DNA from: Escherichia phage vB_EcoM_3A1_SA_NWU | DNA: 64,000 nucleotides | Sequence record: OR062524 | Strand: one strand, 5' to 3' | Part shown: in pieces, positions 1 to 64,000 of the stretch | Layout: every line of letters begins with the position of its first letter | Position numbering within the stretch: the first letter of the stretch is position 1 | Made by a program: the position numbers and the translations under genes | The notes under the pieces: generated by a model | Databases searched by the model: none | Seen by the model: only the letters and a program-made list of their open reading frames with translations | Told to the model about the DNA's origin: nothing

Positions 1-397
1 TGCATTTGTATTCGAAGATAGCATCCATACTCAACACTATAAAACCATGTGCCAAACCAGGTGGAAGCCAGAACTGTGTATGGTGTCGTGCACGAAGAAC
101 AACACCGTCCCAAGCACCGTAAGTAGGACTATCTTTACGTAGGTCTACAGCGAAATCCAATACTTCCCCACTTACACAACGAACAAGCTTACCTTGCGGA
201 TTATTTGTTTGAAAGTGCATTCCTCGCAAAACACCGAAGTTTGATTTAGACATGTTATCTTGAACGAAAGTTTGTCTACCAATGATATCTTCGTATTTTT
301 GTTCATTATATGTTTCTAAAAAGAAACCACGGTCATCTTTATAAACGTCTGGTTTGATAATTACCGCACCTTCAATTTTTGTTTTTTCTACTTTCAT
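1..397 (-). CDS. rmlC: dTDP-4-dehydrorhamnose 3,5-epimerase (RmlC-like); C-terminus cut by window edge
   Basis: Own reverse-strand translation from ATG at 397..395: [32 protein letters not shown]...GMHFQ...[33 protein letters not shown]...[10 protein letters not shown] (cupin RmlC signature). ATG overlaps rmlA stop (ATGA). Confidence 0.75.
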
Positions 398-1272
398 TTT
401 CCCTCCGCTAATTTGAGTAGGTATTGCCCGTACTCTGTTTTCTTCAGTGAGTTTCCATGGTAGACCAAAGTCTCTAAAGAAATCCACCCTTTTTTGAAAG
501 CAATTTCTTCCAGGCACGCAATCTTCAATCCTTGACAGTTCTCAATAGTCTGCACGAATTGACCAGCTTCCATCAGACTGGCGTGTGTTCCTGTGTCAAG
601 CCAAGTAAATCCTCGTCCGAGAACTTCTACTTGTAACTTCCTGTCTTCGAGGTAGCTGCGATTGATATCGGTGATCTCCAGTTCTCCACGCGCGGAAGGG
701 GTTACTTCTAATGCACGTTGAATAACAGAGTTATCATAGAAATACAAACCTGTGACAGCATAATCTGATTTAGGATTTTCAGGTTTCTCTTCAATAGAAA
801 TAACTTGACGATTACTCCCAAATTCAACCACACCGAATCGTTCAGGATCTTTCACCAAACACCCGAAGATACAAGCTCCGCCCCAAACATCTACCATCTC
901 ACTAGCGTTAATCAGTAGTTTACCAAAGCTTTGTCCGAAGAATAGGTTGTCACCTAAAATAAGAGCAACAGAGTCTTCTCCGATAAAATCTTTACCGATG
1001 ATGAAAGCGTCCGCAAGACCTCGTGGCTCGGATTGGATTGCGTAAGTGAGTTTTATCCCAAACATAGACCCATCTCCAAGAAGATGCTCAAAGTCTTCCT
1101 GATCGCCTGGTGTGGTGATGATTAAGATATCCTTAATGTCAGCCAACATCAATACCGATAAGGGGTAGTAGATCATGGGTTTGTCATACACAGGGAGCAA
1201 TTGCTTGCTCACACTGCGTGTTACCGGATGAAGGCGGGTTCCACTTCCTCCCGCCAAAATAATACCTTTCAT
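394..1272 (-). CDS. rmlA: glucose-1-phosphate thymidylyltransferase (RmlA)
   Basis: 292 aa; N-terminal [18 protein letters not shown]...[18 protein letters not shown] is the classic RmlA nucleotidyltransferase signature. Confidence 0.9.
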
Positions 1273-1280
1273 AACCCTCC

Positions 1281-2273
1281 TTAAATCTTCTTACTCCACC
1301 ATTGAGGGTTGTTTAAGTACCATTCAATCGTTGAGTAGAGATCTTGTTCAAATGTAGAGTTTGCACTCCAACCCAGTTCAGACTCTATTTTAGAAGGATT
1401 GATTTCATAACGCAAGTCATGTCCTTTACGATCTTCAACAAAAGTTATCAAGTTGGAAGAAGGGTAGGTTCCTGCTTCTGGATGTACAGCATCCATGTAG
1501 TCACAAACCATATAGATGATCTCCATATTGGTTTTGGGATTACGTGTTCCAACATTATACGTTTGACCTGGTTCTCCACCTGTTGCCACTTGAAGAATAG
1601 CTCGCGCATGATCCTCAACAAAAAGCCAGTCTCGCACCTGATCGCCTTTACCATACACCGGAATCTCTTTATTCGTCAAGATACTTGTGATGATTTTTGG
1701 GATCAGCTTTTCTGGATGTTGATAAGGTCCAAAGTTATTGGAGCAGTTGGTTATCACAACAGGTAAACCGTAGGTACGGTACCAAGCTTTCACAAGATGG
1801 TCAGATGCTGCCTTAGACGCACTGTACGGGCTTGAAGGGGCATAAGCTGTCTCTTCGGTAAAGGGAACGCCAGAGTCTGCCATATCGCCGTACACTTCGT
1901 CTGTGGAGACATGTACGAACATCTTAAGTTTATTTTTTGGGAGGAGCCTTGCAGCTTCCAATAAATTGTATGTACCAATAATATTGGAGTCGATGAAAAC
2001 TCGTGGATTCTTGATAGAATTATCCACATGACTCTCTGCCGCTAAGTGAATGATGAAATCGGGATTGCACTCTACTACTAAACTTTTGACCTGGGTTTCG
2101 TTTGCCAAATCTGTTATGCTTAGTTTAACGTGAGTGATATCGCCTACATTCTCAATATCTGCTGCATAGCCCATCTTATCAACGACAAAAACTTCGTTAT
2201 TGGGATCTTGACAAAGAGAGCGCACCACGGCACTCCCAATAAAACCAAGACCACCTGTTACCAGATAGCGCAT
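1281..2273 (-). CDS. rmlB: dTDP-glucose 4,6-dehydratase (RmlB)
   Basis: 330 aa; Rossmann GGLGFIGS, catalytic YSASK motif, short-chain dehydratase length. Confidence 0.9.
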
Positions 2274-2282
2274 CAGTTCTCC

Positions 2283-2609
2283 TTACCAGACATGTTGAGA
2301 AATAATAGTTTCCGTTTTAATGTTATATTTTTCAAGTAGCTTTGCATAGGCTTCTTTTGCATTCTCATTCAATTGCTCAAGATCTACAGCTATGCTTCCT
2401 TCTCCGCCTTCTAAATCAAGGCCATATATGCAATAAGACTCATCCGCATCGTAGAAAGGAGAGATGCGGCTTAAGTCAAGACCTTCTTGTAAGAACCAGT
2501 TAAAATCTCCGTCAAATTCTTCTTCAATTCTAGGATCTTCTCCTACAGCCTCTTCCCACTTATTAAAAGGTGCACCCTGTAACATACGCCATTCGATATC
2601 AATACCCAT
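2283..2609 (-). CDS. hypothetical protein (108 aa)
   Basis: ORF track; same strand as neighbours, tight spacing. Confidence 0.5.
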   Translation of the reverse strand: MGIDIEWRMLQGAPFNKWEEAVGEDPRIEEEFDGDFNWFLQEGLDLSRISPFYDADESYCIYGLDLEGGEGSIAVDLEQLNENAKEAYAKLLEKYNIKTETIISQHVW

Positions 2610-2763
2610 TTTTCATCTCCTCCTCTTCTTGCGCAGCTTTAATAATTGCTTCATAAATATCGTAAGCAATGCCTCCACAACATCTAGCTTCGAAAGCTAT
2701 TGCTTCTGCAATGTGATCTGTTAATTCTCGTGGAATGCGAACATACTCTTTTTCACTCTCCAT
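2599..2763 (-). CDS. small hypothetical protein (54 aa, below ORF-track cutoff)
   Basis: Own translation MESEKEYVRIPRELTDHIAEAIAFEARCCGGIAYDIYEAIIKAAQEEEEMKNGY; start overlaps stop of upstream small ORF. Confidence 0.3.
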   Translation of the reverse strand: MESEKEYVRIPRELTDHIAEAIAFEARCCGGIAYDIYEAIIKAAQEEEEMKNGY

Positions 2764-2905
2764 CTTCTACCTCCAACCCTTCTTTTTCAAAGACTACTAC
2801 TCGTCCCTCACCATGACAATTCAGGCAAGGAAATGTTACCATAATTTCCACTTCCATCTGTCCCGTCCCACCGCACACAGGACAAAAAATAAGTTTTTCA
2901 GCCAC
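2753..2905 (-). CDS. small zinc-ribbon protein (50 aa), GTG start
   Basis: Own translation VAEKLIFCPVCGGTGQMEVEIMVTFPCLNCHGEGRVVVFEKEGLEVEDGE; two CxxC pairs; AAGGAGG just upstream; TAGTG stop/start overlap with upstream gene. Confidence 0.35.
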   Translation of the reverse strand: MAEKLIFCPVCGGTGQMEVEIMVTFPCLNCHGEGRVVVFEKEGLEVEDGE

Positions 2906-3114
2906 TATTCCTCCTTAATTATTTCAAATTTGGCAACACCATTTACAATAATATGACCACAAGACATAACTCCTAGCCAAGGATCGCCGTTTTTCTTCAG
3001 GCGTTTACCGAATACATCACAAAAACCATTCTTCATTTCAGAGGCTTCATAAGAAGCCCCTTTATCAAAAACGTCTTTGAATGTGTCGATTATACCAACA
3101 CATTTCAAAATCAT
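2905..3114 (-). CDS. hypothetical protein (69 aa)
   Basis: ORF track; overlaps nrdB stop by 4 nt. Confidence 0.45.
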   Translation of the reverse strand: MILKCVGIIDTFKDVFDKGASYEASEMKNGFCDVFGKRLKKNGDPWLGVMSCGHIIVNGVAKFEIIKEE

Positions 3115-4199
3115 TCGAAGTCAAGCTCCTCATCATCAGAGAGATCTTTGTTAGCTGAATTCAATTTGTAGTTAGTTAACTGAATCTCTTGGGCTGCTGA
3201 CTGAATCAAATCAGGATTCAACCATTTTTCCATCCAAGCTAAAGGGCTATGTTTAGGTGCTTTAAACTTGGCTTTCATTTTCAATCGACGATAAATAGGA
3301 GCAGCATTGAAATAAACCCACTGTTTAGACAATTCGGCGTTAAGACCTACAATAAAACGACCTTCACTAAACAGGTAGTCACACCACTGTTCCTCTTGTT
3401 CAACAACAGTGTCGAGGATCAAAGTCAACTCTTCAATATTGTCTTCGTAAATTTTACGCCAAATTGGGTCATGCATCAATGCATCAATTACAGCATAATC
3501 CATCTTAACATGCAAGATTTCATCTAGCATAATTTTCTGGATCAGTTTACAAGCCCCAACAAACAGTTGTTGTTCTGCCATAGCAAAAGTAGCAGAGAAG
3601 GAAGATATAAACTGAATACCTTCTAATCCAATCAGGGCTACCATCCCTTTAAGAATCAGCAGTCGAAGTTCATCGTTAGCTTCAATCAATCCTAGAGCAT
3701 ACTTATGACCAGCTTCTTCCAACTGACCCATGATATCAGCAATGATACCCATACGATTGAAAATTTTATCATTAATCATAATCTGATTGATGACTTCGAT
3801 TGGATCTGGAGTACATTGACGGATTATTTCAGAATACGTTAACGCATGGAGAACTTCCATTTCACTCTGCTTCATCATCATAGCACAGGCTTCATTGTTA
3901 CTCAAGAATGGAGAGAACAAAGTGATGATTGATTTTGCAAGAGAATCATTTTCCCATTGGAACGATAAGTTTTTAATCATAACATCATAATTGTTTTTAG
4001 AACAAGCTACGAAATCTTTACGTGTCTGATCCAGATTGACTTCATTCTCATCCCAATCTTGTGCTTTTTGAAGTTTGTAGAGTTTGTGCATCTCTGGATA
4101 AGTTACGTTAACAGAATCAAAAATCCCTAATTGTTCCCCTAAAAATACTGGATATTTTCCTGTTTTGTAAACTTCATTGTGTAAATTAATTGCTGCCAT
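3111..4199 (-). CDS. nrdB: ribonucleotide reductase class Ia small (beta) subunit
   Basis: 362 aa; ferritin-like R2 length and acidic C-terminal tail (DDEELDFE); immediately follows nrdA. Confidence 0.85.
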   Translation of the reverse strand: MAAINLHNEVYKTGKYPVFLGEQLGIFDSVNVTYPEMHKLYKLQKAQDWDENEVNLDQTRKDFVACSKNNYDVMIKNLSFQWENDSLAKSIITLFSPFLSNNEACAMMMKQSEMEVLHALTYSEIIRQCTPDPIEVINQIMINDKIFNRMGIIADIMGQLEEAGHKYALGLIEANDELRLLILKGMVALIGLEGIQFISSFSATFAMAEQQLFVGACKLIQKIMLDEILHVKMDYAVIDALMHDPIWRKIYEDNIEELTLILDTVVEQEEQWCDYLFSEGRFIVGLNAELSKQWVYFNAAPIYRRLKMKAKFKAPKHSPLAWMEKWLNPDLIQSAAQEIQLTNYKLNSANKDLSDDEELDFE

Positions 4200-4213
4200 T
4201 TAAAATTCTCCTC

Positions 4214-4235
4214 AATAAAAAGGGGCCGAAGCCCC
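4214..4235 (-). terminator. hairpin GGGGCUUCGGCCCC plus U5 between nrdA stop and nrdB RBS
   Basis: Plus-strand text aataaaaaggggccgaagcccc; on minus strand a GC stem with UUCG loop followed by TTTTT, then GAGGAG RBS and nrdB ATG. Confidence 0.55.
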
Positions 4236-4243
4236 TAGTTTCA

Positions 4244-6484
4244 TCACATCTTGCAAGCTTCACAACCACCATCAGAATCTTCTTGTGCTAAAGAATCTGC
4301 TGATTTTGTTCTACTATTAAGGTAATACAATGACTTGCCACCCAATCTAGCAAAATTCAGAATAAACTGCATCTCGGCTTTCACTGATAAACGTCCACCT
4401 ACCAATTTAGAATAATCTAGCCAAGAATCACAAGAAATTCCTTGGTCCGTAAACTTGGTAAAGATACCATACATTTCTGCAAGATCTTTAGCCGGAGTAT
4501 CCCAGGCGGATTGGTAGAACATTTTCAGTTTTTCGTAGTCTGGAACAATAAATAATACACTACCTTTCTGACTTTGTTTATACATAATAGTATCACGAAC
4601 AGGGTACAGAGAGTTAGTAGTATTGCTTACCAAACTGCTGGACTCATTAGGTGCAATAGCAGCCAAGACACTATTACGGATACCACCTTGTTCAATGATT
4701 TCAGCACGTAAACCTTCCCAGTCCATTTTAAGATCAAAGTTACCGACACTATCTACTGCTTTAGCATAGGTGTCAATTGGTAGCCAACCTTGAGGCCATT
4801 TGGTCTTATCGATCCATTCTGCATTACCTTTTTCCTTAGCCAGACGCAAAGAGGCTTTTGCCAACCAAAAGTAATGACGTTCTGCAAGTTCATGCATTAA
4901 TTTTTTAGCATAATCATCTGAATAATTTACAAAATTACTTGCCAAGTAATGTGCTAAGTTTGTAATGCCTACACCAATAGATCTACGTGCTTTAGCAGTT
5001 ATTTCGTTATGTTTAAATGGATAATCCATTGTTTCAATAACGTTGTCAATTGTCAATACAGTGTAGTATGCAACATCCTCATATTCTTCAGGTAATACAC
5101 GACCAGCAACAATAGAAGATAAGAAACATAAAGCCAATTCTTGATCTTCTGTATTTTCACCAGTAAAGAGATCCGGCATACTGTGGAAAGCTTTAGTTGG
5201 TAAGAAGATCTCTTGACACAGGTTTGATTGATACACCGTATCCAAGAAAGGTGTATGGTTGTTAACGTTGTCAGCAAAGAACATGTAAATACGTCCTGTT
5301 TCTGCACGTTGAACAATAATCTCTGTAAGAAGATCACGAGCCTTGACGAATTTTTTCTTAATGCGACGTCGGCTTACTTTGTCATAAACTGCATCAAACT
5401 CTTCTTCACTTTTATACAAAGCTTCATAAAGTTCAGGAGCATCATCACAACTAACTAACATCCAGTCTTCGTTTTTAGCTGCTCGACGCAAGAACGAACG
5501 GTTAACAACAATAGAATAATCCAGTTTGTCTACTCGTTTATCTATAGGTGTTGTTGGATTCTTCAGTCGAATCAGATCGTCGAAGTCTGGTTCAAGTATG
5601 GTAAAGGTAACTGTAGCACTACCTCCACGACTTGCTTGCTTTGAAGCTCCAACACTATCTTCCATCCATTTCAGATACGGAAGAAGACCACCATGAATAA
5701 TACGATTATTCTTAACACCTTGACCTGTGGCACGAGTTTGAAGATTAACACCAATACCTGCGTTATTCAACGTATACTCATGAGCTAAGTAATTAGCAAT
5801 GGCTAAAGACTCTGCCGTATCGTCTGCACGGAATAAACAACAAGACGCACTTCCTTTGATTGGAGTTCGTAGAGTTGTCAGATACGGCGATGGCAGATTA
5901 ATCTTAAGATCGCTAACATAAGTATAAAGTTTTTTAATATCTTCTATACGGCGTTCTTTTGGTTGGATCTCCATAACCTTCATTGCGATACCAATGAAAA
6001 GAAACTGTGGAGACTCATGCACCACATCGTTTACTGCATCTCGAATAAGATATTTATCTACCATCTGACGTAAAACAGAATAACCATAAGTTAGATTTTT
6101 ATTATGCTTTACAATCTTACCGATTTCTTTGATCTCTTCATCGGTATAATCCATTTTAGCCCAATGTCCACGTTCTACCATATCATGATAAAAGGTATTC
6201 AGTGAAGGGATACTGTGGTATCCCCCATGAGCCTGTTTGTAAATCATACCCAGAAGAAGTCTTCCTGCCATATCACTGTAAGCTTGTGTTTTCTTGTCAA
6301 TACACGCTGCAATCATTGCTTTATGCAGATCACGTGTAGACACACCGTCATAACACCGCTTCACAGCTTCTAATTCAATTTCAGACCAGTTTAGTTTACC
6401 TGCTGCAAATTCAGACCACTTACGAAGTTTTTCTGGATTAAACTCCTCTGTCTTACCATTAGATTTAGTTACAAAACGAATCAA
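4244..6484 (-). CDS. nrdA: ribonucleotide reductase class Ia large (alpha) subunit
   Basis: 746 aa; N-terminal ATP-cone-like region, C-terminal redox Cys pair (GGCEACKM). Confidence 0.9.
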   Translation of the reverse strand: MIRFVTKSNGKTEEFNPEKLRKWSEFAAGKLNWSEIELEAVKRCYDGVSTRDLHKAMIAACIDKKTQAYSDMAGRLLLGMIYKQAHGGYHSIPSLNTFYHDMVERGHWAKMDYTDEEIKEIGKIVKHNKNLTYGYSVLRQMVDKYLIRDAVNDVVHESPQFLFIGIAMKVMEIQPKERRIEDIKKLYTYVSDLKINLPSPYLTTLRTPIKGSASCCLFRADDTAESLAIANYLAHEYTLNNAGIGVNLQTRATGQGVKNNRIIHGGLLPYLKWMEDSVGASKQASRGGSATVTFTILEPDFDDLIRLKNPTTPIDKRVDKLDYSIVVNRSFLRRAAKNEDWMLVSCDDAPELYEALYKSEEEFDAVYDKVSRRRIKKKFVKARDLLTEIIVQRAETGRIYMFFADNVNNHTPFLDTVYQSNLCQEIFLPTKAFHSMPDLFTGENTEDQELALCFLSSIVAGRVLPEEYEDVAYYTVLTIDNVIETMDYPFKHNEITAKARRSIGVGITNLAHYLASNFVNYSDDYAKKLMHELAERHYFWLAKASLRLAKEKGNAEWIDKTKWPQGWLPIDTYAKAVDSVGNFDLKMDWEGLRAEIIEQGGIRNSVLAAIAPNESSSLVSNTTNSLYPVRDTIMYKQSQKGSVLFIVPDYEKLKMFYQSAWDTPAKDLAEMYGIFTKFTDQGISCDSWLDYSKLVGGRLSVKAEMQFILNFARLGGKSLYYLNSRTKSADSLAQEDSDGGCEACKM

Positions 6485-6500
6485 CTTCTCCTCCCTATTA

Positions 6501-6755
6501 TTAATGCATATTCAAAACATCTACATCATAACCGAACTTCATTTCATTAAAAAGTCCATTAGCATATAGAAAACCTTCAAAATGAGTTATGTCATCAAAC
6601 CCTTTTGCTTTTGCTCGACGGTCTGCTTCTTGTCTTTTAGGAGATAAACGTTTTGAAGTGTCTAGAATTACAGTTACATTACAACCAACAGTTTCATCAA
6701 AATAGACTTCGATTTCACAGCCTTCATATTTATTATCAGTCATTGTCCCTCTCAT
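6501..6755 (-). CDS. hypothetical protein (start more likely second ATG at 6743)
   Basis: ORF track; GAGGG RBS precedes the internal ATG. Confidence 0.45.
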   Translation of the reverse strand: MRGTMTDNKYEGCEIEVYFDETVGCNVTVILDTSKRLSPKRQEADRRAKAKGFDDITHFEGFLYANGLFNEMKFGYDVDVLNMH

Positions 6756-7195
6756 TGATTAGTATCATCTGCTTTCGCAGGATCATAAGAGTTACCGAAA
6801 TCATCCATCTTAATATGTGACGCACCCCAACCTGTAAATTCTTCATCACCAAAATGAAAAATATCATTTTCTTGATAGATTCGTTTAAAACCACAATTAG
6901 GTGAAACAGGGAAAGTGAAAAGCGTTGTATTTGCAAACACTACTCGCTTATCGTTATTGCTTCGGATATTCACATTACGCTCAACAGAATAGTGTGAATC
7001 TTCAGCCATACCCAGCATTACAAGCGACGCTCTAATAACAGCATTTTGTTTCTCGTGTGGGATATTGCCATTGTGTTTATTTGATTCTAGTTTCCAGATA
7101 GGGGTAGACATTACAGTAGACATGCTTACGGTAGCCCAAGTTGTAGTATTTACTAATGACATATTTTCTCCTTCATTTTGAATGGGAGGACTCAC
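6752..7195 (-). CDS. hypothetical protein (likely start ATG at 7162; track start is GTG)
   Basis: ORF track; GAAGGAG RBS 5 nt before internal ATG; promoter at 7217..7244 upstream. Confidence 0.5.
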   Translation of the reverse strand: MSPPIQNEGENMSLVNTTTWATVSMSTVMSTPIWKLESNKHNGNIPHEKQNAVIRASLVMLGMAEDSHYSVERNVNIRSNNDKRVVFANTTLFTFPVSPNCGFKRIYQENDIFHFGDEEFTGWGASHIKMDDFGNSYDPAKADDTNQ

Positions 7196-7216
7196 CTCCT
7201 CCCAGTATTGTGCTAT

Positions 7217-7244
7217 ATTATACTAAAACTAATACTAAAGTCAA
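7217..7244 (-). promoter_or_regulatory. sigma70-like promoter TTGACT-N16-TATAAT
   Basis: Reverse complement reads TTGACTttagtattagttttagTATAAT. Confidence 0.55.
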
Positions 7245-7260
7245 TAACTATTTAAACAGA

Positions 7261-8259
7261 TCACCATTTAGTATGATTTGTTAAAAGTTGACGATGTTGA
7301 ATCCAGCCTTTGAAATTGCCAGACCAAAACTTACCATTACGATCTACATGGGTAATACCTGGTTCCCAAGAGTTAAAATCCCAAGGAGCATTGATAAACA
7401 AATCTTCAAAACAGTTCTCTCCATATTGTTCGCATGTTTCTTGCATTGGAGTGGCTTGATGTTCAAACGGAGAAGCATGAACCTTGCGCCCAGTCAGCAA
7501 GCGACCATAGATATCTAAAGCTTTATCTTTAGTTGCATTTAAACGACGATAGCTAACCTGTGCACAACACGAAGCTGAAATAGCTTTGGCTTCTTCCAAA
7601 GTAAGCACAACGACTTCTCCAGATTCATTTTGAACGTAGTATCCACCAAAAACAAAATGATCGTCACCTTCTGTGCCAATAGTATCATAGAAATGGTCTA
7701 CATAAGGTGTGTGCCATTGCCCTGGTTTCAGCACTTCTGGTGTAGATCCTTCATACTCTTTGTGCATCTCTTTAGCCAAAGCTTCGATAGTAGGATCGGC
7801 TTCTTTGTCATCACGTAGCCACCAGAAATTTTCATATTCTGTTGCTGTCAGAACTGTTTTAATTCGTTGGAAAGGTTCCAGAAGACGGTTTGCAACTTGT
7901 TTGTGGTACCCTGCCAAAGAAAATTCTTCTGCAAAACGTGCTGCACTAAGCGCGGCAAGATCCCACCACTCTTGAGCAGTATAACCTGCATCAATAAGAG
8001 CGTCATGATCAACACCTTTATCCTGCATACCAGGTTGGTTAGCCCCAAAACGATAAGGACGAGCAGGTTGATTTCGCACCATTTCAATCAGTGTTTTAAC
8101 AGGTATAGCACGGCTAGAAGCAGCATTACGACTGAACAGGCGGTGAGTCATCAATTCTGAATGAATAATACGTGGATATTCTAGTTCAAAAGTTACAATC
8201 TCTTTTCCGTCTTCAGTGATGGAATGCGCAATAATACTAGCCGAAATCTGTTTTGTCAT
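7261..8259 (-). CDS. ThyX-like protein (flavin-dependent thymidylate synthase family, variant motif)
   Basis: 332 aa; THRLFSRNAASSR matches ThyX RHRxxSxxxxSxR spacing with R->T at first position; HASPFEH element. Confidence 0.5.
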   Translation of the reverse strand: MTKQISASIIAHSITEDGKEIVTFELEYPRIIHSELMTHRLFSRNAASSRAIPVKTLIEMVRNQPARPYRFGANQPGMQDKGVDHDALIDAGYTAQEWWDLAALSAARFAEEFSLAGYHKQVANRLLEPFQRIKTVLTATEYENFWWLRDDKEADPTIEALAKEMHKEYEGSTPEVLKPGQWHTPYVDHFYDTIGTEGDDHFVFGGYYVQNESGEVVVLTLEEAKAISASCCAQVSYRRLNATKDKALDIYGRLLTGRKVHASPFEHQATPMQETCEQYGENCFEDLFINAPWDFNSWEPGITHVDRNGKFWSGNFKGWIQHRQLLTNHTKW

Positions 8260-8268
8260 TTTTTCTCC

Positions 8269-8877
8269 TTAGTTTTTAAAATTGTTCAAAGTGTTAAAAA
8301 CATCCAAACATGTTAGCCACTGATCTTCTAAACCTGTGATCACAACATTTGGTTTTTTCTTTAGTTCTTCTAGATGGTTATCTTTATAAGGCGTATTAAA
8401 ATATATTTTAACCACTTCATCTGGAAAATATAGTAGGTTATCAGCCCTGTCATCTATTGCTATATCACAAGGCAATAAGTATTTTTCTTTCGTAGCAAAA
8501 AAGCCGTTGCCAGATCCTTTGCTAAAATCAATCGTATCTAATGTTCTTAAAACATGCTTATGTTTAGAACTTAAGTGACCACCTTTTGTCACACTCGCGA
8601 TCAAAAGATTGCTACCTTTCCTTGAAACATACTTTAAGAAATCTGGCATACCTGGAACAAAACCCATTGTATCGTAGAGATGAGGATTATCCAGAAATCC
8701 GTAAGGATCTATGTTGAACTCTTCCCTGAAACCAGGAAAATAGTTGGTAAGATCATAATCTGCATTTTTTGTGAATGTGTCGATTTTAACACCAAGGCCA
8801 CTAATCTTATTCAACCATTCTAACCAAGCAACATCTAACGGAGCCACAACTAAATCCCAATCACATACTATCTGCAT
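8269..8877 (-). CDS. HAD-superfamily hydrolase, putative 5'-deoxyribonucleotidase
   Basis: 202 aa; N-terminal VCDWDLVV resembles HAD motif I DxDxV. Confidence 0.45.
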   Translation of the reverse strand: MQIVCDWDLVVAPLDVAWLEWLNKISGLGVKIDTFTKNADYDLTNYFPGFREEFNIDPYGFLDNPHLYDTMGFVPGMPDFLKYVSRKGSNLLIASVTKGGHLSSKHKHVLRTLDTIDFSKGSGNGFFATKEKYLLPCDIAIDDRADNLLYFPDEVVKIYFNTPYKDNHLEELKKKPNVVITGLEDQWLTCLDVFNTLNNFKN

Positions 8878-8896
8878 AAAACCTCCTCTCTCTTTT

Positions 8897-8924
8897 AGTA
8901 TAGTTATCTTATACTAACTTTCAA
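8897..8924 (-). promoter_or_regulatory. sigma70-like promoter TTGAAA-N16-TATACT
   Basis: Reverse complement TTGAAAgttagtataagataacTATACT, followed by GAGAGGAGG RBS and the ATG of the 8269..8877 gene. Confidence 0.45.
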
Positions 8925-9489
8925 TTTCCTGCAATAGGATTTTGACTATTTGTTTACGGCGTTTTGCTACTGTGCTTTCAGGTTCTATTTTACGCTTCTT
9001 CAGCCATGCTTTATCTTTCTTAGCTCTACACAAAGCTATCGCTTCTTTTTCAGCTTTTGCTTCTTCAAAAGATATGCCTTGCTTGTCTGCATAAGCAAGA
9101 ATAGAGTTGCACAATTTACAAACCATTCGCAAATCTTCTTCTTTCACATAGATCAAACGGAAAACAAAAAGAGGAATATCATCAAAACATTGAAGTTGTT
9201 TTGCTGCGTGAATATGATCCACTTGGAAGTCTTTCATTCCTCCTCTATGTCCACATATTTCGCACTCACAATTCCAAACTTGTTTTGGTTTTCCAGTTTT
9301 CTTATCTAGTATTACATTGCCGTCTTTATCTACGCGATCAACTTTAAAACGCCTTGCATTGATAACCTTAATTTTATTAGGGTGTCTCATCCATGCTTTT
9401 CTAAAACATCCCCTAAGATAAGTATAAAATTCCGCTTGTGTTTTCCAGGGTGTTCCTTCACCCCACATTATTTTTGGTTCACCTGCCAA
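8914..9489 (-). CDS. HNH endonuclease-like protein (TTG start in track)
   Basis: 191 aa; CECEICGH...VDHIH...CKLCN fits a zinc-bound HNH core. Confidence 0.45.
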   Translation of the reverse strand: MAGEPKIMWGEGTPWKTQAEFYTYLRGCFRKAWMRHPNKIKVINARRFKVDRVDKDGNVILDKKTGKPKQVWNCECEICGHRGGMKDFQVDHIHAAKQLQCFDDIPLFVFRLIYVKEEDLRMVCKLCNSILAYADKQGISFEEAKAEKEAIALCRAKKDKAWLKKRKIEPESTVAKRRKQIVKILLQEIES

Positions 9490-9537
9490 TATTGCTCACC
9501 TTTTTAGCTGTATATTCCCCTGGTGGGATATTGTGTT

Positions 9538-9567
9538 TAAAAAACAAAAGGCGGTCTAACCCCGCCT
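9538..9567 (-). terminator. intrinsic terminator (hairpin AAGGCGG..CCGCCTT plus T-run)
   Basis: Reverse complement aaggcggggttagaccgccttttgtttttt between the 9657 and 9489 genes. Confidence 0.6.
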
Positions 9568-9656
9568 TGCACATTGTTTCTGGAATAGTCAAAGTTAGTA
9601 AAAGTTTATCACCTTTTCGGTTGAATATTTTATAAACTTCTCCTGCTCCATATTGT

Positions 9657-10058
9657 TTAGTATTGCTCGCCACTAATACGTTCCTTAAGTTGTTTAATAG
9701 CTTCGATTGCATCTACATAAGAAGAGTTATACATGTGTTTCAGTGCCACTCGGATTAAAGGATCTTTTGTGAAGAAATCAATAAGAAGCATAGCTTGATC
9801 ATGTTTAGCTGCATTTGTCATAGATGGATAATTTTCACGAACCATATACGTGTTATTTTGCATAAGGGTTCTTTCTAGTTCGATACAATGAATAGCTTTA
9901 TCTAGGTTAATCTGACGTTCACCTTTAATACGTGTTGCGTATTTTGCCAATTTGCAAAAACAAGGTGTGCCACCAACCAAATAAGCTAGTTCAATAGGTT
10001 GCATTGCCATTTTTGTGTAGTGATCACCGTCAACCTGATTATCAAAAGCATTAGACAT
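9657..10058 (-). CDS. hypothetical protein (133 aa)
   Basis: ORF track. Confidence 0.5.
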   Translation of the reverse strand: MSNAFDNQVDGDHYTKMAMQPIELAYLVGGTPCFCKLAKYATRIKGERQINLDKAIHCIELERTLMQNNTYMVRENYPSMTNAAKHDQAMLLIDFFTKDPLIRVALKHMYNSSYVDAIEAIKQLKERISGEQY

Positions 10059-10314
10059 AATTTTCCTCCTGAATTCCTACTGCGCCTTCTTCTGGGTAAT
10101 CTGTGTAATAAGCTACCCTACCTTGATAGATAACATCACCATCATCATTGTAGATTGCTGTATCTTCTTGAATTGTTATTTTAACGTCAAGTAAATCTGG
10201 GTCTTTCTCGATGGTATAGTTTAAACCTAACATTTCAAACAGTTCGAAAATTTCGTTACCTGTTAATGTAATGCTCATATTTCCTCCTTTTATTGTGGTT
10301 AGCAGAGTATACAC
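10051..10314 (-). CDS. hypothetical protein (true start probably ATG at 10278)
   Basis: Track start at 10314 lies upstream of the -10 element; internal ATG at 10278 has AAGGAGG RBS. Confidence 0.5.
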   Translation of the reverse strand: MYTLLTTIKGGNMSITLTGNEIFELFEMLGLNYTIEKDPDLLDVKITIQEDTAIYNDDGDVIYQGRVAYYTDYPEEGAVGIQEENYV

Positions 10315-10334
10315 TAATATAAAATTTTTGTCAA
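10306..10334 (-). promoter_or_regulatory. sigma70-like promoter TTGACA-N17-TATACT
   Basis: Reverse complement ATTGACAaaaattttatattagtgTATACT directly after a terminator hairpin. Confidence 0.6.
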
Positions 10335-10358
10335 TAAAAAAGGGAGCAATAAGCTCCC
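10333..10358 (-). terminator. intrinsic terminator (GGGAGC-loop-GCTCCC plus T6)
   Basis: Reverse complement cagggagcttattgctcccttttttattg just after the stop of the 10365..11324 gene. Confidence 0.65.
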
Positions 10359-10364
10359 TGATTA

Positions 10365-11324
10365 TTAGATTCCAATAATAGTTGCTGCTCGTTTATCTTT
10401 GGATCTGGTGTTTGCTCTACTACGTGACAAACCTCCACAAGATTCACAACGAATGATATCGAAAGAACTTACCGCAGTGTGGTATTGCTTACCAGTAACA
10501 ACGTGAACATGATCACTGCCGCAACGAGAACAACGGACTTTCTCATCTGGGTAATAAGCGGATAAGTTAGGATGCTGTGGAATCCACGGAAGGATTTTCA
10601 TATACAAATCACGGAGTGAAACAACATCACCGTCATTGTAAATCTGCATACGTTCAAAAGCATCACGATCACCTTCACAACATGCTTTCCATAAAGGGAA
10701 CCCCTCGTTATCCAGTTTTTCACTTTCTGTTTCGAAATATGCTCCCATTTCTTTAAGGGAGTTGGAAGGAAGTGCAAATTGTTTCTTAGCTGCCTTCAAT
10801 GTATCAACAACTACATAATTAGAAGGAGGAGCCATATCGTGATATGCAAATCGTTGGTTAATGTATGCACGGTCAAACTTATATCCGTTGTGTGCCACAA
10901 CTACATCTGCCTCATTCAGAAGGTTCCAAAGATCTTGGCAAAGCTCCCAATCATCTGTATGATCAATATCAAAAAGAGGATAAGAAGACAAGTTCTTACC
11001 TTCCACTTCACCAGTATACAGGTCGGCAGAAGAGTAAGATAACAAATAACCCCTACGAATTACTTGATCTGGAGAAATGAAGGCTTTGAATCGACGGAAA
11101 GTATATGCAATCTCTGGTGCAGTTTCAACATCAATAATTTTAATAACTGGTTGTTTCTTTTTAACTGGCTCTTGTTTACTTGCTCCGAATCGTGCAAGGA
11201 AATCGTTCACTGTGCTTTTTCTTGTTGGACTACCTAAAACAATTGCTGCAATATTGCGAGAAGACATACCCTCTGCACTCATACTAAGGATATCTGCTTT
11301 CTGCTCTTCTGTTAATCTGCTCAC
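10365..11324 (-). CDS. DEDD-type 3'-5' exonuclease with N-terminal HTH and C-terminal zinc finger
   Basis: 319 aa; IDVETAP...HNGYKFD exonuclease motifs; N-terminal helix-turn-helix-like segment; C-terminal CSRCG...CESCGG. Confidence 0.5.
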   Translation of the reverse strand: MSRLTEEQKADILSMSAEGMSSRNIAAIVLGSPTRKSTVNDFLARFGASKQEPVKKKQPVIKIIDVETAPEIAYTFRRFKAFISPDQVIRRGYLLSYSSADLYTGEVEGKNLSSYPLFDIDHTDDWELCQDLWNLLNEADVVVAHNGYKFDRAYINQRFAYHDMAPPSNYVVVDTLKAAKKQFALPSNSLKEMGAYFETESEKLDNEGFPLWKACCEGDRDAFERMQIYNDGDVVSLRDLYMKILPWIPQHPNLSAYYPDEKVRCSRCGSDHVHVVTGKQYHTAVSSFDIIRCESCGGLSRSRANTRSKDKRAATIIGI

Positions 11325-12010
11325 TCTGCCTCCTGTTGCGAGATGTATGACTGAAGCATACTCTCAAATGTTGTATCGTCATTATCCCAGCGTTTCATGT
11401 ATACCAACTGGAAAATTGTTTCTATCCATTCATCTGTTGTCATATGGACTTCTTCTCCATCCCAAGAAGTAAAATTAACACCATCTGGGAACCATGAGTA
11501 GTAAGTATCTTTAACTGTTTGGAAAAGTTCTGCTTGAGTTTTACAAGCTGAAAGAAGATTAAAACAAGTAATATCTCCGAACTTAATATCAAAATCTTGA
11601 TAAGGTCGGATACTATCTGTTTTATCTCCCATTAGCATCTGATATGCTAACCAGTAACTGCCCCAACCTTTAACTTCTTTCTTTTTACCTTTATCTACGA
11701 TCCATATGTCGCCAATAGACTCGTCAATAAGAATTATATCTGGATTTTTAAATACTCCATCCTCTTTGTAGAAATTAAAAAGGATACTAGGAGTATGTAA
11801 ACTATCTTTATCTATAGATACAACGATATAAGAAAATTTACCCGTCCTTTTATAATCTTTATAACCTTGGAAACCATACTTCTCTAACTCATCATCAGCT
11901 TCTATTACAGTAACAACATCACCATTGTGGAACTCCACAAGATAATCTTTGGTTTCTGAAAGCTGGAGTGGTTTGATATCTAATCGTTCAGATTTATATT
12001 CTACAGGCAT
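11321..12010 (-). CDS. hypothetical protein (229 aa from first ATG; frame stays open 147 codons further upstream)
   Basis: ORF track; own translation of upstream in-frame region shows protein-like sequence including GVIGVGKT (P-loop-like) and no ATG/GTG/TTG. Confidence 0.5.
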   Translation of the reverse strand: MPVEYKSERLDIKPLQLSETKDYLVEFHNGDVVTVIEADDELEKYGFQGYKDYKRTGKFSYIVVSIDKDSLHTPSILFNFYKEDGVFKNPDIILIDESIGDIWIVDKGKKKEVKGWGSYWLAYQMLMGDKTDSIRPYQDFDIKFGDITCFNLLSACKTQAELFQTVKDTYYSWFPDGVNFTSWDGEEVHMTTDEWIETIFQLVYMKRWDNDDTTFESMLQSYISQQEAE

Positions 12011-12451
12011 TTTGAAGGCGTGTCTGAAAGTTTTTCCTACGCCAATAACTCCGCAATATTTTTCTAAACGTAGATGTTTTAGAATACCTAAGACTTTTGT
12101 TTTAGCTGCTTGGAAGGTGTGTCCGATATCTTCTGGCGGATATTGCTTATCAATGATTTCGAACTCTTCCTTTGTGAAGGGACGTTTGTTTTTGGAGGCT
12201 CTTTCTGCATTTGTATCTCCTAGCCAACCTCCAATTTTAGTCTTGCTTTTACCCCAAAACTCTGTCTTATTTTTAAATTCCTTTTGAGCACCTGAAGGGA
12301 TGTGCTTCGCAATGATTGTTCTTTTCTCTAATGCAGACGCTGCTTGGAAAGCGATCTGATCATAATCAATTGCAGCTATTGTTTCTTCGTTGACATATAA
12401 ATGAAGATCTTCAGGTTTAATTAAAATATAACCGCTAATATTTCCCCCTAA

Positions 12452-12661
12452 TTATTCATCGTCATCCTCTGTTGAGAATGTTTTAGTATACGGACATTGA
12501 CGACTTTTCGGGATTGCTATAACTTCATCTTGGTTAGCGTTAGAATAGTAGCAATATTTTGTGTTGCCATTAACTTCAGAATCAGACAAGATTAAAGTAA
12601 TTTGACCTGCTGCTACTGTGAAACTAAAAGCTAAAAGAACGACTGTCAGAATCTTTTTCAT
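12452..12661 (-). CDS. small secreted or lipoprotein-like protein (69 aa)
   Basis: N-terminal MKKILTVVLLAFSFTVAAGQ signal-peptide-like; AGGAGG RBS. Confidence 0.5.
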   Translation of the reverse strand: MKKILTVVLLAFSFTVAAGQITLILSDSEVNGNTKYCYYSNANQDEVIAIPKSRQCPYTKTFSTEDDDE

Positions 12662-12670
12662 AACGCCTCC

Positions 12671-12700
12671 TAAAAAGCCTACCTCATTAAGTAGGTAGGC
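12671..12700 (-). terminator. hairpin (GCCTACCTAC..GGTAGGC) plus U5 in leader, overlapping the promoter start region
   Basis: Reverse complement gcctacctacttaatgaggtaggcttttt followed by AGGAGG RBS. Confidence 0.45.
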
Positions 12701-12729
12701 ATAATATCATAACTAATCCCGCAAGTCAA
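12701..12729 (-). promoter_or_regulatory. sigma70-like promoter TTGACT-N17-TATTAT
   Basis: Reverse complement TTGACTtgcgggattagttatgaTATTAT. Confidence 0.5.
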
Positions 12730-12733
12730 GAAC

Positions 12734-13612
12734 TTATTTAAGGATTGTTGCTTTGGTTAAATCTTCCATCAGACCTCGAATCTCATTGAAGCACAGAAGG
12801 ACTGAAGCTTCAATACTACCTTCTTCGTCTGCAAAATATTTCGGAAAACGTAGTTTAGAAAGTTTAAACTCTTTATCCACTACAAAATCTACAACACCGT
12901 CATATTCAAGACCGATTGCAACAACATCTTTACCATCTTCTTTTAGTTCGACAGCTTTAGACTCGTATAGAGATTCTTTACTCCAAACAACAACGCCCTC
13001 GCTATCCTCCATTTTGATATAATTTCCGAGAGTAATACGATCTGCTTCGTGATTCTCCAGCAATTCACCAAAACCTTTTACAATAGCTTCTTCGTGCACA
13101 CTAAAACCTACCGAAGGGAAAGTCCCCAGGACGGAACGGAGGAAAGAAGTAATCTCTTCTGCAACCTTTTTACTTCCATTAAGAACATAAAGAAGATTCG
13201 TAGTTTTATCCAAGACAACATAGTTAAAGAAATCTTCAGGTTCTGTTTCAGGCAATAGTGCAAATTCAATATCTTCTTTCATTGCTTTGACTACTTCTTT
13301 ATCGACATAAAACTCTTTACCTTCGCTCTCCATGTCCTGACGCATTTCTTCTAGACGTTCATTCAGAATACGTTTAACTTTCTTTTTATCTACCTTCTTC
13401 ACAGATTGACCTACATTAAGCAGTTCAAGATCTGAAAACTCTTTTACAAATTTAGAGTCATCTTCGAAACGAACAAGACCGATAGTGTGTGACTGGGAGC
13501 CTTCTGCTGTTACAAATTCCAGAGGAATATCTGTAATGCTGTTAAGGGATGCTACAGAAGCATTGTCACCAACAACCATAGGCAGAGCGGATTTAAAAGA
13601 TTTTACAAACAT
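12734..13612 (-). CDS. RdgC-like recombination-associated protein
   Basis: 292 aa; segment LLPETEPEDFFNYVVLDKTTNLLYVLNGSKKVAEEITSFLRSVLGTFPSV parallels the E. coli RdgC core as recalled from memory. Confidence 0.5.
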   Translation of the reverse strand: MFVKSFKSALPMVVGDNASVASLNSITDIPLEFVTAEGSQSHTIGLVRFEDDSKFVKEFSDLELLNVGQSVKKVDKKKVKRILNERLEEMRQDMESEGKEFYVDKEVVKAMKEDIEFALLPETEPEDFFNYVVLDKTTNLLYVLNGSKKVAEEITSFLRSVLGTFPSVGFSVHEEAIVKGFGELLENHEADRITLGNYIKMEDSEGVVVWSKESLYESKAVELKEDGKDVVAIGLEYDGVVDFVVDKEFKLSKLRFPKYFADEEGSIEASVLLCFNEIRGLMEDLTKATILK

Positions 13613-13668
13613 GTTTCCTCCTATTTAATACATCTCACATTACCGCCCATAAAGGGCGGCTTACAACA

Positions 13669-14394
13669 TTACTTATTAATAATACCTGCAATATTAGGTT
13701 TGACAAAGGTCGATGGTTTCATGATCTTACCTTTATCATCAAAGAACACATACACTTTCTGTTTTTCATTATAAACAGCATGAACACCAGTGTATGCCCC
13801 TTCTGGACGATTGGCATTTCGTTCTTCAATTGCAGCGCATTCTTGTGCAATGGCTGAATCGATATCCGAAGTTTTCCAAGTTTTCAGCAACTGTTGTTTA
13901 GTTGGATACTTGGAATCATTACTTTTCAATACCTCTTTAATAACTTTCTTTTCTGGATATTTTGAACGGATTAGAGTGTCACGAGACATACGCATAATAC
14001 CAGCAGCCATTAGTGCCATTTGAACTGGCTCTGTAAATGTTTGTTCCAAAGCATCAAAATCAGTATACACAGTTGGAGTAAAAACATCGCCTACAGCATA
14101 GTCCAAGAAATTCATCGTATGTTCTTCACCAAAGAACATGTAGGTCAGATAACTGGATACTACAAAAATATCCGCTGCTGCATCCAAGAGTTCTACATGA
14201 TCGTTTACTTTCGCGGCTGTTTCATACTCTTTAAGCTCTTCACGAACGAATCCGATTTGGGACATAAATAGCTCTTGAGTGAATTCAGGTTGTTCACCAC
14301 CTCGTGCTTTAGCATTCCAATCAATCACGTGCTTCGCTGCATTTTTGAAAAATTCAGTATCGAACTTAATATCTTTAAAAAAATTCTCGATCAT
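13669..14394 (-). CDS. putative MazG-like nucleoside triphosphate pyrophosphohydrolase
   Basis: 241 aa; REELKEYETAAKVNDHVELLDAAADI resembles the EExxE...D metal-binding helix of all-alpha NTP pyrophosphatases. Confidence 0.35.
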   Translation of the reverse strand: MIENFFKDIKFDTEFFKNAAKHVIDWNAKARGGEQPEFTQELFMSQIGFVREELKEYETAAKVNDHVELLDAAADIFVVSSYLTYMFFGEEHTMNFLDYAVGDVFTPTVYTDFDALEQTFTEPVQMALMAAGIMRMSRDTLIRSKYPEKKVIKEVLKSNDSKYPTKQQLLKTWKTSDIDSAIAQECAAIEERNANRPEGAYTGVHAVYNEKQKVYVFFDDKGKIMKPSTFVKPNIAGIINK

Positions 14395-14403
14395 TATAAC
14401 TCC

Positions 14404-14586
14404 TTATTTAAAATAGCTTTCTAGAAAGTTGCTAATATTTACTACAGTCTCACCCATGTAAATTCCTGCGAAACCGAAAACAAGCATACGTGGAATATTG
14501 AAATACCATTTATCCGCTGGAAAAGATGCCAGAATTACAATAGCAATTGCTATCAGCATCATAAGAATTGTTGCTAAAATTATCAT
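14404..14586 (-). CDS. small membrane protein (60 aa from internal ATG; track gives 14404..14664)
   Basis: Hydrophobic MIILATILMMLIAIAIVILASF; GGAGG RBS; ATG overlaps stop of upstream ORF (ATGA). Confidence 0.45.
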   Translation of the reverse strand: MIILATILMMLIAIAIVILASFPADKWYFNIPRMLVFGFAGIYMGETVVNISNFLESYFK

Positions 14587-14777
14587 AAAAATGCCTCCAA
14601 GTATTTTGAACAATGATAAGCTAAGAAACAAGAAACTACCGCATACCCAACTCCAGACATACATGAATCAATCACAACACATACGGTTCTTTTCTTTGAA
14701 TTCTTAGGAAAGTTTTCCGAAGCATTCATACAATAAAAAGAAAGTACACTGAAAACGATTAAAATGGCTAAGAACAT
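14583..14777 (-). CDS. small membrane protein (64 aa)
   Basis: Hydrophobic N-terminus MFLAILIVFSVLSF; AAGGAGG RBS directly after ligase stop. Confidence 0.45.
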   Translation of the reverse strand: MFLAILIVFSVLSFYCMNASENFPKNSKKRTVCVVIDSCMSGVGYAVVSCFLAYHCSKYLEAFL

Positions 14778-14786
14778 TTTTCCTCC

Positions 14787-15914
14787 TTACTCTGCTGGTT
14801 CCCAAGTGCCTGGGATCATTTCTCGAATACGAACACCAACAGGTTTTGTTGGAATACCTTCATCTGAAAATTCTTCATACTCTATTTCAACGAACTGATT
14901 AATCAAGGTAGAAGCATTCTCTGCTTTACGATAATTGATAGTCTCATGAGCATCTTTACGCATTAAGAATTCGACTACTTTACCATTTTCCATCTCACCT
15001 GTCAACACTCCATCGCCATTTTTATCGCTTTTTGAATTTGTTACTTTAACTTCAAGGGTGTGGCGAGGCTTACGTTTAATAACGTCATAAGAACGTTTAT
15101 CAAATTCGTAAACTCCGTGAGCATTACGATATACTACACCTTCAGCTTTCTCAAGTAAAGCTTTTTCATAGAAAGCGTCAAACTGCTCTTGGTTTTCAAT
15201 ATACTCTGTATGAACTACACAAATAAGCTCGTCAAGACCATAATCTTCAACTACTGCCTTAAGAGCAGCAAGAGCATCAACACGTTTTTCAAACGGTAGA
15301 CCTGGAACTGGAATATCGTATACGTAATAATTCAGCAAAGGTGTATTTGCATTATGCTTCTTCCAGGCACTGTTAATTTGTTGCAGACTAAGGACACCTA
15401 ACCCAGCAAACACTTCACCATCAAGAGGATGACCAACAACTTCACTAATAAAGTTTGGAATACCTTTCCAATGAGGTGGCAGGTTATACACTTCCCCAGC
15501 TTTTGATAAACACTCCCCTTTCATGTTAATCATAGAACGTAACCCGTTCAATTTGTATTGTGCATAACCAGGGAACACAACCCTTTCAGGATAATCTTTA
15601 TAATCCTGGCATTTCATTGGTGTAGAAGGAACATGGTTTTCAGCTTCTTCTTTTGTTTTATAATAGCCATTCTTTAACTGTTTTGTCCATTTGGCAAAAG
15701 CTTCAAGTTCAGCTTGTTCTTCCGGTGTTGTTTCATTGGAACGACCAATGTTTTTTGCTTCTGCTGTATAAGATTTTTCTGTGATTTTTCCACCTACCCT
15801 TCCATGAGCTACAGTAACAACTGCACCATCTGTATACACTGTCCACTGTTTAAGTTTTCCTTTTGAATCTTTACCATACAGCGTTTGATTTGTTTGTTGC
15901 ATTAGTCCTCCCAT
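14787..15914 (-). CDS. ATP-dependent polynucleotide ligase (probable DNA ligase) with KxNGxR motif I
   Basis: 375 aa; motif I KLNGLR, III LDGEVF, IV EGVVYR, V VIKRK; C-terminal OB-like region. Confidence 0.6.
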   Translation of the reverse strand: MGGLMQQTNQTLYGKDSKGKLKQWTVYTDGAVVTVAHGRVGGKITEKSYTAEAKNIGRSNETTPEEQAELEAFAKWTKQLKNGYYKTKEEAENHVPSTPMKCQDYKDYPERVVFPGYAQYKLNGLRSMINMKGECLSKAGEVYNLPPHWKGIPNFISEVVGHPLDGEVFAGLGVLSLQQINSAWKKHNANTPLLNYYVYDIPVPGLPFEKRVDALAALKAVVEDYGLDELICVVHTEYIENQEQFDAFYEKALLEKAEGVVYRNAHGVYEFDKRSYDVIKRKPRHTLEVKVTNSKSDKNGDGVLTGEMENGKVVEFLMRKDAHETINYRKAENASTLINQFVEIEYEEFSDEGIPTKPVGVRIREMIPGTWEPAE

Positions 15915-16123
15915 TTAAAAACTGAAATTTTCAATCTGTTACACACTTCATCCAAATCTGCGTCGAGTAACGTTGTAGATGTTGCCAACATGTAATCAAT
16001 GCTTGTGAAACCTTGCCCTTTGGCATAGTCAAGCATATCGTCATACATATCTTCAATATCACTGTCATCAAAAGTAGCTATAAAATCCTCATCTCCGCTA
16101 CGAACATAAAATGCAGTACTCAT
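15902..16123 (-). CDS. small acidic protein (73 aa)
   Basis: ORF track; D/E-rich sequence. Confidence 0.45.
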   Translation of the reverse strand: MSTAFYVRSGDEDFIATFDDSDIEDMYDDMLDYAKGQGFTSIDYMLATSTTLLDADLDEVCNRLKISVFKWED

Positions 16124-16311
16124 TCTTCTTCATCCCAAGATTCAAAAGCACAACAATCATCGGTTTCTATAATACCAACACGTCCGCAGGTATTGCAAGT
16201 GATTTTATCTCCGTAGAATAAATAATTTTTATCACCCTCTGTGTTTACAGTTATGTCATTACTACCACAAGGGCAAGTCAGCCAACCAACAACAACGATA
16301 TCTTTTTTCAT
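16120..16311 (-). CDS. small zinc-ribbon protein (63 aa)
   Basis: CPCG...CNTCG motifs. Confidence 0.45.
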   Translation of the reverse strand: MKKDIVVVGWLTCPCGSNDITVNTEGDKNYLFYGDKITCNTCGRVGIIETDDCCAFESWDEEE

Positions 16312-16320
16312 AATCCCTCC

Positions 16321-16647
16321 TTAAGCGTTCAGTTCGTTGTTGAGTTCGTAAATCTCTTCTTGAAGAGCATCAATCTCTTCCTCCAAACGGGAGATCTCTT
16401 CTTTTAGATATACCATTTCGGATTCTTTCTCTTCTAATTCATTTTCAAATTTTACTTTATTAGCCTCATTTTCATAATGCAGTTCAGCGTAATCATCACG
16501 CATTTGTTCAATAAGATGAATCAGAGACAAGATATAATTGTCTCCCGTTTCATCACGCCACTCTTCACCGTGACGGAGAACGGTAATTCGTCCAGTATCT
16601 TCATCTAAAATTGTCTCATATTTACGATCATCTGTATAAATCTGCAT
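16321..16647 (-). CDS. coiled-coil protein (108 aa)
   Basis: Heptad-rich C-terminal half (EISRLEEEIDALQEEIYELNNEL). Confidence 0.45.
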   Translation of the reverse strand: MQIYTDDRKYETILDEDTGRITVLRHGEEWRDETGDNYILSLIHLIEQMRDDYAELHYENEANKVKFENELEEKESEMVYLKEEISRLEEEIDALQEEIYELNNELNA

Positions 16648-16656
16648 TATTTCTCC

Positions 16657-17061
16657 TTATTGAAGTTTAAGTGAACCACGAAGACGTTTCTCTTGCTGAT
16701 CACGGATATATTGTGGAACCTCGTGAATTGAATCATTACCGTGCCTATTTTCAACAATTAAAGAGATAACTTGATAACCAAACTCTTCAGCAAGAGCTAG
16801 ATAAGGTTTAAGTTCTTTCTCTGTGGTTGAAGTATTAGAAACAATAATCTTGTTAAGATTAGATGCCATAGCATCACGAACAATACCCTGACACCATGCG
16901 TGTGCTTTACCTACATTTTCTGGCTTCCAATCGTAAACACCACTCTCTGTGTAATGATATTGATCTGCCTCACAGATAGGCCAATAACCTTCAGAAATAA
17001 TTTCTGCTACTGTAGATTTACCAGCACCTGAAACGCCACGTAAAATGATAAGTTGTTTCAT
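16657..17061 (-). CDS. polynucleotide 5'-kinase (T4 Pnk kinase-domain-like P-loop protein)
   Basis: 134 aa; ILRGVSGAGKST P-loop, EADQYH and SNTS segments align with T4 Pnk kinase motifs as recalled. Confidence 0.6.
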   Translation of the reverse strand: MKQLIILRGVSGAGKSTVAEIISEGYWPICEADQYHYTESGVYDWKPENVGKAHAWCQGIVRDAMASNLNKIIVSNTSTTEKELKPYLALAEEFGYQVISLIVENRHGNDSIHEVPQYIRDQQEKRLRGSLKLQ

Positions 17062-17994
17062 TTATCCTCCAAAAAAGTTTTCGATTTTTTCACGTCGCTC
17101 TTGCTGATTTAAAGCAGCCCATTGAGTCTTCGTAAAATTATTTCGAATCCATTCTAATAAAGCGTAATATTCTTCGTCAACAATTTGTTTGGCATTTTTC
17201 GGATTATCCCAAATCAGATCCCACTTTTTATCTCCACCGCGCATAAGAAACTTCTTAGTAAGATAGTGTGGTGATTTAATTTTTAAAAGTAAGTTGAACG
17301 GATAGTTTGTTTCACGAACTACAAACCCTTCGTGTTTACAATGTTTAGACATTTCAACAACATCTGAAAACTTAACCATTGGATAAACTTCAGGACGCTT
17401 AAATTTGGTGACAGAAGCAATTCCATCAAGAGCACCTTCAGGTAACATAAAACTTGTCCCATCAGGGTTTTGAATTCTGGCACCAATTAAGTATGCACCT
17501 GGTTCTTCTTCGACAATATGCGGATCAGAAGGATCACAGATTTCAAAAAGGAAAGTTGCTTTTGCACTCTCTGTCCATTTGATGAAATGTTCTATGTCAT
17601 CACACTCTGAAACAATATGATTCTTTGCAATACTTGCAAAATCTGATTCAAGGCTTCCTGTTGTCGATACAATAAGTTGACCTTTATATACACCTACAGA
17701 GGCCATAAAACCATTTACTTTACGAACCACATCTACAAGTTCATCCGCTGGTAGATCTGTGCCATTCTCAAAATGATTAAAAATCTTAGTGAAAGGCCAA
17801 ATAACAACATTGTCATCAGCGTCAACAACGATTCCGCGACATTCCAGAAGACGAGAATCAATGCCCCATAAGTTATCCCAGAAAACTTTGTTCTTATACT
17901 TAAGAACAGATAGACCAGAATACTCTCCTTCTTTATATGTTTTCTTATGAACTAAACCTTTTTCAACCAAATCGTCGCAGTTAAATTTAGCCAC
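17062..17994 (-). CDS. RNA ligase-like nucleotidyltransferase
   Basis: 310 aa; motif I KVNGF, IV EGFVVR, V LLKIK; sits between kinase and phosphoesterase with 1-nt gaps. Confidence 0.6.
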   Translation of the reverse strand: MAKFNCDDLVEKGLVHKKTYKEGEYSGLSVLKYKNKVFWDNLWGIDSRLLECRGIVVDADDNVVIWPFTKIFNHFENGTDLPADELVDVVRKVNGFMASVGVYKGQLIVSTTGSLESDFASIAKNHIVSECDDIEHFIKWTESAKATFLFEICDPSDPHIVEEEPGAYLIGARIQNPDGTSFMLPEGALDGIASVTKFKRPEVYPMVKFSDVVEMSKHCKHEGFVVRETNYPFNLLLKIKSPHYLTKKFLMRGGDKKWDLIWDNPKNAKQIVDEEYYALLEWIRNNFTKTQWAALNQQERREKIENFFGG

Positions 17995-17995
17995 A

Positions 17996-18547
17996 TTACT
18001 CTCCTTTGATTATTTTGTGATGGTCTACAGTCACGATATCTCGTTTACTCATCATAGAAATTATCTCATCAAAATGCAAGATTTTTCCATGTGCATCCCA
18101 ACCCACATCTAACATTTTACCATAAGCTTCATCAGGGAAAGATCCGTGGGAATGCCCGTGTAGCATGATTGATCCACGACCTTGTTTATTCCAGGAGGCC
18201 ATAGGGTAATGGCTTAAGACGAAGAACAGCTTCTGATATTTCACTTCGTCATAATACACCACTTCTCCATACTCTGCAAGCACTTCTCGGTGTTTGCTGT
18301 AATCATGGTTCCCAACACAGTAGGTGATATCTCCTTGAAGACGAGAAGCAATTTTACGGGTATCTTCTTCAGTTCCGAAACAGAAGTCGCCCAAATGCCA
18401 CATCTTAACACCAGGAGTAGTAGCACATTTGTTCCATGCTTCGATCAAGGCTTCTGTCATGTGGTCCATATCTTCCCACGGACGATATTCAGGAGCAAAC
18501 TCTCGAATACGTTTATGCATAAAATGCAAATCGCTTGTAATAAACAT
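17996..18547 (-). CDS. calcineurin-like metallophosphoesterase
   Basis: 183 aa; DLHF, GDFCFG, GNHD, HGHSH motifs. Confidence 0.8.
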   Translation of the reverse strand: MFITSDLHFMHKRIREFAPEYRPWEDMDHMTEALIEAWNKCATTPGVKMWHLGDFCFGTEEDTRKIASRLQGDITYCVGNHDYSKHREVLAEYGEVVYYDEVKYQKLFFVLSHYPMASWNKQGRGSIMLHGHSHGSFPDEAYGKMLDVGWDAHGKILHFDEIISMMSKRDIVTVDHHKIIKGE

Positions 18548-18903
18548 TAGTATAATCCCTCGCTAAATAATTCATGGTCGTGACCATTACGCTCATGGTC
18601 GATCTGGTCAGCATTTTCCGCGATGATGTAAGCATCCGCACGACTCCACCAATTGTAATACTGATCGATAAAGCCTTGATTATCTGGTGTGCACAAAGTT
18701 TTGTTGATTACACCTGCTTCTTTCAACACGTTTAACTGTGCATATAGTACAGGATTTGCATGTCGAACACAAGGAATAATTAACTCTTCACCATTATTCA
18801 AAATATACTTATTTGCAGCACAGACGATAACACGTTGCGCATAATGACCCTCACCCATCCAGGTAAGAGGTTGGTAACAAATATTGTTTTCAATACCACT
18901 CAT
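18547..18903 (-). CDS. hypothetical protein, first gene of the RNA-repair operon
   Basis: 118 aa; stop overlaps phosphoesterase start (TAATG). Confidence 0.5.
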   Translation of the reverse strand: MSGIENNICYQPLTWMGEGHYAQRVIVCAANKYILNNGEELIIPCVRHANPVLYAQLNVLKEAGVINKTLCTPDNQGFIDQYYNWWSRADAYIIAENADQIDHERNGHDHELFSEGLY

Positions 18904-18909
18904 TGTTTC

Positions 18910-19053
18910 CTAATCCTCCTCTCTTAAGTTATCCTCGAAAAAACTAGTGTCTGGAAGTAAAAGATCATTACTTGTGTCGGGCCAATCCTCTTCTTCTCGG
19001 TAGATAAAGTAACCTTCGTCCTCTTCTTGTTCCGACCAAACCGAATGATGCAT
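18910..19053 (-). CDS. small highly acidic protein (47 aa, unannotated)
   Basis: Own translation MHHSVWSEQEEDEGYFIYREEEDWPDTSNDLLLPDTSFFEDNLREED; AAGGAG RBS. Confidence 0.35.
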   Translation of the reverse strand: MHHSVWSEQEEDEGYFIYREEEDWPDTSNDLLLPDTSFFEDNLREED

Positions 19054-19062
19054 GTTCTCTCC

Positions 19063-19407
19063 TTAGTAGTGCACACGAATCATTTTAATACCATAACGCA
19101 GCATGGATTCTTTTGCAAGCATGAATTTATCCCCAGCGGCGGGATTAGAAGTATGCACGAAAATGGTAGGTGAACCAAAGCAAGGTTTACCAAACGCCAG
19201 AAGTTCTTCCAGGTACAGGAAAACATCATACCCATCTTGGTCTGACTCCATACCTAAATCATTGTCAAAAGACCACTCGGTTACTCTTCGATACAGTTTA
19301 GCAGGATCGTTGAGAAAGGCCATAGCTTCTTGTGACGTTTTAAACCAAATTGCATCCTCCTGTCCATAGTCGGCTGGGTTCCGCATATCATCTATCCAAA
19401 CTTTCAT
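19063..19407 (-). CDS. hypothetical protein (114 aa)
   Basis: ORF track. Confidence 0.45.
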   Translation of the reverse strand: MKVWIDDMRNPADYGQEDAIWFKTSQEAMAFLNDPAKLYRRVTEWSFDNDLGMESDQDGYDVFLYLEELLAFGKPCFGSPTIFVHTSNPAAGDKFMLAKESMLRYGIKMIRVHY

Positions 19408-19417
19408 ATAACCTCCT

Positions 19418-19888
19418 TTAAGCTGGCATGATTAAAAAAGAACTTTCCACTTCAAAATGCCAATCATCAACAAGCCCTGGTTCCCAATCCTTCTCTTCAT
19501 GGAAAGAGCAAATCCAACGGTACATACCTGGCGGTGTATTCTCAACATCTTCTGGCAACCCATAATCCAAAGCTGTCTTACCGTTCTCTGTAAAACTAGG
19601 ATGGAGATTAGGAGCCTTCAGTACAGAAACCATACCTCCAACATCCACAGCTACGATCCACTCTGTCATGTATGGGCTGTCATATTGAGGCTCATCAGAA
19701 CCTACCTCAACAGCCTCTGTGCGTAAGATGATAATAGCCTGCTCTGTGATTGGGGCTTTGACAATATAACCGTGGTCCTCAAAAAGATCGATAACCTCGA
19801 ACTCATCGCCGTTTTCGACACCATAACTCTTATTCAAAGAGATAAACTTCGGGTTATCATCGTAAGCTTTAGTTACTTTAATTCTCAT
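19418..19888 (-). CDS. hypothetical protein (156 aa)
   Basis: ORF track. Confidence 0.5.
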   Translation of the reverse strand: MRIKVTKAYDDNPKFISLNKSYGVENGDEFEVIDLFEDHGYIVKAPITEQAIIILRTEAVEVGSDEPQYDSPYMTEWIVAVDVGGMVSVLKAPNLHPSFTENGKTALDYGLPEDVENTPPGMYRWICSFHEEKDWEPGLVDDWHFEVESSFLIMPA

Positions 19889-20109
19889 TTTTCCTCCTTC
19901 ACTTTAACCTCAAATTCTACAGGATTACCCTCAATGTAAAAACACTGATACTCTGCCTTATCATCATCATCACGAGGCCAAGTTACCAAGGAGTTATAGC
20001 AATCTTCTGGTGCTTTGAAGATGGTTTTAGTCTCCACAGTAACATTCCCATTAAGTGTTGCCAATACCACCCACCCAGCTACAGGGATCATAGTGCCTCC
20101 ACTTTCCAC
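19885..20109 (-). CDS. hypothetical protein (74 aa)
   Basis: ORF track; 4-nt overlap with neighbour. Confidence 0.45.
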   Translation of the reverse strand: MESGGTMIPVAGWVVLATLNGNVTVETKTIFKAPEDCYNSLVTWPRDDDDKAEYQCFYIEGNPVEFEVKVKEEK

Positions 20110-20270
20110 GTTTTACCATTATCAACCAAGGTTTTTGCTACAGCATACTCCTTCCCATTAATAATGAAATAATAAACTATAAAAGATTTTCCGATTGTTA
20201 CTGTCTTAGTAACCTCTACACGTTTAACACCTTGCATGTATTTCGCCTTACCGGAATAAAGTAAAATCAT
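20088..20270 (-). CDS. hypothetical protein (60 aa)
   Basis: ORF track. Confidence 0.4.
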   Translation of the reverse strand: MILLYSGKAKYMQGVKRVEVTKTVTIGKSFIVYYFIINGKEYAVAKTLVDNGKTWKVEAL

Positions 20271-20548
20271 TTTGCATTCCTCTTATTGTTGATAACATCC
20301 ATAGTAGTATATGGTTTATTAGTGCCATGATATTCCAGAATCATTGGAGAGCCTTCTTGCACTACTTCAAAAATACCATAAACAGAACTTTCAGCAAATA
20401 CCATTTGCTTCGTGCCTTCATCGTTTACAACGAGAGAAAACTTCTTGCCTGTCCCGTTGAGGATCTCGTATTTCTTGCCAGCAGTGAATAATCCAGAGTA
20501 CCACTCGTTATCTGTTGCTTTTACACACTTCAGGAAAGTCTTGATCAT
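20267..20548 (-). CDS. hypothetical protein (93 aa)
   Basis: ORF track. Confidence 0.45.
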   Translation of the reverse strand: MIKTFLKCVKATDNEWYSGLFTAGKKYEILNGTGKKFSLVVNDEGTKQMVFAESSVYGIFEVVQEGSPMILEYHGTNKPYTTMDVINNKRNAK

Positions 20549-20898
20549 TTCTTTTTGCTCCTCTTTTTAGATTTCTCATACAAACCTAACACAGCCGCTT
20601 CTTTTGCACAAGTAGGAACCGAAGTCATTCCCCTTCTTTTTGCTTCTGGTAGTTGCAAAGTCCATATTCCCCACCAATAAATTTGGTCTGCCGTGAGTGG
20701 TTCAGCCATTGGATCTGCCTCCTGCTCCTCAAGACGTTGCAACGCTTCTTCAATCTTCTCGATTGGTGTGTCAAAGACGAATGCCTCCGTATCAAATTTA
20801 TCTTTCTTAGGAACTGATTTGGCTACTTTGAGAACCTCGTTTTTCGGTTTCTTAGTAACGTTCTTTGGCTTTGATAACTTCTTCGGTGTTTTCGCCAC
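20545..20898 (-). CDS. lysine-rich putative DNA-binding protein (117 aa)
   Basis: K-rich N- and C-termini. Confidence 0.45.
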   Translation of the reverse strand: MAKTPKKLSKPKNVTKKPKNEVLKVAKSVPKKDKFDTEAFVFDTPIEKIEEALQRLEEQEADPMAEPLTADQIYWWGIWTLQLPEAKRRGMTSVPTCAKEAAVLGLYEKSKKRSKKK

Positions 20899-21091
20899 TT
20901 ACTACCTCCATACGATCTAAAAAGTCATTCACAAATCTCCAGTAACGTTGACCTGTTCTAAGATCTTCATAGATAACCACAGGATCAAACACTTTAGATA
21001 TTCCGGCAGGTTTTGGAAATTCCACTACCGTATATAAACCACCTTTTGCTACACAAGAATAGGTTACGCCTGTAATTGGATAGTTGCTCAT
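20852..21091 (-). CDS. hypothetical protein (79 aa)
   Basis: ORF track. Confidence 0.4.
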   Translation of the reverse strand: MSNYPITGVTYSCVAKGGLYTVVEFPKPAGISKVFDPVVIYEDLRTGQRYWRFVNDFLDRMEVVSGENTEEVIKAKERY

Positions 21092-21282
21092 TTCTTTACG
21101 TACTCCATGATTGGGGTATGGTCGCCAGTAAGCGTAACACGGCTGTAGGACACATCTTGTGTCTTCAGTGTATCAATCCACTCTAAGAAGTGTTCTTTCG
21201 CTTCTGTGTAGTTCTGTGTGCCTTTAACAACGTGTATACCATCTAGAGTTACACGGAATACCATTTGAATAACGTCTTTCAT
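21088..21282 (-). CDS. hypothetical protein (64 aa)
   Basis: ORF track. Confidence 0.4.
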   Translation of the reverse strand: MKDVIQMVFRVTLDGIHVVKGTQNYTEAKEHFLEWIDTLKTQDVSYSRVTLTGDHTPIMEYVKK

Positions 21283-21395
21283 TTCTTACCTCCTTTGTTG
21301 TCAAAATAACTTACCAGAACATCGTGAACCACACACATGGCAAAAATCAGAACAATTGTTGTCAGGACTGGATTCTCACTAATTAGTGCTATCAT
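21279..21395 (-). CDS. tiny membrane protein (38 aa from internal ATG; track gives 21279..21476)
   Basis: GGAGGTGG RBS before internal ATG; hydrophobic core LTTIVLIFAMCVV. Confidence 0.35.
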   Translation of the reverse strand: MIALISENPVLTTIVLIFAMCVVHDVLVSYFDNKGGKK

Positions 21396-21702
21396 CTTTA
21401 ACCACCTCCAATTGCCTTTCGAGTTTGACTTTGTTTGAGAACTGATAATGACACAACTTACATTGCATGTCAACAATCTGATCGTGATTTAACCCTACAA
21501 TTTTAACTTCCTTTGCACCATCCCATTCCAAATACTCAAAGCCATCCAAATGAGTACTCTTGTCCAACAAAAATGCTATCTGCTGCCATTCGATCTGAAT
21601 GTCATTTAAATGATATGCTGCACAGAAGATATCCTCGTAGTAAAAGACGATCATTGTCATTGCTTCGTCCAGCACAACTACCTCTTGTCTTGTAAATCTC
21701 AT
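21379..21702 (-). CDS. hypothetical protein (107 aa), first gene of the leftward unit
   Basis: ORF track. Confidence 0.5.
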   Translation of the reverse strand: MRFTRQEVVVLDEAMTMIVFYYEDIFCAAYHLNDIQIEWQQIAFLLDKSTHLDGFEYLEWDGAKEVKIVGLNHDQIVDMQCKLCHYQFSNKVKLERQLEVVKDDSTN

Positions 21703-21956
21703 TCTAGCCTCCTAAACGCGTCTCTGACGCACTTTTTATATATAAGATGATAAATCACCTTACCTAGTAAGTGAACTTGCTCTACGAGCCTCTTATGAAG
21801 CTTATGTTATAGGCTATACTATTGCTACCTGTTTAAGCAAGGTTTTTGCACACAGAAAATAATTTTAATAAAACTTTTGACTTTTGTGTTCGAAGTATGC
21901 TACCCTAGAAATCTATTAACGAGCGCAGCGAGTTAAGGTTTTAGGTTGTTGATGTA

Positions 21957-21988
21957 GTACTCTGTACTCAAGTACTGTACTCCGTACT
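21957..21988. repeat. five GTACT repeats within 32 bp
   Basis: gtactctgtactcaagtactgtactccgtact. Confidence 0.8.
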
Positions 21989-21994
21989 AGATTA

Positions 21995-22028
21995 ATAATT
22001 ATTAAATATTAATAATAAATAATTATTA
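21995..22028. repeat. AT-rich block with two copies of the 10-bp palindrome AATAATTATT
   Basis: aataattattaaatattaataataaataattatt. Confidence 0.8.
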
Positions 22029-22122
22029 GATCTAACAAACAGGTACAGTGTATCAGAACTGGTACGTACAGATCAACTTCTATCAATTAAAAATAAAATA
22101 ATAAATTATTATAAATAATACT

Positions 22123-22136
22123 TGATCTATAGATCA
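22123..22136. repeat. perfect 14-bp palindrome TGATCTATAGATCA
   Basis: Directly visible, 45 bp upstream of the first rightward gene. Confidence 0.85.
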
Positions 22137-22182
22137 GTATGAAGTACAGTACGGAACATCTTAACAAGAATGGAGGTGTGCA

Positions 22183-22368
22183 ATGATTAGCGAGAATCCG
22201 TGCAAATGGCATCATGTACCTATTAAAGATTGTATGTCTTGTAATCCACGTTCTATTTATAACATTGCATCTTATGACGATGACAATGTGTTAGACGATG
22301 ATGAAGGCTGGGAGGATTTAGATTGGACTGGTTATGAAACCAAAAAGGATAAAATTATTCCTAGTTGA
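22183..22368 (+). CDS. hypothetical protein (61 aa)
   Basis: GGAGGTG RBS. Confidence 0.5.
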   Translation: MISENPCKWHHVPIKDCMSCNPRSIYNIASYDDDNVLDDDEGWEDLDWTGYETKKDKIIPS

Positions 22369-22405
22369 CTTAAGATATCCTTCGTGCTAAACTAGAAGTG
22401 AGGAG

Positions 22406-22657
22406 ATGCCGATCACTCCCCATTTGGGGTTCGAAGGATATATGCAAAATAGTTTTTATTTTAGGTGCCGTGCTTGTAATAGGCATTTGACAAACCACTC
22501 CAGACGTGATAAAAATGGAGTCATCAAGGAATCAGACCTCTGTTCTATTTGCACAGGTTTGGCTTTTGATGATAGTCCCGAAAGGGTTTATCAGCATCAA
22601 TGTATAACAGACGTTCTCGTGTCAAACTTGGTAGAGGACGAACAACTAACAGATTAG
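22406..22657 (+). CDS. small zinc-finger protein (83 aa)
   Basis: GAGGAG RBS; CRACNRH...CSICTG. Confidence 0.5.
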   Translation: MPITPHLGFEGYMQNSFYFRCRACNRHLTNHSRRDKNGVIKESDLCSICTGLAFDDSPERVYQHQCITDVLVSNLVEDEQLTD

Positions 22658-22665
22658 GAGGAACA

Positions 22666-22914
22666 ATGTCTCTATTAGAAAAACACGTGTTTGAAGATGG
22701 TAACGGCAATGCAGTTTTTCTTTTCCATCCAGAAAAATACACATCTGAAAACAATGGTACAACTTCTATTGTAATCACTAAAGATGTTAAAGTTATTGAT
22801 TTCTTGGCTCTGATGCGAGGGATGGATCTTGAAATTAACACTTTTAACGCAGAAGCTTTGGTTGTTGCTCTTCTGGAAAAGAAAGATAGTGAAGAAGTAG
22901 CAGAATATGCTTAA
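22666..22914 (+). CDS. hypothetical protein (82 aa from ATG with AGGAGG RBS; track gives 22600..22914)
   Basis: Internal start MSLLEKHVFEDGNGN preceded by ttAGGAGGaacaATG. Confidence 0.45.
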   Translation: MSLLEKHVFEDGNGNAVFLFHPEKYTSENNGTTSIVITKDVKVIDFLALMRGMDLEINTFNAEALVVALLEKKDSEEVAEYA

Positions 22915-22921
22915 ATAACTA

Positions 22922-22951
22922 TTGACAAACGTATCCTTCATATGTTAGGAT
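22922..22951 (+). promoter_or_regulatory. possible sigma70-like promoter TTGACA-N18-TAGGAT ahead of tRNA cluster
   Basis: attgacaaacgtatccttcatatgttaggat; weak -10. Confidence 0.3.
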
Positions 22952-22964
22952 ACGTTCATCAAGT

Positions 22965-23154
22965 GTGGTAACAGGGTCGTTGACTTTTGTTAAGAGGGGC
23001 TTGCACTGCGGTAGTGTTAGAGACTACTTCTTCAGAGGTTAGCTACCAAAGAGGAAAAGGAATAGTCTCGGCTCAAGAACTTTTACGCTGAAAGTTGGGC
23101 TTGGTCTTAGAGAATGTAGCGGTTCTCTACAATCGTCAGCGTCTCTGTTACCAC
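22965..23154 (+). ncRNA. candidate structured RNA or processing leader immediately 5' of first tRNA
   Basis: 10-nt terminal pairing gtggtaacag (22965..22974) with ctgttaccac (23145..23154) encloses about 170 nt with internal hairpins; no ORF. Confidence 0.3.
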
Positions 23155-23160
23155 ATTTAT

Positions 23161-23235
23161 GGCCCTGTAGCTCAATGGGAGAGCTGTCGGCTCATAACCG
23201 ATAGGTAGCTGGATCGAAACCAGCCAGGGCCACCA
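23161..23235 (+). tRNA. tRNA-Met (anticodon CAU), CCA encoded
   Basis: Manual fold: acceptor GGCCCTG/CAGGGCC, anticodon loop CTCATAA, T-arm GCTGG-ATCGAAA-CCAGC. Confidence 0.8.
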
Positions 23236-23237
23236 AA

Positions 23238-23312
23238 GTCTTTATGGTGTAATGGATAGCACAGGAGTCTTCTAAACTCTTAGTCAAGGTTCGATTCCTT
23301 GTAAAGACACCA
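23238..23312 (+). tRNA. tRNA-Arg (anticodon UCU), CCA encoded
   Basis: Manual fold: acceptor GTCTTTA/TAAAGAC, anticodon loop CTTCTAA, T-loop TTCGATT. Confidence 0.75.
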
Positions 23313-23508
23313 GAACATTTTAACATGAATTAGCTCAAGTGATTTGAACCCACTACTGATCATGGTGGCAGAGAATGAGGCAAGTATGTCAGACATTATA
23401 AACAAAGGCCACGGTTATATTAGAAGACATAAATGCTCGAAGAGCACCGTTCGTGGAGAACGGGGGTTGGTGGAGTCACCATTCATGGTAAAATGTTTTA
23501 AAAAACTA

Positions 23509-23538
23509 TTGACAACAAACATTATTTTATGTTAGATT
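23509..23538 (+). promoter_or_regulatory. possible internal promoter TTGACA-N18-TAGATT before tRNA-Ser
   Basis: ttgacaacaaacattattttatgttagatt, about 10 nt before tRNA start. Confidence 0.35.
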
Positions 23539-23546
23539 ATAAGTAT

Positions 23547-23637
23547 GGAAGGGCAAATCGATGTGGCGACGAAAACGGTCTTGAAAACCGCCGAGCTTGA
23601 AAGAGCCTTGGGAGTTCGACTCTCCCTCCTTCCGCCA
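23547..23637 (+). tRNA. tRNA-Ser (anticodon UGA), long variable arm, CCA encoded
   Basis: Manual fold: acceptor GGAAGGG/TCCTTCC, anticodon loop CTTGAAA, T-arm GGGAG-TTCGACT-CTCCC. Confidence 0.75.
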
Positions 23638-23642
23638 GATTA

Positions 23643-23728
23643 GGTAGATTGGTGAAATGGTAGCCACGACAGTTTGCTAAACTGTAGTCGGAAACGGCGT
23701 GTAGGTTCGAGTCCTACATCTACCGCCA
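23643..23728 (+). tRNA. tRNA-Ser (anticodon GCU), long variable arm, CCA encoded
   Basis: Manual fold: acceptor GGTAGAT/ATCTACC, anticodon loop TTGCTAA, variable-arm hairpin with GAAA loop. Confidence 0.75.
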
Positions 23729-23858
23729 AGTTCTTTTTAATGTAGCTTACTTTAGCAGAGTAAATCTTCGGCAAGTGGCGGTAACCACTTTACCGATACC
23801 TCATAGTTAGTGGTGTGAACACTGGCTATTTTAAAAAGAATTTAAATATTAGTATTTA

Positions 23859-23946
23859 GGTGAGTTAATTCCGTAGGGGTAGCGGGGCAGACTGTAAATC
23901 TGTTATCATTGCGATTCGGGTGGTTCGACTCCATCACTCACCACCA
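23859..23946 (+). tRNA. tRNA-Tyr (anticodon GUA), class II, atypical 5-nt connector before D-stem
   Basis: Acceptor GGTGAGT/ACTCACC 7/7, anticodon loop CTGTAAA, T-loop TTCGACT, CCA encoded. Confidence 0.6.
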
Positions 23947-23952
23947 AATTAA

Positions 23953-24038
23953 GATGAGTTGGCTGAATGGTTTAAGCGGCGGACTGTTAATCCGTGTTCG
24001 AAAGAACAATATAGGTTCGAATCCTATACTCATCGCCA
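23953..24038 (+). tRNA. class II tRNA (long variable arm) with anticodon GUU (nominally Asn); identity uncertain
   Basis: Acceptor GATGAGT/ACTCATC, 3-bp D-stem, anticodon loop CTGTTAA, variable hairpin GTTC-GAAA-GAAC, T-arm ATAGG-TTCGAAT-CCTAT, CCA encoded. Confidence 0.55.
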
Positions 24039-24045
24039 GAATTAT

Positions 24046-24122
24046 GGACTTGTAGAGTTAAGGTAAACCCCCAGTCGCCAATAGGCTTCTGGAATTGCAG
24101 GTATCGAATCCTGCCGAGTCCC
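24046..24122 (+). ncRNA. tRNA-like element with intact acceptor pairing but no canonical anticodon arm
   Basis: GGACTTG...CGAGTCC acceptor pairing and T-arm-like GCAGG-tatcgaat-CCTGC (8-nt loop); no 5-bp/7-nt anticodon hairpin found by hand. Confidence 0.3.
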
Positions 24123-24128
24123 AGCATT

Positions 24129-24203
24129 GCTCCTATAGTATAATGGCTATTACAACGGTTTTGTAATCCGTGGATCTCTGTTCGATTCAGTGTGGGAGCA
24201 CCA
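24129..24203 (+). tRNA. tRNA-Thr (anticodon UGU), CCA encoded
   Basis: Acceptor GCTCCTA/TGGGAGC, anticodon loop TTTGTAA, T-loop TTCGATT. Confidence 0.65.
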
Positions 24204-24519
24204 ACACAACATTAAGAGCACTGTGATTGATCGTCGTATCCTGTGCACAAGGTCTGCTCGAAAGACAGTGTTCTTAGTATTGTGTTGATCACAAAAAGAG
24301 TCACCCGAAACTTGACCGGAGTAGGGTTGGATGGGGCAAAATGAGAAGCGGCTCTCCCATCGACAGCAACGAAGAATAATATTTGACTTTGGTTTTGTAT
24401 TATTTTAAGTTAGCTTACCGAACGTAGGGCTAGTCACCCAACGGGATACTCGTCACTGTCCCAATCAATAAAAGTCTTGACAACAAATAGTAAAATGTAG
24501 TATAGTAAATATATATGGC
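24204..24519 (+). ncRNA. 315-nt non-coding spacer with long-range pairing; candidate stable RNA
   Basis: aagagcactgtg ... acagtgttctt pairing, repeated agtcaccc(g/a)aac motif; no ORF or tRNA fold. Confidence 0.25.
24477..24506 (+). promoter_or_regulatory. sigma70-like promoter TTGACA-N18-TATAGT before tRNA-Gly
   Basis: cttgacaacaaatagtaaaatgtagtatagt. Confidence 0.4.
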
Positions 24520-24593
24520 GTTCTTGGTGTAGCGGTAGCATTCCGTCCTTCCAAGTCGGCGGCACGAGTTCGATCCTCGTAGAACGCTCCAAA
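24520..24593 (+). tRNA. tRNA-Gly (anticodon UCC), CCA encoded
   Basis: Acceptor GCGTTCT/AGAACGC, anticodon loop CTTCCAA, T-arm ACGAG-TTCGATC-CTCGT, discriminator U. Confidence 0.75.
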
Positions 24594-24689
24594 TTATTTA
24601 ATAAAGGGTTGCCAGAAAACTTTCTCTTTTACTCATGGTTTTCTCCTTCTCTCACACTTCTTCTGGTTGCCCTTCATTAAATGATTTAT

Positions 24690-24765
24690 TGGTTTGTAGT
24701 GTAGTCCGGTAGCACACGACACTTTGACTGTCGTAGGTTTGGTTCAAATCCAGACAGACCAGCCA
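24690..24765 (+). tRNA. tRNA-Gln (anticodon UUG), U1-A72, CCA encoded
   Basis: Acceptor TGGTTTG/CAGACCA, anticodon stem CGACA/TGTCG with loop CTTTGAC. Confidence 0.75.
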
Positions 24766-24858
24766 TATAACAAAGGTGAGTCACTACCTTAAGTGTGAAG
24801 TTAAAAACGAGGAGCCGCCGAACACTTTCTTTTGCGGTGTACCTTTAGAATGTTATCA

Positions 24859-24935
24859 CGGGACGTAGCACAGCTTGGTAGTGCGCTCGCTTTGGGAGCG
24901 AGAGGTCGAGTGTTCGAATCACTCCGTCCCGACCA
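24859..24935 (+). tRNA. tRNA-Pro (anticodon UGG), CCA encoded
   Basis: Acceptor CGGGACG/CGTCCCG, anticodon stem CTCGC/GCGAG loop TTTGGGA. Confidence 0.8.
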
Positions 24936-24941
24936 ATTAAA

Positions 24942-25015
24942 TGTTTCGTAGTTCAATGGTAGAACCCACGACTGATAATCGTGAGACACAAGTTCGATTC
25001 TTGTCGAAACAACCA
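24942..25015 (+). tRNA. tRNA-Ile (anticodon GAU), CCA encoded
   Basis: Acceptor TGTTTCG/CGAAACA, anticodon stem CACGA/TCGTG loop CTGATAA. Confidence 0.75.
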
Positions 25016-25017
25016 GT

Positions 25018-25077
25018 TTCCCGTTAGACTTACAGGATAAGAGTTCCACAGCTTATTGTGATGCTGGTTCGAATCCA
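25018..25077 (+). ncRNA. tRNA-like element (good acceptor and T-arm, degenerate anticodon arm)
   Basis: TTCCCGT...ACGGGAT pairing, T-arm GCTGG-TTCGAAT-CCAGC, no canonical anticodon hairpin. Confidence 0.3.
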
Positions 25078-25094
25078 GCACGGGATACATAATA

Positions 25095-25173
25095 GCGGGA
25101 TAGAGGAGTCTGGTCGTCCTCGCCAGTTTCATATGCTGGAGATCATCGGTTCAAATCCGATTCCCGCCTCCAA
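25095..25173 (+). tRNA. tRNA with CAU anticodon (second Met-type or lysidine-Ile), A1/C72 mismatch, CCA encoded
   Basis: Acceptor AGCGGGA/TCCCGCC, anticodon stem CCAGT/GCTGG loop TTCATAT. Confidence 0.65.
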
Positions 25174-25287
25174 ATATCGCTTGCCAGCGGTATCTTTGAA
25201 GACCTTGCCTGGTTCCTTCTAAGATGGAGGGGTGCGACTCCTTAACGCACAATTATAATAAAGCATTTCAACTTAACAGTATTTACT

Positions 25288-25312
25288 AGCCTCCTTATTG
25301 GAGGCTTTTTGC
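25288..25312 (+). terminator. intrinsic terminator closing the tRNA cluster
   Basis: agcctccttattggaggcttttt. Confidence 0.7.
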
Positions 25313-25329
25313 TATCTATTGAATAAAAC

Positions 25330-25358
25330 TTGACTTATTATTTTTTATATGTTAAGAT
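25330..25358 (+). promoter_or_regulatory. sigma70-like promoter TTGACT-N17-TAAGAT
   Basis: cttgacttattattttttatatgttaagat, followed by AGGAGG RBS. Confidence 0.5.
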
Positions 25359-25379
25359 AAAGTTTAGGAGGATTTTATT

Positions 25380-25676
25380 ATGCCTAAACTAAAACGTGGT
25401 CGTGGAAGACCAACAGCCGAAATGCAACAGATCTACGCAATGGATGCGGCGCAAGCAAGTGTAAAAGAATTATTTGCAGAGCATTATTTAGAAGCTATGC
25501 GATATATTGTTGAACTTGTTAATGATAAGGATGCAGCAAAACCTCTCCGCTTCCAAGCAGCTAAAGCTATTAAAGAGCAAGTAGAAGAATGGTTAGAAGA
25601 ACATTATGAAGCTATGGAAGAAGAAACTCCTGCCGTGCAGAATACAGATGACGTTCCTAAAAAGATCGTAATCTAA
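25380..25676 (+). CDS. small DNA-binding-like protein (98 aa), possible small terminase or regulator
   Basis: N-terminal KRGRGRP AT-hook-like motif; two hairpins downstream. Confidence 0.5.
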   Translation: MPKLKRGRGRPTAEMQQIYAMDAAQASVKELFAEHYLEAMRYIVELVNDKDAAKPLRFQAAKAIKEQVEEWLEEHYEAMEEETPAVQNTDDVPKKIVI

Positions 25677-25726
25677 TCCCTCTCCTCTCTTGGGGCTTTG
25701 CCCCCTCCTCCTTGTTATTTTTAACA

Positions 25727-25760
25727 CCCCTCTCCGAAAGGTTAGGGGCTTTTTTATTTT
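25727..25760 (+). terminator. terminator-like hairpin plus T-run after the 25380 gene
   Basis: cccctctccgaaaggttaggggcttttttatttt; preceded by a second hairpin ggggctttgcccc at 25692..25704. Confidence 0.45.
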
Positions 25761-25766
25761 TAATGC

Positions 25767-25796
25767 TTGCAATTGTATATACTTTTGTGATAAGAT
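25767..25796 (+). promoter_or_regulatory. possible promoter TTGCAA-N18-TAAGAT
   Basis: cttgcaattgtatatacttttgtgataagat. Confidence 0.35.
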
Positions 25797-25817
25797 CAGA
25801 TATGAGGAGGATAAAAT

Positions 25818-25988
25818 ATGCGCAATTTTGTAGTTAAAAATGATTTTAACCGTTCTTCTTATCATAAAGATAAAAAGAATGATTACACACGGGCTTGGAA
25901 CTTGGAGGAAGAACTTTATGATGACAGAGAAGACGTGGGAAGAGATCCTAGCGGAGGCTCAACCGATGGAAGTGAAGAAGATAGTTAA
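25818..25988 (+). CDS. small charged protein (56 aa, below ORF-track cutoff)
   Basis: GAGGAGG RBS 7 nt upstream; own translation MRNFVVKNDFNRSSYHKDKKNDYTRAWNLEEELYDDRED... Confidence 0.3.
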   Translation: MRNFVVKNDFNRSSYHKDKKNDYTRAWNLEEELYDDREDVGRDPSGGSTDGSEEDS

Positions 25989-26055
25989 CAACGCCCCTTC
26001 TCTTCCTAAAATAAAATTTTATGAGGAAGTAGAAGATAATGAATCTAAAGACTAA
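25918..26055 (+). CDS. alternative small ORF (45 aa) overlapping the previous in another frame
   Basis: GGAGGAAG RBS then ATGATG; translation MMTEKTWEEILAEAQPMEVKK... Only one of the two overlapping frames is likely real. Confidence 0.25.
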   Translation: MMTEKTWEEILAEAQPMEVKKIVNNAPSLPKIKFYEEVEDNESKD

Positions 26056-26431
26056 AACTGTATTAGGTTTTGTTTTAATTGTTGTTCTTATTCTTGCCGG
26101 AATGTTTGCTTATAACAAGATACATGAGTCTGGCTACAAAGATGGTGTTGCCTATCAAGCGCAATTATATCAAGCAGCCCAAGCAAAAGCAAAACAGGAT
26201 TTTGATGTTCTTCAAAAAAGAGCAGATGAAGAAAGAGCATTATTAAATACCCAAATAAACAACTTGTCTAAAAACAATGCACAATTAAAAGCAGATTTAG
26301 AGAAGAAGAAACAAACGATCAATGAGGATACAACGAATTATGCAAAAACTAATTCTGGCAGTATGTCTTGCTTTGCCCCTAATGATGACGGGTTGTTCAT
26401 CATCAACAAAAGTTTCCCCAGTTCTTATTGA
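26039..26431 (+). CDS. i-spanin (Rz-like inner-membrane spanin)
   Basis: 130 aa; N-terminal TM helix VLGFVLIVVLILAGMF then long coiled-coil periplasmic domain. Confidence 0.6.
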   Translation: MNLKTKTVLGFVLIVVLILAGMFAYNKIHESGYKDGVAYQAQLYQAAQAKAKQDFDVLQKRADEERALLNTQINNLSKNNAQLKADLEKKKQTINEDTTNYAKTNSGSMSCFAPNDDGLFIINKSFPSSY

Positions 26432-26666
26432 TGAGTGTAAGGCTGTAGCCATAGAAAAGGTTAAAGGTCCAGATTCGGATTTGATGGATAAAGTATCGAC
26501 ACCTGTGCCATACACTAAAAATCAAATTGCAAAAGGGGTTAGTAGATCTGAAGTTGTTAACAACCAAACTCAAAACAACGCTCTTTGGGAGCAAGATAGA
26601 CGAAAGGTTTTAGGTTTACAAACATATATTAAAACACTGCAAGAAAAAGGTATTATTGCTGAATAA
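26322..26666 (+). CDS. o-spanin (Rz1-like outer-membrane lipoprotein), overlaps i-spanin in another frame
   Basis: Lipobox LMMTGC after hydrophobic signal; probable start at ATG 26340. Confidence 0.55.
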   Translation: MRIQRIMQKLILAVCLALPLMMTGCSSSTKVSPVLIDECKAVAIEKVKGPDSDLMDKVSTPVPYTKNQIAKGVSRSEVVNNQTQNNALWEQDRRKVLGLQTYIKTLQEKGIIAE

Positions 26667-26675
26667 GGAGGGAAT

Positions 26676-28751
26676 GTGGCAAAGAAAAAGGCAGCAGGTA
26701 GTTTAGCTGGAGTAGATATTGAAGTAAAGGCTCAACCAGGTAAACAGACTCTTGCAATGGATTTAATGCCAGAAGTTATGATTTATGGTGGTGCCGCTGG
26801 ATGTGTTTCTGCTGAAACGGAATATCTTACAAAAGATGGTTGGAAACAGATTAGTGAATATTCGGGAGAGGATATTTACCAATACAACCCTAAGAATAAG
26901 CGTTTAGAATTGGTAACACCTTACTTTGTAGAATACGATTTAAATGGAGATAATCTATACAGAATAACAAATGGTGTAGGATTGTTCCAAGAACTTAGTA
27001 TGGAACACCGTTTTGTATTCTATAAGAAAAAGAAATCAAAGAAACATTTCGAGATTCTTGTAGGAGATCTTATTGCATTACAGCAAATAGGAAAACCCCT
27101 GCAAGGTTATGTAGAAAATCCATTCGGTAAACGTGTTCCTTTTAACATACCTGGTAAAAAGAGCACTTACTTAAAAATACACGAGGTTATTTCAACAGAT
27201 GATAAGAAATATTGTTTTGAGACTCCAAGCAGCTATATTGTCTTTAGACGTGGCGATCACTGCTTCGTTACTGGGAATAGCGGCAAGTCTCGTCTGCTAT
27301 TGCTGAAAGCTTTAAAATACGCCTACAAAGACCCTTTGTTTGGTGGAATACTTTTCCGTAAGAACACCACTGCTCACCGTAAACCAGGTGGTCTGTTTAC
27401 AGAAGCAAAACGTTTGTATCTTCCTTTACAACCGCACGTAAAAGAAAGTACAATGGATATCATTTTTGAAGCCACTGGCGGCGGAACCCTCAAATTTGAC
27501 CATTTGGAAAACGATAACGTAACCGCAGAAACAAACCATCAGGGTACACAGTATTCAATGGTAGGTTTTGACGAGTTAACCCACTTCACACAGTATGAAA
27601 TGCTCTATCTTCTGGGACGTATGCGTTCAGAATCAGAAACAAGCTTCATGTTGTGCACATGTAACCCCGATGCAGATAGTTGGGTTTTGAATTGGGTACT
27701 ACCTTATCTCGATGAGGGCGGTTATCCTAGAGAAGATATGTGTGGTAAACAAAAATATTTCATCATTGTTAACGATGAACCTGTTTTTGCTGACACACCT
27801 GAAGAACTGAAAGAAAAATATCCAGAAAACTGTTTCATGGAAAACCCTAATACAGGGGAGACAGTTGTTATTGAACCACAAACTTTCGTATTTATCGGTG
27901 GGACAATATTTGATAACCCAGAATTGATTAGGCTTAACCCTAATTATTTAGCACAGCTTAAATCACAAACAGCAATCAAAAGAGCACAACTCTTGGACGG
28001 CTGTTGGTTTGCACGTATACAGAAAGAGTCTTTCTTCCAACGTGAATGGTTGCATAAGATATCTTATAAAGATGTTCCTAATAATCTTAAACTAATGCGA
28101 GCATGGGATAAAGCTGTTTCAGTTCCTACAGAAACTTATCGTTATCCAGACTATACAACATCTGTCAAAATGGGTAAAGACCAAGATGGTAATATCTACA
28201 TCTTTGGTGACTATGATTATGATGCTGTGGATGAGAAAAGTAAAATTTTCGGAAGGTTTCGAAGATTACCTGGGGAAAGGGATAACCTGATTCTAAATCA
28301 ATGTAAGATTGATGGACCAGAAGTTACAGTAGTTCTTCCTAAAGACCCATCTGGTGCTGGGACAATAGAATATACAGAGTCTGCAAAGAAACTTATTCTA
28401 GAGGGTTTTGTTGTTAAACCAGATGCTATGCCAGGCAACAAGAAAAAGCTTCAGCGTTTTATGCCTTTTAGTAGTGCGTGTCAAAACGGTTTTGTTTATA
28501 TTGTTGAAGATTCTTTCCCTAATGTGGAAACTTTAACCCACTTTTATAAAGAATTGGAATCTTTCAATGGTGAAAGATCTACAGCCACTATTAAAGATGA
28601 CATTCCCGATGCTGCTGCTTCTTGTTTCAATACTCTGTCAAAAGAGAATACTTTCAAAGCAGTAGCTATCCCTGCAACAACAAATGCTCCTACAGGATAC
28701 AGTAGAATGAACAGCGGATTTCACCAACCGTATAGTGTCCGTAAAAGATAA
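26676..28751 (+). CDS. terminase large subunit containing a mini-intein in the Walker A loop
   Basis: 691 aa; GTG start with AAGGAGGG RBS; YGGAAG | C...(159 aa)...TGN | SGKS; removing the insert gives GAAGSGKS (GxxxxGKS). Confidence 0.6.
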   Translation: MAKKKAAGSLAGVDIEVKAQPGKQTLAMDLMPEVMIYGGAAGCVSAETEYLTKDGWKQISEYSGEDIYQYNPKNKRLELVTPYFVEYDLNGDNLYRITNGVGLFQELSMEHRFVFYKKKKSKKHFEILVGDLIALQQIGKPLQGYVENPFGKRVPFNIPGKKSTYLKIHEVISTDDKKYCFETPSSYIVFRRGDHCFVTGNSGKSRLLLLKALKYAYKDPLFGGILFRKNTTAHRKPGGLFTEAKRLYLPLQPHVKESTMDIIFEATGGGTLKFDHLENDNVTAETNHQGTQYSMVGFDELTHFTQYEMLYLLGRMRSESETSFMLCTCNPDADSWVLNWVLPYLDEGGYPREDMCGKQKYFIIVNDEPVFADTPEELKEKYPENCFMENPNTGETVVIEPQTFVFIGGTIFDNPELIRLNPNYLAQLKSQTAIKRAQLLDGCWFARIQKESFFQREWLHKISYKDVPNNLKLMRAWDKAVSVPTETYRYPDYTTSVKMGKDQDGNIYIFGDYDYDAVDEKSKIFGRFRRLPGERDNLILNQCKIDGPEVTVVLPKDPSGAGTIEYTESAKKLILEGFVVKPDAMPGNKKKLQRFMPFSSACQNGFVYIVEDSFPNVETLTHFYKELESFNGERSTATIKDDIPDAAASCFNTLSKENTFKAVAIPATTNAPTGYSRMNSGFHQPYSVRKR
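26802..27278 (+). other. putative mini-intein (159 aa, Cys1 ... Asn159, +1 Ser)
   Basis: Starts CVSAETEYLT, internal SMEH (block-B-like), ends ...GDHCFVTGN followed by SGKS. Confidence 0.5.
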
Positions 28752-28753
28752 TT

Positions 28754-28782
28754 GTTGACAAAAGTCACTTTAAAGTGTATTA
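28754..28782 (+). promoter_or_regulatory. sigma70-like promoter TTGACA-N17-TATTAT
   Basis: ttgacaaaagtcactttaaagtgtattat, 70 nt before portal GTG start. Confidence 0.55.
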
Positions 28783-28852
28783 TAACTAGATAGGTGAGGT
28801 TGTATATAATACAGCCTTGCCTTAACGATTTTATACCTGACTGGAGGAACAA

Positions 28853-30418
28853 GTGTCAACAGGAAAAAGAACGTACACTAAAAAGTCAGAATACTGGGAC
28901 AAAGGTGCTGCAAATAAAGCTGCTCTCTCTCCAACAAAAGAGGCAGAGAAAGAGAAAACGTTACTCCTGTCACCTGAAATAGGAACGATCGGATTAAACT
29001 CAATCAAAGCATTTACGAATTTCATGCAACCTTATGAGACTCGTTTCCCAGAATGTATTCGAACTTTTAAAGAGATGGGTGAAGACCCTGATGTAGCTAC
29101 TGCTCTTGATGCTACGTATATCTTTGTAGATAGAGCATTCTTTGATTTTAAGATAAAATACAATGTAAGCTCGGCAAAGTCAAGAAAAGCTGCTAAGTTT
29201 ATCGATTATATGTTACGTAATATGCAAGCACCTCTACGTCAATATGTTAGATCACTTTTGACATATAAGCAATACGGGTTTGCATTCGCAGAAAAAGTTT
29301 ATGAGTTGGATGAAGATCCTAAGAGTCCTTACTTTGGGTATTGGCGATTAACTAAGCTGGCTTTTAGACCACAAGATACTCTTCACATGGCTCAACCTTT
29401 TACATATTCGGCAGACGGACGTTCTATCTTGTCTGTTAACCAGAATATCACCAATACAATGTTAGCCCCAGGTAATACAACTTTAGAAACTGGTATTAAA
29501 GAAATTCCTTTCAGTAAAGTTTTATTTGTTGGTAGCAACATTACAGAGAATAACCCACTAGGAGTTAGTCCGCTTTTAGCTGTATATCGTAGCTGGCGTG
29601 AAAAATCTCTTATTCAGGAATTTGAGGTTATTGGGGTATCTAAAGATTTAGGCGGTATGCCAGTTCTTAAGGTTCCAAGTGACATTCTAAACAGGGCATC
29701 TTTAGATCCTGCTGGGGATGAAGCACAATCTCTTCGAGTTCTCCAAGCCAACATCGCTAACCTGCACTCTGGTGAGCAAGCCTACATGGTATTGCCTTCA
29801 GACGTTTATGAAGGTACAGTGATGCGTCAATACGATCTTGTATTCCAAGGTGTTGATGGCACGGGTAAACAGTTTGACACTCAAGCACTAATCAAACAAC
29901 GCAAACTGGATATTTATAACCGCTTTGGTGCGGGTGTGTTGATTATGGGTGATGGTGATGCAGGAAGTTTTGCGCTTTCTGACAACAAACAAACACTATT
30001 GTCTCATTTTATTGAGCGAGATGTAGATATTGTTGTAGAAGCTATAAACTCTCAACTGATCCCTCAAACACTACGACTAAACAATATCTTCCTTTCTGAT
30101 GAAGATATGCCTAAGTTTGTCAGTGGTGAAATGGGTGATCCTGATATTGAAGTAAATGCTAAAGCTATTCAGCAGTTGGTAGCCTCTGGTGCAATACCTT
30201 TAACCCCAGAAGTTATTAACGAGTTCCTTGAAAAAATTGGTTTTGAATATCGCATCCCTGACGATATTGTTGCCAATAAAGAGAAATTCTTTGAATTCAT
30301 GGATAACTATATGCCTGACAAAACTTCACGATCAGGAGATGGTTTAGCTACAGCAGGGACTGGAACATCTGATACTGTTTCTGCTTTAGATCCTTCAGCA
30401 CAAAACCTGTCGAATTAA
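28853..30418 (+). CDS. portal protein (putative)
   Basis: 521 aa; GTG start with GGAGG RBS; position directly after terminase; size typical. Confidence 0.55.
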   Translation: MSTGKRTYTKKSEYWDKGAANKAALSPTKEAEKEKTLLLSPEIGTIGLNSIKAFTNFMQPYETRFPECIRTFKEMGEDPDVATALDATYIFVDRAFFDFKIKYNVSSAKSRKAAKFIDYMLRNMQAPLRQYVRSLLTYKQYGFAFAEKVYELDEDPKSPYFGYWRLTKLAFRPQDTLHMAQPFTYSADGRSILSVNQNITNTMLAPGNTTLETGIKEIPFSKVLFVGSNITENNPLGVSPLLAVYRSWREKSLIQEFEVIGVSKDLGGMPVLKVPSDILNRASLDPAGDEAQSLRVLQANIANLHSGEQAYMVLPSDVYEGTVMRQYDLVFQGVDGTGKQFDTQALIKQRKLDIYNRFGAGVLIMGDGDAGSFALSDNKQTLLSHFIERDVDIVVEAINSQLIPQTLRLNNIFLSDEDMPKFVSGEMGDPDIEVNAKAIQQLVASGAIPLTPEVINEFLEKIGFEYRIPDDIVANKEKFFEFMDNYMPDKTSRSGDGLATAGTGTSDTVSALDPSAQNLSN

Positions 30419-30446
30419 AAATATTTAATATTTTTTAATTTTTCTA

Positions 30447-30475
30447 TTGACAAAACAACAAATATCCTGTAGACT
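30447..30475 (+). promoter_or_regulatory. sigma70-like promoter TTGACA-N17-TAGACT
   Basis: attgacaaaacaacaaatatcctgtagact. Confidence 0.5.
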
Positions 30476-30511
30476 AAGATTTATGGGATATCTGTTTTTA
30501 AGAGGTTTCAA

Positions 30512-30991
30512 ATGGAACTCAATAAAGATACACTGTGGGAACTCTTCAAAACCTTCGCTGGTTTTAAAGAGAATTCTGAATCCCAACAAGATTCTATACC
30601 ATCTCAAAAACCTGAAACTTTAGTCAAACAAAATAAATTTGATGAAGAAAAGATGCAGGTTATTGAGGTCTTGTATTGTCCACCTGAAGAAGACGATCTC
30701 CACGGAGAGCGCATGTCTGATTTGGAAATCAGGAAGATGGTTGACAACTTCAATGAGAATATTACCAACATTAGTGGTAATCTTGGTCACATGAAGAACA
30801 CCGATAAATTTTCTCCAATTAAAGCTTGGGTAAATGAAGTCGATTGTTACATTGGTGACGAACTCGTTGTGGAAGGAACTCCCCTCGTTAAAATCCAATT
30901 CAACGACCCTGAATTATATCAAGCTCGTAAAGACGGCGTTCTTAAAGGTTTGAGTATAGGCGCAATGGGCGTTAAAGTCAAGAAGGACTAA
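30512..30991 (+). CDS. putative prohead protease
   Basis: 159 aa; C-terminal LKGLSIGAMG resembles the GxSIGF segment of HK97-family prohead proteases as recalled; sits between portal and scaffold. Confidence 0.4.
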   Translation: MELNKDTLWELFKTFAGFKENSESQQDSIPSQKPETLVKQNKFDEEKMQVIEVLYCPPEEDDLHGERMSDLEIRKMVDNFNENITNISGNLGHMKNTDKFSPIKAWVNEVDCYIGDELVVEGTPLVKIQFNDPELYQARKDGVLKGLSIGAMGVKVKKD

Positions 30992-30993
30992 TC

Positions 30994-32109
30994 GTGGCAA
31001 ATACATATTTAACTAACGTAGACTTTTCAGGAAAAGCTACGGAAGAGTCACTAGGTGCTCATATTGCTTACACTTTTGATTTTCAAGGTGGAGCGGCATC
31101 TGGTTATAATACCCCCCTTTTATTTAAGTCAGACGGATCTCCAGACATAACTTTTGAAAAGTTAGAAGCTCTCACTAAAATGGGAGAAGATGTTACAGAG
31201 TTACGTAAAAGCTATATTCAACAAGTGATGGATCGCATCTCTGAAAAAGTGCGTGAAAAATTTGAAGCTGGTTGGGATTGGGTTTACGTTATTGATGCTG
31301 ACTTCGATGCGAACGTTGCAATTTTCTGTTCAGATAACGGTATGTTCTCTGTTGGCTTTAAAGTTGACGGACTGAATGTTGAAGTTGAAGAGGTTGCTAA
31401 ACCTGTTGTTCGTGTTACTGATTATCAAGTTGTTGATGGTGATGTAATGATCTCCATTGATTTCTTTGAGGACGTTTTAGACGATGCTTTGAGTAATCTC
31501 GTTAAGAGTTCCTTGAAACAAAGTCAAGTTAAAGATTATTTAGTGAAAGCTCACGCTAAAGCTAATACAAACTCTGTGGATGCAGAGGCTAACCCCGCAG
31601 GTGATAAATCTGCAAACACAACTGGAATCAATAAAGGAGAAACCCCTTTGGAAAATATCAACAAAGAAGAATTCCTGAAATCTGCTGAATTCCAAGAACT
31701 GATGAAAGCACAGATCGCTGAAGCTGTAGAAAAAGCAGCCGCAGATGCACGTGCAGCCGCAGAACTTGAAGCACAGGAAAAAATTGCTAAGGCAGAACAG
31801 GAAGCAGAAGAACTTCGTAAAGCTGAACAAGCTCGTATCGAAGAAGAATATACAACTGTTGTTAAATCCTATTCTTTCGTAGAAGAAGACAAAGTTGAAG
31901 CTCTCGTTAAATATCTGGTAGACAATAAAGATATCGCTGAAACTATCGTCAAAGCATTCGAAAAAGCACGTGCAGAAGTGGACGCAGTTAAGAAAGAATT
32001 TGGAACAGAACGTGGTGTTGATGTGATCAATACTCAACCTGTAGCTAAATCTTCTTCTGAACTGATTAGTCAGAAAGCTGCTGAACTTAAAAAAGCCCAG
32101 AAACAATAA
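30994..32109 (+). CDS. scaffolding protein (putative)
   Basis: 371 aa; GTG start; C-terminal Ala/Glu/Lys-rich coiled coil. Confidence 0.55.
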   Translation: MANTYLTNVDFSGKATEESLGAHIAYTFDFQGGAASGYNTPLLFKSDGSPDITFEKLEALTKMGEDVTELRKSYIQQVMDRISEKVREKFEAGWDWVYVIDADFDANVAIFCSDNGMFSVGFKVDGLNVEVEEVAKPVVRVTDYQVVDGDVMISIDFFEDVLDDALSNLVKSSLKQSQVKDYLVKAHAKANTNSVDAEANPAGDKSANTTGINKGETPLENINKEEFLKSAEFQELMKAQIAEAVEKAAADARAAAELEAQEKIAKAEQEAEELRKAEQARIEEEYTTVVKSYSFVEEDKVEALVKYLVDNKDIAETIVKAFEKARAEVDAVKKEFGTERGVDVINTQPVAKSSSELISQKAAELKKAQKQ

Positions 32110-32128
32110 TCTTAGGAGATTAAATTAA

Positions 32129-32527
32129 ATGGCTAAAGGAATTACTTTATCTAACTCTCGCCAGGAATTCGGACACCTGGTTCTGGGTGGAGTGTTTAGC
32201 TCTGACCTTGGACACTGTGTACGTGAAGTTAACCTGGTTAAAACAGCAACCATGAAAATTGGTTCTATCCTGAAAGCTGACAACACTGAAGCTGCTAAAG
32301 CTGAAGCTGCCGATGCTGCTAAAGTTCTGATTTGGACTGATGCTCTGTTCGGTATTGATGATGTAGCAGTAGGTGACACTTTCACCGCAGTTGTTGGCGT
32401 ACGTGATCTTACTCTGAACCGCTTTGCAGTATACTACAAAGATGGCTCCCTGGTAGATGACGCTGGCGTAGCAGCACTGGAAACACATGATCTGAAACTG
32501 ACCGAAAAAGTCGTTTTCACTTCTTAA
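32129..32527 (+). CDS. head decoration protein (putative, lambda gpD-like position)
   Basis: 132 aa; immediately upstream of capsid gene; shares its distinct codon usage. Confidence 0.45.
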   Translation: MAKGITLSNSRQEFGHLVLGGVFSSDLGHCVREVNLVKTATMKIGSILKADNTEAAKAEAADAAKVLIWTDALFGIDDVAVGDTFTAVVGVRDLTLNRFAVYYKDGSLVDDAGVAALETHDLKLTEKVVFTS

Positions 32528-32548
32528 TTTTAATAGGAGATTAATATA

Positions 32549-33550
32549 ATGCCAGCAGTAATTTTAGATCAGGTTGTAGATTTCAGCCCTATGATCGAAC
32601 TTCAGGATTCCCCTGATACACTGATTGCCAGCCTGAATCTGTTCAGTGTTGACTATCATTCAACTACCGCTATTGAAATCGGTAAAGAAAAAGCTGAAGA
32701 TGCTCTGATCTCCGCTCGTGAGCGTGGTGGTGAGCGTAACTTCCTGACCATGAAAAATCCAGAACTGAAAGCGTTCCGCATTCCGTTCTTCCCTCTGGAT
32801 AAAAACATCAAAGCTCAAGATATTCAATCTTTCCGTAGTTTTGCAATGGCAGGAATCAATGACTCTCTGCGCACAGACGCTGAAGTTGTTAACCGCTATA
32901 TGTCCCAGATTCTGCGTGACGTAGCAAAAACCAAAGAAAAAATCTTTGCAGAAGCAGTTATGGGTCGTGCCTATAACGGCGTAGGTGGTGCAGCTAACTC
33001 TGCATACAACTGGTATACCGAATGGGGTGCTACCCAGAAATCTGTTGCTGTAGACTTTGCTTCTACCACTGTTTCTCCAGCAGCCACTATCGAACAAGAA
33101 GCTCGTGCTTACATCATCGATACTAAACAAGATGGCTCTACCGCTACCCGTATCGTAGCTCTGTGTTCTCGTGAGTTTTTCGCATCTCTGGTTAACTCTC
33201 CATTTGTTCGCCAGGCATATCAGTATTTCCAGGGAACTCCTAACCTTCTGCGTGACCGCCTTAGCGGTAACATGGATGTTCAGGTGTTCGAATGGAACGG
33301 TGTAACTTACATTGAAGATATCCACGGTAACATCCCTGCTGGTGAAGCATATGTTCTGCCTATGGGTATCGAAGGTATGTTCCAGGCGCACTACGCTCCT
33401 GCGGATACTCCAGAACTGGCTAACACCCAGGCTCGTGAACTGTATACCTTCATGATCAGCCAGCACCGCACTATTCAGCTTCAGTCTGAATTCTCGCTGC
33501 TCGCAGTTAACACCCGTCCAGAACTGGTAGTTAAACTGACTACGGCTTAA
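32549..33550 (+). CDS. major capsid protein
   Basis: 333 aa; highly expressed-type codon usage; C-terminal region (..NTQAR..) recalls lambda gpE-type capsid proteins; followed by terminator. Confidence 0.65.
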   Translation: MPAVILDQVVDFSPMIELQDSPDTLIASLNLFSVDYHSTTAIEIGKEKAEDALISARERGGERNFLTMKNPELKAFRIPFFPLDKNIKAQDIQSFRSFAMAGINDSLRTDAEVVNRYMSQILRDVAKTKEKIFAEAVMGRAYNGVGGAANSAYNWYTEWGATQKSVAVDFASTTVSPAATIEQEARAYIIDTKQDGSTATRIVALCSREFFASLVNSPFVRQAYQYFQGTPNLLRDRLSGNMDVQVFEWNGVTYIEDIHGNIPAGEAYVLPMGIEGMFQAHYAPADTPELANTQARELYTFMISQHRTIQLQSEFSLLAVNTRPELVVKLTTA

Positions 33551-33570
33551 TAGAACTCTGTTAATATTAG

Positions 33571-33604
33571 AGGCTCGTCCGTGATGGGCGAGCCTTTTCT
33601 GTTT
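33571..33604 (+). terminator. terminator-like hairpin plus T-rich tract after capsid gene
   Basis: aggctcgtccgtgatgggcgagccttttctgttt. Confidence 0.5.
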
Positions 33605-33634
33605 ACAATAAGAGTTTACAACGAGGAGATTGAT

Positions 33635-33979
33635 ATGTCAAACCCAGAATTGAAACGTTACTTTAGTTATCACGAAATGATTCGTGATTTCGAATCGCTT
33701 TCACCACTGATCGATGCTGATAAAACATTAGTATCTGCGCCACCAATGTCTTTCTATCTGAAAGATGGTCGTATTGCATTAGGTGGAAACTTCATTCACT
33801 TCCTCACGCGTTTGAGAGAAGAAACAGGTATTCTTGTGCATCCTTTTGCAAGTGAAGAACACATGGGTTACTATCTTGTAAGTTACGAAGACTATGCACC
33901 TGTAAAAATCAAAGAAGAAGTTTTAAAAGTAGAAGCGGTAGACACTCCAGCTAAAAAACGTTCCCTTCGTAAAAAATAA
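33635..33979 (+). CDS. hypothetical head/neck protein (start at third Met of track ORF 33581..33979)
   Basis: GGAG RBS before ATG 33635; track start lies inside the terminator. Confidence 0.45.
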   Translation: MSNPELKRYFSYHEMIRDFESLSPLIDADKTLVSAPPMSFYLKDGRIALGGNFIHFLTRLREETGILVHPFASEEHMGYYLVSYEDYAPVKIKEEVLKVEAVDTPAKKRSLRKK

Positions 33980-33988
33980 GGTGGGCTT

Positions 33989-34537
33989 ATGCTGAATGCG
34001 GTAGAGTTGGCACCACTGATCCGAATTCTTGTTTATAACCCTTCTCAAGAAGTATTGCCAGATGCAATGCTGATTCAGATCGTCCAAACTTGGATTGATA
34101 TTATAGGGAATGAAGATAAGGATAAGTGTGCAGTATTGTGGAACAGCTTGATTTCTGTTTTAGAGTATTTATGGAACAACGATGTTCTTAACAACAGTAC
34201 TCAAACAGGAGGAGCTATGTCCCGCAGAGAAAAGATGGGTGAAGTCGAAGTTGAAGTTAAATTTAACAACGGTCAAGTCACTTATAAATCTCCGTGGGAA
34301 GATATTTATCATAACTATTTAAATGGTCTTATGGTGATCCCTGGGTGCACGGCAGGACGAGGAGCAACCAGCAAAGTTCTTATTGGCGGTGTGGATGCTC
34401 GTGAGATTGATCGAGTAAACAGCGATCCTAACTCTGTAAATGGTCTTGGTAATGTTGCAAGTGTTGATCGTAATACACGCAACGTTAATTATTTGCGAAA
34501 TTACGGACCTGTTTCTTTTTATCGTAGGGACAAATAA
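33989..34537 (+). CDS. putative head-tail connector protein
   Basis: 182 aa; position between capsid and sheath. Confidence 0.4.
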   Translation: MLNAVELAPLIRILVYNPSQEVLPDAMLIQIVQTWIDIIGNEDKDKCAVLWNSLISVLEYLWNNDVLNNSTQTGGAMSRREKMGEVEVEVKFNNGQVTYKSPWEDIYHNYLNGLMVIPGCTAGRGATSKVLIGGVDAREIDRVNSDPNSVNGLGNVASVDRNTRNVNYLRNYGPVSFYRRDK

Positions 34538-35025
34538 TGGAAAGTGAGATCTTACCAGGTGACGATACAGATTGGGAAACCATTATCAAAAAGATGATGG
34601 ACCTTGAACAAGTTCAAATCGAAGCTGGTTTTTTAACAAACAAAAGGCATCCTGAATCAGATCTCACTATTCCTGCAATAGCAGCTATTCAACAATATGG
34701 TAATGAAACAAATAACATACCTGCTCGCCCTTTTATAACAGATGGTGCTGTTATCTCACAGAACGATATCGCTAAAAAGATGAAGCAGGTGTTTGCAAAT
34801 TACTTAATGAATAATGTCGGGTTAGCTGTTTTTGAGCCTATAGCGAGAGCCTCTAGAGAAGGAATAGCTCAAGCGATTGCAATGCAACGTTATCGTCCTT
34901 TATCTCCTGTGACAATTAAGATACGACAAGATAAAGGCAACTATTCTAATCATATCTTAATAGATACGGCACACATGATAAATGCAATCGAAACAAAAAT
35001 CACAAAAAGCAAGTCTAAAAAATAA
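34537..35025 (+). CDS. putative head-tail joining protein
   Basis: 162 aa; TAATG coupling with upstream gene. Confidence 0.4.
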   Translation: MESEILPGDDTDWETIIKKMMDLEQVQIEAGFLTNKRHPESDLTIPAIAAIQQYGNETNNIPARPFITDGAVISQNDIAKKMKQVFANYLMNNVGLAVFEPIARASREGIAQAIAMQRYRPLSPVTIKIRQDKGNYSNHILIDTAHMINAIETKITKSKSKK

Positions 35026-35037
35026 CTTGCATAAACT

Positions 35038-35487
35038 TTGTTTTTGATGTATACTAAAAAGGAGATACAAGTGTTACTAGATCAATTTACTCTCCTTGAT
35101 CTAACTGAATATCAAGGTCGTAGACGAGTCTACAAAGAGGCTGTTGGTTCAGTTATTGCTAACTTAGAAAGTAGTGTAGAATATGAACCATTTACTATTG
35201 AAGCTGCAAGCTTACAACCGATATCTGGTAAAACACTGAATGCACTACCTGAAGGTTACAGATCTAAGGCTCAATATAGTTTCTGGACTAAAACAGAAAT
35301 GAGGGGGTTACAACAAGGAACAGAACAGTTATCAGATCAGATATTGATAGATGGTAAATGGTATTCTGTTTATTCCCTTAAAGATTGGACCAGAACATCT
35401 TTCTTAGTCCATCATCACTGTGTTGCAATATTAGACGATCAAAACAACTCCTGGTCTTATGGAACAGAAGGAGGAAACTTTGGCTAA
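35038..35487 (+). CDS. putative neck/tail completion protein (alternative GTG start at 35071)
   Basis: AAGGAGA RBS before in-frame GTG. Confidence 0.4.
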   Translation: MFLMYTKKEIQVLLDQFTLLDLTEYQGRRRVYKEAVGSVIANLESSVEYEPFTIEAASLQPISGKTLNALPEGYRSKAQYSFWTKTEMRGLQQGTEQLSDQILIDGKWYSVYSLKDWTRTSFLVHHHCVAILDDQNNSWSYGTEGGNFG

Positions 35488-36118
35488 TATTTACCAACAA
35501 ATAGAAGCATACGAAAATGCCATCTACTTAAATATAGGTGGCTTCCTTCAAGAATTAGTGGGGTTGCCAGTCTATGTTATGGATAAGCCATTCATTAAAC
35601 CGGATACTCCTTACCTAGCACTACGTATTATCACTTCCAGCGATTCTGGAGGTTGGTCTTACCGAAGTTCTATTCAAAATGATATGTATTCCTACGAGAT
35701 GGATAATACCTACGAGATTGAACTTGTAGCCTATCGTGGAAGACCTACCACTTTGATGAGCTATGTTCTGGCTGCTCTCCGTGGTGCAGAGGAATTAAAA
35801 TACAAACATCTCTATTCTAAAGGTCTTGGTTTTTTAGGAGCCTCTAATATAGCTCAAGCCAATACAATTGTAGACGGAGATAAGACTGAATTAAGAGCGC
35901 GTATGGTTATGACGTTCAACACTCGTATGAGTATTGAAGATATTGCTACTACACCAATAGAAGCAATCAACATGCACATCCGTTCATTCAGAGATAGTTA
36001 CAATGATCCTATCCCTTTAGATTTAATTCTAAACAGGGTTTATGCAATTACTTTGGTTCCAGGCGAATACTCGTCAGTCAATCAAAATGGATCATTATTT
36101 AACAACCCTACCGAATAA
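35459..36118 (+). CDS. putative neck/tail terminator protein
   Basis: 219 aa; overlaps upstream gene by 29 nt. Confidence 0.4.
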   Translation: MEQKEETLANIYQQIEAYENAIYLNIGGFLQELVGLPVYVMDKPFIKPDTPYLALRIITSSDSGGWSYRSSIQNDMYSYEMDNTYEIELVAYRGRPTTLMSYVLAALRGAEELKYKHLYSKGLGFLGASNIAQANTIVDGDKTELRARMVMTFNTRMSIEDIATTPIEAINMHIRSFRDSYNDPIPLDLILNRVYAITLVPGEYSSVNQNGSLFNNPTE

Positions 36119-36152
36119 ACTCATTGGAATTAAGTTTCTAACAGGAGCATAA

Positions 36153-37526
36153 ATGGCAACTTTTCGTGAAAAGGTAGCAACCGTAACTTTACTGTATGGT
36201 GCTACATCAATTCGTGAAACCCAGTTCGATATTCCCCTGATCCTTACAGGTCAGAACGTAACTGGCGAAGCGATTCAATATTACTCTTCTTCCGATGCAC
36301 TTTTGGAAGCAGGTTATGGATTAAATGATCCAGCGTATATTATGGCAGTCAAACTGTTTAATGGTTTGTTCCCACCAGATCAAGTCATGGTTGGTAAGCG
36401 TGAAGTTACAAACTTTACTCTAACTCCAATCGTAGAAGATAGTGCAACTTACACAATTACCATCAAAAATGGTACCAAGAAAAAAGAATTTAAATTCATT
36501 GCTGATGACACTGCAACTGCACAAGAGATTGTAGTTGGTCTGACTGAAATGATCAATGCAGATCTTGTTTATGGCCCACTGTTTACAGTGGCTAACAACG
36601 GCGCTGCAATGACTTTCACTCCAGTAGAAGGTAAGTTTGGTTCTATTGACAGCACAGGTTTCACTCAAGAAACTGTCTATGCTAATGCTATTACGGAAGA
36701 TATTGCTGCTCTGCATGATATTGATAGTAGCTGGTTCTGGACCCTTTCAGATTCCCATGAAACAGAAGATGTTCTAGCTTTGGCTGCATGGGTAGAAGAG
36801 AATGATAAAGTTTACTTCTTCTCTAGCTCTGAACCTGGAATTAAAACGAAAGCAGAAGACAACGTTCTGGAACGACTGAATGACCTCGGTTATAATAACA
36901 CTTGCTTTGCTTTGTGGATGACAGATGCAGATTCTGTATTCCCAGAAGCAGCAGTTGTTGGTGCAATCTGTTCTCGTCAACCTGGTTTGACTACTCTTCA
37001 CGGTAAAACACTGGTAGGTGTAGAGATCGAGAAACTGGATCAGACTTCGGAAAACAATATTGTTCAACAGAACGGTAACATCTATCGTAAAGAGCATGGA
37101 ACTCTGTTCTATCGTGACGGATTGATGGTTAGCGGTTTCTTTGTTGACTATGTTGTTCATGCTTTGTGGTTTAAAGCTCGCACAGAAGAATCACTGTTTA
37201 CACTGTTTAAACAACAGTCTATGCTGGGTGGTGGTGTTCGTGCTACTTCAAACGGTCTGGCTTTGATTCGACAAGCTGTTCTGGCTAACCCGATCCAAGT
37301 AGGTATCCTCAACGGTTCCATCGCTAATGAAGTTGTTACTTCTGAAGAGACTGGTTTGCGTGTCGATCTGAAACCTATAGTTTATATTCCTTCTCGTGCT
37401 GATATGACCGATGCGCAAATCAATGCTCGTCTGGTTGATGGGATGAAGATTGAATATGTTTACGCTGGCTTCTTCCATTACGTTAAAGTTCAGGTCAACG
37501 TCCTGACTAACCGTACTGCAAACTAA
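36153..37526 (+). CDS. tail sheath protein (putative)
   Basis: 457 aa; position before tube gene; followed by hairpin. Confidence 0.55.
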   Translation: MATFREKVATVTLLYGATSIRETQFDIPLILTGQNVTGEAIQYYSSSDALLEAGYGLNDPAYIMAVKLFNGLFPPDQVMVGKREVTNFTLTPIVEDSATYTITIKNGTKKKEFKFIADDTATAQEIVVGLTEMINADLVYGPLFTVANNGAAMTFTPVEGKFGSIDSTGFTQETVYANAITEDIAALHDIDSSWFWTLSDSHETEDVLALAAWVEENDKVYFFSSSEPGIKTKAEDNVLERLNDLGYNNTCFALWMTDADSVFPEAAVVGAICSRQPGLTTLHGKTLVGVEIEKLDQTSENNIVQQNGNIYRKEHGTLFYRDGLMVSGFFVDYVVHALWFKARTEESLFTLFKQQSMLGGGVRATSNGLALIRQAVLANPIQVGILNGSIANEVVTSEETGLRVDLKPIVYIPSRADMTDAQINARLVDGMKIEYVYAGFFHYVKVQVNVLTNRTAN

Positions 37527-37531
37527 TACGG

Positions 37532-37555
37532 CGGGGGGTTAAGCCCCCGTTATCA
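37532..37555 (+). terminator. GC hairpin (CGGGGG-loop-CCCCCG) with weak U tract after sheath gene
   Basis: cggggggttaagcccccgttatc. Confidence 0.4.
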
Positions 37556-37573
37556 AAATAAAGAGGATCTATA

Positions 37574-38053
37574 ATGGATAAAATGCTTACTGGCGTAATG
37601 GCCTACGACCCATCTCAAGTTATCCTTTCATTAGGTGGTTGGGAACCGTGGGGTTTTGCGGCTGATACTAAAATCGTTATTGCTAAATCTAACGATATTA
37701 TCAACCCTTACTCAGGGACTGATGGGGACGTTTCATTAGCTTTGAGTCGTAACCGTTTGGGAACACTCACAATGTCTTTGCAACGCACATCTCCAGCTAA
37801 CGAAGTACTTGCAACATATGCACAAACAATGTATTCTACTCGTCAAGTAGCATTCAGTGTTTACTTGGAAGACCCACGTGGCTATTACATTAGCACGATT
37901 GGATGGATTCAAAGTCAGCCTGAAGATACTATTGGCGAAATGATTACAGAGAACCAATGGGTTATTGGTCTTAAAGATGCAAGCCTTCTGCGTAATGAAG
38001 TTGGTGTAGGTTTGAGCACCCTTAACTCAATCTCTGCTCTGACAATTCAATAA
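37574..38053 (+). CDS. tail tube protein (putative)
   Basis: 159 aa; between sheath and chaperone; followed by terminator. Confidence 0.55.
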   Translation: MDKMLTGVMAYDPSQVILSLGGWEPWGFAADTKIVIAKSNDIINPYSGTDGDVSLALSRNRLGTLTMSLQRTSPANEVLATYAQTMYSTRQVAFSVYLEDPRGYYISTIGWIQSQPEDTIGEMITENQWVIGLKDASLLRNEVGVGLSTLNSISALTIQ

Positions 38054-38061
38054 TAAATAAA

Positions 38062-38082
38062 GGGCAGAAATGCCCTTTTTAT
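38062..38082 (+). terminator. intrinsic terminator after tube gene
   Basis: gggcagaaatgcccttttt. Confidence 0.65.
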
Positions 38083-38098
38083 CATTAGAGAGGAAAAT

Positions 38099-38581
38099 AT
38101 GTCACAAGAACAAGATAACACAATTCAAAAATATGCTCGACCAGAAGAAGTAGTTGAGATTCCGTTAGATGGAAACAGATCTGTTACTTTCCGTATTATG
38201 AAGTGGAGTCCATCTAAAGTGTTTGACAGGATTCCAGAATTAGGTAGTGTTCTGGTTGTTCCTATGACTATGTATAGCACAGCAACAATGTCCGCAGACG
38301 AAGACCTTGAGTCACGTATTGCTATGGCACTGATCCAACTTTTTGCAGGTTTGGAAGAAAAGAATTTAACTGTCTTTTTGCGTAAAATTTTAGATGAGGT
38401 TTATACTCAAGACGGTTATAACGTTGCAGAAAATTTTGATGAATTATTTATGGCTCACCCAGAACTAGTGTTAGATCTTACGGCTAAAGTTCTGGAGGTA
38501 AACTACGGCCCTTTTTTCAAACGAGGTTTCGGAAAACTGTTCACACAGCTTCAGGCGATGACGAGTTTAGCAGCAAATTAA
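38099..38581 (+). CDS. tail assembly chaperone (short, in-frame product)
   Basis: 160 aa; between tube and tape measure; contains slippery heptamer near 3' end. Confidence 0.55.
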   Translation: MSQEQDNTIQKYARPEEVVEIPLDGNRSVTFRIMKWSPSKVFDRIPELGSVLVVPMTMYSTATMSADEDLESRIAMALIQLFAGLEEKNLTVFLRKILDEVYTQDGYNVAENFDELFMAHPELVLDLTAKVLEVNYGPFFKRGFGKLFTQLQAMTSLAAN

Positions 38582-38847
38582 CACCTGCGATTGAACATGC
38601 TATCGACACAGCAACGAAAACCCTTACTTTGAAGTGGTATGAGGTTATTCTTTGCAAAGTCGTTAAAGATACCTCGGAAACACTGAAAACATTGGATAAC
38701 TACGGTGTAGATTATCTTTTAAAACTATATGAGTATTTAACATACGAAGAGTATGTTGAAGCCATGTATGTTAAAGACACTTCAATAAAGAGAAAACATC
38801 AAAACCAGACAAATAAAATGTCAGATTTGTTTAAGAAACTTGTTTAA
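38099..38847 (+). CDS. tail assembly chaperone, predicted -1 frameshift fusion product
   Basis: Zero frame 38099..38517 joined to -1 frame 38518..38847; the track ORF 38629..38847 would otherwise need a TTG start with no RBS. Confidence 0.5.
38512..38518 (+). other. -1 programmed ribosomal frameshift slippery site T_TTT_TTC
   Basis: Heptamer in correct register with the zero frame; the -1 frame is open from 38518 to 38847. Confidence 0.55.
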
Positions 38848-38867
38848 TCCAACACGAGGAACATACT

Positions 38868-40856
38868 TTGTTAGAAATTAACGCCTCCAAAATTAGTAAC
38901 GTGGTTACGTTTAAGGTGGACAAGAACAGTCTCAAGGAAGCAAAAGATGCCGTGTTGAGTGTTCAGAAGTTTGCAAATAAAATGCAACCCACTATGAACA
39001 TGACCAAGTTTAGACAACAAATGAAAGAGATTGAGCGTGAACTTAAGAAAGCTCAAACTCAAAGTCAAAAACCTATGCGAGCACCTACTCCCGCTGGAGC
39101 GGGTGCTCCTGTAGGAGGATCTGGTAGACCTAGAACTCCTAAAACCCCGCAAGGAAGAGAAGAAGAAAAAGCTCGTAAAGCTGCTGAACGCGAAGCTAAA
39201 GCAGCAGCACGTAGGGAAGATTTAGGTAATCTTCGTTTGCAGAACTTTAACTACAGAGCAAGAGCATTTAGTAAAGCCAGTCCTGGCGCTATGCAAGAAG
39301 CTAGAGATGTTATGGGTAAAGCTGTAGAGCAATACAAAAAGGGTGAAATAACTCTTCAACGTATGAACCAAGCTCTTGCTCACCAGTTGGATGCTTTACG
39401 CAGATCGCATCGTGAAAAGAATGCTGAAATAGAAGACGAGGTTCGCGGTCGTCGCCGTATTCGTAGAGAGTTAGAAGCAGAAGCTAAAATGCGTATACGT
39501 ATGCGAAATCGTGAACTTAGAGATATAGAACGCAACCGTAAGCGTGAATTAGCTCAACAAAAACGTGATCGTGATCGTAGATATGGACAATTAAAAGAAG
39601 GTGCAGCAGGTCTTAATCCACGTATGATTGCATCCTCTTTGATAGGTGCTGGGCTGTTTGCAGGTGGTTCTGTAGTTGGTAACACGTTGATGAATACTAA
39701 CGAAAGAATTAAACTTGTAAGCCGTGGTGCTGAAAACGTTCAGACAAACGCCAACGCTATTTTGGCAATGACAGCTTGGGGTGAACAGAACGGTGTAGAC
39801 TCTGCAAATATTATTAAATCAATAGATAATATTAAAGACGTTCGTGAACGTCTTGGTAATACAGTTTTAGCTGCAAAGTGGAATGAGAAAGAAGGGAAGT
39901 GGAAAGGCGGTGATAATGGCATAACTGACATTATGAACTTGTTTGGATGGAATCCAGAACAGCTTAAACCTTTACAGAACGATCCTTTAGCTTTTATTCA
40001 GGCTACTGTTAATGAAGGTGAGCGTCGAGGTATGAACTCTGCTCAAATCGGGCGACTTCTTGAAAACCTTGGTGATGACCTTATGCACTACCAACGTATG
40101 TTTAGTAAAAACGGCGAAGGGTATAATGAAGTATTGAAAATGCTTCAAAGAACAGGTGCAACATTAACTCAAGAACAAATAGATGCTTCTAAAGAGTTTA
40201 CTCGTTTTGCTGCAACAGTTCAGCTTGTAGGTCAAGGTATGCAGAACCATTTCTTAGAAGGTTTTGTAAAAGCATTACCTAAAGATGATTCTTGGTTGGA
40301 TAACGTTAAAGTGCTAGATCAGTTCGCCAAAGATTTAGGTGAAGAACTCGGTAAGACAACAGTTCAATTAGGAGGTTTTGCTAAAGAATTGGGAGATGGT
40401 TTCGGATCTTTTACCAATTGGCTTAAAGAAACATTCCCAGATACATTCGGAGACAACACAGATCCTAATAAATCTATGGCACAAAAAGCATACGAGGCAA
40501 CGCAAAGTGGAGACAGCAATCCTGTAGCAGATTGGTTGTACAATTTAACAGGTATTGATACACAAGATATTGGTCGTATGTGGAGAGGAGAACAAACAAG
40601 GACACGTGCTTTTGGATTTGGTAATCCTCTTGAAGATTTACGTGAATCAGCCTATACACCTAACGTAAGTTTGGCTCGTAATCAACCTGTTGTTGAGAAT
40701 ACGGTAGCAATACCAAGTGATCTTATCAAAGTTACGATCAGCCCTTCTTCAGAGTTTGGAAATATTCTTGATGCAAGAATTCAAAATAGCGGAAATAGCA
40801 TTTTCCAACGTTTGTCTCTTTCAACTCTAAGTGGACAATCTAACACTGGTGGTTAA
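38868..40856 (+). CDS. tape measure protein (putative), TTG start
   Basis: 662 aa; N-terminal charged coiled coil, Gly-rich hydrophobic segment; position after chaperone. Confidence 0.55.
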   Translation: MLEINASKISNVVTFKVDKNSLKEAKDAVLSVQKFANKMQPTMNMTKFRQQMKEIERELKKAQTQSQKPMRAPTPAGAGAPVGGSGRPRTPKTPQGREEEKARKAAEREAKAAARREDLGNLRLQNFNYRARAFSKASPGAMQEARDVMGKAVEQYKKGEITLQRMNQALAHQLDALRRSHREKNAEIEDEVRGRRRIRRELEAEAKMRIRMRNRELRDIERNRKRELAQQKRDRDRRYGQLKEGAAGLNPRMIASSLIGAGLFAGGSVVGNTLMNTNERIKLVSRGAENVQTNANAILAMTAWGEQNGVDSANIIKSIDNIKDVRERLGNTVLAAKWNEKEGKWKGGDNGITDIMNLFGWNPEQLKPLQNDPLAFIQATVNEGERRGMNSAQIGRLLENLGDDLMHYQRMFSKNGEGYNEVLKMLQRTGATLTQEQIDASKEFTRFAATVQLVGQGMQNHFLEGFVKALPKDDSWLDNVKVLDQFAKDLGEELGKTTVQLGGFAKELGDGFGSFTNWLKETFPDTFGDNTDPNKSMAQKAYEATQSGDSNPVADWLYNLTGIDTQDIGRMWRGEQTRTRAFGFGNPLEDLRESAYTPNVSLARNQPVVENTVAIPSDLIKVTISPSSEFGNILDARIQNSGNSIFQRLSLSTLSGQSNTGG

Positions 40857-40863
40857 TAAAATA

Positions 40864-40886
40864 CCTCGCTTCGGCGGGGTTTTTTC
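40864..40886 (+). terminator. intrinsic terminator (UUCG-loop hairpin plus T6)
   Basis: cctcgcttcggcggggtttttt. Confidence 0.65.
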
Positions 40887-40893
40887 GTTTCCC

Positions 40894-40923
40894 TTGACAC
40901 GAAGTTTCTATATGTGTTACAAT
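40894..40923 (+). promoter_or_regulatory. sigma70-like promoter TTGACA-N18-TACAAT
   Basis: cttgacacgaagtttctatatgtgttacaat. Confidence 0.5.
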
Positions 40924-40982
40924 AATCAATATGGGAAGATCTTGCATCTTCCTTTTGGCATTATCATTACTACGAGGTTATC

Positions 40983-41684
40983 ATGGCAGCAATGACTCCA
41001 CAACAGTCGGTGAGAGCCGTCTATAAGGCAGAACAGGAAATCAACTCTACCGAGAATAAAAATACCTCGGCATCTACTGTAAAGGGTGATAATGGTTTCT
41101 GCATTTTAGCAAGTGTTTATAATAGTTCAAGTGATCAATACATTCAAAACTTTAAAGCAATTACTTTCGATTCGGTCCCTGAAGTAGGTGTAACTCGTGA
41201 GGCAGATGTTACAAGTTTTCCAGTAGAATCAGGATCGGATGTAAGTGACCACGTTCAAATAAAAAACAACAGATTTAAACTTTCAGGTATAATTACCGAA
41301 ACACCAATTCGGCTTATGCGAGATCAATTATACAGTGCAGGTGTAAATGGGGCAAGGATTTCTCAAGCAATAGAATATCTAGATCAAATATTTGAGTCAA
41401 GACAACCAATAGTTCTTTTGACAGAACATAGGACTTTTGAAAATGTTATTCTCAAAGGCTACTCTTATGATTATAAATCTGAATTTGCTATGCAATTTGA
41501 TTTAGAGTTCGAACAAATCCGTCTAGTCTCTAAAGCCACTACTAACGCTATTGCTGTAAAAACAGCACCAAATAAATCGACGGGTGGTGATGTGAAAGGT
41601 CAAGTTGCTTCGAATGGTCCTAAGTCAGATATTACAGTAAGAACTGCTGAAGCTACTAATACCCCAACAAACAACGGAGGTTAA
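40983..41684 (+). CDS. baseplate/tail protein (putative)
   Basis: 233 aa. Confidence 0.4.
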   Translation: MAAMTPQQSVRAVYKAEQEINSTENKNTSASTVKGDNGFCILASVYNSSSDQYIQNFKAITFDSVPEVGVTREADVTSFPVESGSDVSDHVQIKNNRFKLSGIITETPIRLMRDQLYSAGVNGARISQAIEYLDQIFESRQPIVLLTEHRTFENVILKGYSYDYKSEFAMQFDLEFEQIRLVSKATTNAIAVKTAPNKSTGGDVKGQVASNGPKSDITVRTAEATNTPTNNGG

Positions 41685-41686
41685 TA

Positions 41687-42100
41687 GTGACAACTTATTC
41701 TAAAACAACAAGATCTACAAGTAATACAGGCTACAGTGCAGTTTATCTAGAGGACCATTCTACTTATTTTGCATGGTATCTGAAAACTGAAGAGTATCCT
41801 GATCAAACATATACAGTTACATTGGATGGAGTTGATTATGACATTCGTTTAAGGTGGAACACTAGGGACGAGTCTTGGCAATGTCAGATTGGATTATCTG
41901 GAGATGATCCAAGTATAAGTTTCAAAGTTACAAATGGTTTAGATCTTCTTAAACCTTATAAATATCTTGAAAGTGTGCCAGATGGTCAATTGTATATAGT
42001 AGATACAGTTAAGATTAATGGTCGTCCTGGGTATACAACTACAGGTCGAGATAAACGTTTTGTATTGGTTTATATTGATAACAAACCTAATCAGGCGTAA
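41687..42100 (+). CDS. baseplate/tail protein (putative), GTG start
   Basis: 137 aa; GGAGG RBS. Confidence 0.4.
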   Translation: MTTYSKTTRSTSNTGYSAVYLEDHSTYFAWYLKTEEYPDQTYTVTLDGVDYDIRLRWNTRDESWQCQIGLSGDDPSISFKVTNGLDLLKPYKYLESVPDGQLYIVDTVKINGRPGYTTTGRDKRFVLVYIDNKPNQA

Positions 42101-42109
42101 GGAGATAAT

Positions 42110-43120
42110 ATGGCAGAAAGAGAGTATACAAAAGCTCCTGCCCCTAATTTAAACAGGGCATACAAATTATTAATTGGTTCTGCCACAAACACAATACAGA
42201 AGAGAACTAAGAACTCGGCATTTAAATCTACAGTAGATTTGGATACCAAGTTAGGAACAACAGAAAAATCCTCTTCTAATTTGTATTTGTTGCAAGACCA
42301 TCAAATAACCTTCAGTATTAAGAAAGATAATAACAAAGATCCTAACCAAGCAGAGATTGTAGTTTATAACCTTTCGGATGATACTGTTAACTATATAAAC
42401 CGTGGTATCCGAAATAACTTGGCTGTTGCTTTAGCGGTAGGATACGAAGGTGAAGAGTTGGTTATGGTCTTCAAAGGAACTATCCAGTGGGTTAGTGATA
42501 CTTTTGACTCGGTAGACAGGAAAACCACTTTACACTGTTTGGATGGCGGTATTAACATTGCAGAAGCAAGAACAAGCCGCAGTTATCCAAAAGGAACTAA
42601 AATCAAACGTGTTGTGACAGATTTGGTAAAGGATTTAGGAACTACAGAAGGTAATATACACGTAGATAATGATCAAACCTTATCCTCAGCAACAGCTATG
42701 TGTGGAAACACTTCACATTACCTAGAACATATTTGTAAAAGTATTGATCACAATGTGTCAATACAAGATGGATCTGTTTATGTCACTCCTCGTTCACAAA
42801 TGTCTAGTGCACGTAGCGCCTACATTAGCCCTGAAACTGGTCTGATAGGAAGTCCAGAACCATTCCACAACGATATAAAACCTACTAAAAAAGTTACCAA
42901 GTCATCTAAGAAGGCAAAGAAACCTACAGATGGTGTTAAATTCAAATGCCAAATGAATGGTGCAATATTACCAGAAAAAACAATCTGGTTAAAAAGCCGA
43001 GATTATGATGGTCCATTTAAAGTTGTTTCTGTTTCTCACAATGGTGATAAAGAGGGTAAAGAGTGGGTTACTGAAGTGGAGTGTGTATCCGTGTCTGAAA
43101 TAATGACTAAGGAGAAATAA
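42110..43120 (+). CDS. baseplate hub-type protein (putative)
   Basis: 336 aa; precedes spike gene. Confidence 0.4.
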   Translation: MAEREYTKAPAPNLNRAYKLLIGSATNTIQKRTKNSAFKSTVDLDTKLGTTEKSSSNLYLLQDHQITFSIKKDNNKDPNQAEIVVYNLSDDTVNYINRGIRNNLAVALAVGYEGEELVMVFKGTIQWVSDTFDSVDRKTTLHCLDGGINIAEARTSRSYPKGTKIKRVVTDLVKDLGTTEGNIHVDNDQTLSSATAMCGNTSHYLEHICKSIDHNVSIQDGSVYVTPRSQMSSARSAYISPETGLIGSPEPFHNDIKPTKKVTKSSKKAKKPTDGVKFKCQMNGAILPEKTIWLKSRDYDGPFKVVSVSHNGDKEGKEWVTEVECVSVSEIMTKEK

Positions 43121-43854
43121 TGGATGCATTAAATTTTGTCACAGCAATGCGTGGCTTAATGACAGAACAATTAGCAGAAGTCCATACAGCCCTGCCAGTC
43201 CGTGTGACTGGCGTTAATTATGGTGCTAAAACTGTCACTTTAGAATCTATTGTTAAAAACACACGATCTAGTGAAGATGAAATAGATTACCCTACTTTTG
43301 AAGATGTTCCTTTTATGGTTAATGGGGGTGGGACAGGAAGAATCTCATTCCCTATTAAAGCTGGCGATTTAGGAACTGTTATATTTTCTGAAAGAGATCC
43401 TTCTAATGCACTGCAAACTAGTGGAGAAACCTCTTCATCATCCACTTTTATGCAGCCTTGTGGATTATACCCTATTTGTTTTATTCCCAAAATAGCTACA
43501 GGAACAGATTCAACAGAAGCTGTAGATTCTGAAAAGGTAGTTATTTCTAATAACAAAAACACGTACGCTTCTTTCGACCCTACAGGTAATATTTCAATAT
43601 GGAATAGTCAAGGGATGAAAATAGATATTACTACCTCTGGTATTACTATTACAGATGGCACAGGGACTTTGGATCTAAAAGGTGGTAATTTAACTTTCAA
43701 AGGCGGCGTGGCAGATATCAATGGTCTTAAAATAGATCAGAACGGTTTGATGACAGATGGTAATGGCATCGGATTCCATACTCACACGCACACGGTTCGT
43801 AACATTCAGAGCGGTAGCTCAAGTGCCGAGTCCTTAAAACCAACAGGAGCCTAA
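43120..43854 (+). CDS. baseplate central spike protein with His-rich tip (HTHTH)
   Basis: 244 aa; C-terminal GIGFHTHTHTVRNI resembles metal-binding HxH apex motifs. Confidence 0.45.
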   Translation: MDALNFVTAMRGLMTEQLAEVHTALPVRVTGVNYGAKTVTLESIVKNTRSSEDEIDYPTFEDVPFMVNGGGTGRISFPIKAGDLGTVIFSERDPSNALQTSGETSSSSTFMQPCGLYPICFIPKIATGTDSTEAVDSEKVVISNNKNTYASFDPTGNISIWNSQGMKIDITTSGITITDGTGTLDLKGGNLTFKGGVADINGLKIDQNGLMTDGNGIGFHTHTHTVRNIQSGSSSAESLKPTGA

Positions 43855-43855
43855 C

Positions 43856-44482
43856 ATGGGAATCCCTTTTGACTTAAAACTTGGACCAAACAACGACCTC
43901 ATCATGGATGATGGGGATTTGGTCCTCACTACAACCAGAACAGAAATTGCAGCACAAACTCTTGGGATAACTCTGAACACGTATCGTGGGGAGTGGTTTT
44001 TAAATACTAACTTCGGTGTTCCTTACTTACAAGAGATTATTGGTGTTGCTAGAAAGAAAGATATTGTAGACAGAATATTTTTAGCAGAGATTGCCAAAAA
44101 CGTTTACATAGATACAATAAACAGTTATAAATCTGCTTATGACATGGATCAACGTTATTACTCAATGACAGTTATGGTCACAGTTGGAGCAGATACAGTA
44201 ACATCTATATTCAATACTCAACCTTCTGAAGAGTTTATTTACCCTGAAGCTGGTGAAGACAATGCAGCGATCATTTGTGAAGCTTACAGTATTGTTGAGA
44301 ATTCGAATAGACTTTATCGCTTTATCAACTTTGTTGGTTTGCCACGTGATACCTACTCTACTTGGTGGAATGAATGGTCTACAGAGTCAGCAGTGGAAAG
44401 AATCATGGTTAACGAAAAAGGTGATGCATTAGCTACAAACAATAATTTCGGTATAACAGCTATGACAGGAGTAGAAGAGTAA
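43856..44482 (+). CDS. baseplate protein (putative)
   Basis: 208 aa; position. Confidence 0.4.
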   Translation: MGIPFDLKLGPNNDLIMDDGDLVLTTTRTEIAAQTLGITLNTYRGEWFLNTNFGVPYLQEIIGVARKKDIVDRIFLAEIAKNVYIDTINSYKSAYDMDQRYYSMTVMVTVGADTVTSIFNTQPSEEFIYPEAGEDNAAIICEAYSIVENSNRLYRFINFVGLPRDTYSTWWNEWSTESAVERIMVNEKGDALATNNNFGITAMTGVEE

Positions 44483-44955
44483 TGGCAGATTTAACTACGA
44501 TCAAAATTTCTGATCTTACACAAACAACCTCTGTGTCTGATACAGATTTCTTTGTAACAGATCAGGCTGGAATAACAAAGAAAACTTCTTTGAAAGTGCT
44601 GTTGAGTGGTGCAGGGGTAACTAGAAACCGTCTGAATGCACGGGGAACAGTAACTAGCACCTTGGCATTAGATATTAGTTCGGCAGAATATTTTTCAGCA
44701 ACTTTATCTTCTGCAACGTGCACAATTAGTTTTACTAATATTCCAGTAGCAACAAATGCAGTTTTAAACTTTACTTTAGCTTTGCGTCAAGGAAGTGGTG
44801 CAAATAAAGTCGTATGGCCTTCTTCTGTAAAATGGAGTTTTGGTCGTTCCCCAGTTTTGAGTTATCGTCAAGGTGCAACAGACACTTTTGAGTTTATCAG
44901 TTATGATAATGGAGCAACTTGGACAGGTAGCTTAGTTTTAGCAGGAGTTATTTAA
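44482..44955 (+). CDS. small tail-fibre-like protein with conserved N-terminal anchor motif
   Basis: 157 aa; N-terminus ISDLTQTTSVSDTDFFVTDQ resembles that of the 50002 gene. Confidence 0.4.
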   Translation: MADLTTIKISDLTQTTSVSDTDFFVTDQAGITKKTSLKVLLSGAGVTRNRLNARGTVTSTLALDISSAEYFSATLSSATCTISFTNIPVATNAVLNFTLALRQGSGANKVVWPSSVKWSFGRSPVLSYRQGATDTFEFISYDNGATWTGSLVLAGVI

Positions 44956-47831
44956 TGTCAAGAGTTAAGCACAATATTGACAACACGTTTCAGTTGATTG
45001 AAGGGTTGGTTCAGTTTTTGGAAAGAAATACTGGGCTTACCATAGATCCTACGGTTCAGCATTACATTATCAACCCACAAAACGTATTGGCGAACAACAG
45101 ACACTTTATTAACTGGACAGCGCAGGAAGGGCAACCAAACGGTGACGCTACTACCGAAGGTCAATCTGTGCTTATCACTGGTTTTGCTTATGCATATTTG
45201 GCTACAGGGGATAAAAAATATCTTGAATCTGCCGAGAAGTATTGGCAAGCCTATATAGATCACTTCTTCGGGGGCCAACCTATTCCTGATCCTCCGGCTA
45301 AATATCGTCCCAACTGGATCATCAATGGTAAAGAACCACGTTTAGCACATTACCCTCTCACAGATGATGGGTATCCTACGCACGGTGGGTTCAAAGGTAG
45401 CATGATGACTTGGATTAACGGAAGGACTGTTATTCCTAAAGGTGCGCCACACTGGGGAGAATACTTAGATAAAGCTTGGTTTGCTTTCAATGGTAATCTT
45501 GGTTGGAACTCTGTTAACGCAACAGTGTATGCAACTAACCCAGATGGTTCAACCAACTGGAAAGAATATGGAGATCAGTGGGACGTTGAATGGATTATAG
45601 ACCGTCTAGGACGTAAAGTTGATTGGGATGGTAACATTTTATCTACTGGTCATAGCTTTGCAGAATATGGAACAGTGCAACTTAAAAACGCTTCTGTGAA
45701 CGGTGACTATAAATTCAACTACGCTACATGCAACCCTGTAGAACACGGTGGGTATCTACTTAAACGTAATGAGATGTGGCATAACCGTCCTGTAAACGTT
45801 CCGGTAGAGTTAGGTTATCAAGATAATGCTTCCGATGCTGAAACGTGGTGGTGTGATGCAAACTACTTGATGTATCAGATCACAGGAGAGAGAAAATACT
45901 GGCTTTGCTGGCAATCTTCTTTATTGTTGTGTCAAGACTACTCAAACATCGATATGTTTGATAAATTCTTCCGTAGATCTACGACAGCAATAATTCCTTT
46001 TACAGATGGTATCTCGTATGATTACTCATACCCATCTACAGCAATACCTAAATATTCTCGTGACGAATTAGGATACACAGTAATTCGCCAAGATGTTTCA
46101 GCACAAACAACTCTAGAACAACAGGCAGTTTGGTTCAGAGTAGATCAGAATTCAAAACTGTGTATTGAGTTTCAAGGTGTAGATGATGCAGGGGAAGGTG
46201 TTCTTTTCCGTCCAGAGCTAGAATTAAGCAAAACTAAGAGTGAAACAGACACAGTGACATATCGTTGTGGCTTACCTCTTGGTGCAGCTAATATGACTAA
46301 GATGGATATACCTTTATCTAGTTTTATGCGCACCGAACCTCCTGGAGGTGGTGTATATATTATTGCTGAACCCAGAATTATTGTTGACTGGGGAAGCAAT
46401 ACTGTGATACAATATAAATATGCAACTGGTATTGCTGGGACAAATAGTGATCAGATAGTTTCTGCTAATATGGATTCAGATGGTGGTTTTACTGTTGGGT
46501 TTTGGTTAACACCAACTAAAACAGCCAATTTAAAATCTATTACGTATCGTTCATACACAGATGATTTTAACATCACTATTACGGATTCCGCAGGTTGGAG
46601 ATGGTGGGCCATGTTAGAAAAAACAAATTCTGCATGGGTTACTAAAGCTTTAAGTCCTGCCGATTTCAAATTAAGTACTTGGCAACCTAATCACGAAGAC
46701 ACAGAGGCAAAACCTTCGTCAATAAACCTGACTGCTGTTGATCAGATCAATATTGCATTGGATTCTGAACCTGCAAATGGCTTAACAGGGGCAATCGATT
46801 TTTATTGCGTTAACGATATCCCATCTTTGTATTCTTCAGCCACTGGTGATGATTACACAATGTATTTCAGGGTTACAGTTTCATCTGAAAATCCTTATAC
46901 AGCAAAACTTGGAGATTGTACAATACTGGACTACAAACTTAACAGTTTGAATTATACTCCAGGAATCATTCCATTTTCCAATATCAGTGATCCTAACACA
47001 GCCTTATATGACGGTTGGCGTGGTATTCCTTACCCAGGTTATCAATACCCATCCTTATATTGTTTTAAAGGGAGAGATATTGATTGGGTTCGTATGAACA
47101 ACAGTATAGACTTTTTATATGATTCACAAATGTGGTTTTATAATAAGTTTGCTCCTGTGATGCCTGGACCAATGGCACAAGCTTATGTTTGGGATCGTTG
47201 GGATGCTCATAAATATGGAAACAAAAATGAGTTCACAATGTATCATTGGAACGATAAAGCTTGGGATGGTTATGAAGCACGAGCATTCTTCTGTGCGTGT
47301 CATACGGTATACGAACTAAAGCGACGAGGAGCCGAAGTTCCTGAAAAACTTTTAACAGTTTGTAAAAACTGGATCAACTACCTGAAGTGGTTCCAAGATA
47401 ACAACGAAGGAAGAACACCAACAATATTTTATCCCAACGGAGAAGTGGCTGCGCCTGTAGATGACTTTACAAGTCACATGTCTGCGCTCTTTATGGCGGG
47501 ATGTGCTATAATGGGGATGGCTGGATATGATTCAGAAATCCCTAACATTAAAATAGTAGCAGACCGCTGTTTTGAACTTATTCAGGAAAACTATATTGTT
47601 CTTGGTCCTAATCACGTTATGAATGGTTGTTGGAGTGCTGCTCCTAGACCAGACAGTGATAACGGAGTCTTCTTTGGCTTCCACGCTGGAGAGTTGTTAC
47701 GTGGTTTTGGGTTGTATGCTTTATACAAAAAACTTAATCCCCAAAATGCATTACCTGTTTTGGATTCGAGCAATATTCCTGCACTTACTGTTTTGACAAT
47801 GGCAAACATTAGTGTGGACGTTACCGAGTAA
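44955..47831 (+). CDS. large tail-associated protein with glycosidase-like region
   Basis: 958 aa; segment GFAYAYLATGDKKYLESAEKYWQAY has the flavour of alpha/alpha-toroid glycosidases or epimerases. Confidence 0.35.
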   Translation: MSRVKHNIDNTFQLIEGLVQFLERNTGLTIDPTVQHYIINPQNVLANNRHFINWTAQEGQPNGDATTEGQSVLITGFAYAYLATGDKKYLESAEKYWQAYIDHFFGGQPIPDPPAKYRPNWIINGKEPRLAHYPLTDDGYPTHGGFKGSMMTWINGRTVIPKGAPHWGEYLDKAWFAFNGNLGWNSVNATVYATNPDGSTNWKEYGDQWDVEWIIDRLGRKVDWDGNILSTGHSFAEYGTVQLKNASVNGDYKFNYATCNPVEHGGYLLKRNEMWHNRPVNVPVELGYQDNASDAETWWCDANYLMYQITGERKYWLCWQSSLLLCQDYSNIDMFDKFFRRSTTAIIPFTDGISYDYSYPSTAIPKYSRDELGYTVIRQDVSAQTTLEQQAVWFRVDQNSKLCIEFQGVDDAGEGVLFRPELELSKTKSETDTVTYRCGLPLGAANMTKMDIPLSSFMRTEPPGGGVYIIAEPRIIVDWGSNTVIQYKYATGIAGTNSDQIVSANMDSDGGFTVGFWLTPTKTANLKSITYRSYTDDFNITITDSAGWRWWAMLEKTNSAWVTKALSPADFKLSTWQPNHEDTEAKPSSINLTAVDQINIALDSEPANGLTGAIDFYCVNDIPSLYSSATGDDYTMYFRVTVSSENPYTAKLGDCTILDYKLNSLNYTPGIIPFSNISDPNTALYDGWRGIPYPGYQYPSLYCFKGRDIDWVRMNNSIDFLYDSQMWFYNKFAPVMPGPMAQAYVWDRWDAHKYGNKNEFTMYHWNDKAWDGYEARAFFCACHTVYELKRRGAEVPEKLLTVCKNWINYLKWFQDNNEGRTPTIFYPNGEVAAPVDDFTSHMSALFMAGCAIMGMAGYDSEIPNIKIVADRCFELIQENYIVLGPNHVMNGCWSAAPRPDSDNGVFFGFHAGELLRGFGLYALYKKLNPQNALPVLDSSNIPALTVLTMANISVDVTE

Positions 47832-47839
47832 GGGGTAAA

Positions 47840-49993
47840 ATGAAACAAGCTATATTTACTGTCACGCGAGACAAGAGAGTAAATGCGAGTTCATTTAACT
47901 ACACGACTGTTGACGGAACAGCAGTCGCTGGTAGAGATTATATTGCAAAATCGGGAACACTTGTGTTCCCTGATGATGCTGATTCTGCTACTATTGTGGT
48001 TGAAGTATTTGAACGACCAAAGAACTCAATAGATCTTAACTTCTCCCTCCAAGTTTCAGGGATTAGTCAAAATAACATGATGGTTGAAACAACCATCAAT
48101 TGTATTATAACTACTATCCAAGAAAATACTACTCCAATAACTTGGACTACAAAAGACGTTAAAATGTTCTCTCCTATGTATTGGACAATAGATTCTCAAG
48201 CAACGGAAAGTTGTTCTATTGTATCTCATGGAGACTCTTTTACTGCAAGATTTGTAAACAGAACAACAGCAGGTTTGGCAGGGGTTATCTGGAGTACAGT
48301 TGACAAATATGACCATAAAGGTGTTGGGTATTTGCCTCACACAGATTTAAGTTCAGAGAAACTTTGGTTTAAAATGGAAATTAGTCAAAACATGCCAGGT
48401 TTTAAAGAAGAACCTTTGGTGCCGACTTTGACTGTAACTCTCCTGGATAAAAGTGTTCATTATGTCAGTTTAGGATTCTACGCTTCAGATATTTCAGAAG
48501 ATGGTAAAACAGCCACAATAAAGTTAGATTTTGGTAATATCTTTTCTGGCCCTAATAATGATATTCCTTTGGATATGAGTGCTGTAGATAATATTTTCTT
48601 CTCTTTGATTACAGCAAGGTATGAAGAAATAGAAGAGGTTGTACCTATTGGCAGTCAAGAGGCTTGGTTTACTTTCACTCTTCTTGAACCTACCTCTGGT
48701 TATAGTATGATGAAAGTCAGCAACCTTGTCCAGCCTGAACATGATATTCGCATGTGCACATCTTATGATGATATGTATAACCTGACTCCAGAGAGAGTTA
48801 TTTATAATACATATGCACTAGGTTATCGTGGAATGATTAACCATTACAACGGAATGTCTCACTATTATGAGTTCTCATGGAACGGAACATCTTGGGCTTT
48901 AAATAGATCTGTCTTCCTGAATCCAGCTACAGAAGCTTGGCTAAATAGTTTCCATTCTATAGCGAACGAGAAGGGTTACACAATAATGAACTCTTTAAGT
49001 TTTGAGTTGATGAGCACAGTTTGTCCTGTTGAATGGGTCCAGCATGATTGGAACGATGCTCTTGCAGCAACAGGGTATAAGCCTCCTAGTTACGTGTTGT
49101 CTCCAACTATTGACGAAGGCATGGAATATTTGCAAAATGTTATTAACAAAATAGCATCTATTTCTCAAGCTAACAATATTCCAGTCGTCATTCAAATTGG
49201 TGAACCTTGGTGGTGGTATAATACAGCAAGTAAAATGCCTTGTATATATGATTACACTACCAAACTAGCATTCAATACAGAAACAGGCTTATTTGCACAA
49301 GATGCAGGAACAATAGATAATTATAAAACAGGAACACCGTTTGACGAATACTATGCATTTTTGTCTCGTAAACTAGGATTAAGAGTTACAAAGTTTGCAA
49401 TAGACACTAGAGCAACTTATCCAGGAGCTAAAGTAACATTGCTTCCGTTCTTACCGTCAATTATTGGCAACGGTTTGATGGAGAAAGTTAACTTTCCGTC
49501 TGATTACTACATTCCTGAAACTTTTGATTTTTACTGTTCAGAGTGTTACGACTGGCTTCTGGAAGGTAAAATGATGAAAGCATTCGATGCAATTACCATA
49601 CCACATGAAAAATTAGGTTTTGAGTATTCTGATATTCACTATCTTTCGGGTTTTGTTCCAGATGCTACTCTTGCACCTTTGTATGGCTTCGATCCTGAAT
49701 CAAACTACCGTACGTATCTTTGGAAAATGATTATAGGTAATATAGTGTTGAACGCCAATAAGTTCAATGGGCTTACACAATATATATGGGCCTATCCTCA
49801 AATAATGCATGATTCCATCACGGTAGTTAATTCTCAATCCCAAGTTTTCTATATGGGTAATGTGCCTTTGAATTGTTATTTGCAAGATATCACTCTTAAA
49901 CAAGCAAATGTTGAGATTGCTACCATAAGTGGAATTACATTAGCTACTAAATCTGGAGAAGATTTAGTAACAACACAAAAATTTTATATATAG
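47840..49993 (+). CDS. tail-associated protein with N-terminal Calx-beta-like domain
   Basis: 717 aa; N-terminal FTVTRDKRVNASSFNYTTVDGTAVAGRDYIAKSGTLVFPDDADSATIVVEVFE fits the Calx-beta pattern. Confidence 0.4.
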   Translation: MKQAIFTVTRDKRVNASSFNYTTVDGTAVAGRDYIAKSGTLVFPDDADSATIVVEVFERPKNSIDLNFSLQVSGISQNNMMVETTINCIITTIQENTTPITWTTKDVKMFSPMYWTIDSQATESCSIVSHGDSFTARFVNRTTAGLAGVIWSTVDKYDHKGVGYLPHTDLSSEKLWFKMEISQNMPGFKEEPLVPTLTVTLLDKSVHYVSLGFYASDISEDGKTATIKLDFGNIFSGPNNDIPLDMSAVDNIFFSLITARYEEIEEVVPIGSQEAWFTFTLLEPTSGYSMMKVSNLVQPEHDIRMCTSYDDMYNLTPERVIYNTYALGYRGMINHYNGMSHYYEFSWNGTSWALNRSVFLNPATEAWLNSFHSIANEKGYTIMNSLSFELMSTVCPVEWVQHDWNDALAATGYKPPSYVLSPTIDEGMEYLQNVINKIASISQANNIPVVIQIGEPWWWYNTASKMPCIYDYTTKLAFNTETGLFAQDAGTIDNYKTGTPFDEYYAFLSRKLGLRVTKFAIDTRATYPGAKVTLLPFLPSIIGNGLMEKVNFPSDYYIPETFDFYCSECYDWLLEGKMMKAFDAITIPHEKLGFEYSDIHYLSGFVPDATLAPLYGFDPESNYRTYLWKMIIGNIVLNANKFNGLTQYIWAYPQIMHDSITVVNSQSQVFYMGNVPLNCYLQDITLKQANVEIATISGITLATKSGEDLVTTQKFYI

Positions 49994-50001
49994 GAGTAAA
50001 A

Positions 50002-51858
50002 ATGTCAACTACAATTACTAATTTACCCGAAACATCAAAAGTTAATGATTCTGATTACCTGGTTTTAGACCAACCTGATAAGACTGTTAAAAGCACAGTT
50101 TCCAACTTTCTTACTGACACTGGGGTGGTTTTAGCCACCCAGTTGAAAGATACAGATGGAGCAGATTTAATAGGACATAGAAACGCTACGGTTGGCACTA
50201 CTCTGGATTCAATTGCAGTCCACTCAGATCAATTTTCTACTATTCAGGAATGGGCATCATACCCAGCAAAGCACAAAACTTTAGCAGGCGGAACATATAC
50301 TCTGGACTCTACTCTTAGTGTGGAATGTGAATCACTGACCACTGAGGGTGTAGTCACTATAAATGCTTCTGGTTCATTCATCGCTATGTACTTTGGTACA
50401 AATCAGCGAGATTTACTAACCACTATTAGCTCTAATATTTCAAAAGGAATAACCAGTCTCTCTGTTGATGGTGTTCAGGAAGGAGATACTCTATGCTTTT
50501 ATAATCCTTCGGATTTTTCATGGTCTGGATACCGTAATTATTATCGTAGTGGAGAGTTTGTTAAGGTTGTTAGGTATTCGAATGGGATTGCATACTTCAA
50601 TGGGGGAACTAAAGCCGAATACCCATCAGGAACTCAAGTTTATAAACTAAAAACAAAAAAAGTTTCTGTCAGTGGGACTTTTATATTTAATTTTCCTTCA
50701 TATGATAAAACCGCCATGGGCATGCAATTCGAGCAGATAGCTGATAGTAACTTTGACAATCTCGTTGTCACATCTCACACTGCACCTTATGCTGCTCAGT
50801 TTAAACGTTGTTTCAATCTTACTGGCAAGGGAATGCGTCTTACACAGGAGTCTCCTTCTGTAAGTTTTGGCTTAGAATATGGCTGCTATATCTGCAATAG
50901 CCAGAATATTGATTTTGAAGGTATATTCTGTGCGGAGCGACACGCAGTAACTGTGACTGGTAATAATGAAATTTGCGGTATTGTTAACCGATCTATTAGT
51001 GTTAACGCCAGTGGTGGAGGTGCAATCATGACTACTGGACAGGGTGGGGTAGCGGCAGCAGACTGGCACGGAAACACCGAGAAGTGTAGGTATGGTGGAT
51101 ATATTCAGGGTCTTGCTTGTGGGGGTTCTAAAAACAGTGCATCTGGTGCCCATATTGACCACATACCTAATACTCCGGCATGGCCTAACATACTTGCTAC
51201 GGAACTGAAATCAATAGAGTTTGATTTAAGTGATATCCATGTTACCGGGGTGGGTGATCCATCTTCAGTGAACAGAGGTTGTATTGACTTTGGTGGTAAC
51301 TCTACCGCATTCGGAACTAATACCGTAGATCCTGGAACGCTGAACCTTTCGGGGGCCGTTATTGATTCTCCTGCAAGCGTATTGATTGAGATAAGAAACA
51401 GGGGTTCAGTAGCTGCTCACACCATAAATCTTAATGGAGTTACCGCCAATGCAGAGAGCGGTAAGCACACAGTCAGGATTGCGCCGGTTGGGGATGGTAT
51501 TTCTCCTTCAGATGTTTACATGGCAGGGTTTAAGATGCCTGCTGGTAGTATCTCACAGATAAACAATTTAGCATCAGTAAACGTACATGGGGTGTCCAAA
51601 AAAGGTAGATCTTCTATAACCATACCAAGTGGGTCCAGTTCTGCGGAGTTAACTATTCCTCTCGATTCTACTGTACTTGGTGCACCGAAATCGGTTCAAT
51701 TCAACCAGTCTGGTCTTGTTCCAGCATCGCAAGCAAGGGTTGTATTCTCTGAACGGACTTCGTCATCAACCGAGTTACGGGTTATCGTGGCGACAGCTAA
51801 CGGCAATACACTCTCAGCGGACCTTACTATACCGTTCTCATGGCGTGCAGATTGGTAA
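50002..51858 (+). CDS. tailspike-like protein (beta-helix) with fibre anchor N-terminus
   Basis: 618 aa; N-terminal anchor motif, Gly/Asn-rich repetitive beta-strand segments. Confidence 0.45.
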   Translation: MSTTITNLPETSKVNDSDYLVLDQPDKTVKSTVSNFLTDTGVVLATQLKDTDGADLIGHRNATVGTTLDSIAVHSDQFSTIQEWASYPAKHKTLAGGTYTLDSTLSVECESLTTEGVVTINASGSFIAMYFGTNQRDLLTTISSNISKGITSLSVDGVQEGDTLCFYNPSDFSWSGYRNYYRSGEFVKVVRYSNGIAYFNGGTKAEYPSGTQVYKLKTKKVSVSGTFIFNFPSYDKTAMGMQFEQIADSNFDNLVVTSHTAPYAAQFKRCFNLTGKGMRLTQESPSVSFGLEYGCYICNSQNIDFEGIFCAERHAVTVTGNNEICGIVNRSISVNASGGGAIMTTGQGGVAAADWHGNTEKCRYGGYIQGLACGGSKNSASGAHIDHIPNTPAWPNILATELKSIEFDLSDIHVTGVGDPSSVNRGCIDFGGNSTAFGTNTVDPGTLNLSGAVIDSPASVLIEIRNRGSVAAHTINLNGVTANAESGKHTVRIAPVGDGISPSDVYMAGFKMPAGSISQINNLASVNVHGVSKKGRSSITIPSGSSSAELTIPLDSTVLGAPKSVQFNQSGLVPASQARVVFSERTSSSTELRVIVATANGNTLSADLTIPFSWRADW

Positions 51859-51877
51859 ATATTTATACTAAAAACTA

Positions 51878-51900
51878 AGGCCTCAAACTGGGCCTTTATT
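51878..51900 (+). terminator. terminator-like hairpin (AGGCC-loop-GGCCT) plus T-rich tract
   Basis: aggcctcaaactgggcctttatt. Confidence 0.4.
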
Positions 51901-51927
51901 TATACATATAAGTAAGGAGAACGCACC

Positions 51928-52170
51928 ATGAGAAAGTTTTTAATCGGAATGTTTTGTACTTATCCAAACAACAAAATCAGTTCTACTAAAGTGTGGAACG
52001 CACTGGGAATGCTAACCATGACAGGCATGTTTATCTTTTTAGGAATAGAAAAAGAAATTCCTGAATGGATGGGTTGGGCTTTTGTTTTCATGATAACCCC
52101 TTCTCGCCTCATGAAAAATCTTATTGATTTACGTTGGGGCAGATCACAATCTACCAAAGAGGATGACTAA
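51928..52170 (+). CDS. small two-TM membrane protein (holin-like topology)
   Basis: 80 aa; two hydrophobic helices, charged C-terminus RSQSTKEDD; AAGGAG RBS. Confidence 0.45.
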   Translation: MRKFLIGMFCTYPNNKISSTKVWNALGMLTMTGMFIFLGIEKEIPEWMGWAFVFMITPSRLMKNLIDLRWGRSQSTKEDD

Positions 52171-53657
52171 TGGACGAATATGGTTTGACAGATGCGGGAT
52201 TTGTAATCCCGACTTTTGACGATGTTCTAAACAATTATATGACAGCAGTAAAAAACACATTTGGTGCAGATGCAGCCACTTCGGAAGATACTGTGATCGG
52301 ACAACTGTTTAGAATAATTGCATACACAGATTATACATTGTGGGAAGGTATGCAAGGTGTTTATAATACTCAAACACTGGATGGTGCAGAAGGTATTTAT
52401 CTTGACGAAATCTTTTCTAAACGCGGTTTCTATCGAGCAGGGGCAGCAGCAAGTACAGGTTATGCCTATGTTAAGAGTAATAACAAAGCAGCTTGGACTT
52501 ATGAGTTAGGCACGGATATTTACTTCAACTCTGATAGTGATATGAACTACTATGTTAGCACACCAACTATGTTGAATGCTAAGATTGCAGCTTATCAAAT
52601 CTCTCGTGCTAATGCAACTGCTACAGGTGTTCCAAATATTACTTTTTATGCACAAAGTGCGGTAGACGGAGGACTAAACAGTAAAACACTTGCACCTGGT
52701 TCTTCTACATTTATAACAGATCTTGAAACTTTTATCAAGGCGAATTTAACAGAAGCTGATCGTAGTCTTGTATTTTCTGATTCGGGTAACTTATCAGTTG
52801 GTTTTACTTCTTTAACCAGTGATACGCCAGTGGGACTGGTAACTCCCATTAAATTTTATGCTAGTGTTCCGGTTGGAACCAAGTGGAGTGAGATTCCGGT
52901 AGTTGCAGCAGAGAAAGGATACAATCCTGTTGGTGTGGAGTCTATTACAGGGATATCTTCTACCTTTACAGGTTATCTTGACAGTGGTAACTTCTATTCA
53001 TTTTCTCCTGGTCGAGATGTTGAGACAGACGCAGAATTCCGCTCTCGTTTCAATGACAACGTTGATGAAGCTAACGCAGGGACACGAGCAGCTATTGTGA
53101 AAGCTCTGCTACTTACAGATGGTGTTACTAAGGTGAAGATTTATGATAACCCTACGTTACATGATCAAGAACATGCTCCAGCTATGACTTTCCAGACTAT
53201 AGTTTATGGAGGGAGTGCTGAAGAAGTTGCTGAAGTTATTTACAAAACTAAACCAATCAACAGTTTGACACATGGAACAACCAACATAACTGTTACAACA
53301 GAAGACGGAGGACAAGAAATTATTCGTTTTTCTCCTGGTGCTTCTGCTACGTATTCCGTAAAACTTGTTTATCAAACTGTCAACGGAACAACTTTAAGTG
53401 GAACAGAAAAACAAAACATCGTAGAAGCTTTACAAAACCTGCAAGCTTACTTTGAGTTAGGTTCTTCAGTAACGAACGATCAAATCAAAGGTGTTATTTA
53501 TGCAGCACTTGCTTTTGGACGCTTGACTTCTCTTCGTGTTTATGTTAAACTTAATACTGAGGATGACAGTAAATATACAGAGAATAATATAGTTCCTGCT
53601 TATAATGTTGTCCCTTCTTTTGACCTTGATAACATTTCTTACGAGTATGGAGTGTAA
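52170..53657 (+). CDS. baseplate J-like protein
   Basis: 495 aa; N-terminal DEYGLTDAGFVIPTFDDVL pattern typical of baseplate J family. Confidence 0.5.
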   Translation: MDEYGLTDAGFVIPTFDDVLNNYMTAVKNTFGADAATSEDTVIGQLFRIIAYTDYTLWEGMQGVYNTQTLDGAEGIYLDEIFSKRGFYRAGAAASTGYAYVKSNNKAAWTYELGTDIYFNSDSDMNYYVSTPTMLNAKIAAYQISRANATATGVPNITFYAQSAVDGGLNSKTLAPGSSTFITDLETFIKANLTEADRSLVFSDSGNLSVGFTSLTSDTPVGLVTPIKFYASVPVGTKWSEIPVVAAEKGYNPVGVESITGISSTFTGYLDSGNFYSFSPGRDVETDAEFRSRFNDNVDEANAGTRAAIVKALLLTDGVTKVKIYDNPTLHDQEHAPAMTFQTIVYGGSAEEVAEVIYKTKPINSLTHGTTNITVTTEDGGQEIIRFSPGASATYSVKLVYQTVNGTTLSGTEKQNIVEALQNLQAYFELGSSVTNDQIKGVIYAALAFGRLTSLRVYVKLNTEDDSKYTENNIVPAYNVVPSFDLDNISYEYGV

Positions 53658-53659
53658 AA

Positions 53660-54289
53660 ATGGCAGTGAGTGTTGACCATGTAACAACTTGGGCCAGTAT
53701 CAATGAAGATGTTAAAAACCTTCTGATTGAAGATTTTAAATCTTCTCCTAACATTGTCAAGCTCCTCTACATCGTATCCAGTGAAAAGCAAAAGATAGAT
53801 CAGGCAATGATCTATCTTGCTAAACACCGCTTGATCTCTACAGCCACAGGCAAATACTTAGATATTCTAGGGGAAGAAATGGGGATCGAACGTAATGGCT
53901 CTGATGATGAAGAGTATAGAACAATATTAAAAATCAGGGCTTACCGCGTAGCCTCATCGGGGACTCGTGGTGACATAATTGATATCTTCGCCCGTTTCAC
54001 AGGAACAGAACGTGAAACGCTTAATACTTACGTAGGTTTGAATAAAACCTTCGATGTGTTTTTCTACAACCTGTGTCTTCAATCTGATCAAGCTTTAGAG
54101 CAGTTGCTAAGTGTTTTCCCTATTATTAGTAGCTACCGTCTTGGAGCAAAAGCAGGATCAGCTTTTGGTTTTAGTTCTTATTATGCTACCAAACCGCCTC
54201 ATGGTATTGGTGGTTTAGGTTCCCTGTACATGGAATCTACTGGGGATGAAACAGGACGCATGTGTACGCTTCTCAAGCAAATAGATTAA
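53660..54289 (+). CDS. baseplate/tail protein (putative)
   Basis: 209 aa. Confidence 0.4.
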   Translation: MAVSVDHVTTWASINEDVKNLLIEDFKSSPNIVKLLYIVSSEKQKIDQAMIYLAKHRLISTATGKYLDILGEEMGIERNGSDDEEYRTILKIRAYRVASSGTRGDIIDIFARFTGTERETLNTYVGLNKTFDVFFYNLCLQSDQALEQLLSVFPIISSYRLGAKAGSAFGFSSYYATKPPHGIGGLGSLYMESTGDETGRMCTLLKQID

Positions 54290-54298
54290 GGAGTTTAA

Positions 54299-55360
54299 AT
54301 GGCGAAGCCAATATATTATCCTGACTGGGCTACACAAACTGTAACGCTCCCAGGAACTTTAAACACAAACAAAATTAGACCTAAAGAAACCATCCGCACA
54401 GTTGGTATGGATTATGGTCAAATCATGACTTGCGAAGAAATGAACTGGATTCTTAATAATATCGGTTTATGGATTCGCTATTTGGTGGATGACTTTCTTC
54501 CAACTTTACCTGATACTTACTTGCCTTTAGTTGGAACTAAGATTACAATGGCAGGTGATGCTACTGGTGAGGCTACTTGGAATGGTAATAAAGAAGTTAC
54601 TTTATCTATCCAAGTTCAAGATAACAGTCATAATCACTTGTCGGCAAACATTACAGATGCCACTAGTTCAACAGTAACACCAAACGTGTTGGTAAAACGT
54701 GATGCGGGTGGTGCTATTTATGGTGGTGATGTTTATGTTAACGGTACTTCCACAACAGATCCTGCGACACTGTTTTTCAAAAACTTTGCAGGACAAACTA
54801 ATGGTGAGATTTCTGCCGAATACCAAAGTGGAGGTCAGCTTTATATTTATCGTAGAAATCCTAGCACAGGTAGTGTATCAGCAGGTGTTCGTTTATATGA
54901 TGCAGGTTATGTTCTAATAGACAGTCCAAGATCAAACAGTGGACAAGATACTTCTAACGGAAATGCTTTAGTTCGCTTAGATTATCTGAATTCTCGTTTG
55001 ACTTCTCTTCAGAACACATTGCAGACGAATATTAATACTGTTCAAAACAACCTGAATAGTGTTAACAGCAACCTCTCTTCCCGTATAAACAATGTAGAAA
55101 GTAATCATCAAAGTCAGATTACAAACAACTACAATTATGCTAACGGAACCTTTGTAAGAGATATTCGTTACACTAGCCAAGGTGTGTATTATCCACCAGG
55201 GAACGAAGTTTCTTGGACTTATATCTGTTCTTCTGGTTATGTTCTTTCTGGTATTATTGTCCAGGAAACAGGGCGTAGTTCTGCGGATAACATCGGTGGG
55301 GTTTATTTCAAACGCCTCCAGCGCAACGTTAACGGAAACTGGTACGATATCGGAGGCTAA
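54299..55360 (+). CDS. tail fibre protein (putative)
   Basis: 353 aa; Asn/Ser-rich coiled-coil segment. Confidence 0.45.
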   Translation: MAKPIYYPDWATQTVTLPGTLNTNKIRPKETIRTVGMDYGQIMTCEEMNWILNNIGLWIRYLVDDFLPTLPDTYLPLVGTKITMAGDATGEATWNGNKEVTLSIQVQDNSHNHLSANITDATSSTVTPNVLVKRDAGGAIYGGDVYVNGTSTTDPATLFFKNFAGQTNGEISAEYQSGGQLYIYRRNPSTGSVSAGVRLYDAGYVLIDSPRSNSGQDTSNGNALVRLDYLNSRLTSLQNTLQTNINTVQNNLNSVNSNLSSRINNVESNHQSQITNNYNYANGTFVRDIRYTSQGVYYPPGNEVSWTYICSSGYVLSGIIVQETGRSSADNIGGVYFKRLQRNVNGNWYDIGG

Positions 55361-55906
55361 ATGATATTTACAAATTTTAAAAGATATATTCCCGAAGATC
55401 CCGAACTAAAAGAATTGGTAGAAGTAGAGAACATTCTTTTTCTTCGTTGCGATCAAGGTTACGATTGGTATGATTTACGTAGCACAGGATTCAATAACGA
55501 TAAAATGAAAGTCGTTTTTGACGATCAAAATCGTATTGTGTTTTGGAACACTGATCCTACATTACTTTGCCCTGAAGATCTTTCTATAGCACAAGTGGAC
55601 TTTAATATAGACACTTTTGAGGATATTAGAAACAAGGTTCTGGATTTAGAAACTTTGACTCTTAAGGATAAAGAGTATTCCCGTGAAGAGTTGATGACAC
55701 AAGCTAGTGCAAAAATTCGCTCTTTACAAGAAACAGCGGTAGCACTTATAACACCTTTACAGTATGCTAAAGATTTAGAAATGGCTACTGAAGATGAATT
55801 AGCTTATCTTAAAAATCTTCAAGTTTATGTGGTTAAACTAAACCGTGTTCCGCTTCAAAAAGACTATCCTTACACTATAGATTGGCCTACATTACCAACG
55901 GAATAA
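55361..55906 (+). CDS. tail fibre assembly/chaperone-like protein (putative)
   Basis: 181 aa; follows fibre gene with 0-nt gap. Confidence 0.35.
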   Translation: MIFTNFKRYIPEDPELKELVEVENILFLRCDQGYDWYDLRSTGFNNDKMKVVFDDQNRIVFWNTDPTLLCPEDLSIAQVDFNIDTFEDIRNKVLDLETLTLKDKEYSREELMTQASAKIRSLQETAVALITPLQYAKDLEMATEDELAYLKNLQVYVVKLNRVPLQKDYPYTIDWPTLPTE

Positions 55907-55915
55907 GGGATCATT

Positions 55916-56251
55916 ATGGAATTTCAAGAAGCATGGGGACTTGCAAAGGATGCAATAATCCCTTTAATCGGAGTCATCTGGTTCTTTTTCAAACAAAAAA
56001 TGGATAAATTCGGCTCTGATCTTGAGGAAATGGAGGAGAAAAGTCGAGAGCTAGAGAAGAAGTTGGTCTTTGTTGAATCAACTTATGCAACTAAAGCCGA
56101 ACTTACCCAGATGCTAAATCAAATTAACTCTACATTAATGGCAAATAATAACACTCTTGAGCAAAAAATTGAAAAGATTATGGACCTCAAGAATGCGACT
56201 ATCCAAATGATGCTAGATGACATAGTTAAACGTACACAGAATAAGGGGTAA
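55916..56251 (+). CDS. hypothetical protein with N-terminal hydrophobic segment
   Basis: 111 aa; IIPLIGVIWFFF. Confidence 0.4.
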   Translation: MEFQEAWGLAKDAIIPLIGVIWFFFKQKMDKFGSDLEEMEEKSRELEKKLVFVESTYATKAELTQMLNQINSTLMANNNTLEQKIEKIMDLKNATIQMMLDDIVKRTQNKG

Positions 56252-56254
56252 TTA

Positions 56255-59200
56255 ATGGCAACATTCCCAACGTATCCAGCAACGTCTCTTGAACAGGGCG
56301 TAGATCTGGTTATTTTCTCGTCCAATCAACTTCATGATGTTATTAATGGAAGTGCGACAGAAAGTATTGAGACAGAATCAGGGTTGATACCAACCCTGAG
56401 AAAAGCCCTTGTTGATAACTTTTTCTTTAAAAGCCCATTGGATTGGGCGCAAGGCACAAATGAAACGGTTTTTAACCAACTACGTTATTTTCAGAATGGG
56501 GTATTGAGCGGTTATTATTATGCTCCTAATGCTACATTGGTAAACCCAATCCCTATGCAAGGTACTCCAGTAGGAGATAACAACTGGGTATTGTGGGGAT
56601 TGAAGACAGAACAATTGGCAACAGAAGTCACACCTTGGGTATATTCTGGTGCAACTGGTTATGAAACAGTAATCAGTCCTCCTTACATCTTTGATAGTGC
56701 TATTGTTACGATCAATGGTGTTATTCAGGTTCTGGGGGAAGCTTTCCGTATAGAAGATAGTAAGATCATCTTATCTGAACCTTTGGGACACGATCCTGCA
56801 ACAGGACTGCCAAACAAGCTTTTCGCTTATATTGGTAAAATCGTAGCTTCAGCAGATACAGATCCTAATCTAGAGAACCGTCTTGTTAGTTTAGAAACAA
56901 AAACGGAAGAACTAACAGAAAGCATGGATAAAGTCCCTCTGCAAACTATTGCTCGTAAATATGGTTTGTTAGATGATGAGGTGGCTTACGCAACAGCAGG
57001 TCAATCGTTAACAGGGATTAAAGCTCTGTATGATCCGGTAGCACAGTCTTCCTACACATTACCTCCTAACATCACAGGAACTTTAACATCTTTGTCTGTT
57101 TCTGGAGTAATGACTTATTCTGGAGGGTCTGTAGATCTTTCTGCACTAGCTGTTGAACGTGGACAGTTTGTCCATTTGCCTACAAGCTTTGGTAATAACG
57201 TAACTCTGACAGCTAAAAATCAGACGATTGGACGTGGTGCTGGTCGTTATCGTTGGGCTGGAAGTTTACCAAAAAGTATTTTGGCCTCCGATACATTGGA
57301 GACAAGCGGTGGATTAGGTCCAAATGCATGGGTTCTGACCAATACAGAAGGACTGTTAACCCCTCGTGGTGGAACATACAACGATTTATTCGATGTTGTC
57401 TACTTATCAGAATTTGCTAACAACACAACAACATATACCACACCAGAAGCAGCTTTCCAGGCGGCACTGTTAGCAGCAAAAGCTTCGAAAAGCAAGATTC
57501 TCGATGCTTACGGTTGCGATATGACTTTCACGACAAGCTCTTTTGATATTCAAGGTATCACTTTGCGTGGGGGTGTGTTCCGTGGTCAACGCGACTATCG
57601 TGTGCAAAATGCTACAGTAGAAGGCACAACTTTCCGTAACTCTCGTGTTATGTATTGGGGTGGTGCTGTGCGCATGTTCGATTGTTTGTGGGACGGTGCT
57701 CCTCGCGCAGGTCAAGTTGGTAGCTTGGTATTCCAAGGCAACCCAATATCAGGTACTTTTGAAATTGATAACTGTACTTTTAAAAATGGGTTGTATGGCA
57801 TCCTTCAACAAGGAACAGGGGAACCAGTAACACGTGGTGTCTTCCGTAACCTTACCTTCATGGACATGCAAGGTGATGCAATAGAACTGAACGTCATCAA
57901 TAAACATTATGACGATGGTTGTGTGATTGAGAATATTTACCTGTCTAATATCGATGGGACTAACGCTCCTATTCCTCTGTCCAACTGGGGTATCGGTATC
58001 GGTGTAGCTGGTAAAGGACCATATGGTTACGGAATCCCTGATGATCAATATTGCAAGAATATTACAATTCGTAACGTTTTTGCAAAACGTTGTCGTCAGA
58101 TTGTCCACGTAGAAGTTGGTCGTAATATCTCTATCGAAAACATTCATGGCGATCCAGACCAGACCGTATCTGTTGGGACAGGTTTGGCAACTGGCGCAGT
58201 TGTAATGTATGGAAGTAAAGATTTTACGATTGACGGTGTTTACGGAGAGCCTAAAACAGACGGTAGCACACTTGCAAGTAATATCCGTATGATTTATTTG
58301 GAGTGGGGAACTAATGCAGTTCTGGACGAAGAGGGTAATCCGGTAGTTCCGGCACAGGGTAGACCTTCAAACCCATGCTTTAACTATTCTGTTCGTAACA
58401 TTCACACCAAAACTGGGCGTGTTTTTGCGGGAGTTTCCGCTGGGCCAGGTTATGAAAACAGAGTTAGCTTTGAAAATATTCGTTGCGCTGCATTGCAGTT
58501 GTTCGGTATAGCTTCTTGGCTTTCAATGTCTAACATCACCTGTAATATCTTCGATTGTGTTGGTCAACCTGAATCTGGTCCAGGAACATTTTATGATGGA
58601 TTCTTCCGTAGAGAAAAATCTGTTCTTGAAATGGTTAACGTAAACTGTTACCCAGATGGCAAGACGATGGTTACTGGTCGTCCACAGTGGAGCCGTTGCC
58701 GTTACTCGGATATTCATCGTGTCAACTGTAATGTTGAAGCTAATATGTATACCAATATCGCAGGTGGTATTGGAGCTATTGTAGGGACAACGGGCAAAGT
58801 TTATTACTTAGAGCCTAATCCTAGTCGAAACATTGACGGAATGCATTTCCCAACAGGGAAAGAGTTTGACAAAGGTGATATGATAGTCAAGGCGGATAAT
58901 ACGTTCTTCCTTGTAACAACAAGTGGGGCATATATTCCAGATATCCCAGCTTTCGGTATTCGAGCTACACAGGCAGGAGATACCTTCCTGACACAGAACT
59001 TGACTCCTAACGGGACAGCAACAAATGCTTCTTGGTTGTATCATTACCCTCTGTCAGCAGGGACACGTATTCGTATTCCTGGTGCTGGCGTAGGTGGAGC
59101 AGATTTGGACACAGTTATTACTCGTGCACCTTATCAAGATAATGATACGTGGACTAACCCAGTTAAAATAGACATTGCAGATCCAATTGTAACGCCTACA

Positions 59201-59308
59201 AGTGCTGGAGTTAGAATTAAAACCATACCTAATGATTCCAGTAATGTTTCTGTAGGTAATACTGCGGTTATTCGCCCAACGCCAGTAGTAGATGTGCCAA
59301 CAACCTAA
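56255..59308 (+). CDS. large tailspike protein (right-handed beta-helix, probable depolymerase)
   Basis: 1017 aa; repeated Asn/Gly/Val-rich rungs (e.g. GTFEIDNCTFKNG, IRNVFAKRC, ISIENIHG). Confidence 0.5.
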   Translation: MATFPTYPATSLEQGVDLVIFSSNQLHDVINGSATESIETESGLIPTLRKALVDNFFFKSPLDWAQGTNETVFNQLRYFQNGVLSGYYYAPNATLVNPIPMQGTPVGDNNWVLWGLKTEQLATEVTPWVYSGATGYETVISPPYIFDSAIVTINGVIQVLGEAFRIEDSKIILSEPLGHDPATGLPNKLFAYIGKIVASADTDPNLENRLVSLETKTEELTESMDKVPLQTIARKYGLLDDEVAYATAGQSLTGIKALYDPVAQSSYTLPPNITGTLTSLSVSGVMTYSGGSVDLSALAVERGQFVHLPTSFGNNVTLTAKNQTIGRGAGRYRWAGSLPKSILASDTLETSGGLGPNAWVLTNTEGLLTPRGGTYNDLFDVVYLSEFANNTTTYTTPEAAFQAALLAAKASKSKILDAYGCDMTFTTSSFDIQGITLRGGVFRGQRDYRVQNATVEGTTFRNSRVMYWGGAVRMFDCLWDGAPRAGQVGSLVFQGNPISGTFEIDNCTFKNGLYGILQQGTGEPVTRGVFRNLTFMDMQGDAIELNVINKHYDDGCVIENIYLSNIDGTNAPIPLSNWGIGIGVAGKGPYGYGIPDDQYCKNITIRNVFAKRCRQIVHVEVGRNISIENIHGDPDQTVSVGTGLATGAVVMYGSKDFTIDGVYGEPKTDGSTLASNIRMIYLEWGTNAVLDEEGNPVVPAQGRPSNPCFNYSVRNIHTKTGRVFAGVSAGPGYENRVSFENIRCAALQLFGIASWLSMSNITCNIFDCVGQPESGPGTFYDGFFRREKSVLEMVNVNCYPDGKTMVTGRPQWSRCRYSDIHRVNCNVEANMYTNIAGGIGAIVGTTGKVYYLEPNPSRNIDGMHFPTGKEFDKGDMIVKADNTFFLVTTSGAYIPDIPAFGIRATQAGDTFLTQNLTPNGTATNASWLYHYPLSAGTRIRIPGAGVGGADLDTVITRAPYQDNDTWTNPVKIDIADPIVTPTSAGVRIKTIPNDSSNVSVGNTAVIRPTPVVDVPTT

Positions 59309-59314
59309 TGGAAT

Positions 59315-59345
59315 AGAGGGGGAATCCCCCCCCCTCTTCTTCCAA
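59315..59345 (+). terminator. GC-rich hairpin after tailspike gene
   Basis: agagggggaatcccccccctct. Confidence 0.35.
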
Positions 59346-59373
59346 TAGAATGGTCTAATGATAGGAGAGATAA

Positions 59374-61398
59374 ATGAATTTAACAAGACCTAATAGTGCG
59401 ATAGCCGATCTGGTAGAAGCTACTTATCGAAAACGTCGCAGCTTTGAGGCAGGTTTTACATTACGTAATTCCCGTGAAGTTTTGCTGTTAGCAGCAGAAG
59501 GGAATTATTACCAATGGAAAGGAACTTTTCCTAAAGTAGTTCCAGCAAACTCTACGCCAGCCACCACAGGTGGTATTTCTTCCCTTGCATGGCAAAGTGT
59601 TGGGACCGCTGATGATATAGCAATTATCAATGCCAAGTTTACGGCAATGCAGCAACAAATTGATGATCTGTCGGAAACAATACCTGAAGCTGGTAAATCG
59701 GCTTATCAGATCGCACTTGATAATGGTTTTGTTGGAACAGAAGCACAATGGCTTGCCTCTTTGAAAGGGGATACTGGTGCTCAACTCAATATTAAAGGAT
59801 CATTAGCAAGCACTAGTGAACTACCATCCACAGGTAACGTTGCAGGGGATGGTTATATCGTAGGCGATGTAATCTACGCTTGGGATGGTTCTGTTTGGAA
59901 ACTTATTTCTTCTCTTGGACCAGAAGGTAAATCAGCTTACGAGGTATGGTTGGCAGATGGTAATACAGGATCTGTTTATGATTTTCTTACCTCTATAAAA
60001 GGTGATAAAGGCGATGTTGGTCCTACAGGGCCACAGGGAGCACCTGGTGTTAACGCCAACGGTTTTGATTATCGTGGAGATTTGCCTTCTACAAGTAACT
60101 TACCACAACCTAACTCTGAAAACGTAAGCCAAGCTTATTCTATCAGTGGTAATCTTTATGTCTCTAATGGGACAGCTTGGGTCAACATGGGTAATATTGT
60201 TGGTCCTCAAGGTCCACAAGGTGAGGCAGGTAAAGACGGTCTAGATGGAACAGATGGAGATGAAGGGAAATCTGCATATCAAAGTTGGCTGGATGCTGGT
60301 AATGAAGGGACAGAAGTAGATTTTATTGCCTCGCTTAAAGGTCCAAAAGGAGACAAGGGTGATCAAGGAGAGCGAGGTCCACAAGGCGAATTAGGTCCAC
60401 AAGGACCAGTAGGCGCAACAGGATCAGGCTTAGAGATTATCGGGGTTCTGAACAGCGAAGCTGAACTTCCTCCGACTGGAGAAGTAGGTGATGCATATAA
60501 AATTAATAATGATTTGTATGTTTGGGTCCAAGATGCTACGGAATGGATGAATGTTGGCAGTCTCGGAGGAACATCAATTACAGCTAAAGGTCATGTTCCG
60601 AACAGTGAAGCTCTCCCTGTTTACAATAACTATGGTGATGCTTACTTAACTGAAGACACTAGTAATCTTTACATCTATACCTACGATCAAGACACCAATT
60701 CCGCATCTTTTGTTGACATGGGAAGTATTAAAGGCGACAAAGGTGAAAAAGGGGATAAAGGAGATAAGGGTGATCCTGGAACAAACGGAACCAACGGTAC
60801 TGATGGGACCAACGGTAAGGACGGCGCACAGTGGTTTGTAGCAACAACTAATCCAGTCGCAGGAGACGGTGTTATCAATGATTACGCCTTCAATACTACC
60901 ACTGGAGCAGTGTTTAAGAAAACAGATTCTTCTACGTGGACACTTATAGGAACTCTTCCTAGTATACCAGAAGCCCCTCAAGACGGCTTGACGTATGGTC
61001 GTTCTGATGGAAACTGGATCGAAATATCAGGATCAGATCCTACGGAAGCTATAACACCAACTAGAGTTACAGCAGGTTTCATGGAACTTGAAACAACTAC
61101 TGCCAACTCTGGAGCATCTTGGACTCCTTCTGGAACTTCCAATATGTATGTTGTTACAGTAACTGACGCTCTGACAGTTGGAGCATGGCCTGGTGTCACT
61201 GGCTCTACAAAACCTAAAGCGTTTTCAGCAATGATTTATTTGATTCAAGATACAACGGGACACACGGTTACACTAGATGCGTCTTATGGAGCACTAAATG
61301 ATACAGAAATAGCAACTACTGCTAACGCAGTAACAATTTTGCAATTAACGTATCCTGGTGTGGGTGATATCGTGGACATGGTTGTTGTAACACGGTAA
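59374..61398 (+). CDS. collagen-like repeat tail fibre protein
   Basis: 674 aa; multiple Gly-X-Y runs (GDKGDVGPTGPQGAPG; GPKGDKGDQGERGPQGELGPQGPVGATG; GDKGEKGDKGDKGDPGTNGTNGTDGTNGKDG). Confidence 0.6.
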   Translation: MNLTRPNSAIADLVEATYRKRRSFEAGFTLRNSREVLLLAAEGNYYQWKGTFPKVVPANSTPATTGGISSLAWQSVGTADDIAIINAKFTAMQQQIDDLSETIPEAGKSAYQIALDNGFVGTEAQWLASLKGDTGAQLNIKGSLASTSELPSTGNVAGDGYIVGDVIYAWDGSVWKLISSLGPEGKSAYEVWLADGNTGSVYDFLTSIKGDKGDVGPTGPQGAPGVNANGFDYRGDLPSTSNLPQPNSENVSQAYSISGNLYVSNGTAWVNMGNIVGPQGPQGEAGKDGLDGTDGDEGKSAYQSWLDAGNEGTEVDFIASLKGPKGDKGDQGERGPQGELGPQGPVGATGSGLEIIGVLNSEAELPPTGEVGDAYKINNDLYVWVQDATEWMNVGSLGGTSITAKGHVPNSEALPVYNNYGDAYLTEDTSNLYIYTYDQDTNSASFVDMGSIKGDKGEKGDKGDKGDPGTNGTNGTDGTNGKDGAQWFVATTNPVAGDGVINDYAFNTTTGAVFKKTDSSTWTLIGTLPSIPEAPQDGLTYGRSDGNWIEISGSDPTEAITPTRVTAGFMELETTTANSGASWTPSGTSNMYVVTVTDALTVGAWPGVTGSTKPKAFSAMIYLIQDTTGHTVTLDASYGALNDTEIATTANAVTILQLTYPGVGDIVDMVVVTR

Positions 61399-61402
61399 CA
61401 GA

Positions 61403-61428
61403 AGCCCCGAAAGGGGCTTTCTTTTTAT
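61403..61428 (+). terminator. intrinsic terminator
   Basis: agccccgaaaggggctttcttttt. Confidence 0.65.
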
Positions 61429-61439
61429 GGAGGGTTTAA

Positions 61440-64000
61440 ATGTTTCCAATTCCAATATTTACTATTATGACCAGCACTGGTGTCGTTCCTCTGCCAGCAG
61501 GTATTGTTAAAAAAGTAATCACTTTAGATTACCCAGATAATGCTGGTAATTCTAACAGCAGTTTAGCAATTTTGCTTAATGATGGTAGATTGTTTACTCA
61601 AGGCGCAAACCTTTTTGGTGAGATTGCAGATGGAACTCGTAGTGCACGATTCAATAATTTCCACTTAGCTTCTACTGTAGTAGCGGACGTGTTTACCGCA
61701 GATCGTTGTTTTGTTATTAAAACTAACAGTGGGGGATGGCAATATTCAGGATTGACAGCAGGATTGGTAGGATCTATAGCAGCAGGTGGTACGGACGCAT
61801 GTGTAACTACTTGGACCAGCTTTCCATCTGTAATAACAGGGACTATCTCTTTAGCTAATCTTAAAGAGGTTAAGGGAGGATATAACAACACTCTCTGGTT
61901 AATGAATAGTGGTGTTCTTTATGGATCAGGTCAAAACACAGTAGGTAGTTTAGGTGCAAGTACTACTAACGAAGTTTCTACTCCTCGTCAGATAACAAGT
62001 GCAGCAGTTGCTTTTGATGCAGGTTACAACCAATGCTCTTATGTCAACAATGTGGGAACCTTGCGTGTTTGTGGAGCTAGTAAAGGTTTAGCAGGTAATA
62101 ATAACACAACAACAGCTTTTGTCAATGCCAAGATATCCGCTACTGAAACAGTGTATGTCAAAGATTACATCAATACAGTTTCCCAGACAATAGTTGTAGG
62201 AGATACCTCCGGTGGCACGGGTGCAGTAAACTACTTATATGTTAGATCTAATACAGAAACAACCTACACTAAACTGGATACCTTTGCAGCAGGTTTCTCA
62301 ACATGGAAATTTCCACCAAGCCGCCACTCTTTTTTCGTTGGGATCAATAATTCCTTGTGGGCGATTGGTAAGAACTACACTGCAAACTTAGGTTTGGGGT
62401 ATGATTCTGCGAGCGGAGATCCACTTCAAGTGGGAAAACCAGTTAAACCTGAAGGAGTGGGTTCCTGGGATATAAACAAGCTCACAAGCGTTCATACGCT
62501 GAATATGGATGTTACTAACCAATTAGGTTATCAAGGAACCTTTTTCGTTTATAATGGAGATATGTATTATTCCGGTATTTGGAAAGATGGAAAAGCCTCG
62601 TATCTGTTCAATAGTGGTCTAAACTATAATAAATTCACACCAATAGCAAGCTCCGTGATTACGGGTGATATTCTGGCAACTGGCTTAACTACGGATTCTT
62701 TAGGAATTTGTATTGTAGGTGGAACTAAACAGTTGACACATTCTGTTAGCCCAGAAGGAGGTAAACTTTTCAATATTAAATATACTTCTTCTGCCCCTGC
62801 AAACATGACAATATCGTCTACTGGTTTAATGACTTTCCATGCAGAAGGTGGTTTTGATGCAGGTATGACAGCCTTAAACGCTGAAGGAACAACTTTATCA
62901 GATACCTCTGGAGGATATGCTTCAACATTGAGTGTTTACACCCCTAGCTTATCTGCGATGGATGTAGGAACAACACAAACAATGGTAGCAGAAATAACGC
63001 CAACAGGAGCAGCAAGCTTACCTGGCATGGTTGTTGAGTATTTCTCTAATGACCCTACGGTAGCAACAGTTGACCCCGTTACAGGCGTTATTACAGCGGT
63101 TGCTGATGGAGGTTGTCGTATCGGTTGTAGAGCAACTTATCAAGGTGTGGTAACTGCCGAAGATAGTTCTTATCTCACAGTGAATGCTGTGGTGATTGTG
63201 ATGGATTATGATTTGACGCAAGAAACTATTCCGGCGGATGTAAAGGTCAACAGGAGTAACCGTTATGCCAGGGCTTCTGGAGATATCCTTGTACCTACAG
63301 AGAGTTCTGCTCCCGTAGCACCTTTAGAATATGTTGGTACAACTCCACAAGGTAGACGTGTTGTAGCAGCCAACCGTACACATATCTTTATCAACAATAA
63401 CTTGACAACAGCTTCCCCGTGGTTGAAGACGAACTTGACAGTCACAGCATCAACAATCAACTCTCCGGTTGGAACTACGGCTAACACTTACAAGTTAACA
63501 CCTTCTACAACTTCAGGACAACATATTTTATCAGCAGTGAATACAGCTTCTGATATTACAGCAGGTAAGCACTGGGCGGCATCCGTATTCTTGAAGCCAG
63601 ATGGGATCACTAAAGTGAAACTCAAATTGACTTCAGGAGATGAGATTAACGAAGGGACTTATGATCTTGTAGCTGGAACATTTACAGGTGCAGATGCAAA
63701 CATAATCGATATGGGGAATGGTTGGTATCGTGTAATTCTACACAAAGTGACAGTTGCCAAACAAGCATCTATAACCTATGAGATTATAGCTTTGAATGCA
63801 AGTGGATCAGACACTTTCGCAGGAGATGGTACGGCAGGTCTTATTGCTTGGGTTCCACAGCTTGAGATGGGTGATATGACAAATCCAGTTTGGGCGGGGA
63901 CACCATTTGTTTGTTCTTATGCACGAGACACTACCAGTGCTGTTACCTTCACTATTCCTAAGAATGGACATACTGGCGTGGACATTTACCACACTGATGG
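61440..64000 (+). CDS. large fibre/adhesin-like protein with RCC1-like repeats and Ig-like (Big_2-type) segment; 3' end beyond window
   Basis: Not in ORF track (no stop within window); ATG 61440 with GGAGGG RBS; translation MFPIPIFTIMTSTGVVPLPAG...NDGRLFTQGANLFGEIADGTR...; later DPVTGVITAVADGGCRIGCRATYQG. Confidence 0.45.
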   Translation, partial: MFPIPIFTIMTSTGVVPLPAGIVKKVITLDYPDNAGNSNSSLAILLNDGRLFTQGANLFGEIADGTRSARFNNFHLASTVVADVFTADRCFVIKTNSGGWQYSGLTAGLVGSIAAGGTDACVTTWTSFPSVITGTISLANLKEVKGGYNNTLWLMNSGVLYGSGQNTVGSLGASTTNEVSTPRQITSAAVAFDAGYNQCSYVNNVGTLRVCGASKGLAGNNNTTTAFVNAKISATETVYVKDYINTVSQTIVVGDTSGGTGAVNYLYVRSNTETTYTKLDTFAAGFSTWKFPPSRHSFFVGINNSLWAIGKNYTANLGLGYDSASGDPLQVGKPVKPEGVGSWDINKLTSVHTLNMDVTNQLGYQGTFFVYNGDMYYSGIWKDGKASYLFNSGLNYNKFTPIASSVITGDILATGLTTDSLGICIVGGTKQLTHSVSPEGGKLFNIKYTSSAPANMTISSTGLMTFHAEGGFDAGMTALNAEGTTLSDTSGGYASTLSVYTPSLSAMDVGTTQTMVAEITPTGAASLPGMVVEYFSNDPTVATVDPVTGVITAVADGGCRIGCRATYQGVVTAEDSSYLTVNAVVIVMDYDLTQETIPADVKVNRSNRYARASGDILVPTESSAPVAPLEYVGTTPQGRRVVAANRTHIFINNNLTTASPWLKTNLTVTASTINSPVGTTANTYKLTPSTTSGQHILSAVNTASDITAGKHWAASVFLKPDGITKVKLKLTSGDEINEGTYDLVAGTFTGADANIIDMGNGWYRVILHKVTVAKQASITYEIIALNASGSDTFAGDGTAGLIAWVPQLEMGDMTNPVWAGTPFVCSYARDTTSAVTFTIPKNGHTGVDIYHTD

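What the first reader, a model, noticed from the sequence alone, without database searches (positions are those of the whole stretch)
47840..49993. Calx-beta-like domain at the N-terminus of a phage tail protein
Calx-beta domains are calcium-binding modules mostly known from cell-surface proteins and are uncommon in phage structural proteins. Here one appears to replace the usual fibre anchor domain.
Basis: partly seen in the sequence, partly recalled or inferred. Interest (0 to 1): 0.45.

Follow-up and report, generated by a model that had tools for sequence, protein, structure and literature searches.

The report
Split Calx-beta anchor on phage fibre
The Calx-beta domain at the start of this phage tail-fibre protein is real but lacks its first strands, which are found at the very end of the protein encoded just upstream, so the two pieces probably click together to anchor a known sugar-recognising fibre rather than to bind calcium.

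Summary
ORF 47840-49993 (717 aa) begins with a Calx-beta domain (Pfam PF03160, 42 bits, cut-off 27), followed by the NCTSP_N and TIM-barrel domains of the phage N4 gp64/gp65 receptor-binding sheath. The window is a Phapecoctavirus. The protein is the orthologue of phi92 gp142, already proposed as the binder of the NGR surface glycan, and one GenBank record already calls it "Calx-beta domain protein".

Calcium binding is not supported, because the acidic ligands are replaced.

The new point is that the domain lacks strands A/A' in all ten lineages examined. In each, the protein encoded immediately upstream ends in a tail (...LTVLTMANISVDVTE) that aligns without gaps to exactly those strands. 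This tail:
- sits on two unrelated upstream proteins, a 958-aa fibre protein and a ~225-aa baseplate wedge protein;
- is absent from their homologues that are not followed by the Calx gene;
- is conserved as peptide, not as DNA;
- is disordered in an AlphaFold model.

A natural fusion protein (P0231) joins the same two protein types covalently.

Best reading: a split Calx-beta "plug and socket" anchors the fibre. This is inferred, not structurally verified.

The parts
47840..49993 (+). ORF of 717 aa: orthologue of phi92 gp142, the conserved 'lateral tail fibre with glycosidase and deacetylase domains'. It is the proposed receptor-binding protein for the NGR glycan.
   Evidence: literature PMC8594841, PMC8669472, bioRxiv 10.64898/2026.04.02.716166
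47840..48115 (+). Calx-beta domain, aa 1-92, containing strands B to G only. Strands A/A' (profile columns 1-23) and the acidic Ca2+ ligands are absent.
   Evidence: Pfam 42.2 bits; own Calx profile aligns from column 24-26; AF2 strands at 3-9, 17-25, 38-43, 49-56, 66-73 and 85-90; Ca-site comparison
48158..48715 (+). NCTSP_N domain (PF23844), aa 107-292. This beta-sandwich is shared with the N-terminus of N4 gp65.
   Evidence: 59 bits; N4 gp65 match at aa 101-164
48734..49813 (+). TIM barrel (PF23845), aa 299-658, homologous to N4 gp64. It contains the GMSHY motif (aa 338-342) and the invariant residues E455 (QIGEPWWW) and E568 (SECYDW), which are candidate catalytic residues.
   Evidence: 264.6 bits; N4 gp64 E 4e-30; Foldseek 9lc0_M E 1e-20, rmsd 2.6 over 312 columns, plus GH31 and PgaB hits; invariant columns
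49922..49990 (+). C-terminal 23 aa (ATISGITLATKSGEDLVTTQKFYI), pLDDT below 50. The segment is present only in the window protein and the phi92-like homologue. Role unknown.
44955..47831 (+). Upstream ORF of 958 aa (phi92 gp141 position). It is a fibre protein with a split alpha/alpha barrel and CBM-like beta-sandwich inserts, and is the proposed docking partner.
   Evidence: (phrog_2871 tail protein)
47739..47828 (+). C-terminal 30-aa extension of the 958-aa protein (PQNALPVLDSSNIPALTVLTMANISVDVTE). The last 12 residues (LTMANISVDVTE, nt 47793-47828) align without gaps to Calx strands A/A', with the preceding LTV continuing the strand pattern. This is the proposed 'plug'.
   Evidence: absent from 116 of 120 family homologues; pLDDT about 29 with no secondary structure; profile alignment runs across the junction without a gap; score gain 6.3 bits, reached by 0 of 60 control tails and 0 of 300 shuffles
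47830..47835 (+). Shine-Dalgarno AAGGGG, overlapping the TAA stop of the upstream ORF and lying 4 nt before the ATG. The two ORFs are in different frames (offset 2).
53660..54289 (+). Comparator, not part of the module: a 209-aa baseplate wedge protein (phi92 gp146 position). In Vequintavirinae its homologue carries the plug tail; here it does not.

Best explanation
The gene encodes the conserved NGR-glycan receptor-binding protein of rV5/phi92/phAPEC8-type myoviruses. Its working part (aa ~100-660) is the NCTSP_N beta-sandwich plus TIM barrel shared with the N4 gp64/gp65 receptor-binding sheath. Its N-terminal Calx-beta domain is not a calcium sensor. It is the attachment module, an incomplete beta-sandwich ('socket') that lacks strands A/A'. 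Those strands are encoded at the very end of the preceding gene, as a disordered 15-30-residue C-terminal tail ('plug'). In this window the preceding gene is the 958-aa fibre protein. In Vequintavirinae it is the ~225-aa baseplate wedge protein. After separate translation, the tail is proposed to insert into the Calx domain (donor-strand complementation), tying the receptor-binding protein to whichever structural protein carries the tail.

Shown: domain identities, the truncation, the loss of Ca ligands, the co-occurrence and peptide-level conservation of the tail, its disorder in isolation, and a natural covalent fusion of the two protein types.

Inferred: that tail and Calx domain physically bind, and that they do so by strand complementation.
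For: 1. Identity. Pfam finds Calx-beta, NCTSP_N and TIM-barrel_NCTSP. N4 gp64 and gp65 match by sequence and by fold. The gene is 100% identical to a Phapecoctavirus gene. The literature assigns the phi92 gp142 family to NGR recognition through the GMSHY motif, which is present here.
2. Truncation. All nine Calx-bearing homologues, the rV5-like homologue and the Av-05 homologue start at strand B. The AF2 model has six strands.
3. Tail. In 10 of 10 lineages the ORF ending 0-12 nt upstream finishes with h-x-h-x...[IVT][STV][VI][DN][VAF][TS].
4. Two unrelated carriers. The 958-aa and ~225-aa proteins share nothing except this tail.
5. Specificity of the tail. Homologues not followed by the Calx gene lack it: 4MG gp048, DrSchubert bas50_0026, 116 of 120 database homologues, and the window's own 209-aa wedge protein.
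6. Peptide-level selection. Between the window and Av-05, the last 8 codons are 2 identical, 5 synonymous (including AGT/TCT) and 1 non-synonymous.
7. Register. Tail plus N-terminus aligns without gaps to a full Calx profile, and the chain break falls exactly in the A'-B loop. The score gain is 1.6-6.3 bits. For the window, 0 of 60 control tails and 0 of 300 shuffles reach it.
8. Disorder. AF2 of the 958-aa protein gives pLDDT about 29 with no secondary structure for exactly the 30-aa extension.
9. Natural fusion. P0231 (1557 aa, SU10-like podophage) fuses a 958-like core through a 25-aa linker directly to NCTSP_N plus TIM, with no Calx domain. The split Calx domain therefore occupies the position of a covalent linker.
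10. Modularity. Calx-beta alternates with classical N-terminal anchor domains in Erwinia-phage depolymerases.
Against: - There is no structure or complex prediction.
- The profile score gains are modest, and weak for PaulScherrer, L010 and MaxBurger (shuffle p about 0.03-0.05).
- The tail regular expression was derived after seeing the data.
- AF2 folds the six-strand domain confidently without a partner, so it may be stable alone.
- In a second lineage (Erwinia phages pEp_SNUABM_01 gp075/gp074 and phiEaP8 gp06/gp07) an A-less Calx domain again follows a conserved upstream tail (QTVKLNLLAPALA). That tail does not score as strand A/A' in phiEaP8 (0.5 bits); in pEp_SNUABM_01 the gain is 4.0 bits but is within the control range.
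- No natural protein with tail and Calx joined in one chain was found.
- The 2026 phi92 cryo-EM study did not resolve or mention gp141/gp142.
Confidence: 0.55

Rival explanations
1. The Calx-beta domain is an accessory adhesion or carbohydrate-binding Ig-like module that helps the fibre hold on to surface glycans or mucus. Anchoring is done by another part of the protein. The upstream tail then has some unrelated role.
For: Ig-like and Calx-beta modules on cell-surface and phage proteins often act as weak adhesins (general knowledge). AF2 folds the domain on its own with pLDDT 80-91. In alphaproteobacterial homologues a DUF2460 domain, which I recall as tail-tip (Dit-like), sits at the C-terminus, not the N-terminus. 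So the attachment point in this family is not always N-terminal.
Against: This reading does not explain why two unrelated upstream proteins carry the same tail only when the Calx gene follows. It does not explain why that tail aligns in register with the missing strands. It does not explain why a natural fusion joins the 958-like C-terminus to the NCTSP N-terminus.
Confidence: 0.2
2. The arrangement is a relic. An ancestral single gene (X-Calx-NCTSP) was split by a stop codon and a new ribosome-binding site. The tail is a decaying remnant with no present interaction, and the two proteins assemble by other contacts.
For: The break lies exactly in a loop, as expected for a tolerated fission. A fused relative exists.
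Against: The tail is kept in ten lineages whose Calx-bearing proteins are down to about 43% identical overall (about 36% within the Calx domain). Synonymous sites are saturated but the peptide is conserved. The tail was transferred onto a second, unrelated carrier protein. A remnant would be lost, as in 116 of 120 family members.
Confidence: 0.12
3. One reading: a calcium-binding Calx-beta module makes adsorption calcium-dependent.
For: Family name and fold only.
Against: The acidic cluster that binds Ca2+ in NCX1/CALX CBD1 is replaced (DDD..E..E becomes ERP..S..L) and is not conserved among homologues. Strand A, which as I recall contributes one Ca ligand in CBD1, is missing.
Confidence: 0.05
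4. The two ORFs are joined by programmed frameshifting or stop-codon read-through into one polypeptide with a complete Calx-beta domain.
For: In 4 of 10 lineages the ORFs are in the same frame, separated by one stop and 1-4 codons.
Against: Frame offsets are 0, 1 and 2 in different lineages. No slippery heptamer lies between the downstream-frame stop (47810-47812) and the TAA at 47829-47831. Every downstream ORF has its own ATG, and those junctions I inspected show a Shine-Dalgarno.
Confidence: 0.03

Closest known systems
Phage N4 gp64/gp65 non-contractile tail sheath, the receptor-binding protein for NfrA/NGR (PDB 9lc0, 9yf4)
   Same: It shares the NCTSP_N domain, the TIM barrel, the GMSHY motif and the QIGEPWWW / ExYDW residues. 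Dependence on the NGR glycan has been shown for relatives.
   Different: N4 splits these parts over a 1382-aa ten-domain gp65 and a 417-aa gp64 wrapped round a podovirus tail. Here a single 717-aa protein sits on a myovirus baseplate and has an extra N-terminal Calx-beta domain that N4 lacks.
phi92 gp142, rV5-group and BASEL 'lateral tail fibre with glycosidase and deacetylase domains'
   Same: It is the orthologue: 76% identity to the Justusliebigvirus protein, the same synteny, and the same three Pfam domains.
   Different: Nothing functional differs. The published descriptions do not mention the Calx-beta domain, its truncation or the upstream tail.
Calx-beta domains of Na/Ca exchangers (NCX1 and CALX CBD1/CBD2) and integrin beta4
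   Same: The sequence family and beta-sandwich fold are the same.
   Different: The phage domain lacks strands A/A' and the Ca2+-coordinating acidic residues. It is N-terminal and solitary rather than tandem.
Donor-strand complementation in chaperone-usher pili
   Same: The proposed principle is the same: an Ig-like fold missing an edge strand is completed by a short extension from the neighbouring subunit, giving a very stable non-covalent joint.
   Different: As I recall, pilins lack the last (G) strand and receive an N-terminal extension. Here the first strands (A/A') are missing and the donor is a C-terminal tail. No chaperone is known, and the interaction is inferred, not demonstrated.
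Branched receptor-binding complexes of Ackermannviridae (CBA120 TSP1-4) and G7C gp63.1/gp66
   Same: One fibre or spike protein docks on another through dedicated N-terminal adaptor modules, allowing several receptor-binding proteins per baseplate (PMC11414711 abstract).
   Different: Those use XD/T4gp10-like or T7 gp17-like adaptor domains between trimers. Here the adaptor would be a two-piece Calx-beta domain.

Membership tests
Calx-beta (Pfam PF03160) | Significant match to the family profile above the curated threshold | tested here: met
   42.2 bits against a gathering score of 27; 47.4 bits for the isolated domain; 70 bits to my own profile
Calx-beta (Pfam PF03160) | Complete beta-sandwich including strands A/A' within one polypeptide | tested here: not met
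   Profile columns 1-23 are unmatched, the protein starts at strand B, and the AF2 model has six strands. The missing strands are found at the end of the upstream ORF.
Calx-beta (Ca2+-binding subtype, as in NCX CBD1) | Acidic Ca2+-coordinating cluster (DDD..E..E) at the distal loops | tested here: not met
   The aligned residues are E58 R59 P60 .. S63 .. L66, and they are not conserved in homologues.
NCTSP (N4 gp64/gp65-type receptor-binding module; PF23844 + PF23845) | Both family profiles matched above threshold | tested here: met
   59 and 264.6 bits against cut-offs of 27
NCTSP (N4 gp64/gp65-type receptor-binding module; PF23844 + PF23845) | Fold superposes on the solved N4 gp64 TIM barrel | tested here: met
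   Foldseek 9lc0_M / 9yf5_SA, E about 1e-20, rmsd 2.5-2.6 A over 312 columns
NCTSP (N4 gp64/gp65-type receptor-binding module; PF23844 + PF23845) | Forms a six-fold sheath round a non-contractile podovirus tail | tested here: not met
   The genome is a myovirus (Phapecoctavirus) and the gene lies in the baseplate/fibre block. The family name does not describe the role here.
NGR-glycan-targeting receptor-binding proteins (phi92 gp142 / N4 gp65 group) | Conserved GMSHY motif in the shared domain | tested here: met
   G338-M-S-H-Y342 is invariant in homologues. The motif is defined in bioRxiv 10.64898/2026.04.02.716166.
NGR-glycan-targeting receptor-binding proteins (phi92 gp142 / N4 gp65 group) | Infection depends on wecB/nfrA/nfrB (NGR synthesis) | not testable with these tools
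   This has been shown for Vequintavirinae and phi92-like relatives, but not for this phage.
Donor-strand-complemented Ig-like assemblies | Acceptor domain lacks an edge strand | tested here: met
Donor-strand-complemented Ig-like assemblies | Partner carries an extension that matches the missing strand in sequence and register | tested here: inconclusive
   The alignment across the junction has no gap and gains 1.6-6.3 bits. The gain is significant for the window (0 of 360 controls reach it) and marginal for three lineages.
Donor-strand-complemented Ig-like assemblies | Strand seen inserted in a structure of the complex | not testable with these tools
No solved structure contains these proteins.

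The most novel reading that the evidence does not exclude
A portable two-piece docking device. An N-terminal Calx-beta 'socket' without strands A/A' sits on the receptor-binding protein. A 15-residue C-terminal 'plug' peptide is encoded at the 3' end of whatever gene lies upstream. The two move together as one recombination cassette, so the same fibre can be grafted onto unrelated structural proteins: a fibre protein in Stephanstirmvirinae and a baseplate wedge protein in Vequintavirinae. Variants in Erwinia phages include a 117-aa stand-alone adaptor. This would be the first split Ig-like domain used to assemble a phage adsorption apparatus.
Probability: 0.45. Interest if true: 0.65.

Novelty: new variant of a known kind. 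Interest (0 to 1): 0.5.

Why it matters
- Unresolved structure. How the many fibres of rV5/phi92-type 'Swiss-army-knife' phages are wired to the baseplate is still open. The 2026 phi92 cryo-EM study could not assign fibre II and did not place gp141/gp142. A plug-and-socket link predicts that gp142 hangs on the C-terminus of gp141 in phi92 and phAPEC8-type phages. It predicts that gp142 hangs directly on the wedge protein in rV5-type phages. Both predictions are directly testable.
- Engineering. A 15-residue tag that recruits a receptor-binding protein would be a convenient handle for host-range engineering.
- Annotation. The labels 'non-contractile tail sheath', 'capsid protein' and 'deacetylase' attached to this gene in databases are misleading. 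The calcium-binding implication of the Calx-beta name should not be carried over.

Tried and rejected
No complex model exists.
- Scoring the chimera with the Pfam Calx-beta profile raised the score by only 1.1 bits. I therefore built a profile from 90 contiguous repeats, which gave clearer but still modest gains.
- A search for a natural protein with tail and Calx in one chain found none.
- A scan of 1.84 billion representatives with aa 1-102 returned only giant multi-repeat Calx proteins. It gave no information on other N-terminal truncated domains.
- Programmed frameshift or read-through is rejected, because the frame offset differs between lineages and no slippery site exists.
- DNA-level conservation (regulatory element) as the explanation for the tail is rejected, because synonymous sites differ.
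- Calcium binding is rejected from the ligand positions.
- Extending the strand-A/A' reading to the Erwinia-phage tails (QTVKLNLLAPALA) is not supported by the profile.
- Promoter and terminator scans were at background level, apart from a hairpin after the tailspike gene.
- Foldseek of the 958-aa model gave only weak CBM11/CBM22 and alpha/alpha-barrel hits, so its activity stays unknown.
Full report
**What is there**

The ORF 47840..49993 (+) is real. It is 717 aa and begins at the first ATG after an in-frame stop. An AAGGGG Shine-Dalgarno overlaps the TAA stop of the preceding ORF, which lies in another frame. Pfam finds three domains, all above the curated cut-offs:
- Calx-beta, aa 4-82, 42.2 bits, cut-off 27
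- NCTSP_N, aa 107-292, 59 bits
- TIM-barrel_NCTSP, aa 299-658, 264.6 bits

The Calx-beta assignment has independent support:
- PDB sequence hits to Na/Ca-exchanger CBD domains (E 1e-7)
- 70 bits against a profile I built from 90 contiguous Calx repeats
- 13,007 hits in a scan of 1.84 billion representative proteins

An AlphaFold2 model built on a 31-sequence alignment is confident (pLDDT 90.8, pTM 0.88). It shows a six-stranded beta domain at aa 3-90.

**Whose gene it is**

The DNA is 100% identical to Escherichia phage vB_EcoM_10C3_SA_NWU and 97-99% identical to other Phapecoctavirus genomes (Stephanstirmvirinae, ~150 kb myoviruses). In those records the gene is variously annotated as 'hypothetical', 'non-contractile tail sheath', 'putative tail fiber', 'capsid protein' and, once, 'Calx-beta domain protein'.

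It lies in a tightly packed, co-directional baseplate and fibre block:
- gp25-like sheath initiator, 43856-44482
- 157-aa fibre protein
- 958-aa fibre protein, 44955-47831
- this gene
- a 618-aa tailspike
- a Baseplate_J wedge protein, 52170-53657
- a 209-aa wedge protein, 53660-54289

By synteny with the phi92-like phage PaulScherrer and the gene names used in the literature, the 717-aa protein is the orthologue of phi92 gp142. The 958-aa protein corresponds to gp141.

**What the C-terminal two thirds do**

- The TIM barrel matches N4 gp64 by sequence (E 4e-30), and the region round GMSHY matches N4 gp65.
- The fold matches N4 gp64 (Foldseek E 1e-20, rmsd about 2.6 A over 312 columns). GH31 glycosidases and E. 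coli PgaB follow in the hit list.
- In N4, gp64 and gp65 form the receptor-binding sheath (PMC13434306).
- Maffei et al. described the myovirus protein as a 'lateral tail fibre with glycosidase and deacetylase domains' homologous to N4 gp64.
- Sellner et al. showed that Vequintavirinae, phi92-like phages and N4 all depend on the NGR glycan.
- A 2026 preprint names phi92 gp142 as the NGR-binding protein and singles out the motif GMSHY. The motif is present here at aa 338-342 and is invariant in homologues.
- E455 (QIGEPWWW) and E568 (ExYDW) are invariant across 31 diverse homologues and in N4 gp64. In the model they sit at the ends of barrel strands. I take them as candidate catalytic residues; this is inference.

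This part of the protein is a known kind with a published proposed function.

**The calcium idea**

Aligned to NCX1 CBD1 (IIDDDIFEEDENF), the protein reads VFERPKNSIDLNF. Using the NCX1 numbering as I recall it, the ligand positions D446, D447, E451 and E454 become E, R, S and L. These positions vary freely among the nine closest homologues. Calcium binding by this domain is therefore unlikely.

**The domain is incomplete, and the missing piece is next door**

The Pfam alignment starts at profile column 24. My full-repeat profile starts at column 24-26. The missing columns are strands A and A'. No in-frame N-terminal extension is possible. The same truncation occurs in every Calx-bearing homologue examined, down to 43% overall identity.

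The 958-aa protein encoded immediately upstream ends ...IPALTVLTMANISVDVTE. When this tail is concatenated with the 717-aa N-terminus, the pair aligns without gaps to the full Calx profile. LTMANISVDVTE aligns to lslsissasvte, MKQ to the ggs loop, and AIFTVTRD to vtftVtrs. The chain break therefore falls exactly in the A'-B loop. The score rises by 6.3 bits. None of 60 other C-terminal tails from the window and none of 300 shuffles reach that gain.

**Comparative evidence**

I collected ten distinct lineages from the phage, IMG/VR and metagenome collections. In all ten, the ORF that ends 0-12 nt before the Calx gene finishes with a related tail:
- ...LTVLTMANISVDVTE
- ...LTVLTASDVTVDVTKE
- ...ILIYVDNISVDATE
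- ...LIKVSVQDTTVNFS
- ...TIYCDSISIDVTAEG
- ...TIYCESITVNATRQEG

The carrier protein is not always the same. In Stephanstirmvirinae it is the 958-aa fibre protein. In Vequintavirinae (rV5 type, Av-05 type and metagenomic relatives) it is a 225-229-aa baseplate wedge protein. That wedge protein is homologous to the window's 209-aa protein (E 3e-29) but is extended at the C-terminus. The only similarity between the 958-aa and 225-aa proteins is the tail itself.

Homologues that are not followed by the Calx gene lack the tail:
- 4MG gp048 ends ...GLYAMYRNLTR, and DrSchubert bas50_0026 ends ...GLYAQYRGLYL.
- The window's own wedge protein ends ...GRMCTLLKQID.
- Among 120 database homologues of the 958-aa family, only the four Stephanstirmvirinae clusters carry the tail.

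Between the window and Av-05, the last eight tail codons are 2 identical, 5 synonymous (including AGT versus TCT for Ser) and 1 non-synonymous. Selection therefore acts on the peptide, not on a DNA element. The frame offset between the two ORFs is 0, 1 or 2 depending on the lineage, and each downstream ORF has its own ATG, preceded by a Shine-Dalgarno where I inspected the junction. That excludes a conserved recoding event.

**Two further lines of evidence**

An AF2 model of the 958-aa protein (pLDDT 85.5) is well folded up to residue 928. It gives pLDDT about 29 and no secondary structure for residues 929-958. Those residues are exactly the extension that homologues lack.

A natural 'Rosetta-stone' protein also exists. 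P0231 is 1557 aa and comes from an SU10-like podophage contig. It fuses a 958-like core through a 25-residue linker directly to NCTSP_N plus the TIM barrel, without any Calx domain. The two protein types therefore belong together physically, C-terminus to N-terminus. In the window, the split Calx domain occupies the place of that linker.

**Interpretation**

The best-supported reading is that the Calx-beta domain is the anchor of the fibre. The mechanism would be that the upstream protein's C-terminal tail supplies strands A/A' in trans, a plug-and-socket joint analogous to donor-strand complementation in pili.

The tail and the Calx gene appear to travel together as a cassette. That would explain how the same receptor-binding protein came to hang on a fibre protein in one subfamily and on the wedge in another.

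My estimates:
- about 0.55 for a functional tail-Calx docking interaction
- somewhat lower for strict strand complementation

**Weaknesses**

- Profile gains are marginal for three lineages.
- The motif was defined after seeing the data.
- AF2 folds the six-strand domain alone.
- In the Erwinia-phage lineage, conserved upstream tails (QTVKLNLLAPALA) precede A-less Calx domains but do not score convincingly as strands A/A' (0.5 bits in phiEaP8; 4.0 bits, within the control range, in pEp_SNUABM_01).
- The recent phi92 cryo-EM paper neither resolves nor mentions gp141/gp142. It gives no support and no contradiction.

**Novelty and verdict**

The following are already known or already annotated:
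- the Calx-beta hit, which is precomputed in Pfam tables and used as a product name in one GenBank record
- the gene's role as the NGR receptor-binding protein

None of the papers I searched or read describes the following:
- the truncation of the domain
- the matching tail on the upstream protein
- the occurrence of that tail on unrelated carrier proteins

I rate the finding as a new variant of a known kind, an adaptor or docking module for phage receptor-binding proteins. Interest is moderate (0.5): ordinary as first stated, more interesting if the split-domain joint is confirmed.

Noticed in passing
L089 6691-11364 (Logan SRR10874396 contig, SU10-like podophage), protein P0231: A 1557-aa natural fusion of a 958-like fibre-protein core with NCTSP_N and the TIM barrel, with no Calx domain. 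Other members of the 958-aa family carry different C-terminal additions: Gly_rich_2 domains in ~1600-aa proteins, and uncharacterised C-terminal additions in P0208, P0221 and P0242. The C-terminus of this family looks like a general attachment point.
   Followed up: partly
L005 4986-5339 (Erwinia phage pEp_SNUABM_01 gp073): A stand-alone 117-aa protein consisting of an A-less Calx-beta domain followed by a C-terminal tail (...IPVISISDAVLTTV) that resembles the strand A/A' consensus. The profile gain is 3.0 bits; 1 of 60 control tails and 3 of 300 shuffles reach it. It could be a circularly permuted domain or a chain-forming adaptor.
   Followed up: partly
L005 323-4944 and L006 2804-7409 (Erwinia phages pEp_SNUABM_01 and phiEaP8): A myovirus and an N4-like podovirus share a gene pair in which the upstream protein ends ...QTVKLNLLAPAL(A/SD). 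The downstream ~800-aa depolymerase-like protein starts with an A-less Calx-beta domain. The arrangement is the same but the tail sequence differs, and the tail is not recognised convincingly as strand A/A' by the profile.
   Followed up: partly
proteins P0137-P0139 and P0141 (homologues of window 44955-47831): A second conserved C-terminal tail type, ...LNPQSxLPxIGIDLR..., shares the LNPQxALP linker with the window protein but ends differently. It may be a plug for a different partner. The downstream genes were not examined.
   Followed up: no
window 49922-49990: The last 23 residues of the 717-aa protein (ATISGITLATKSGEDLVTTQKFYI) have pLDDT below 50. They exist only in the Phapecoctavirus and phi92-like versions. 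They might be another docking tail, for the tailspike encoded next.
   Followed up: no
window 50002-51858 versus L001 14163-16451: The tailspike gene directly downstream is 618 aa here but 762 aa in the 99%-related phage Ro121c4YLVW. A receptor-binding cassette has been exchanged at this position while the Calx gene is kept.
   Followed up: no
window 48734-49813: The 'deacetylase' label used in the literature probably stems from similarity to PgaB. Foldseek hits PgaB (4f9j, E 2e-7), but GH31 glycosidases rank higher, and Glu455 and Glu568 are invariant. Whether the barrel hydrolyses, deacetylates or only binds NGR is open.
   Followed up: partly
window 51877-51896: A terminator-like hairpin (AAGGCCTCAAACTGGGCCTT followed by a T-rich run) lies 19 nt after the tailspike stop. 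It is the only plausible transcription stop in the 43.8-54.3 kb fibre block.
   Followed up: no
window ~22000: GC skew flips from negative (1-22 kb) to positive (22-64 kb). This is consistent with a switch of coding strand between two divergently transcribed genome arms.
   Followed up: no
window 44955-47831: The AF2 model of the 958-aa protein shows an alpha/alpha barrel split by large beta-sandwich inserts. Only weak matches were found to CBM11/CBM22 modules and to GH116 and C5-epimerase barrels. There is no Pfam family and no close solved relative, so its activity is unknown.
   Followed up: partly

What the first reader, a model, noticed from the sequence alone, without database searches (positions are those of the whole stretch)
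61440..64000. Unlisted long ORF with RCC1-like repeats and Ig-like domain running off the window
Absent from the ORF track because no stop occurs before position 64000. It has a good RBS and repeated G..G.LG-type segments resembling RCC1 beta-propeller blades, followed by a Big_2-like motif. RCC1-like propellers are rare in phage fibres.
Basis: partly seen in the sequence, partly recalled or inferred. Interest (0 to 1): 0.45.

Follow-up and report, generated by a model that had tools for sequence, protein, structure and literature searches.

The report
Known modular phage adhesin gene, truncated
This is most of a catalogued but uncharacterised 891-residue virion protein gene of phAPEC8-like E. 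coli phages, a string of binding domains (propeller, two Ig domains, an exchangeable sugar-binding-type tip), and it was missed only because it runs off the end of the window, so the finding is real but ordinary.

Summary
Window 61440-64000 (+) is an uninterrupted 853-codon frame with a GGAGGG RBS. The window is 100% identical to Escherichia phage vB_EcoM_10C3_SA_NWU (Phapecoctavirus), where the gene runs 115 nt further to give 891 aa. It is the orthologue of phAPEC8 gp086 ("tail protein", PHROG 11922) and is the last gene of the tail-fibre cluster.

Architecture: a conserved N-terminal peptide (MFPIP...), a seven-bladed RCC1-like propeller (aa ~18-405), two Big_2 Ig domains (411-587), a conserved junction (VVIVMDYDLTQETIP), a CBM-fold module (645-815), and a small terminal beta-domain. 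The CBM-fold module is homologous to the capsule-binding head fibre of the Rhodobacter gene transfer agent, the Sf11 Dit appendage and the Pa193/E217 baseplate triplex proteins.

The distal module is swapped among near-identical phages for a leucine-rich-repeat cassette, or is absent. The propeller is also optional. Only the N-terminal peptide and the Ig pair are constant.

Best reading: a low-copy, probably monomeric, accessory surface-glycan adhesin.

They are common and have been detected in virions, but are usually mislabelled "DNA condensation protein".

Novelty is low: the sequence and family are already in the databases, and the function is untested.

The parts
61401..61428 (+). Terminator-like GC hairpin (GAAGCCCC-GAAA-GGGGCTTT) plus a T-run, immediately upstream of the RBS
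   Evidence: Found by the scan. The same position is annotated as a terminator in phAPEC8. The hairpin is conserved, with compensatory stem changes, in phi92, EmilieFrey and the rV5-like phage HeinrichReichert.
61429..61434 (+). Ribosome-binding site GGAGGG, 5 nt before the ATG
   Evidence: Read directly from the sequence.
61440..64000 (+). Codons 1-853 of an 891-codon gene. The stop would lie at 64113-64115, outside the window. Orthologue of phAPEC8 gp086 and member of PHROG 11922.
61440..61490 (+). Conserved N-terminal peptide (aa 1-17, MFPIPIFTIMTSTGVVP), with motif M-[FYIL]-P-[IF]-P followed by a hydrophobic run. Inferred virion-docking element.
   Evidence: M1, P3 and P5 are invariant in alignment A1. 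The motif is present in all 37 homologues that have a complete N-terminus, in the propeller-less phi92 gp152/P0041/P0044/P0047, and in the rV5-type gp027. Codons differ synonymously between phages. The motif is unique to this ORF within the window.
61491..62654 (+). RCC1-like seven-bladed beta-propeller (aa ~18-405). Approximate blades: 23-78, 81-127, 141-186, 189-229, 239-290, 299-355, and 364-401 plus an N-terminal strand.
   Evidence: Pfam. Model pLDDT is 85-95 over aa 20-300 and 64-83 over aa 300-400, with the strand pattern given. Foldseek: UVR8 E=8e-15, TM 0.70.
62670..63200 (+). Two tandem Big_2 Ig-like domains (aa 411-587)
   Evidence: Pfam Big_2 in two stretches. pLDDT 80-91. 62% identical to phi92 gp152. 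About 45% identical to the Ig domains of siphovirus major tail proteins.
63189..63233 (+). Conserved junction VVIVMDYDLTQETIP (aa 584-598) at the point where C-terminal cassettes are exchanged
   Evidence: The identity profile breaks at aa ~585-590. The same junction precedes the cassette in P0041 and P0044, which have different upstream architectures.
63234..63371 (+). Low-confidence linker (aa 599-644)
   Evidence: pLDDT is below 50 in both models.
63372..63884 (+). CBM-fold beta-sandwich module (aa 645-815) with motifs GNGWYR and GDGT.G...W.PQLE
63942..64000 (+). Start of a small terminal beta-domain (aa 835-891, ending ...DWGSKFITGLKYYD), cut by the window end
   Evidence: pLDDT 75-91. It aligns with the C-terminus of Sf11 gp17 (WGSKYITTIKFN).

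Best explanation
The ORF is the phAPEC8 gp086-type structural gene, the last gene of the tail-fibre cluster of a Phapecoctavirus. I read its product as a low-copy, probably monomeric, beads-on-a-string accessory adhesin. A short conserved N-terminal peptide docks it to the virion (inferred). The RCC1-like propeller and two Ig domains form a conserved proximal body and spacer, and the propeller may be a second binding surface (inferred). The exchangeable distal CBM-fold module binds a host surface polysaccharide reversibly, which raises the local concentration of virions at the cell surface and tunes host range (inferred from homology to the capsule-binding RcGTA head fibre). Specificity changes by recombination at the conserved VVIVMDYDLTQETIP junction, which swaps the distal cassette (the mosaicism is shown by sequence). 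Shown by sequence or by computation: the gene, its domain architecture, the homologies, the mosaicism, the synteny, and the conserved upstream hairpin. Taken from the literature: the rV5 counterpart is present in virions, and the RcGTA fibre binds capsule. Inferred only: the docking mode, the oligomeric state, glycan binding, and the accessory role.
For: Identity: 100% DNA identity to OR062526.1 and 99.7% to phAPEC8. PHROG 11922 'tail protein' matches end to end at 1566.6 bits. The gene follows the baseplate J, baseplate, short-fibre, chaperone, colanidase-type spike and collagen-like fibre genes.
Virion association: rV5 gp27, which sits at the same position and shares the N-terminus (39% identity over aa 1-195), was detected in virions with 3 peptides and 9 spectra. 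PVP-SE1 gp040 is listed among structural proteins.
Folds: propeller and CBM-like beta-sandwich.
Functional analogy: the distal module matches RcGTA Rcc01080 at E=5.7e-14 with a single sequence and 1.9e-63 with the family profile. That fibre is a single subunit anchored only by residues 2-10, and a fluorescent fusion binds capsulated cells at 100% against about 4% for a capsule-less mutant.
Context of the module: it is a peripheral add-on on single chains in the Sf11 Dit and in Pa193 gp46/E217 gp45.
Cassette exchange: P0007 is 96-100% identical over aa 1-500 but 14-24% after aa 586, while P0002 and P0005 show the reverse pattern. The alternative cassettes are a leucine-rich-repeat array, an unidentified module, or nothing. 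The same cassette occurs at 92% identity on a propeller-less scaffold in Justusliebigvirus.
Accessory role and low copy: phi92 carries only fragments of the gene (gp152 plus gp153, the latter 93% identical to aa 335-628 of the intact 939-aa allele) and is still a viable phage. A conserved terminator-like hairpin precedes the gene.
Against: There is no direct evidence for this protein itself: no proteomics, mutant or binding assay for a Phapecoctavirus was found. The region of Rcc01080 and of Sf11 gp17 that is homologous to this protein is unresolved in their PDB entries, and the Sf11 authors call it 'of unknown function'. Pa193 gp46 has no reported glycan-binding role. A CBM fold alone does not prove sugar binding. 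The oligomeric state was not tested, because no multimer prediction was available. The conserved N-terminal peptide could be a propeller-closing strand, or simply inherited sequence, rather than an anchor. Its pLDDT is only 49-62. The location on the virion (baseplate, tail or head) is unknown. The 2026 phi92 structure assigns nothing to this locus and leaves fibre II unassigned. The disrupted alleles in Ro121lw and SF1-1 could be sequencing or assembly artefacts.
Confidence: 0.6

Rival explanations
1. It is a classical trimeric lateral tail fibre or primary receptor-binding protein that is essential for infection, which is the 'phage fibre' implied by the first reader and by BASEL-style annotation of its relatives as 'lateral tail fiber protein'.
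For: The gene lies within the tail-fibre gene cluster. The C-terminus is exchanged, as in typical receptor-binding proteins. The BASEL authors annotated the rV5-like and phi92-like counterparts as lateral tail fibre proteins. Fibre II of phi92 is still unassigned.
Against: Pfam and PHROG scans and the models show no coiled coil, beta-helix, collagen repeat, known fibre-anchor domain or C-terminal chaperone. All of its domain types are normally monomeric, and homologous modules sit on single chains in RcGTA, Sf11 and Pa193. phi92 itself has only a fragmented gene yet displays three fibre sets. The rV5 counterpart gave only 9 spectra in virions.
Confidence: 0.17
2. It is a Hoc-like decoration protein on the head or tail surface. 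Its Ig and lectin-type domains would stick the virion to mucus or other environmental glycans rather than to the host cell receptor.
For: Ig-like domains are typical of decoration proteins (established knowledge: T4 Hoc, the C-terminal domain of lambda gpV). The Ig pair is about 45% identical to Ig domains on siphovirus major tail proteins. The closest functionally studied relative of the distal module is a head fibre. The neighbouring collagen-like protein's phi92 homologue, gp151, resembles a head-spike protein.
Against: The gene is encoded in the baseplate and fibre cluster, not among the head genes. The distal cassette varies between near-identical phages in the manner of host-range determinants. 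The RcGTA head fibre binds the capsule of the recipient cell, not an environmental matrix.
Confidence: 0.15
3. It is an internal 'DNA condensation' or chromosome-condensation protein, as RCC1-type phage proteins are commonly annotated.
For: The evidence is by name transfer only. PHROGs 4219, 7220 and 16766 are filed as 'regulator of chromosome condensation' under nucleotide metabolism. BFVD entries are named 'DNA condensation protein'. The W70 authors suggest a role in encapsulating DNA.
Against: The RCC1 fold is a generic binding scaffold, and the Ran-GEF or chromatin role belongs to one eukaryotic member (established knowledge). Here the propeller is fused to extracellular-type Ig domains and to CBM or LRR binding modules, and the gene lies in the fibre cluster. 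No DNA-binding domain was found.
Confidence: 0.03

Closest known systems
phAPEC8 gp086 (YP_007348548.1, 'tail protein') / PHROG 11922 / WIL78710.1 of vB_EcoM_10C3_SA_NWU
   Same: It is the same gene. DNA identity is 99.7-100%, with the same length (891 aa), the same position and the same flanking terminators.
   Different: There is no difference in sequence. These records carry no functional or domain-level description ('hypothetical protein' or 'tail protein').
Salmonella phage PVP-SE1 gp040 and the 4MG/SSE121-type proteins (564-609 aa)
   Same: They are orthologous in the N-terminal peptide, the propeller and the Ig pair, at 37-44% identity over aa 1-580, and occupy the same locus. PVP-SE1 gp040 is listed as a structural protein.
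   Different: They stop after the Ig pair and have no distal cassette.
RcGTA head-spike fibre Rcc01080 (GhsB; sequence held in PDB 6TB9 and related entries)
   Same: Its residues 55-274 are homologous to aa 615-831 here, including the GNGWYR and GDG.SG..WGAQLE motifs. It is a flexible single chain held by a short N-terminal peptide, and it binds capsular polysaccharide.
   Different: It is attached to capsid vertices through a dedicated pentameric base protein. It has no propeller or Ig domains. Its anchor peptide (IALGLGLGL) is unrelated to MFPIPIF. The homologous region is not resolved experimentally.
Shigella phage Sf11 distal tail protein gp17 (PDB 9OCC), C-terminal appendage
   Same: Its residues 195-455 align with aa 621-889 here (E=2.4e-20), covering both the CBM-fold module and the terminal beta-domain with its WGSK(F/Y)IT ending.
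   Different: There the module is fused to a Dit ring protein of a siphovirus. It was not modelled, and its function is stated to be unknown.
Pbunavirus baseplate triplex proteins Pa193 gp46 (9B45) and E217 gp45 (8ENV)
   Different: There the module is an insertion in a core baseplate wedge protein. No ligand is known.
Eukaryotic RCC1-like domains (UVR8, RPGR, HERC2, RCC1)
   Same: They share the seven-bladed propeller fold (TM up to 0.70) and the repeat signature.
   Different: Identity is only 12-17%. There is no reason to expect GEF, chromatin or photoreceptor activity. Here the propeller is an extracellular virion module.

Membership tests
PHROG 11922 / phAPEC8 gp086 orthologue group | End-to-end sequence match to the family profile and to reference members | tested here: met
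   1566.6 bits, aa 1-853 against profile positions 1-832 of 870. 99.7-100% DNA identity to phAPEC8 and 10C3.
PHROG 11922 / phAPEC8 gp086 orthologue group | Conserved genomic position: last + strand gene of the tail-fibre cluster, before the switch to the - strand replication genes | tested here: met
   The same position holds for the counterparts in rV5-like, phi92 and EmilieFrey phages.
RCC1-like domain (Pfam RCC1 PF00415 / WD40_RLD PF25390; RCC1/BLIP-II superfamily) | Seven-bladed beta-propeller fold | tested here: met
   A confident model with about 28 strands arranged in seven four-stranded groups. Foldseek probability 1.00 to UVR8, RPGR, HERC2 and RCC1, with TM 0.5-0.70.
RCC1-like domain (Pfam RCC1 PF00415 / WD40_RLD PF25390; RCC1/BLIP-II superfamily) | Sequence score above Pfam's curated thresholds | tested here: inconclusive
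   PF00415 scores 24.2 bits against a 21.7-bit cutoff, with one repeat matched. PF25390 scores 42.6 bits against a 150-bit cutoff. RCC1_2 scores 16.1 bits against 22.
RCC1-like domain (Pfam RCC1 PF00415 / WD40_RLD PF25390; RCC1/BLIP-II superfamily) | Guanine-nucleotide-exchange or chromatin function of RCC1 proper | not testable with these tools
   No partner GTPase exists in this system. The function is not expected from the fold alone.
Big_2 bacterial Ig-like domain (PF02368) | Profile match above the curated threshold, and an Ig-like beta-sandwich | tested here: met
   41.9 bits against a 22.8-bit cutoff, in two stretches. pLDDT 80-91 with all-beta secondary structure.
'GNGWYR' CBM-fold module family (RcGTA Rcc01080 / Sf11 gp17 C-terminus / Pa193 gp46 insertion); no Pfam model | Significant sequence homology, including the GNGWYR and GDG.(S/A)G...W.(A/P)QLE motifs | tested here: met
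   phmmer E=5.7e-14 (Rcc01080) and 2.4e-20 (Sf11 gp17). The motifs MGNGWYR and GDGTAGLIAWVPQLE are present. The family profile hits all four PDB sequences.
'GNGWYR' CBM-fold module family (RcGTA Rcc01080 / Sf11 gp17 C-terminus / Pa193 gp46 insertion); no Pfam model | Beta-sandwich (CBM4/22-like) fold | tested here: met
'GNGWYR' CBM-fold module family (RcGTA Rcc01080 / Sf11 gp17 C-terminus / Pa193 gp46 insertion); no Pfam model | Binding of surface polysaccharide | not testable with these tools
   This is known only for the RcGTA fibre as a whole.
Canonical trimeric phage tail fibre or tailspike | A trimerising shaft (coiled coil, triple beta-helix, collagen or beta-helix) and a recognised N-terminal virion-anchor domain | tested here: not met
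   None was found by Pfam, PHROGs or the two models. The two upstream genes, by contrast, carry Tail_spike_N, with collagen repeats in one and a weak, sub-threshold beta-helix match in the other.
Canonical trimeric phage tail fibre or tailspike | Homotrimeric assembly | not tested
   No multimer prediction or experiment was available.

The most novel reading that the evidence does not exclude
The terminal gene of the fibre cluster in rV5-, PVP-SE1-, phAPEC8- and phi92-like phages may encode a distinct class of peptide-anchored, monomeric, combinatorial adhesins. The architecture would be an N-terminal peptide, an optional RCC1-like propeller, an Ig pair, an optional esterase-like module, and an optional CBM or LRR cassette. 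They would be mechanistically parallel to GTA head fibres. By extension, the many virion-associated phage 'RCC1 / DNA condensation' proteins would be surface-binding modules rather than DNA-packaging factors.
Probability: 0.3. Interest if true: 0.5.

Novelty: already known. Interest (0 to 1): 0.27.

Why it matters
For genome annotation, the finding is a window-edge artefact: it is a normal, already deposited gene. [quoted passage not shown] The domain map here gives concrete handles: a defined cassette junction for host-range engineering, a candidate glycan-binding module with a very large uncharacterised family (5,422 cluster representatives and no Pfam model), and a correction to the widespread 'DNA condensation protein' label on phage RCC1-like proteins. 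None of this is established experimentally.

Tried and rejected
- A broad literature search on RCC1, phAPEC8 and tail returned almost only eukaryotic RCC1 papers. A more targeted search found no paper describing an RCC1-like propeller in a phage receptor-binding protein.
- The PVP-SE1 (Santos 2011) and phi92 (Schwarzer 2012) papers are not held, so I could not read their primary virion proteomics. I used a later comparative table instead, but its bold marking for MS detection is lost in the text version.
- The word-indexed homologue search on the C-terminal module found only 4 proteins. The exhaustive HMMER search was needed.
- Pfam finds nothing in aa 586-891, even at E up to 0.01.
- The first full-length model was unusable for aa 583-700. 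A domain-level alignment gave a confident model of the core module, aa 645-815.
- I guessed that phi92 gp153 was a wrong-strand call of the phAPEC8 gp085 homologue. This was rejected. It is in fact a fragment of the intact EmilieFrey/alia-type gene.
- There is no compositional anomaly across the cassette boundary, so composition gives no evidence of recent foreign origin.
- No sigma-70-like promoter lies between the upstream terminator-like hairpin and the gene.
- The SASA (esterase) match to the middle module of the phi92-like allele is below threshold (E=0.0079, 16.3 bits against a 24.8-bit cutoff) and is only a hint.
Full report
OBSERVATION. Window 61440-64000 on the + strand translates into 853 codons without a stop. 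The other five frames of the same stretch contain 29-77 stops, and base composition gives P of about 2e-25 for an open frame of this length. The ORF lister skips it only because it does not list ORFs that run off the source. GGAGGG lies at 61429-61434, 5 nt before the ATG.

IDENTITY. Megablast of 61300-64000 finds 79 phage records. Two of them (vB_EcoM_10C3_SA_NWU and vB_EcoM_118_SA_NWU) are 100% identical, and phAPEC8 is 99.7% identical. The window therefore comes from a Phapecoctavirus (Stephanstirmvirinae). In the identical record the CDS is 2676 nt (891 aa plus a stop), so it ends 115 nt beyond the window and is followed by a hairpin terminator. The phAPEC8 orthologue is gp086, annotated 'tail protein'. 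PHROG 11922 ('tail protein') matches end to end at 1566.6 bits. Upstream on the same strand lie a baseplate-J-like wedge gene, a baseplate protein, a short tail fibre, a fibre assembly chaperone, a small lipoprotein, a 1017-aa colanidase-type tailspike and a 674-aa collagen-like fibre with a Tail_spike_N domain. Downstream, transcription switches to the minus-strand replication genes. This is the last gene of the tail-fibre cluster.

DOMAIN ARCHITECTURE.
- Propeller. Pfam gives WD40_RLD at E=6.6e-11 (below its curated cutoff), one RCC1 repeat above cutoff, and Big_2 above cutoff in two stretches. An AlphaFold2 model built on 28 homologues is confident for aa ~20-400 (pLDDT mostly 85-95) and shows seven groups of four strands. 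Foldseek against the PDB returns UVR8 (E=8e-15, TM 0.70 normalised by target), RPGR, HERC2 and RCC1, all at probability 1.00. So aa ~18-405 is an RCC1-like seven-bladed propeller.
- Ig pair. aa 411-587 forms two Big_2 Ig-like domains (pLDDT 80-91).
- Distal module. A sequence search of the PDB matched aa 615-831 to the head-spike fibre Rcc01080 of the Rhodobacter capsulatus gene transfer agent (E=5.7e-14). Pfam has no model for this region. An exhaustive HMMER search nevertheless found 5,422 cluster representatives at E<=1e-3 and 992 at E<=1e-10, often as 2-12 tandem copies in giant proteins. PHROGs files the relatives as 'tail protein' or 'virion structural protein'.
- Sequence relatives with PDB entries. 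A profile of the module hits four PDB sequences: Rcc01080 (1.9e-63), Sf11 gp17 (4.6e-40), Pa193 gp46 (1.8e-23) and E217 gp45 (2.6e-23). The Sf11 alignment extends through the terminal WGSK(F/Y)IT motif.

WHAT IS KNOWN ABOUT THOSE RELATIVES. The RcGTA head fibre is a single subunit per head spike. Only residues 2-10 are resolved, bound to a pentameric base, and the rest is flexible and mediates attachment to the capsule. A fluorescent fusion bound 100% to wild-type cells against about 4% to a capsule-less mutant. Sf11 gp17 is the distal tail protein. Only residues 3-165 were modelled, and the homologous C-terminus is described as 'a large extra appendage ... of currently unknown function'. Pa193 gp46 is a core triplex protein with no reported ligand. 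The module is therefore resolved experimentally only in Pa193 and E217, and its only functional evidence is capsule binding by the RcGTA fibre. In every known context it sits on a single chain at the periphery of the particle.

MODULARITY. Per-segment identities show a sharp break at aa ~585-590. P0007 (tuntematon type) is 96-100% identical over aa 1-500 but 14-24% beyond aa 586. P0002 and P0005 are 77-86% identical in the N-terminal part but 96-100% in the C-terminal part. Seunavirus-type homologues (564-609 aa, including PVP-SE1 gp040) end after the Ig pair. The tuntematon-type cassette is a leucine-rich-repeat array (repeated GCTSLTxIPxxLF), and Pfam detects DUF285 in a related variant. Among sequenced phages, aa 1-580 occurs at >=95% identity in 64 records, while the CBM cassette occurs at >=95% in 30. 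So roughly half of the close relatives carry a different tip. The same cassette occurs at about 92% identity in phi92-like Justusliebigvirus phages (alia and EmilieFrey bas61_0035, 942 aa). There it follows the N-terminal peptide, the Ig pair and a ~440-aa middle module that gives a weak, sub-threshold esterase (SASA) hint. Those proteins have no propeller. Shorter relatives (about 490 aa) consist of the peptide, the Ig pair and the cassette. The junction V(V/I)MDYDLTQET(L/I)P is conserved in front of the cassette in all of these backgrounds. The rV5-type counterpart (gp027, 1878 aa) shares the peptide and aa 1-195 at 39% identity.

THE CONSTANT PART. Across all of these architectures, the invariant elements are the extreme N-terminus, M-[FYIL]-P-[IF]-P followed by a hydrophobic run, and the Ig domains. 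M1, P3 and P5 are invariant in the alignment. The motif is present in all 37 homologues with a complete N-terminus, and in propeller-less members, where it runs straight into the Ig pair. The codons differ synonymously between genera, so the constraint acts on the protein. The motif occurs nowhere else in coding frames of the window. By analogy with the RcGTA fibre, I infer that this peptide is the docking element. This is an inference. In the model, residues 8-17 form strands next to the last blade at low confidence, so a role in closing the propeller cannot be excluded for the propeller-bearing members.

VIRION ASSOCIATION, ABUNDANCE AND DISPENSABILITY. rV5 gp27 was detected in purified virions with 3 peptides, 9 spectra and 3.1% coverage, against 1077-2030 spectra for the two most abundant proteins listed. 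PVP-SE1 gp040 is listed among structural proteins in a comparative table. A terminator-like hairpin sits directly before the RBS and is conserved, with compensatory stem changes, in phi92, EmilieFrey and an rV5-like phage. This fits attenuated read-through and low copy number. In phi92 itself the locus is fragmented. gp152 is the peptide plus the Ig pair (62% identical to aa 411-587 here). gp153 is 93% identical to aa 335-628 of the intact 939-aa allele. The cassette is missing. phi92 is nevertheless a viable phage with a broad host range, which argues that the distal parts are accessory. It may also explain why the 2026 whole-virion structure assigns nothing to this locus. Two further records carry small lesions: a 127-nt tandem duplication in Ro121lw and a 1-nt deletion in a G5 run in SF1-1. 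These could be real or artefacts.

ARE RCC1 PROPELLERS RARE IN PHAGES? No. A fold search of predicted viral structures returns dozens of phage RCC1-like propellers: PVP-SE1 gp40, Cronobacter CR9 and GAP32, PBECO4, slurp01, Yersinia fHe-Yen9, Bacillus SP-15, Erwinia jumbo phages, and a Pseudomonas phage Littlefix 'tail fiber protein'. PHROGs has several such families. Three RCC1-type proteins were found by MS in W70 virions. They are typically labelled 'DNA condensation protein' or 'regulator of chromosome condensation', and PHROGs files them under nucleotide metabolism. This looks like name transfer rather than evidence. No held paper describes an RCC1-like propeller as a phage receptor-binding module, so the function of the propeller remains open.

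MECHANISM AND RIVALS. Best reading (confidence about 0.6): a low-copy, probably monomeric, peptide-anchored accessory adhesin. Its exchangeable distal CBM-fold module binds a host surface polysaccharide reversibly, while the Ig pair acts as a spacer and the propeller is a conserved proximal body or a second binding surface. Rivals:
- A canonical trimeric lateral fibre (about 0.17). It is disfavoured by the lack of any trimerising element and by the fragmented phi92 allele.
- A Hoc-like decoration protein that binds environmental glycans (about 0.15).
- An internal DNA-condensation protein (about 0.03). It is supported only by names.

VERDICT. The finding is real but ordinary. It is a deposited, catalogued phage structural gene that was cut by the window edge. 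Its rarity argument is not supported, and it missed the most informative module. The sequence and family are already known. The functional reading offered here is untested.

Noticed in passing
window 61401-61428; also L004:16282-16320, L003:8962-9000, L008:5012-5050: A terminator-like GC hairpin plus T-run sits directly in front of the RBS of this gene. It is conserved in four phages of three genera, with compensatory stem changes (GCCCC/GGGGC against CCGCTCC/GGGGCGG). This suggests regulated read-through into the last gene of the fibre cluster.
   Followed up: partly
window 63372-63884 (aa 645-815) and proteins P0044-P0191: The 'GNGWYR / GDGTSG..WGAQLE' CBM-fold module has 5,422 cluster representatives at E<=1e-3 and forms arrays of up to 12 tandem copies in proteins of up to 3,693 aa. 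It has no Pfam model in the copy searched.
   Followed up: partly
PDB 6TB9 (Rcc01080) and 9OCC (Sf11 gp17): Both PDB entries list full-length sequences that match this protein strongly. In each, however, the homologous region is unmodelled (only residues 2-10 and 3-165 respectively were built). A sequence hit to 'a solved structure' is misleading here. Only Pa193 gp46 and E217 gp45 have the module resolved.
   Followed up: yes
L004:16321-17983 (phi92 gp152 and gp153): phi92 gp152 (202 aa) and gp153 (295 aa, annotated 'no RBS identified; weak prodigal statistics') are fragments of one ~940-aa gene that is intact in the phages alia and EmilieFrey. gp153 is 93% identical to aa 335-628 of the intact protein, and the distal cassette is missing.
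   Followed up: yes
window 61731-61735 (G5 run) and about 62738-62864; L007:1792; L006:1780-2035: Two near-identical phages carry lesions in this gene: SF1-1 has a 1-nt deletion in the G5 run, and Ro121lw has a 127-nt tandem duplication that splits the CDS in two. These may be real inactivating mutations or sequencing or assembly artefacts.
   Followed up: partly
window 59374-61398 (+): The upstream 674-aa collagen-like protein has a Tail_spike_N domain. [quoted passage not shown] Whether the last genes of this 'tail-fibre' cluster sit on the tail or the head is unsettled.
   Followed up: no
GenBank records listed: Records with near-identical Phapecoctavirus or rV5-like sequence at this locus are deposited as Acinetobacter phage vB_AbaM_ABPW7 (98.6% DNA identity), Pseudomonas phage PsgM04F and about 20 'Campylobacter phage' entries. 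These host labels look doubtful and may reflect contamination or co-isolation.
   Followed up: no
PHROGs 4219, 7220 and 16766; BFVD entries; W70_237-239: Phage RCC1-like proteins are widely labelled 'regulator of chromosome condensation' or 'DNA condensation protein', and PHROGs places them under nucleotide metabolism. The label appears to be transferred from the eukaryotic family name. Here, and in several hits, the propeller is fused to Ig, CBM or fibre modules.
   Followed up: partly
L008:5051-7879 (EmilieFrey bas61_0035) and P0044 aa 200-640: The phi92-like intact allele carries a ~440-aa middle module containing the motif 'IIWGQGENDA'. It gives a weak, sub-threshold match to the SASA carbohydrate esterase family (E=0.0079), so an enzymatic member of this adhesin family is possible.
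   Followed up: partly
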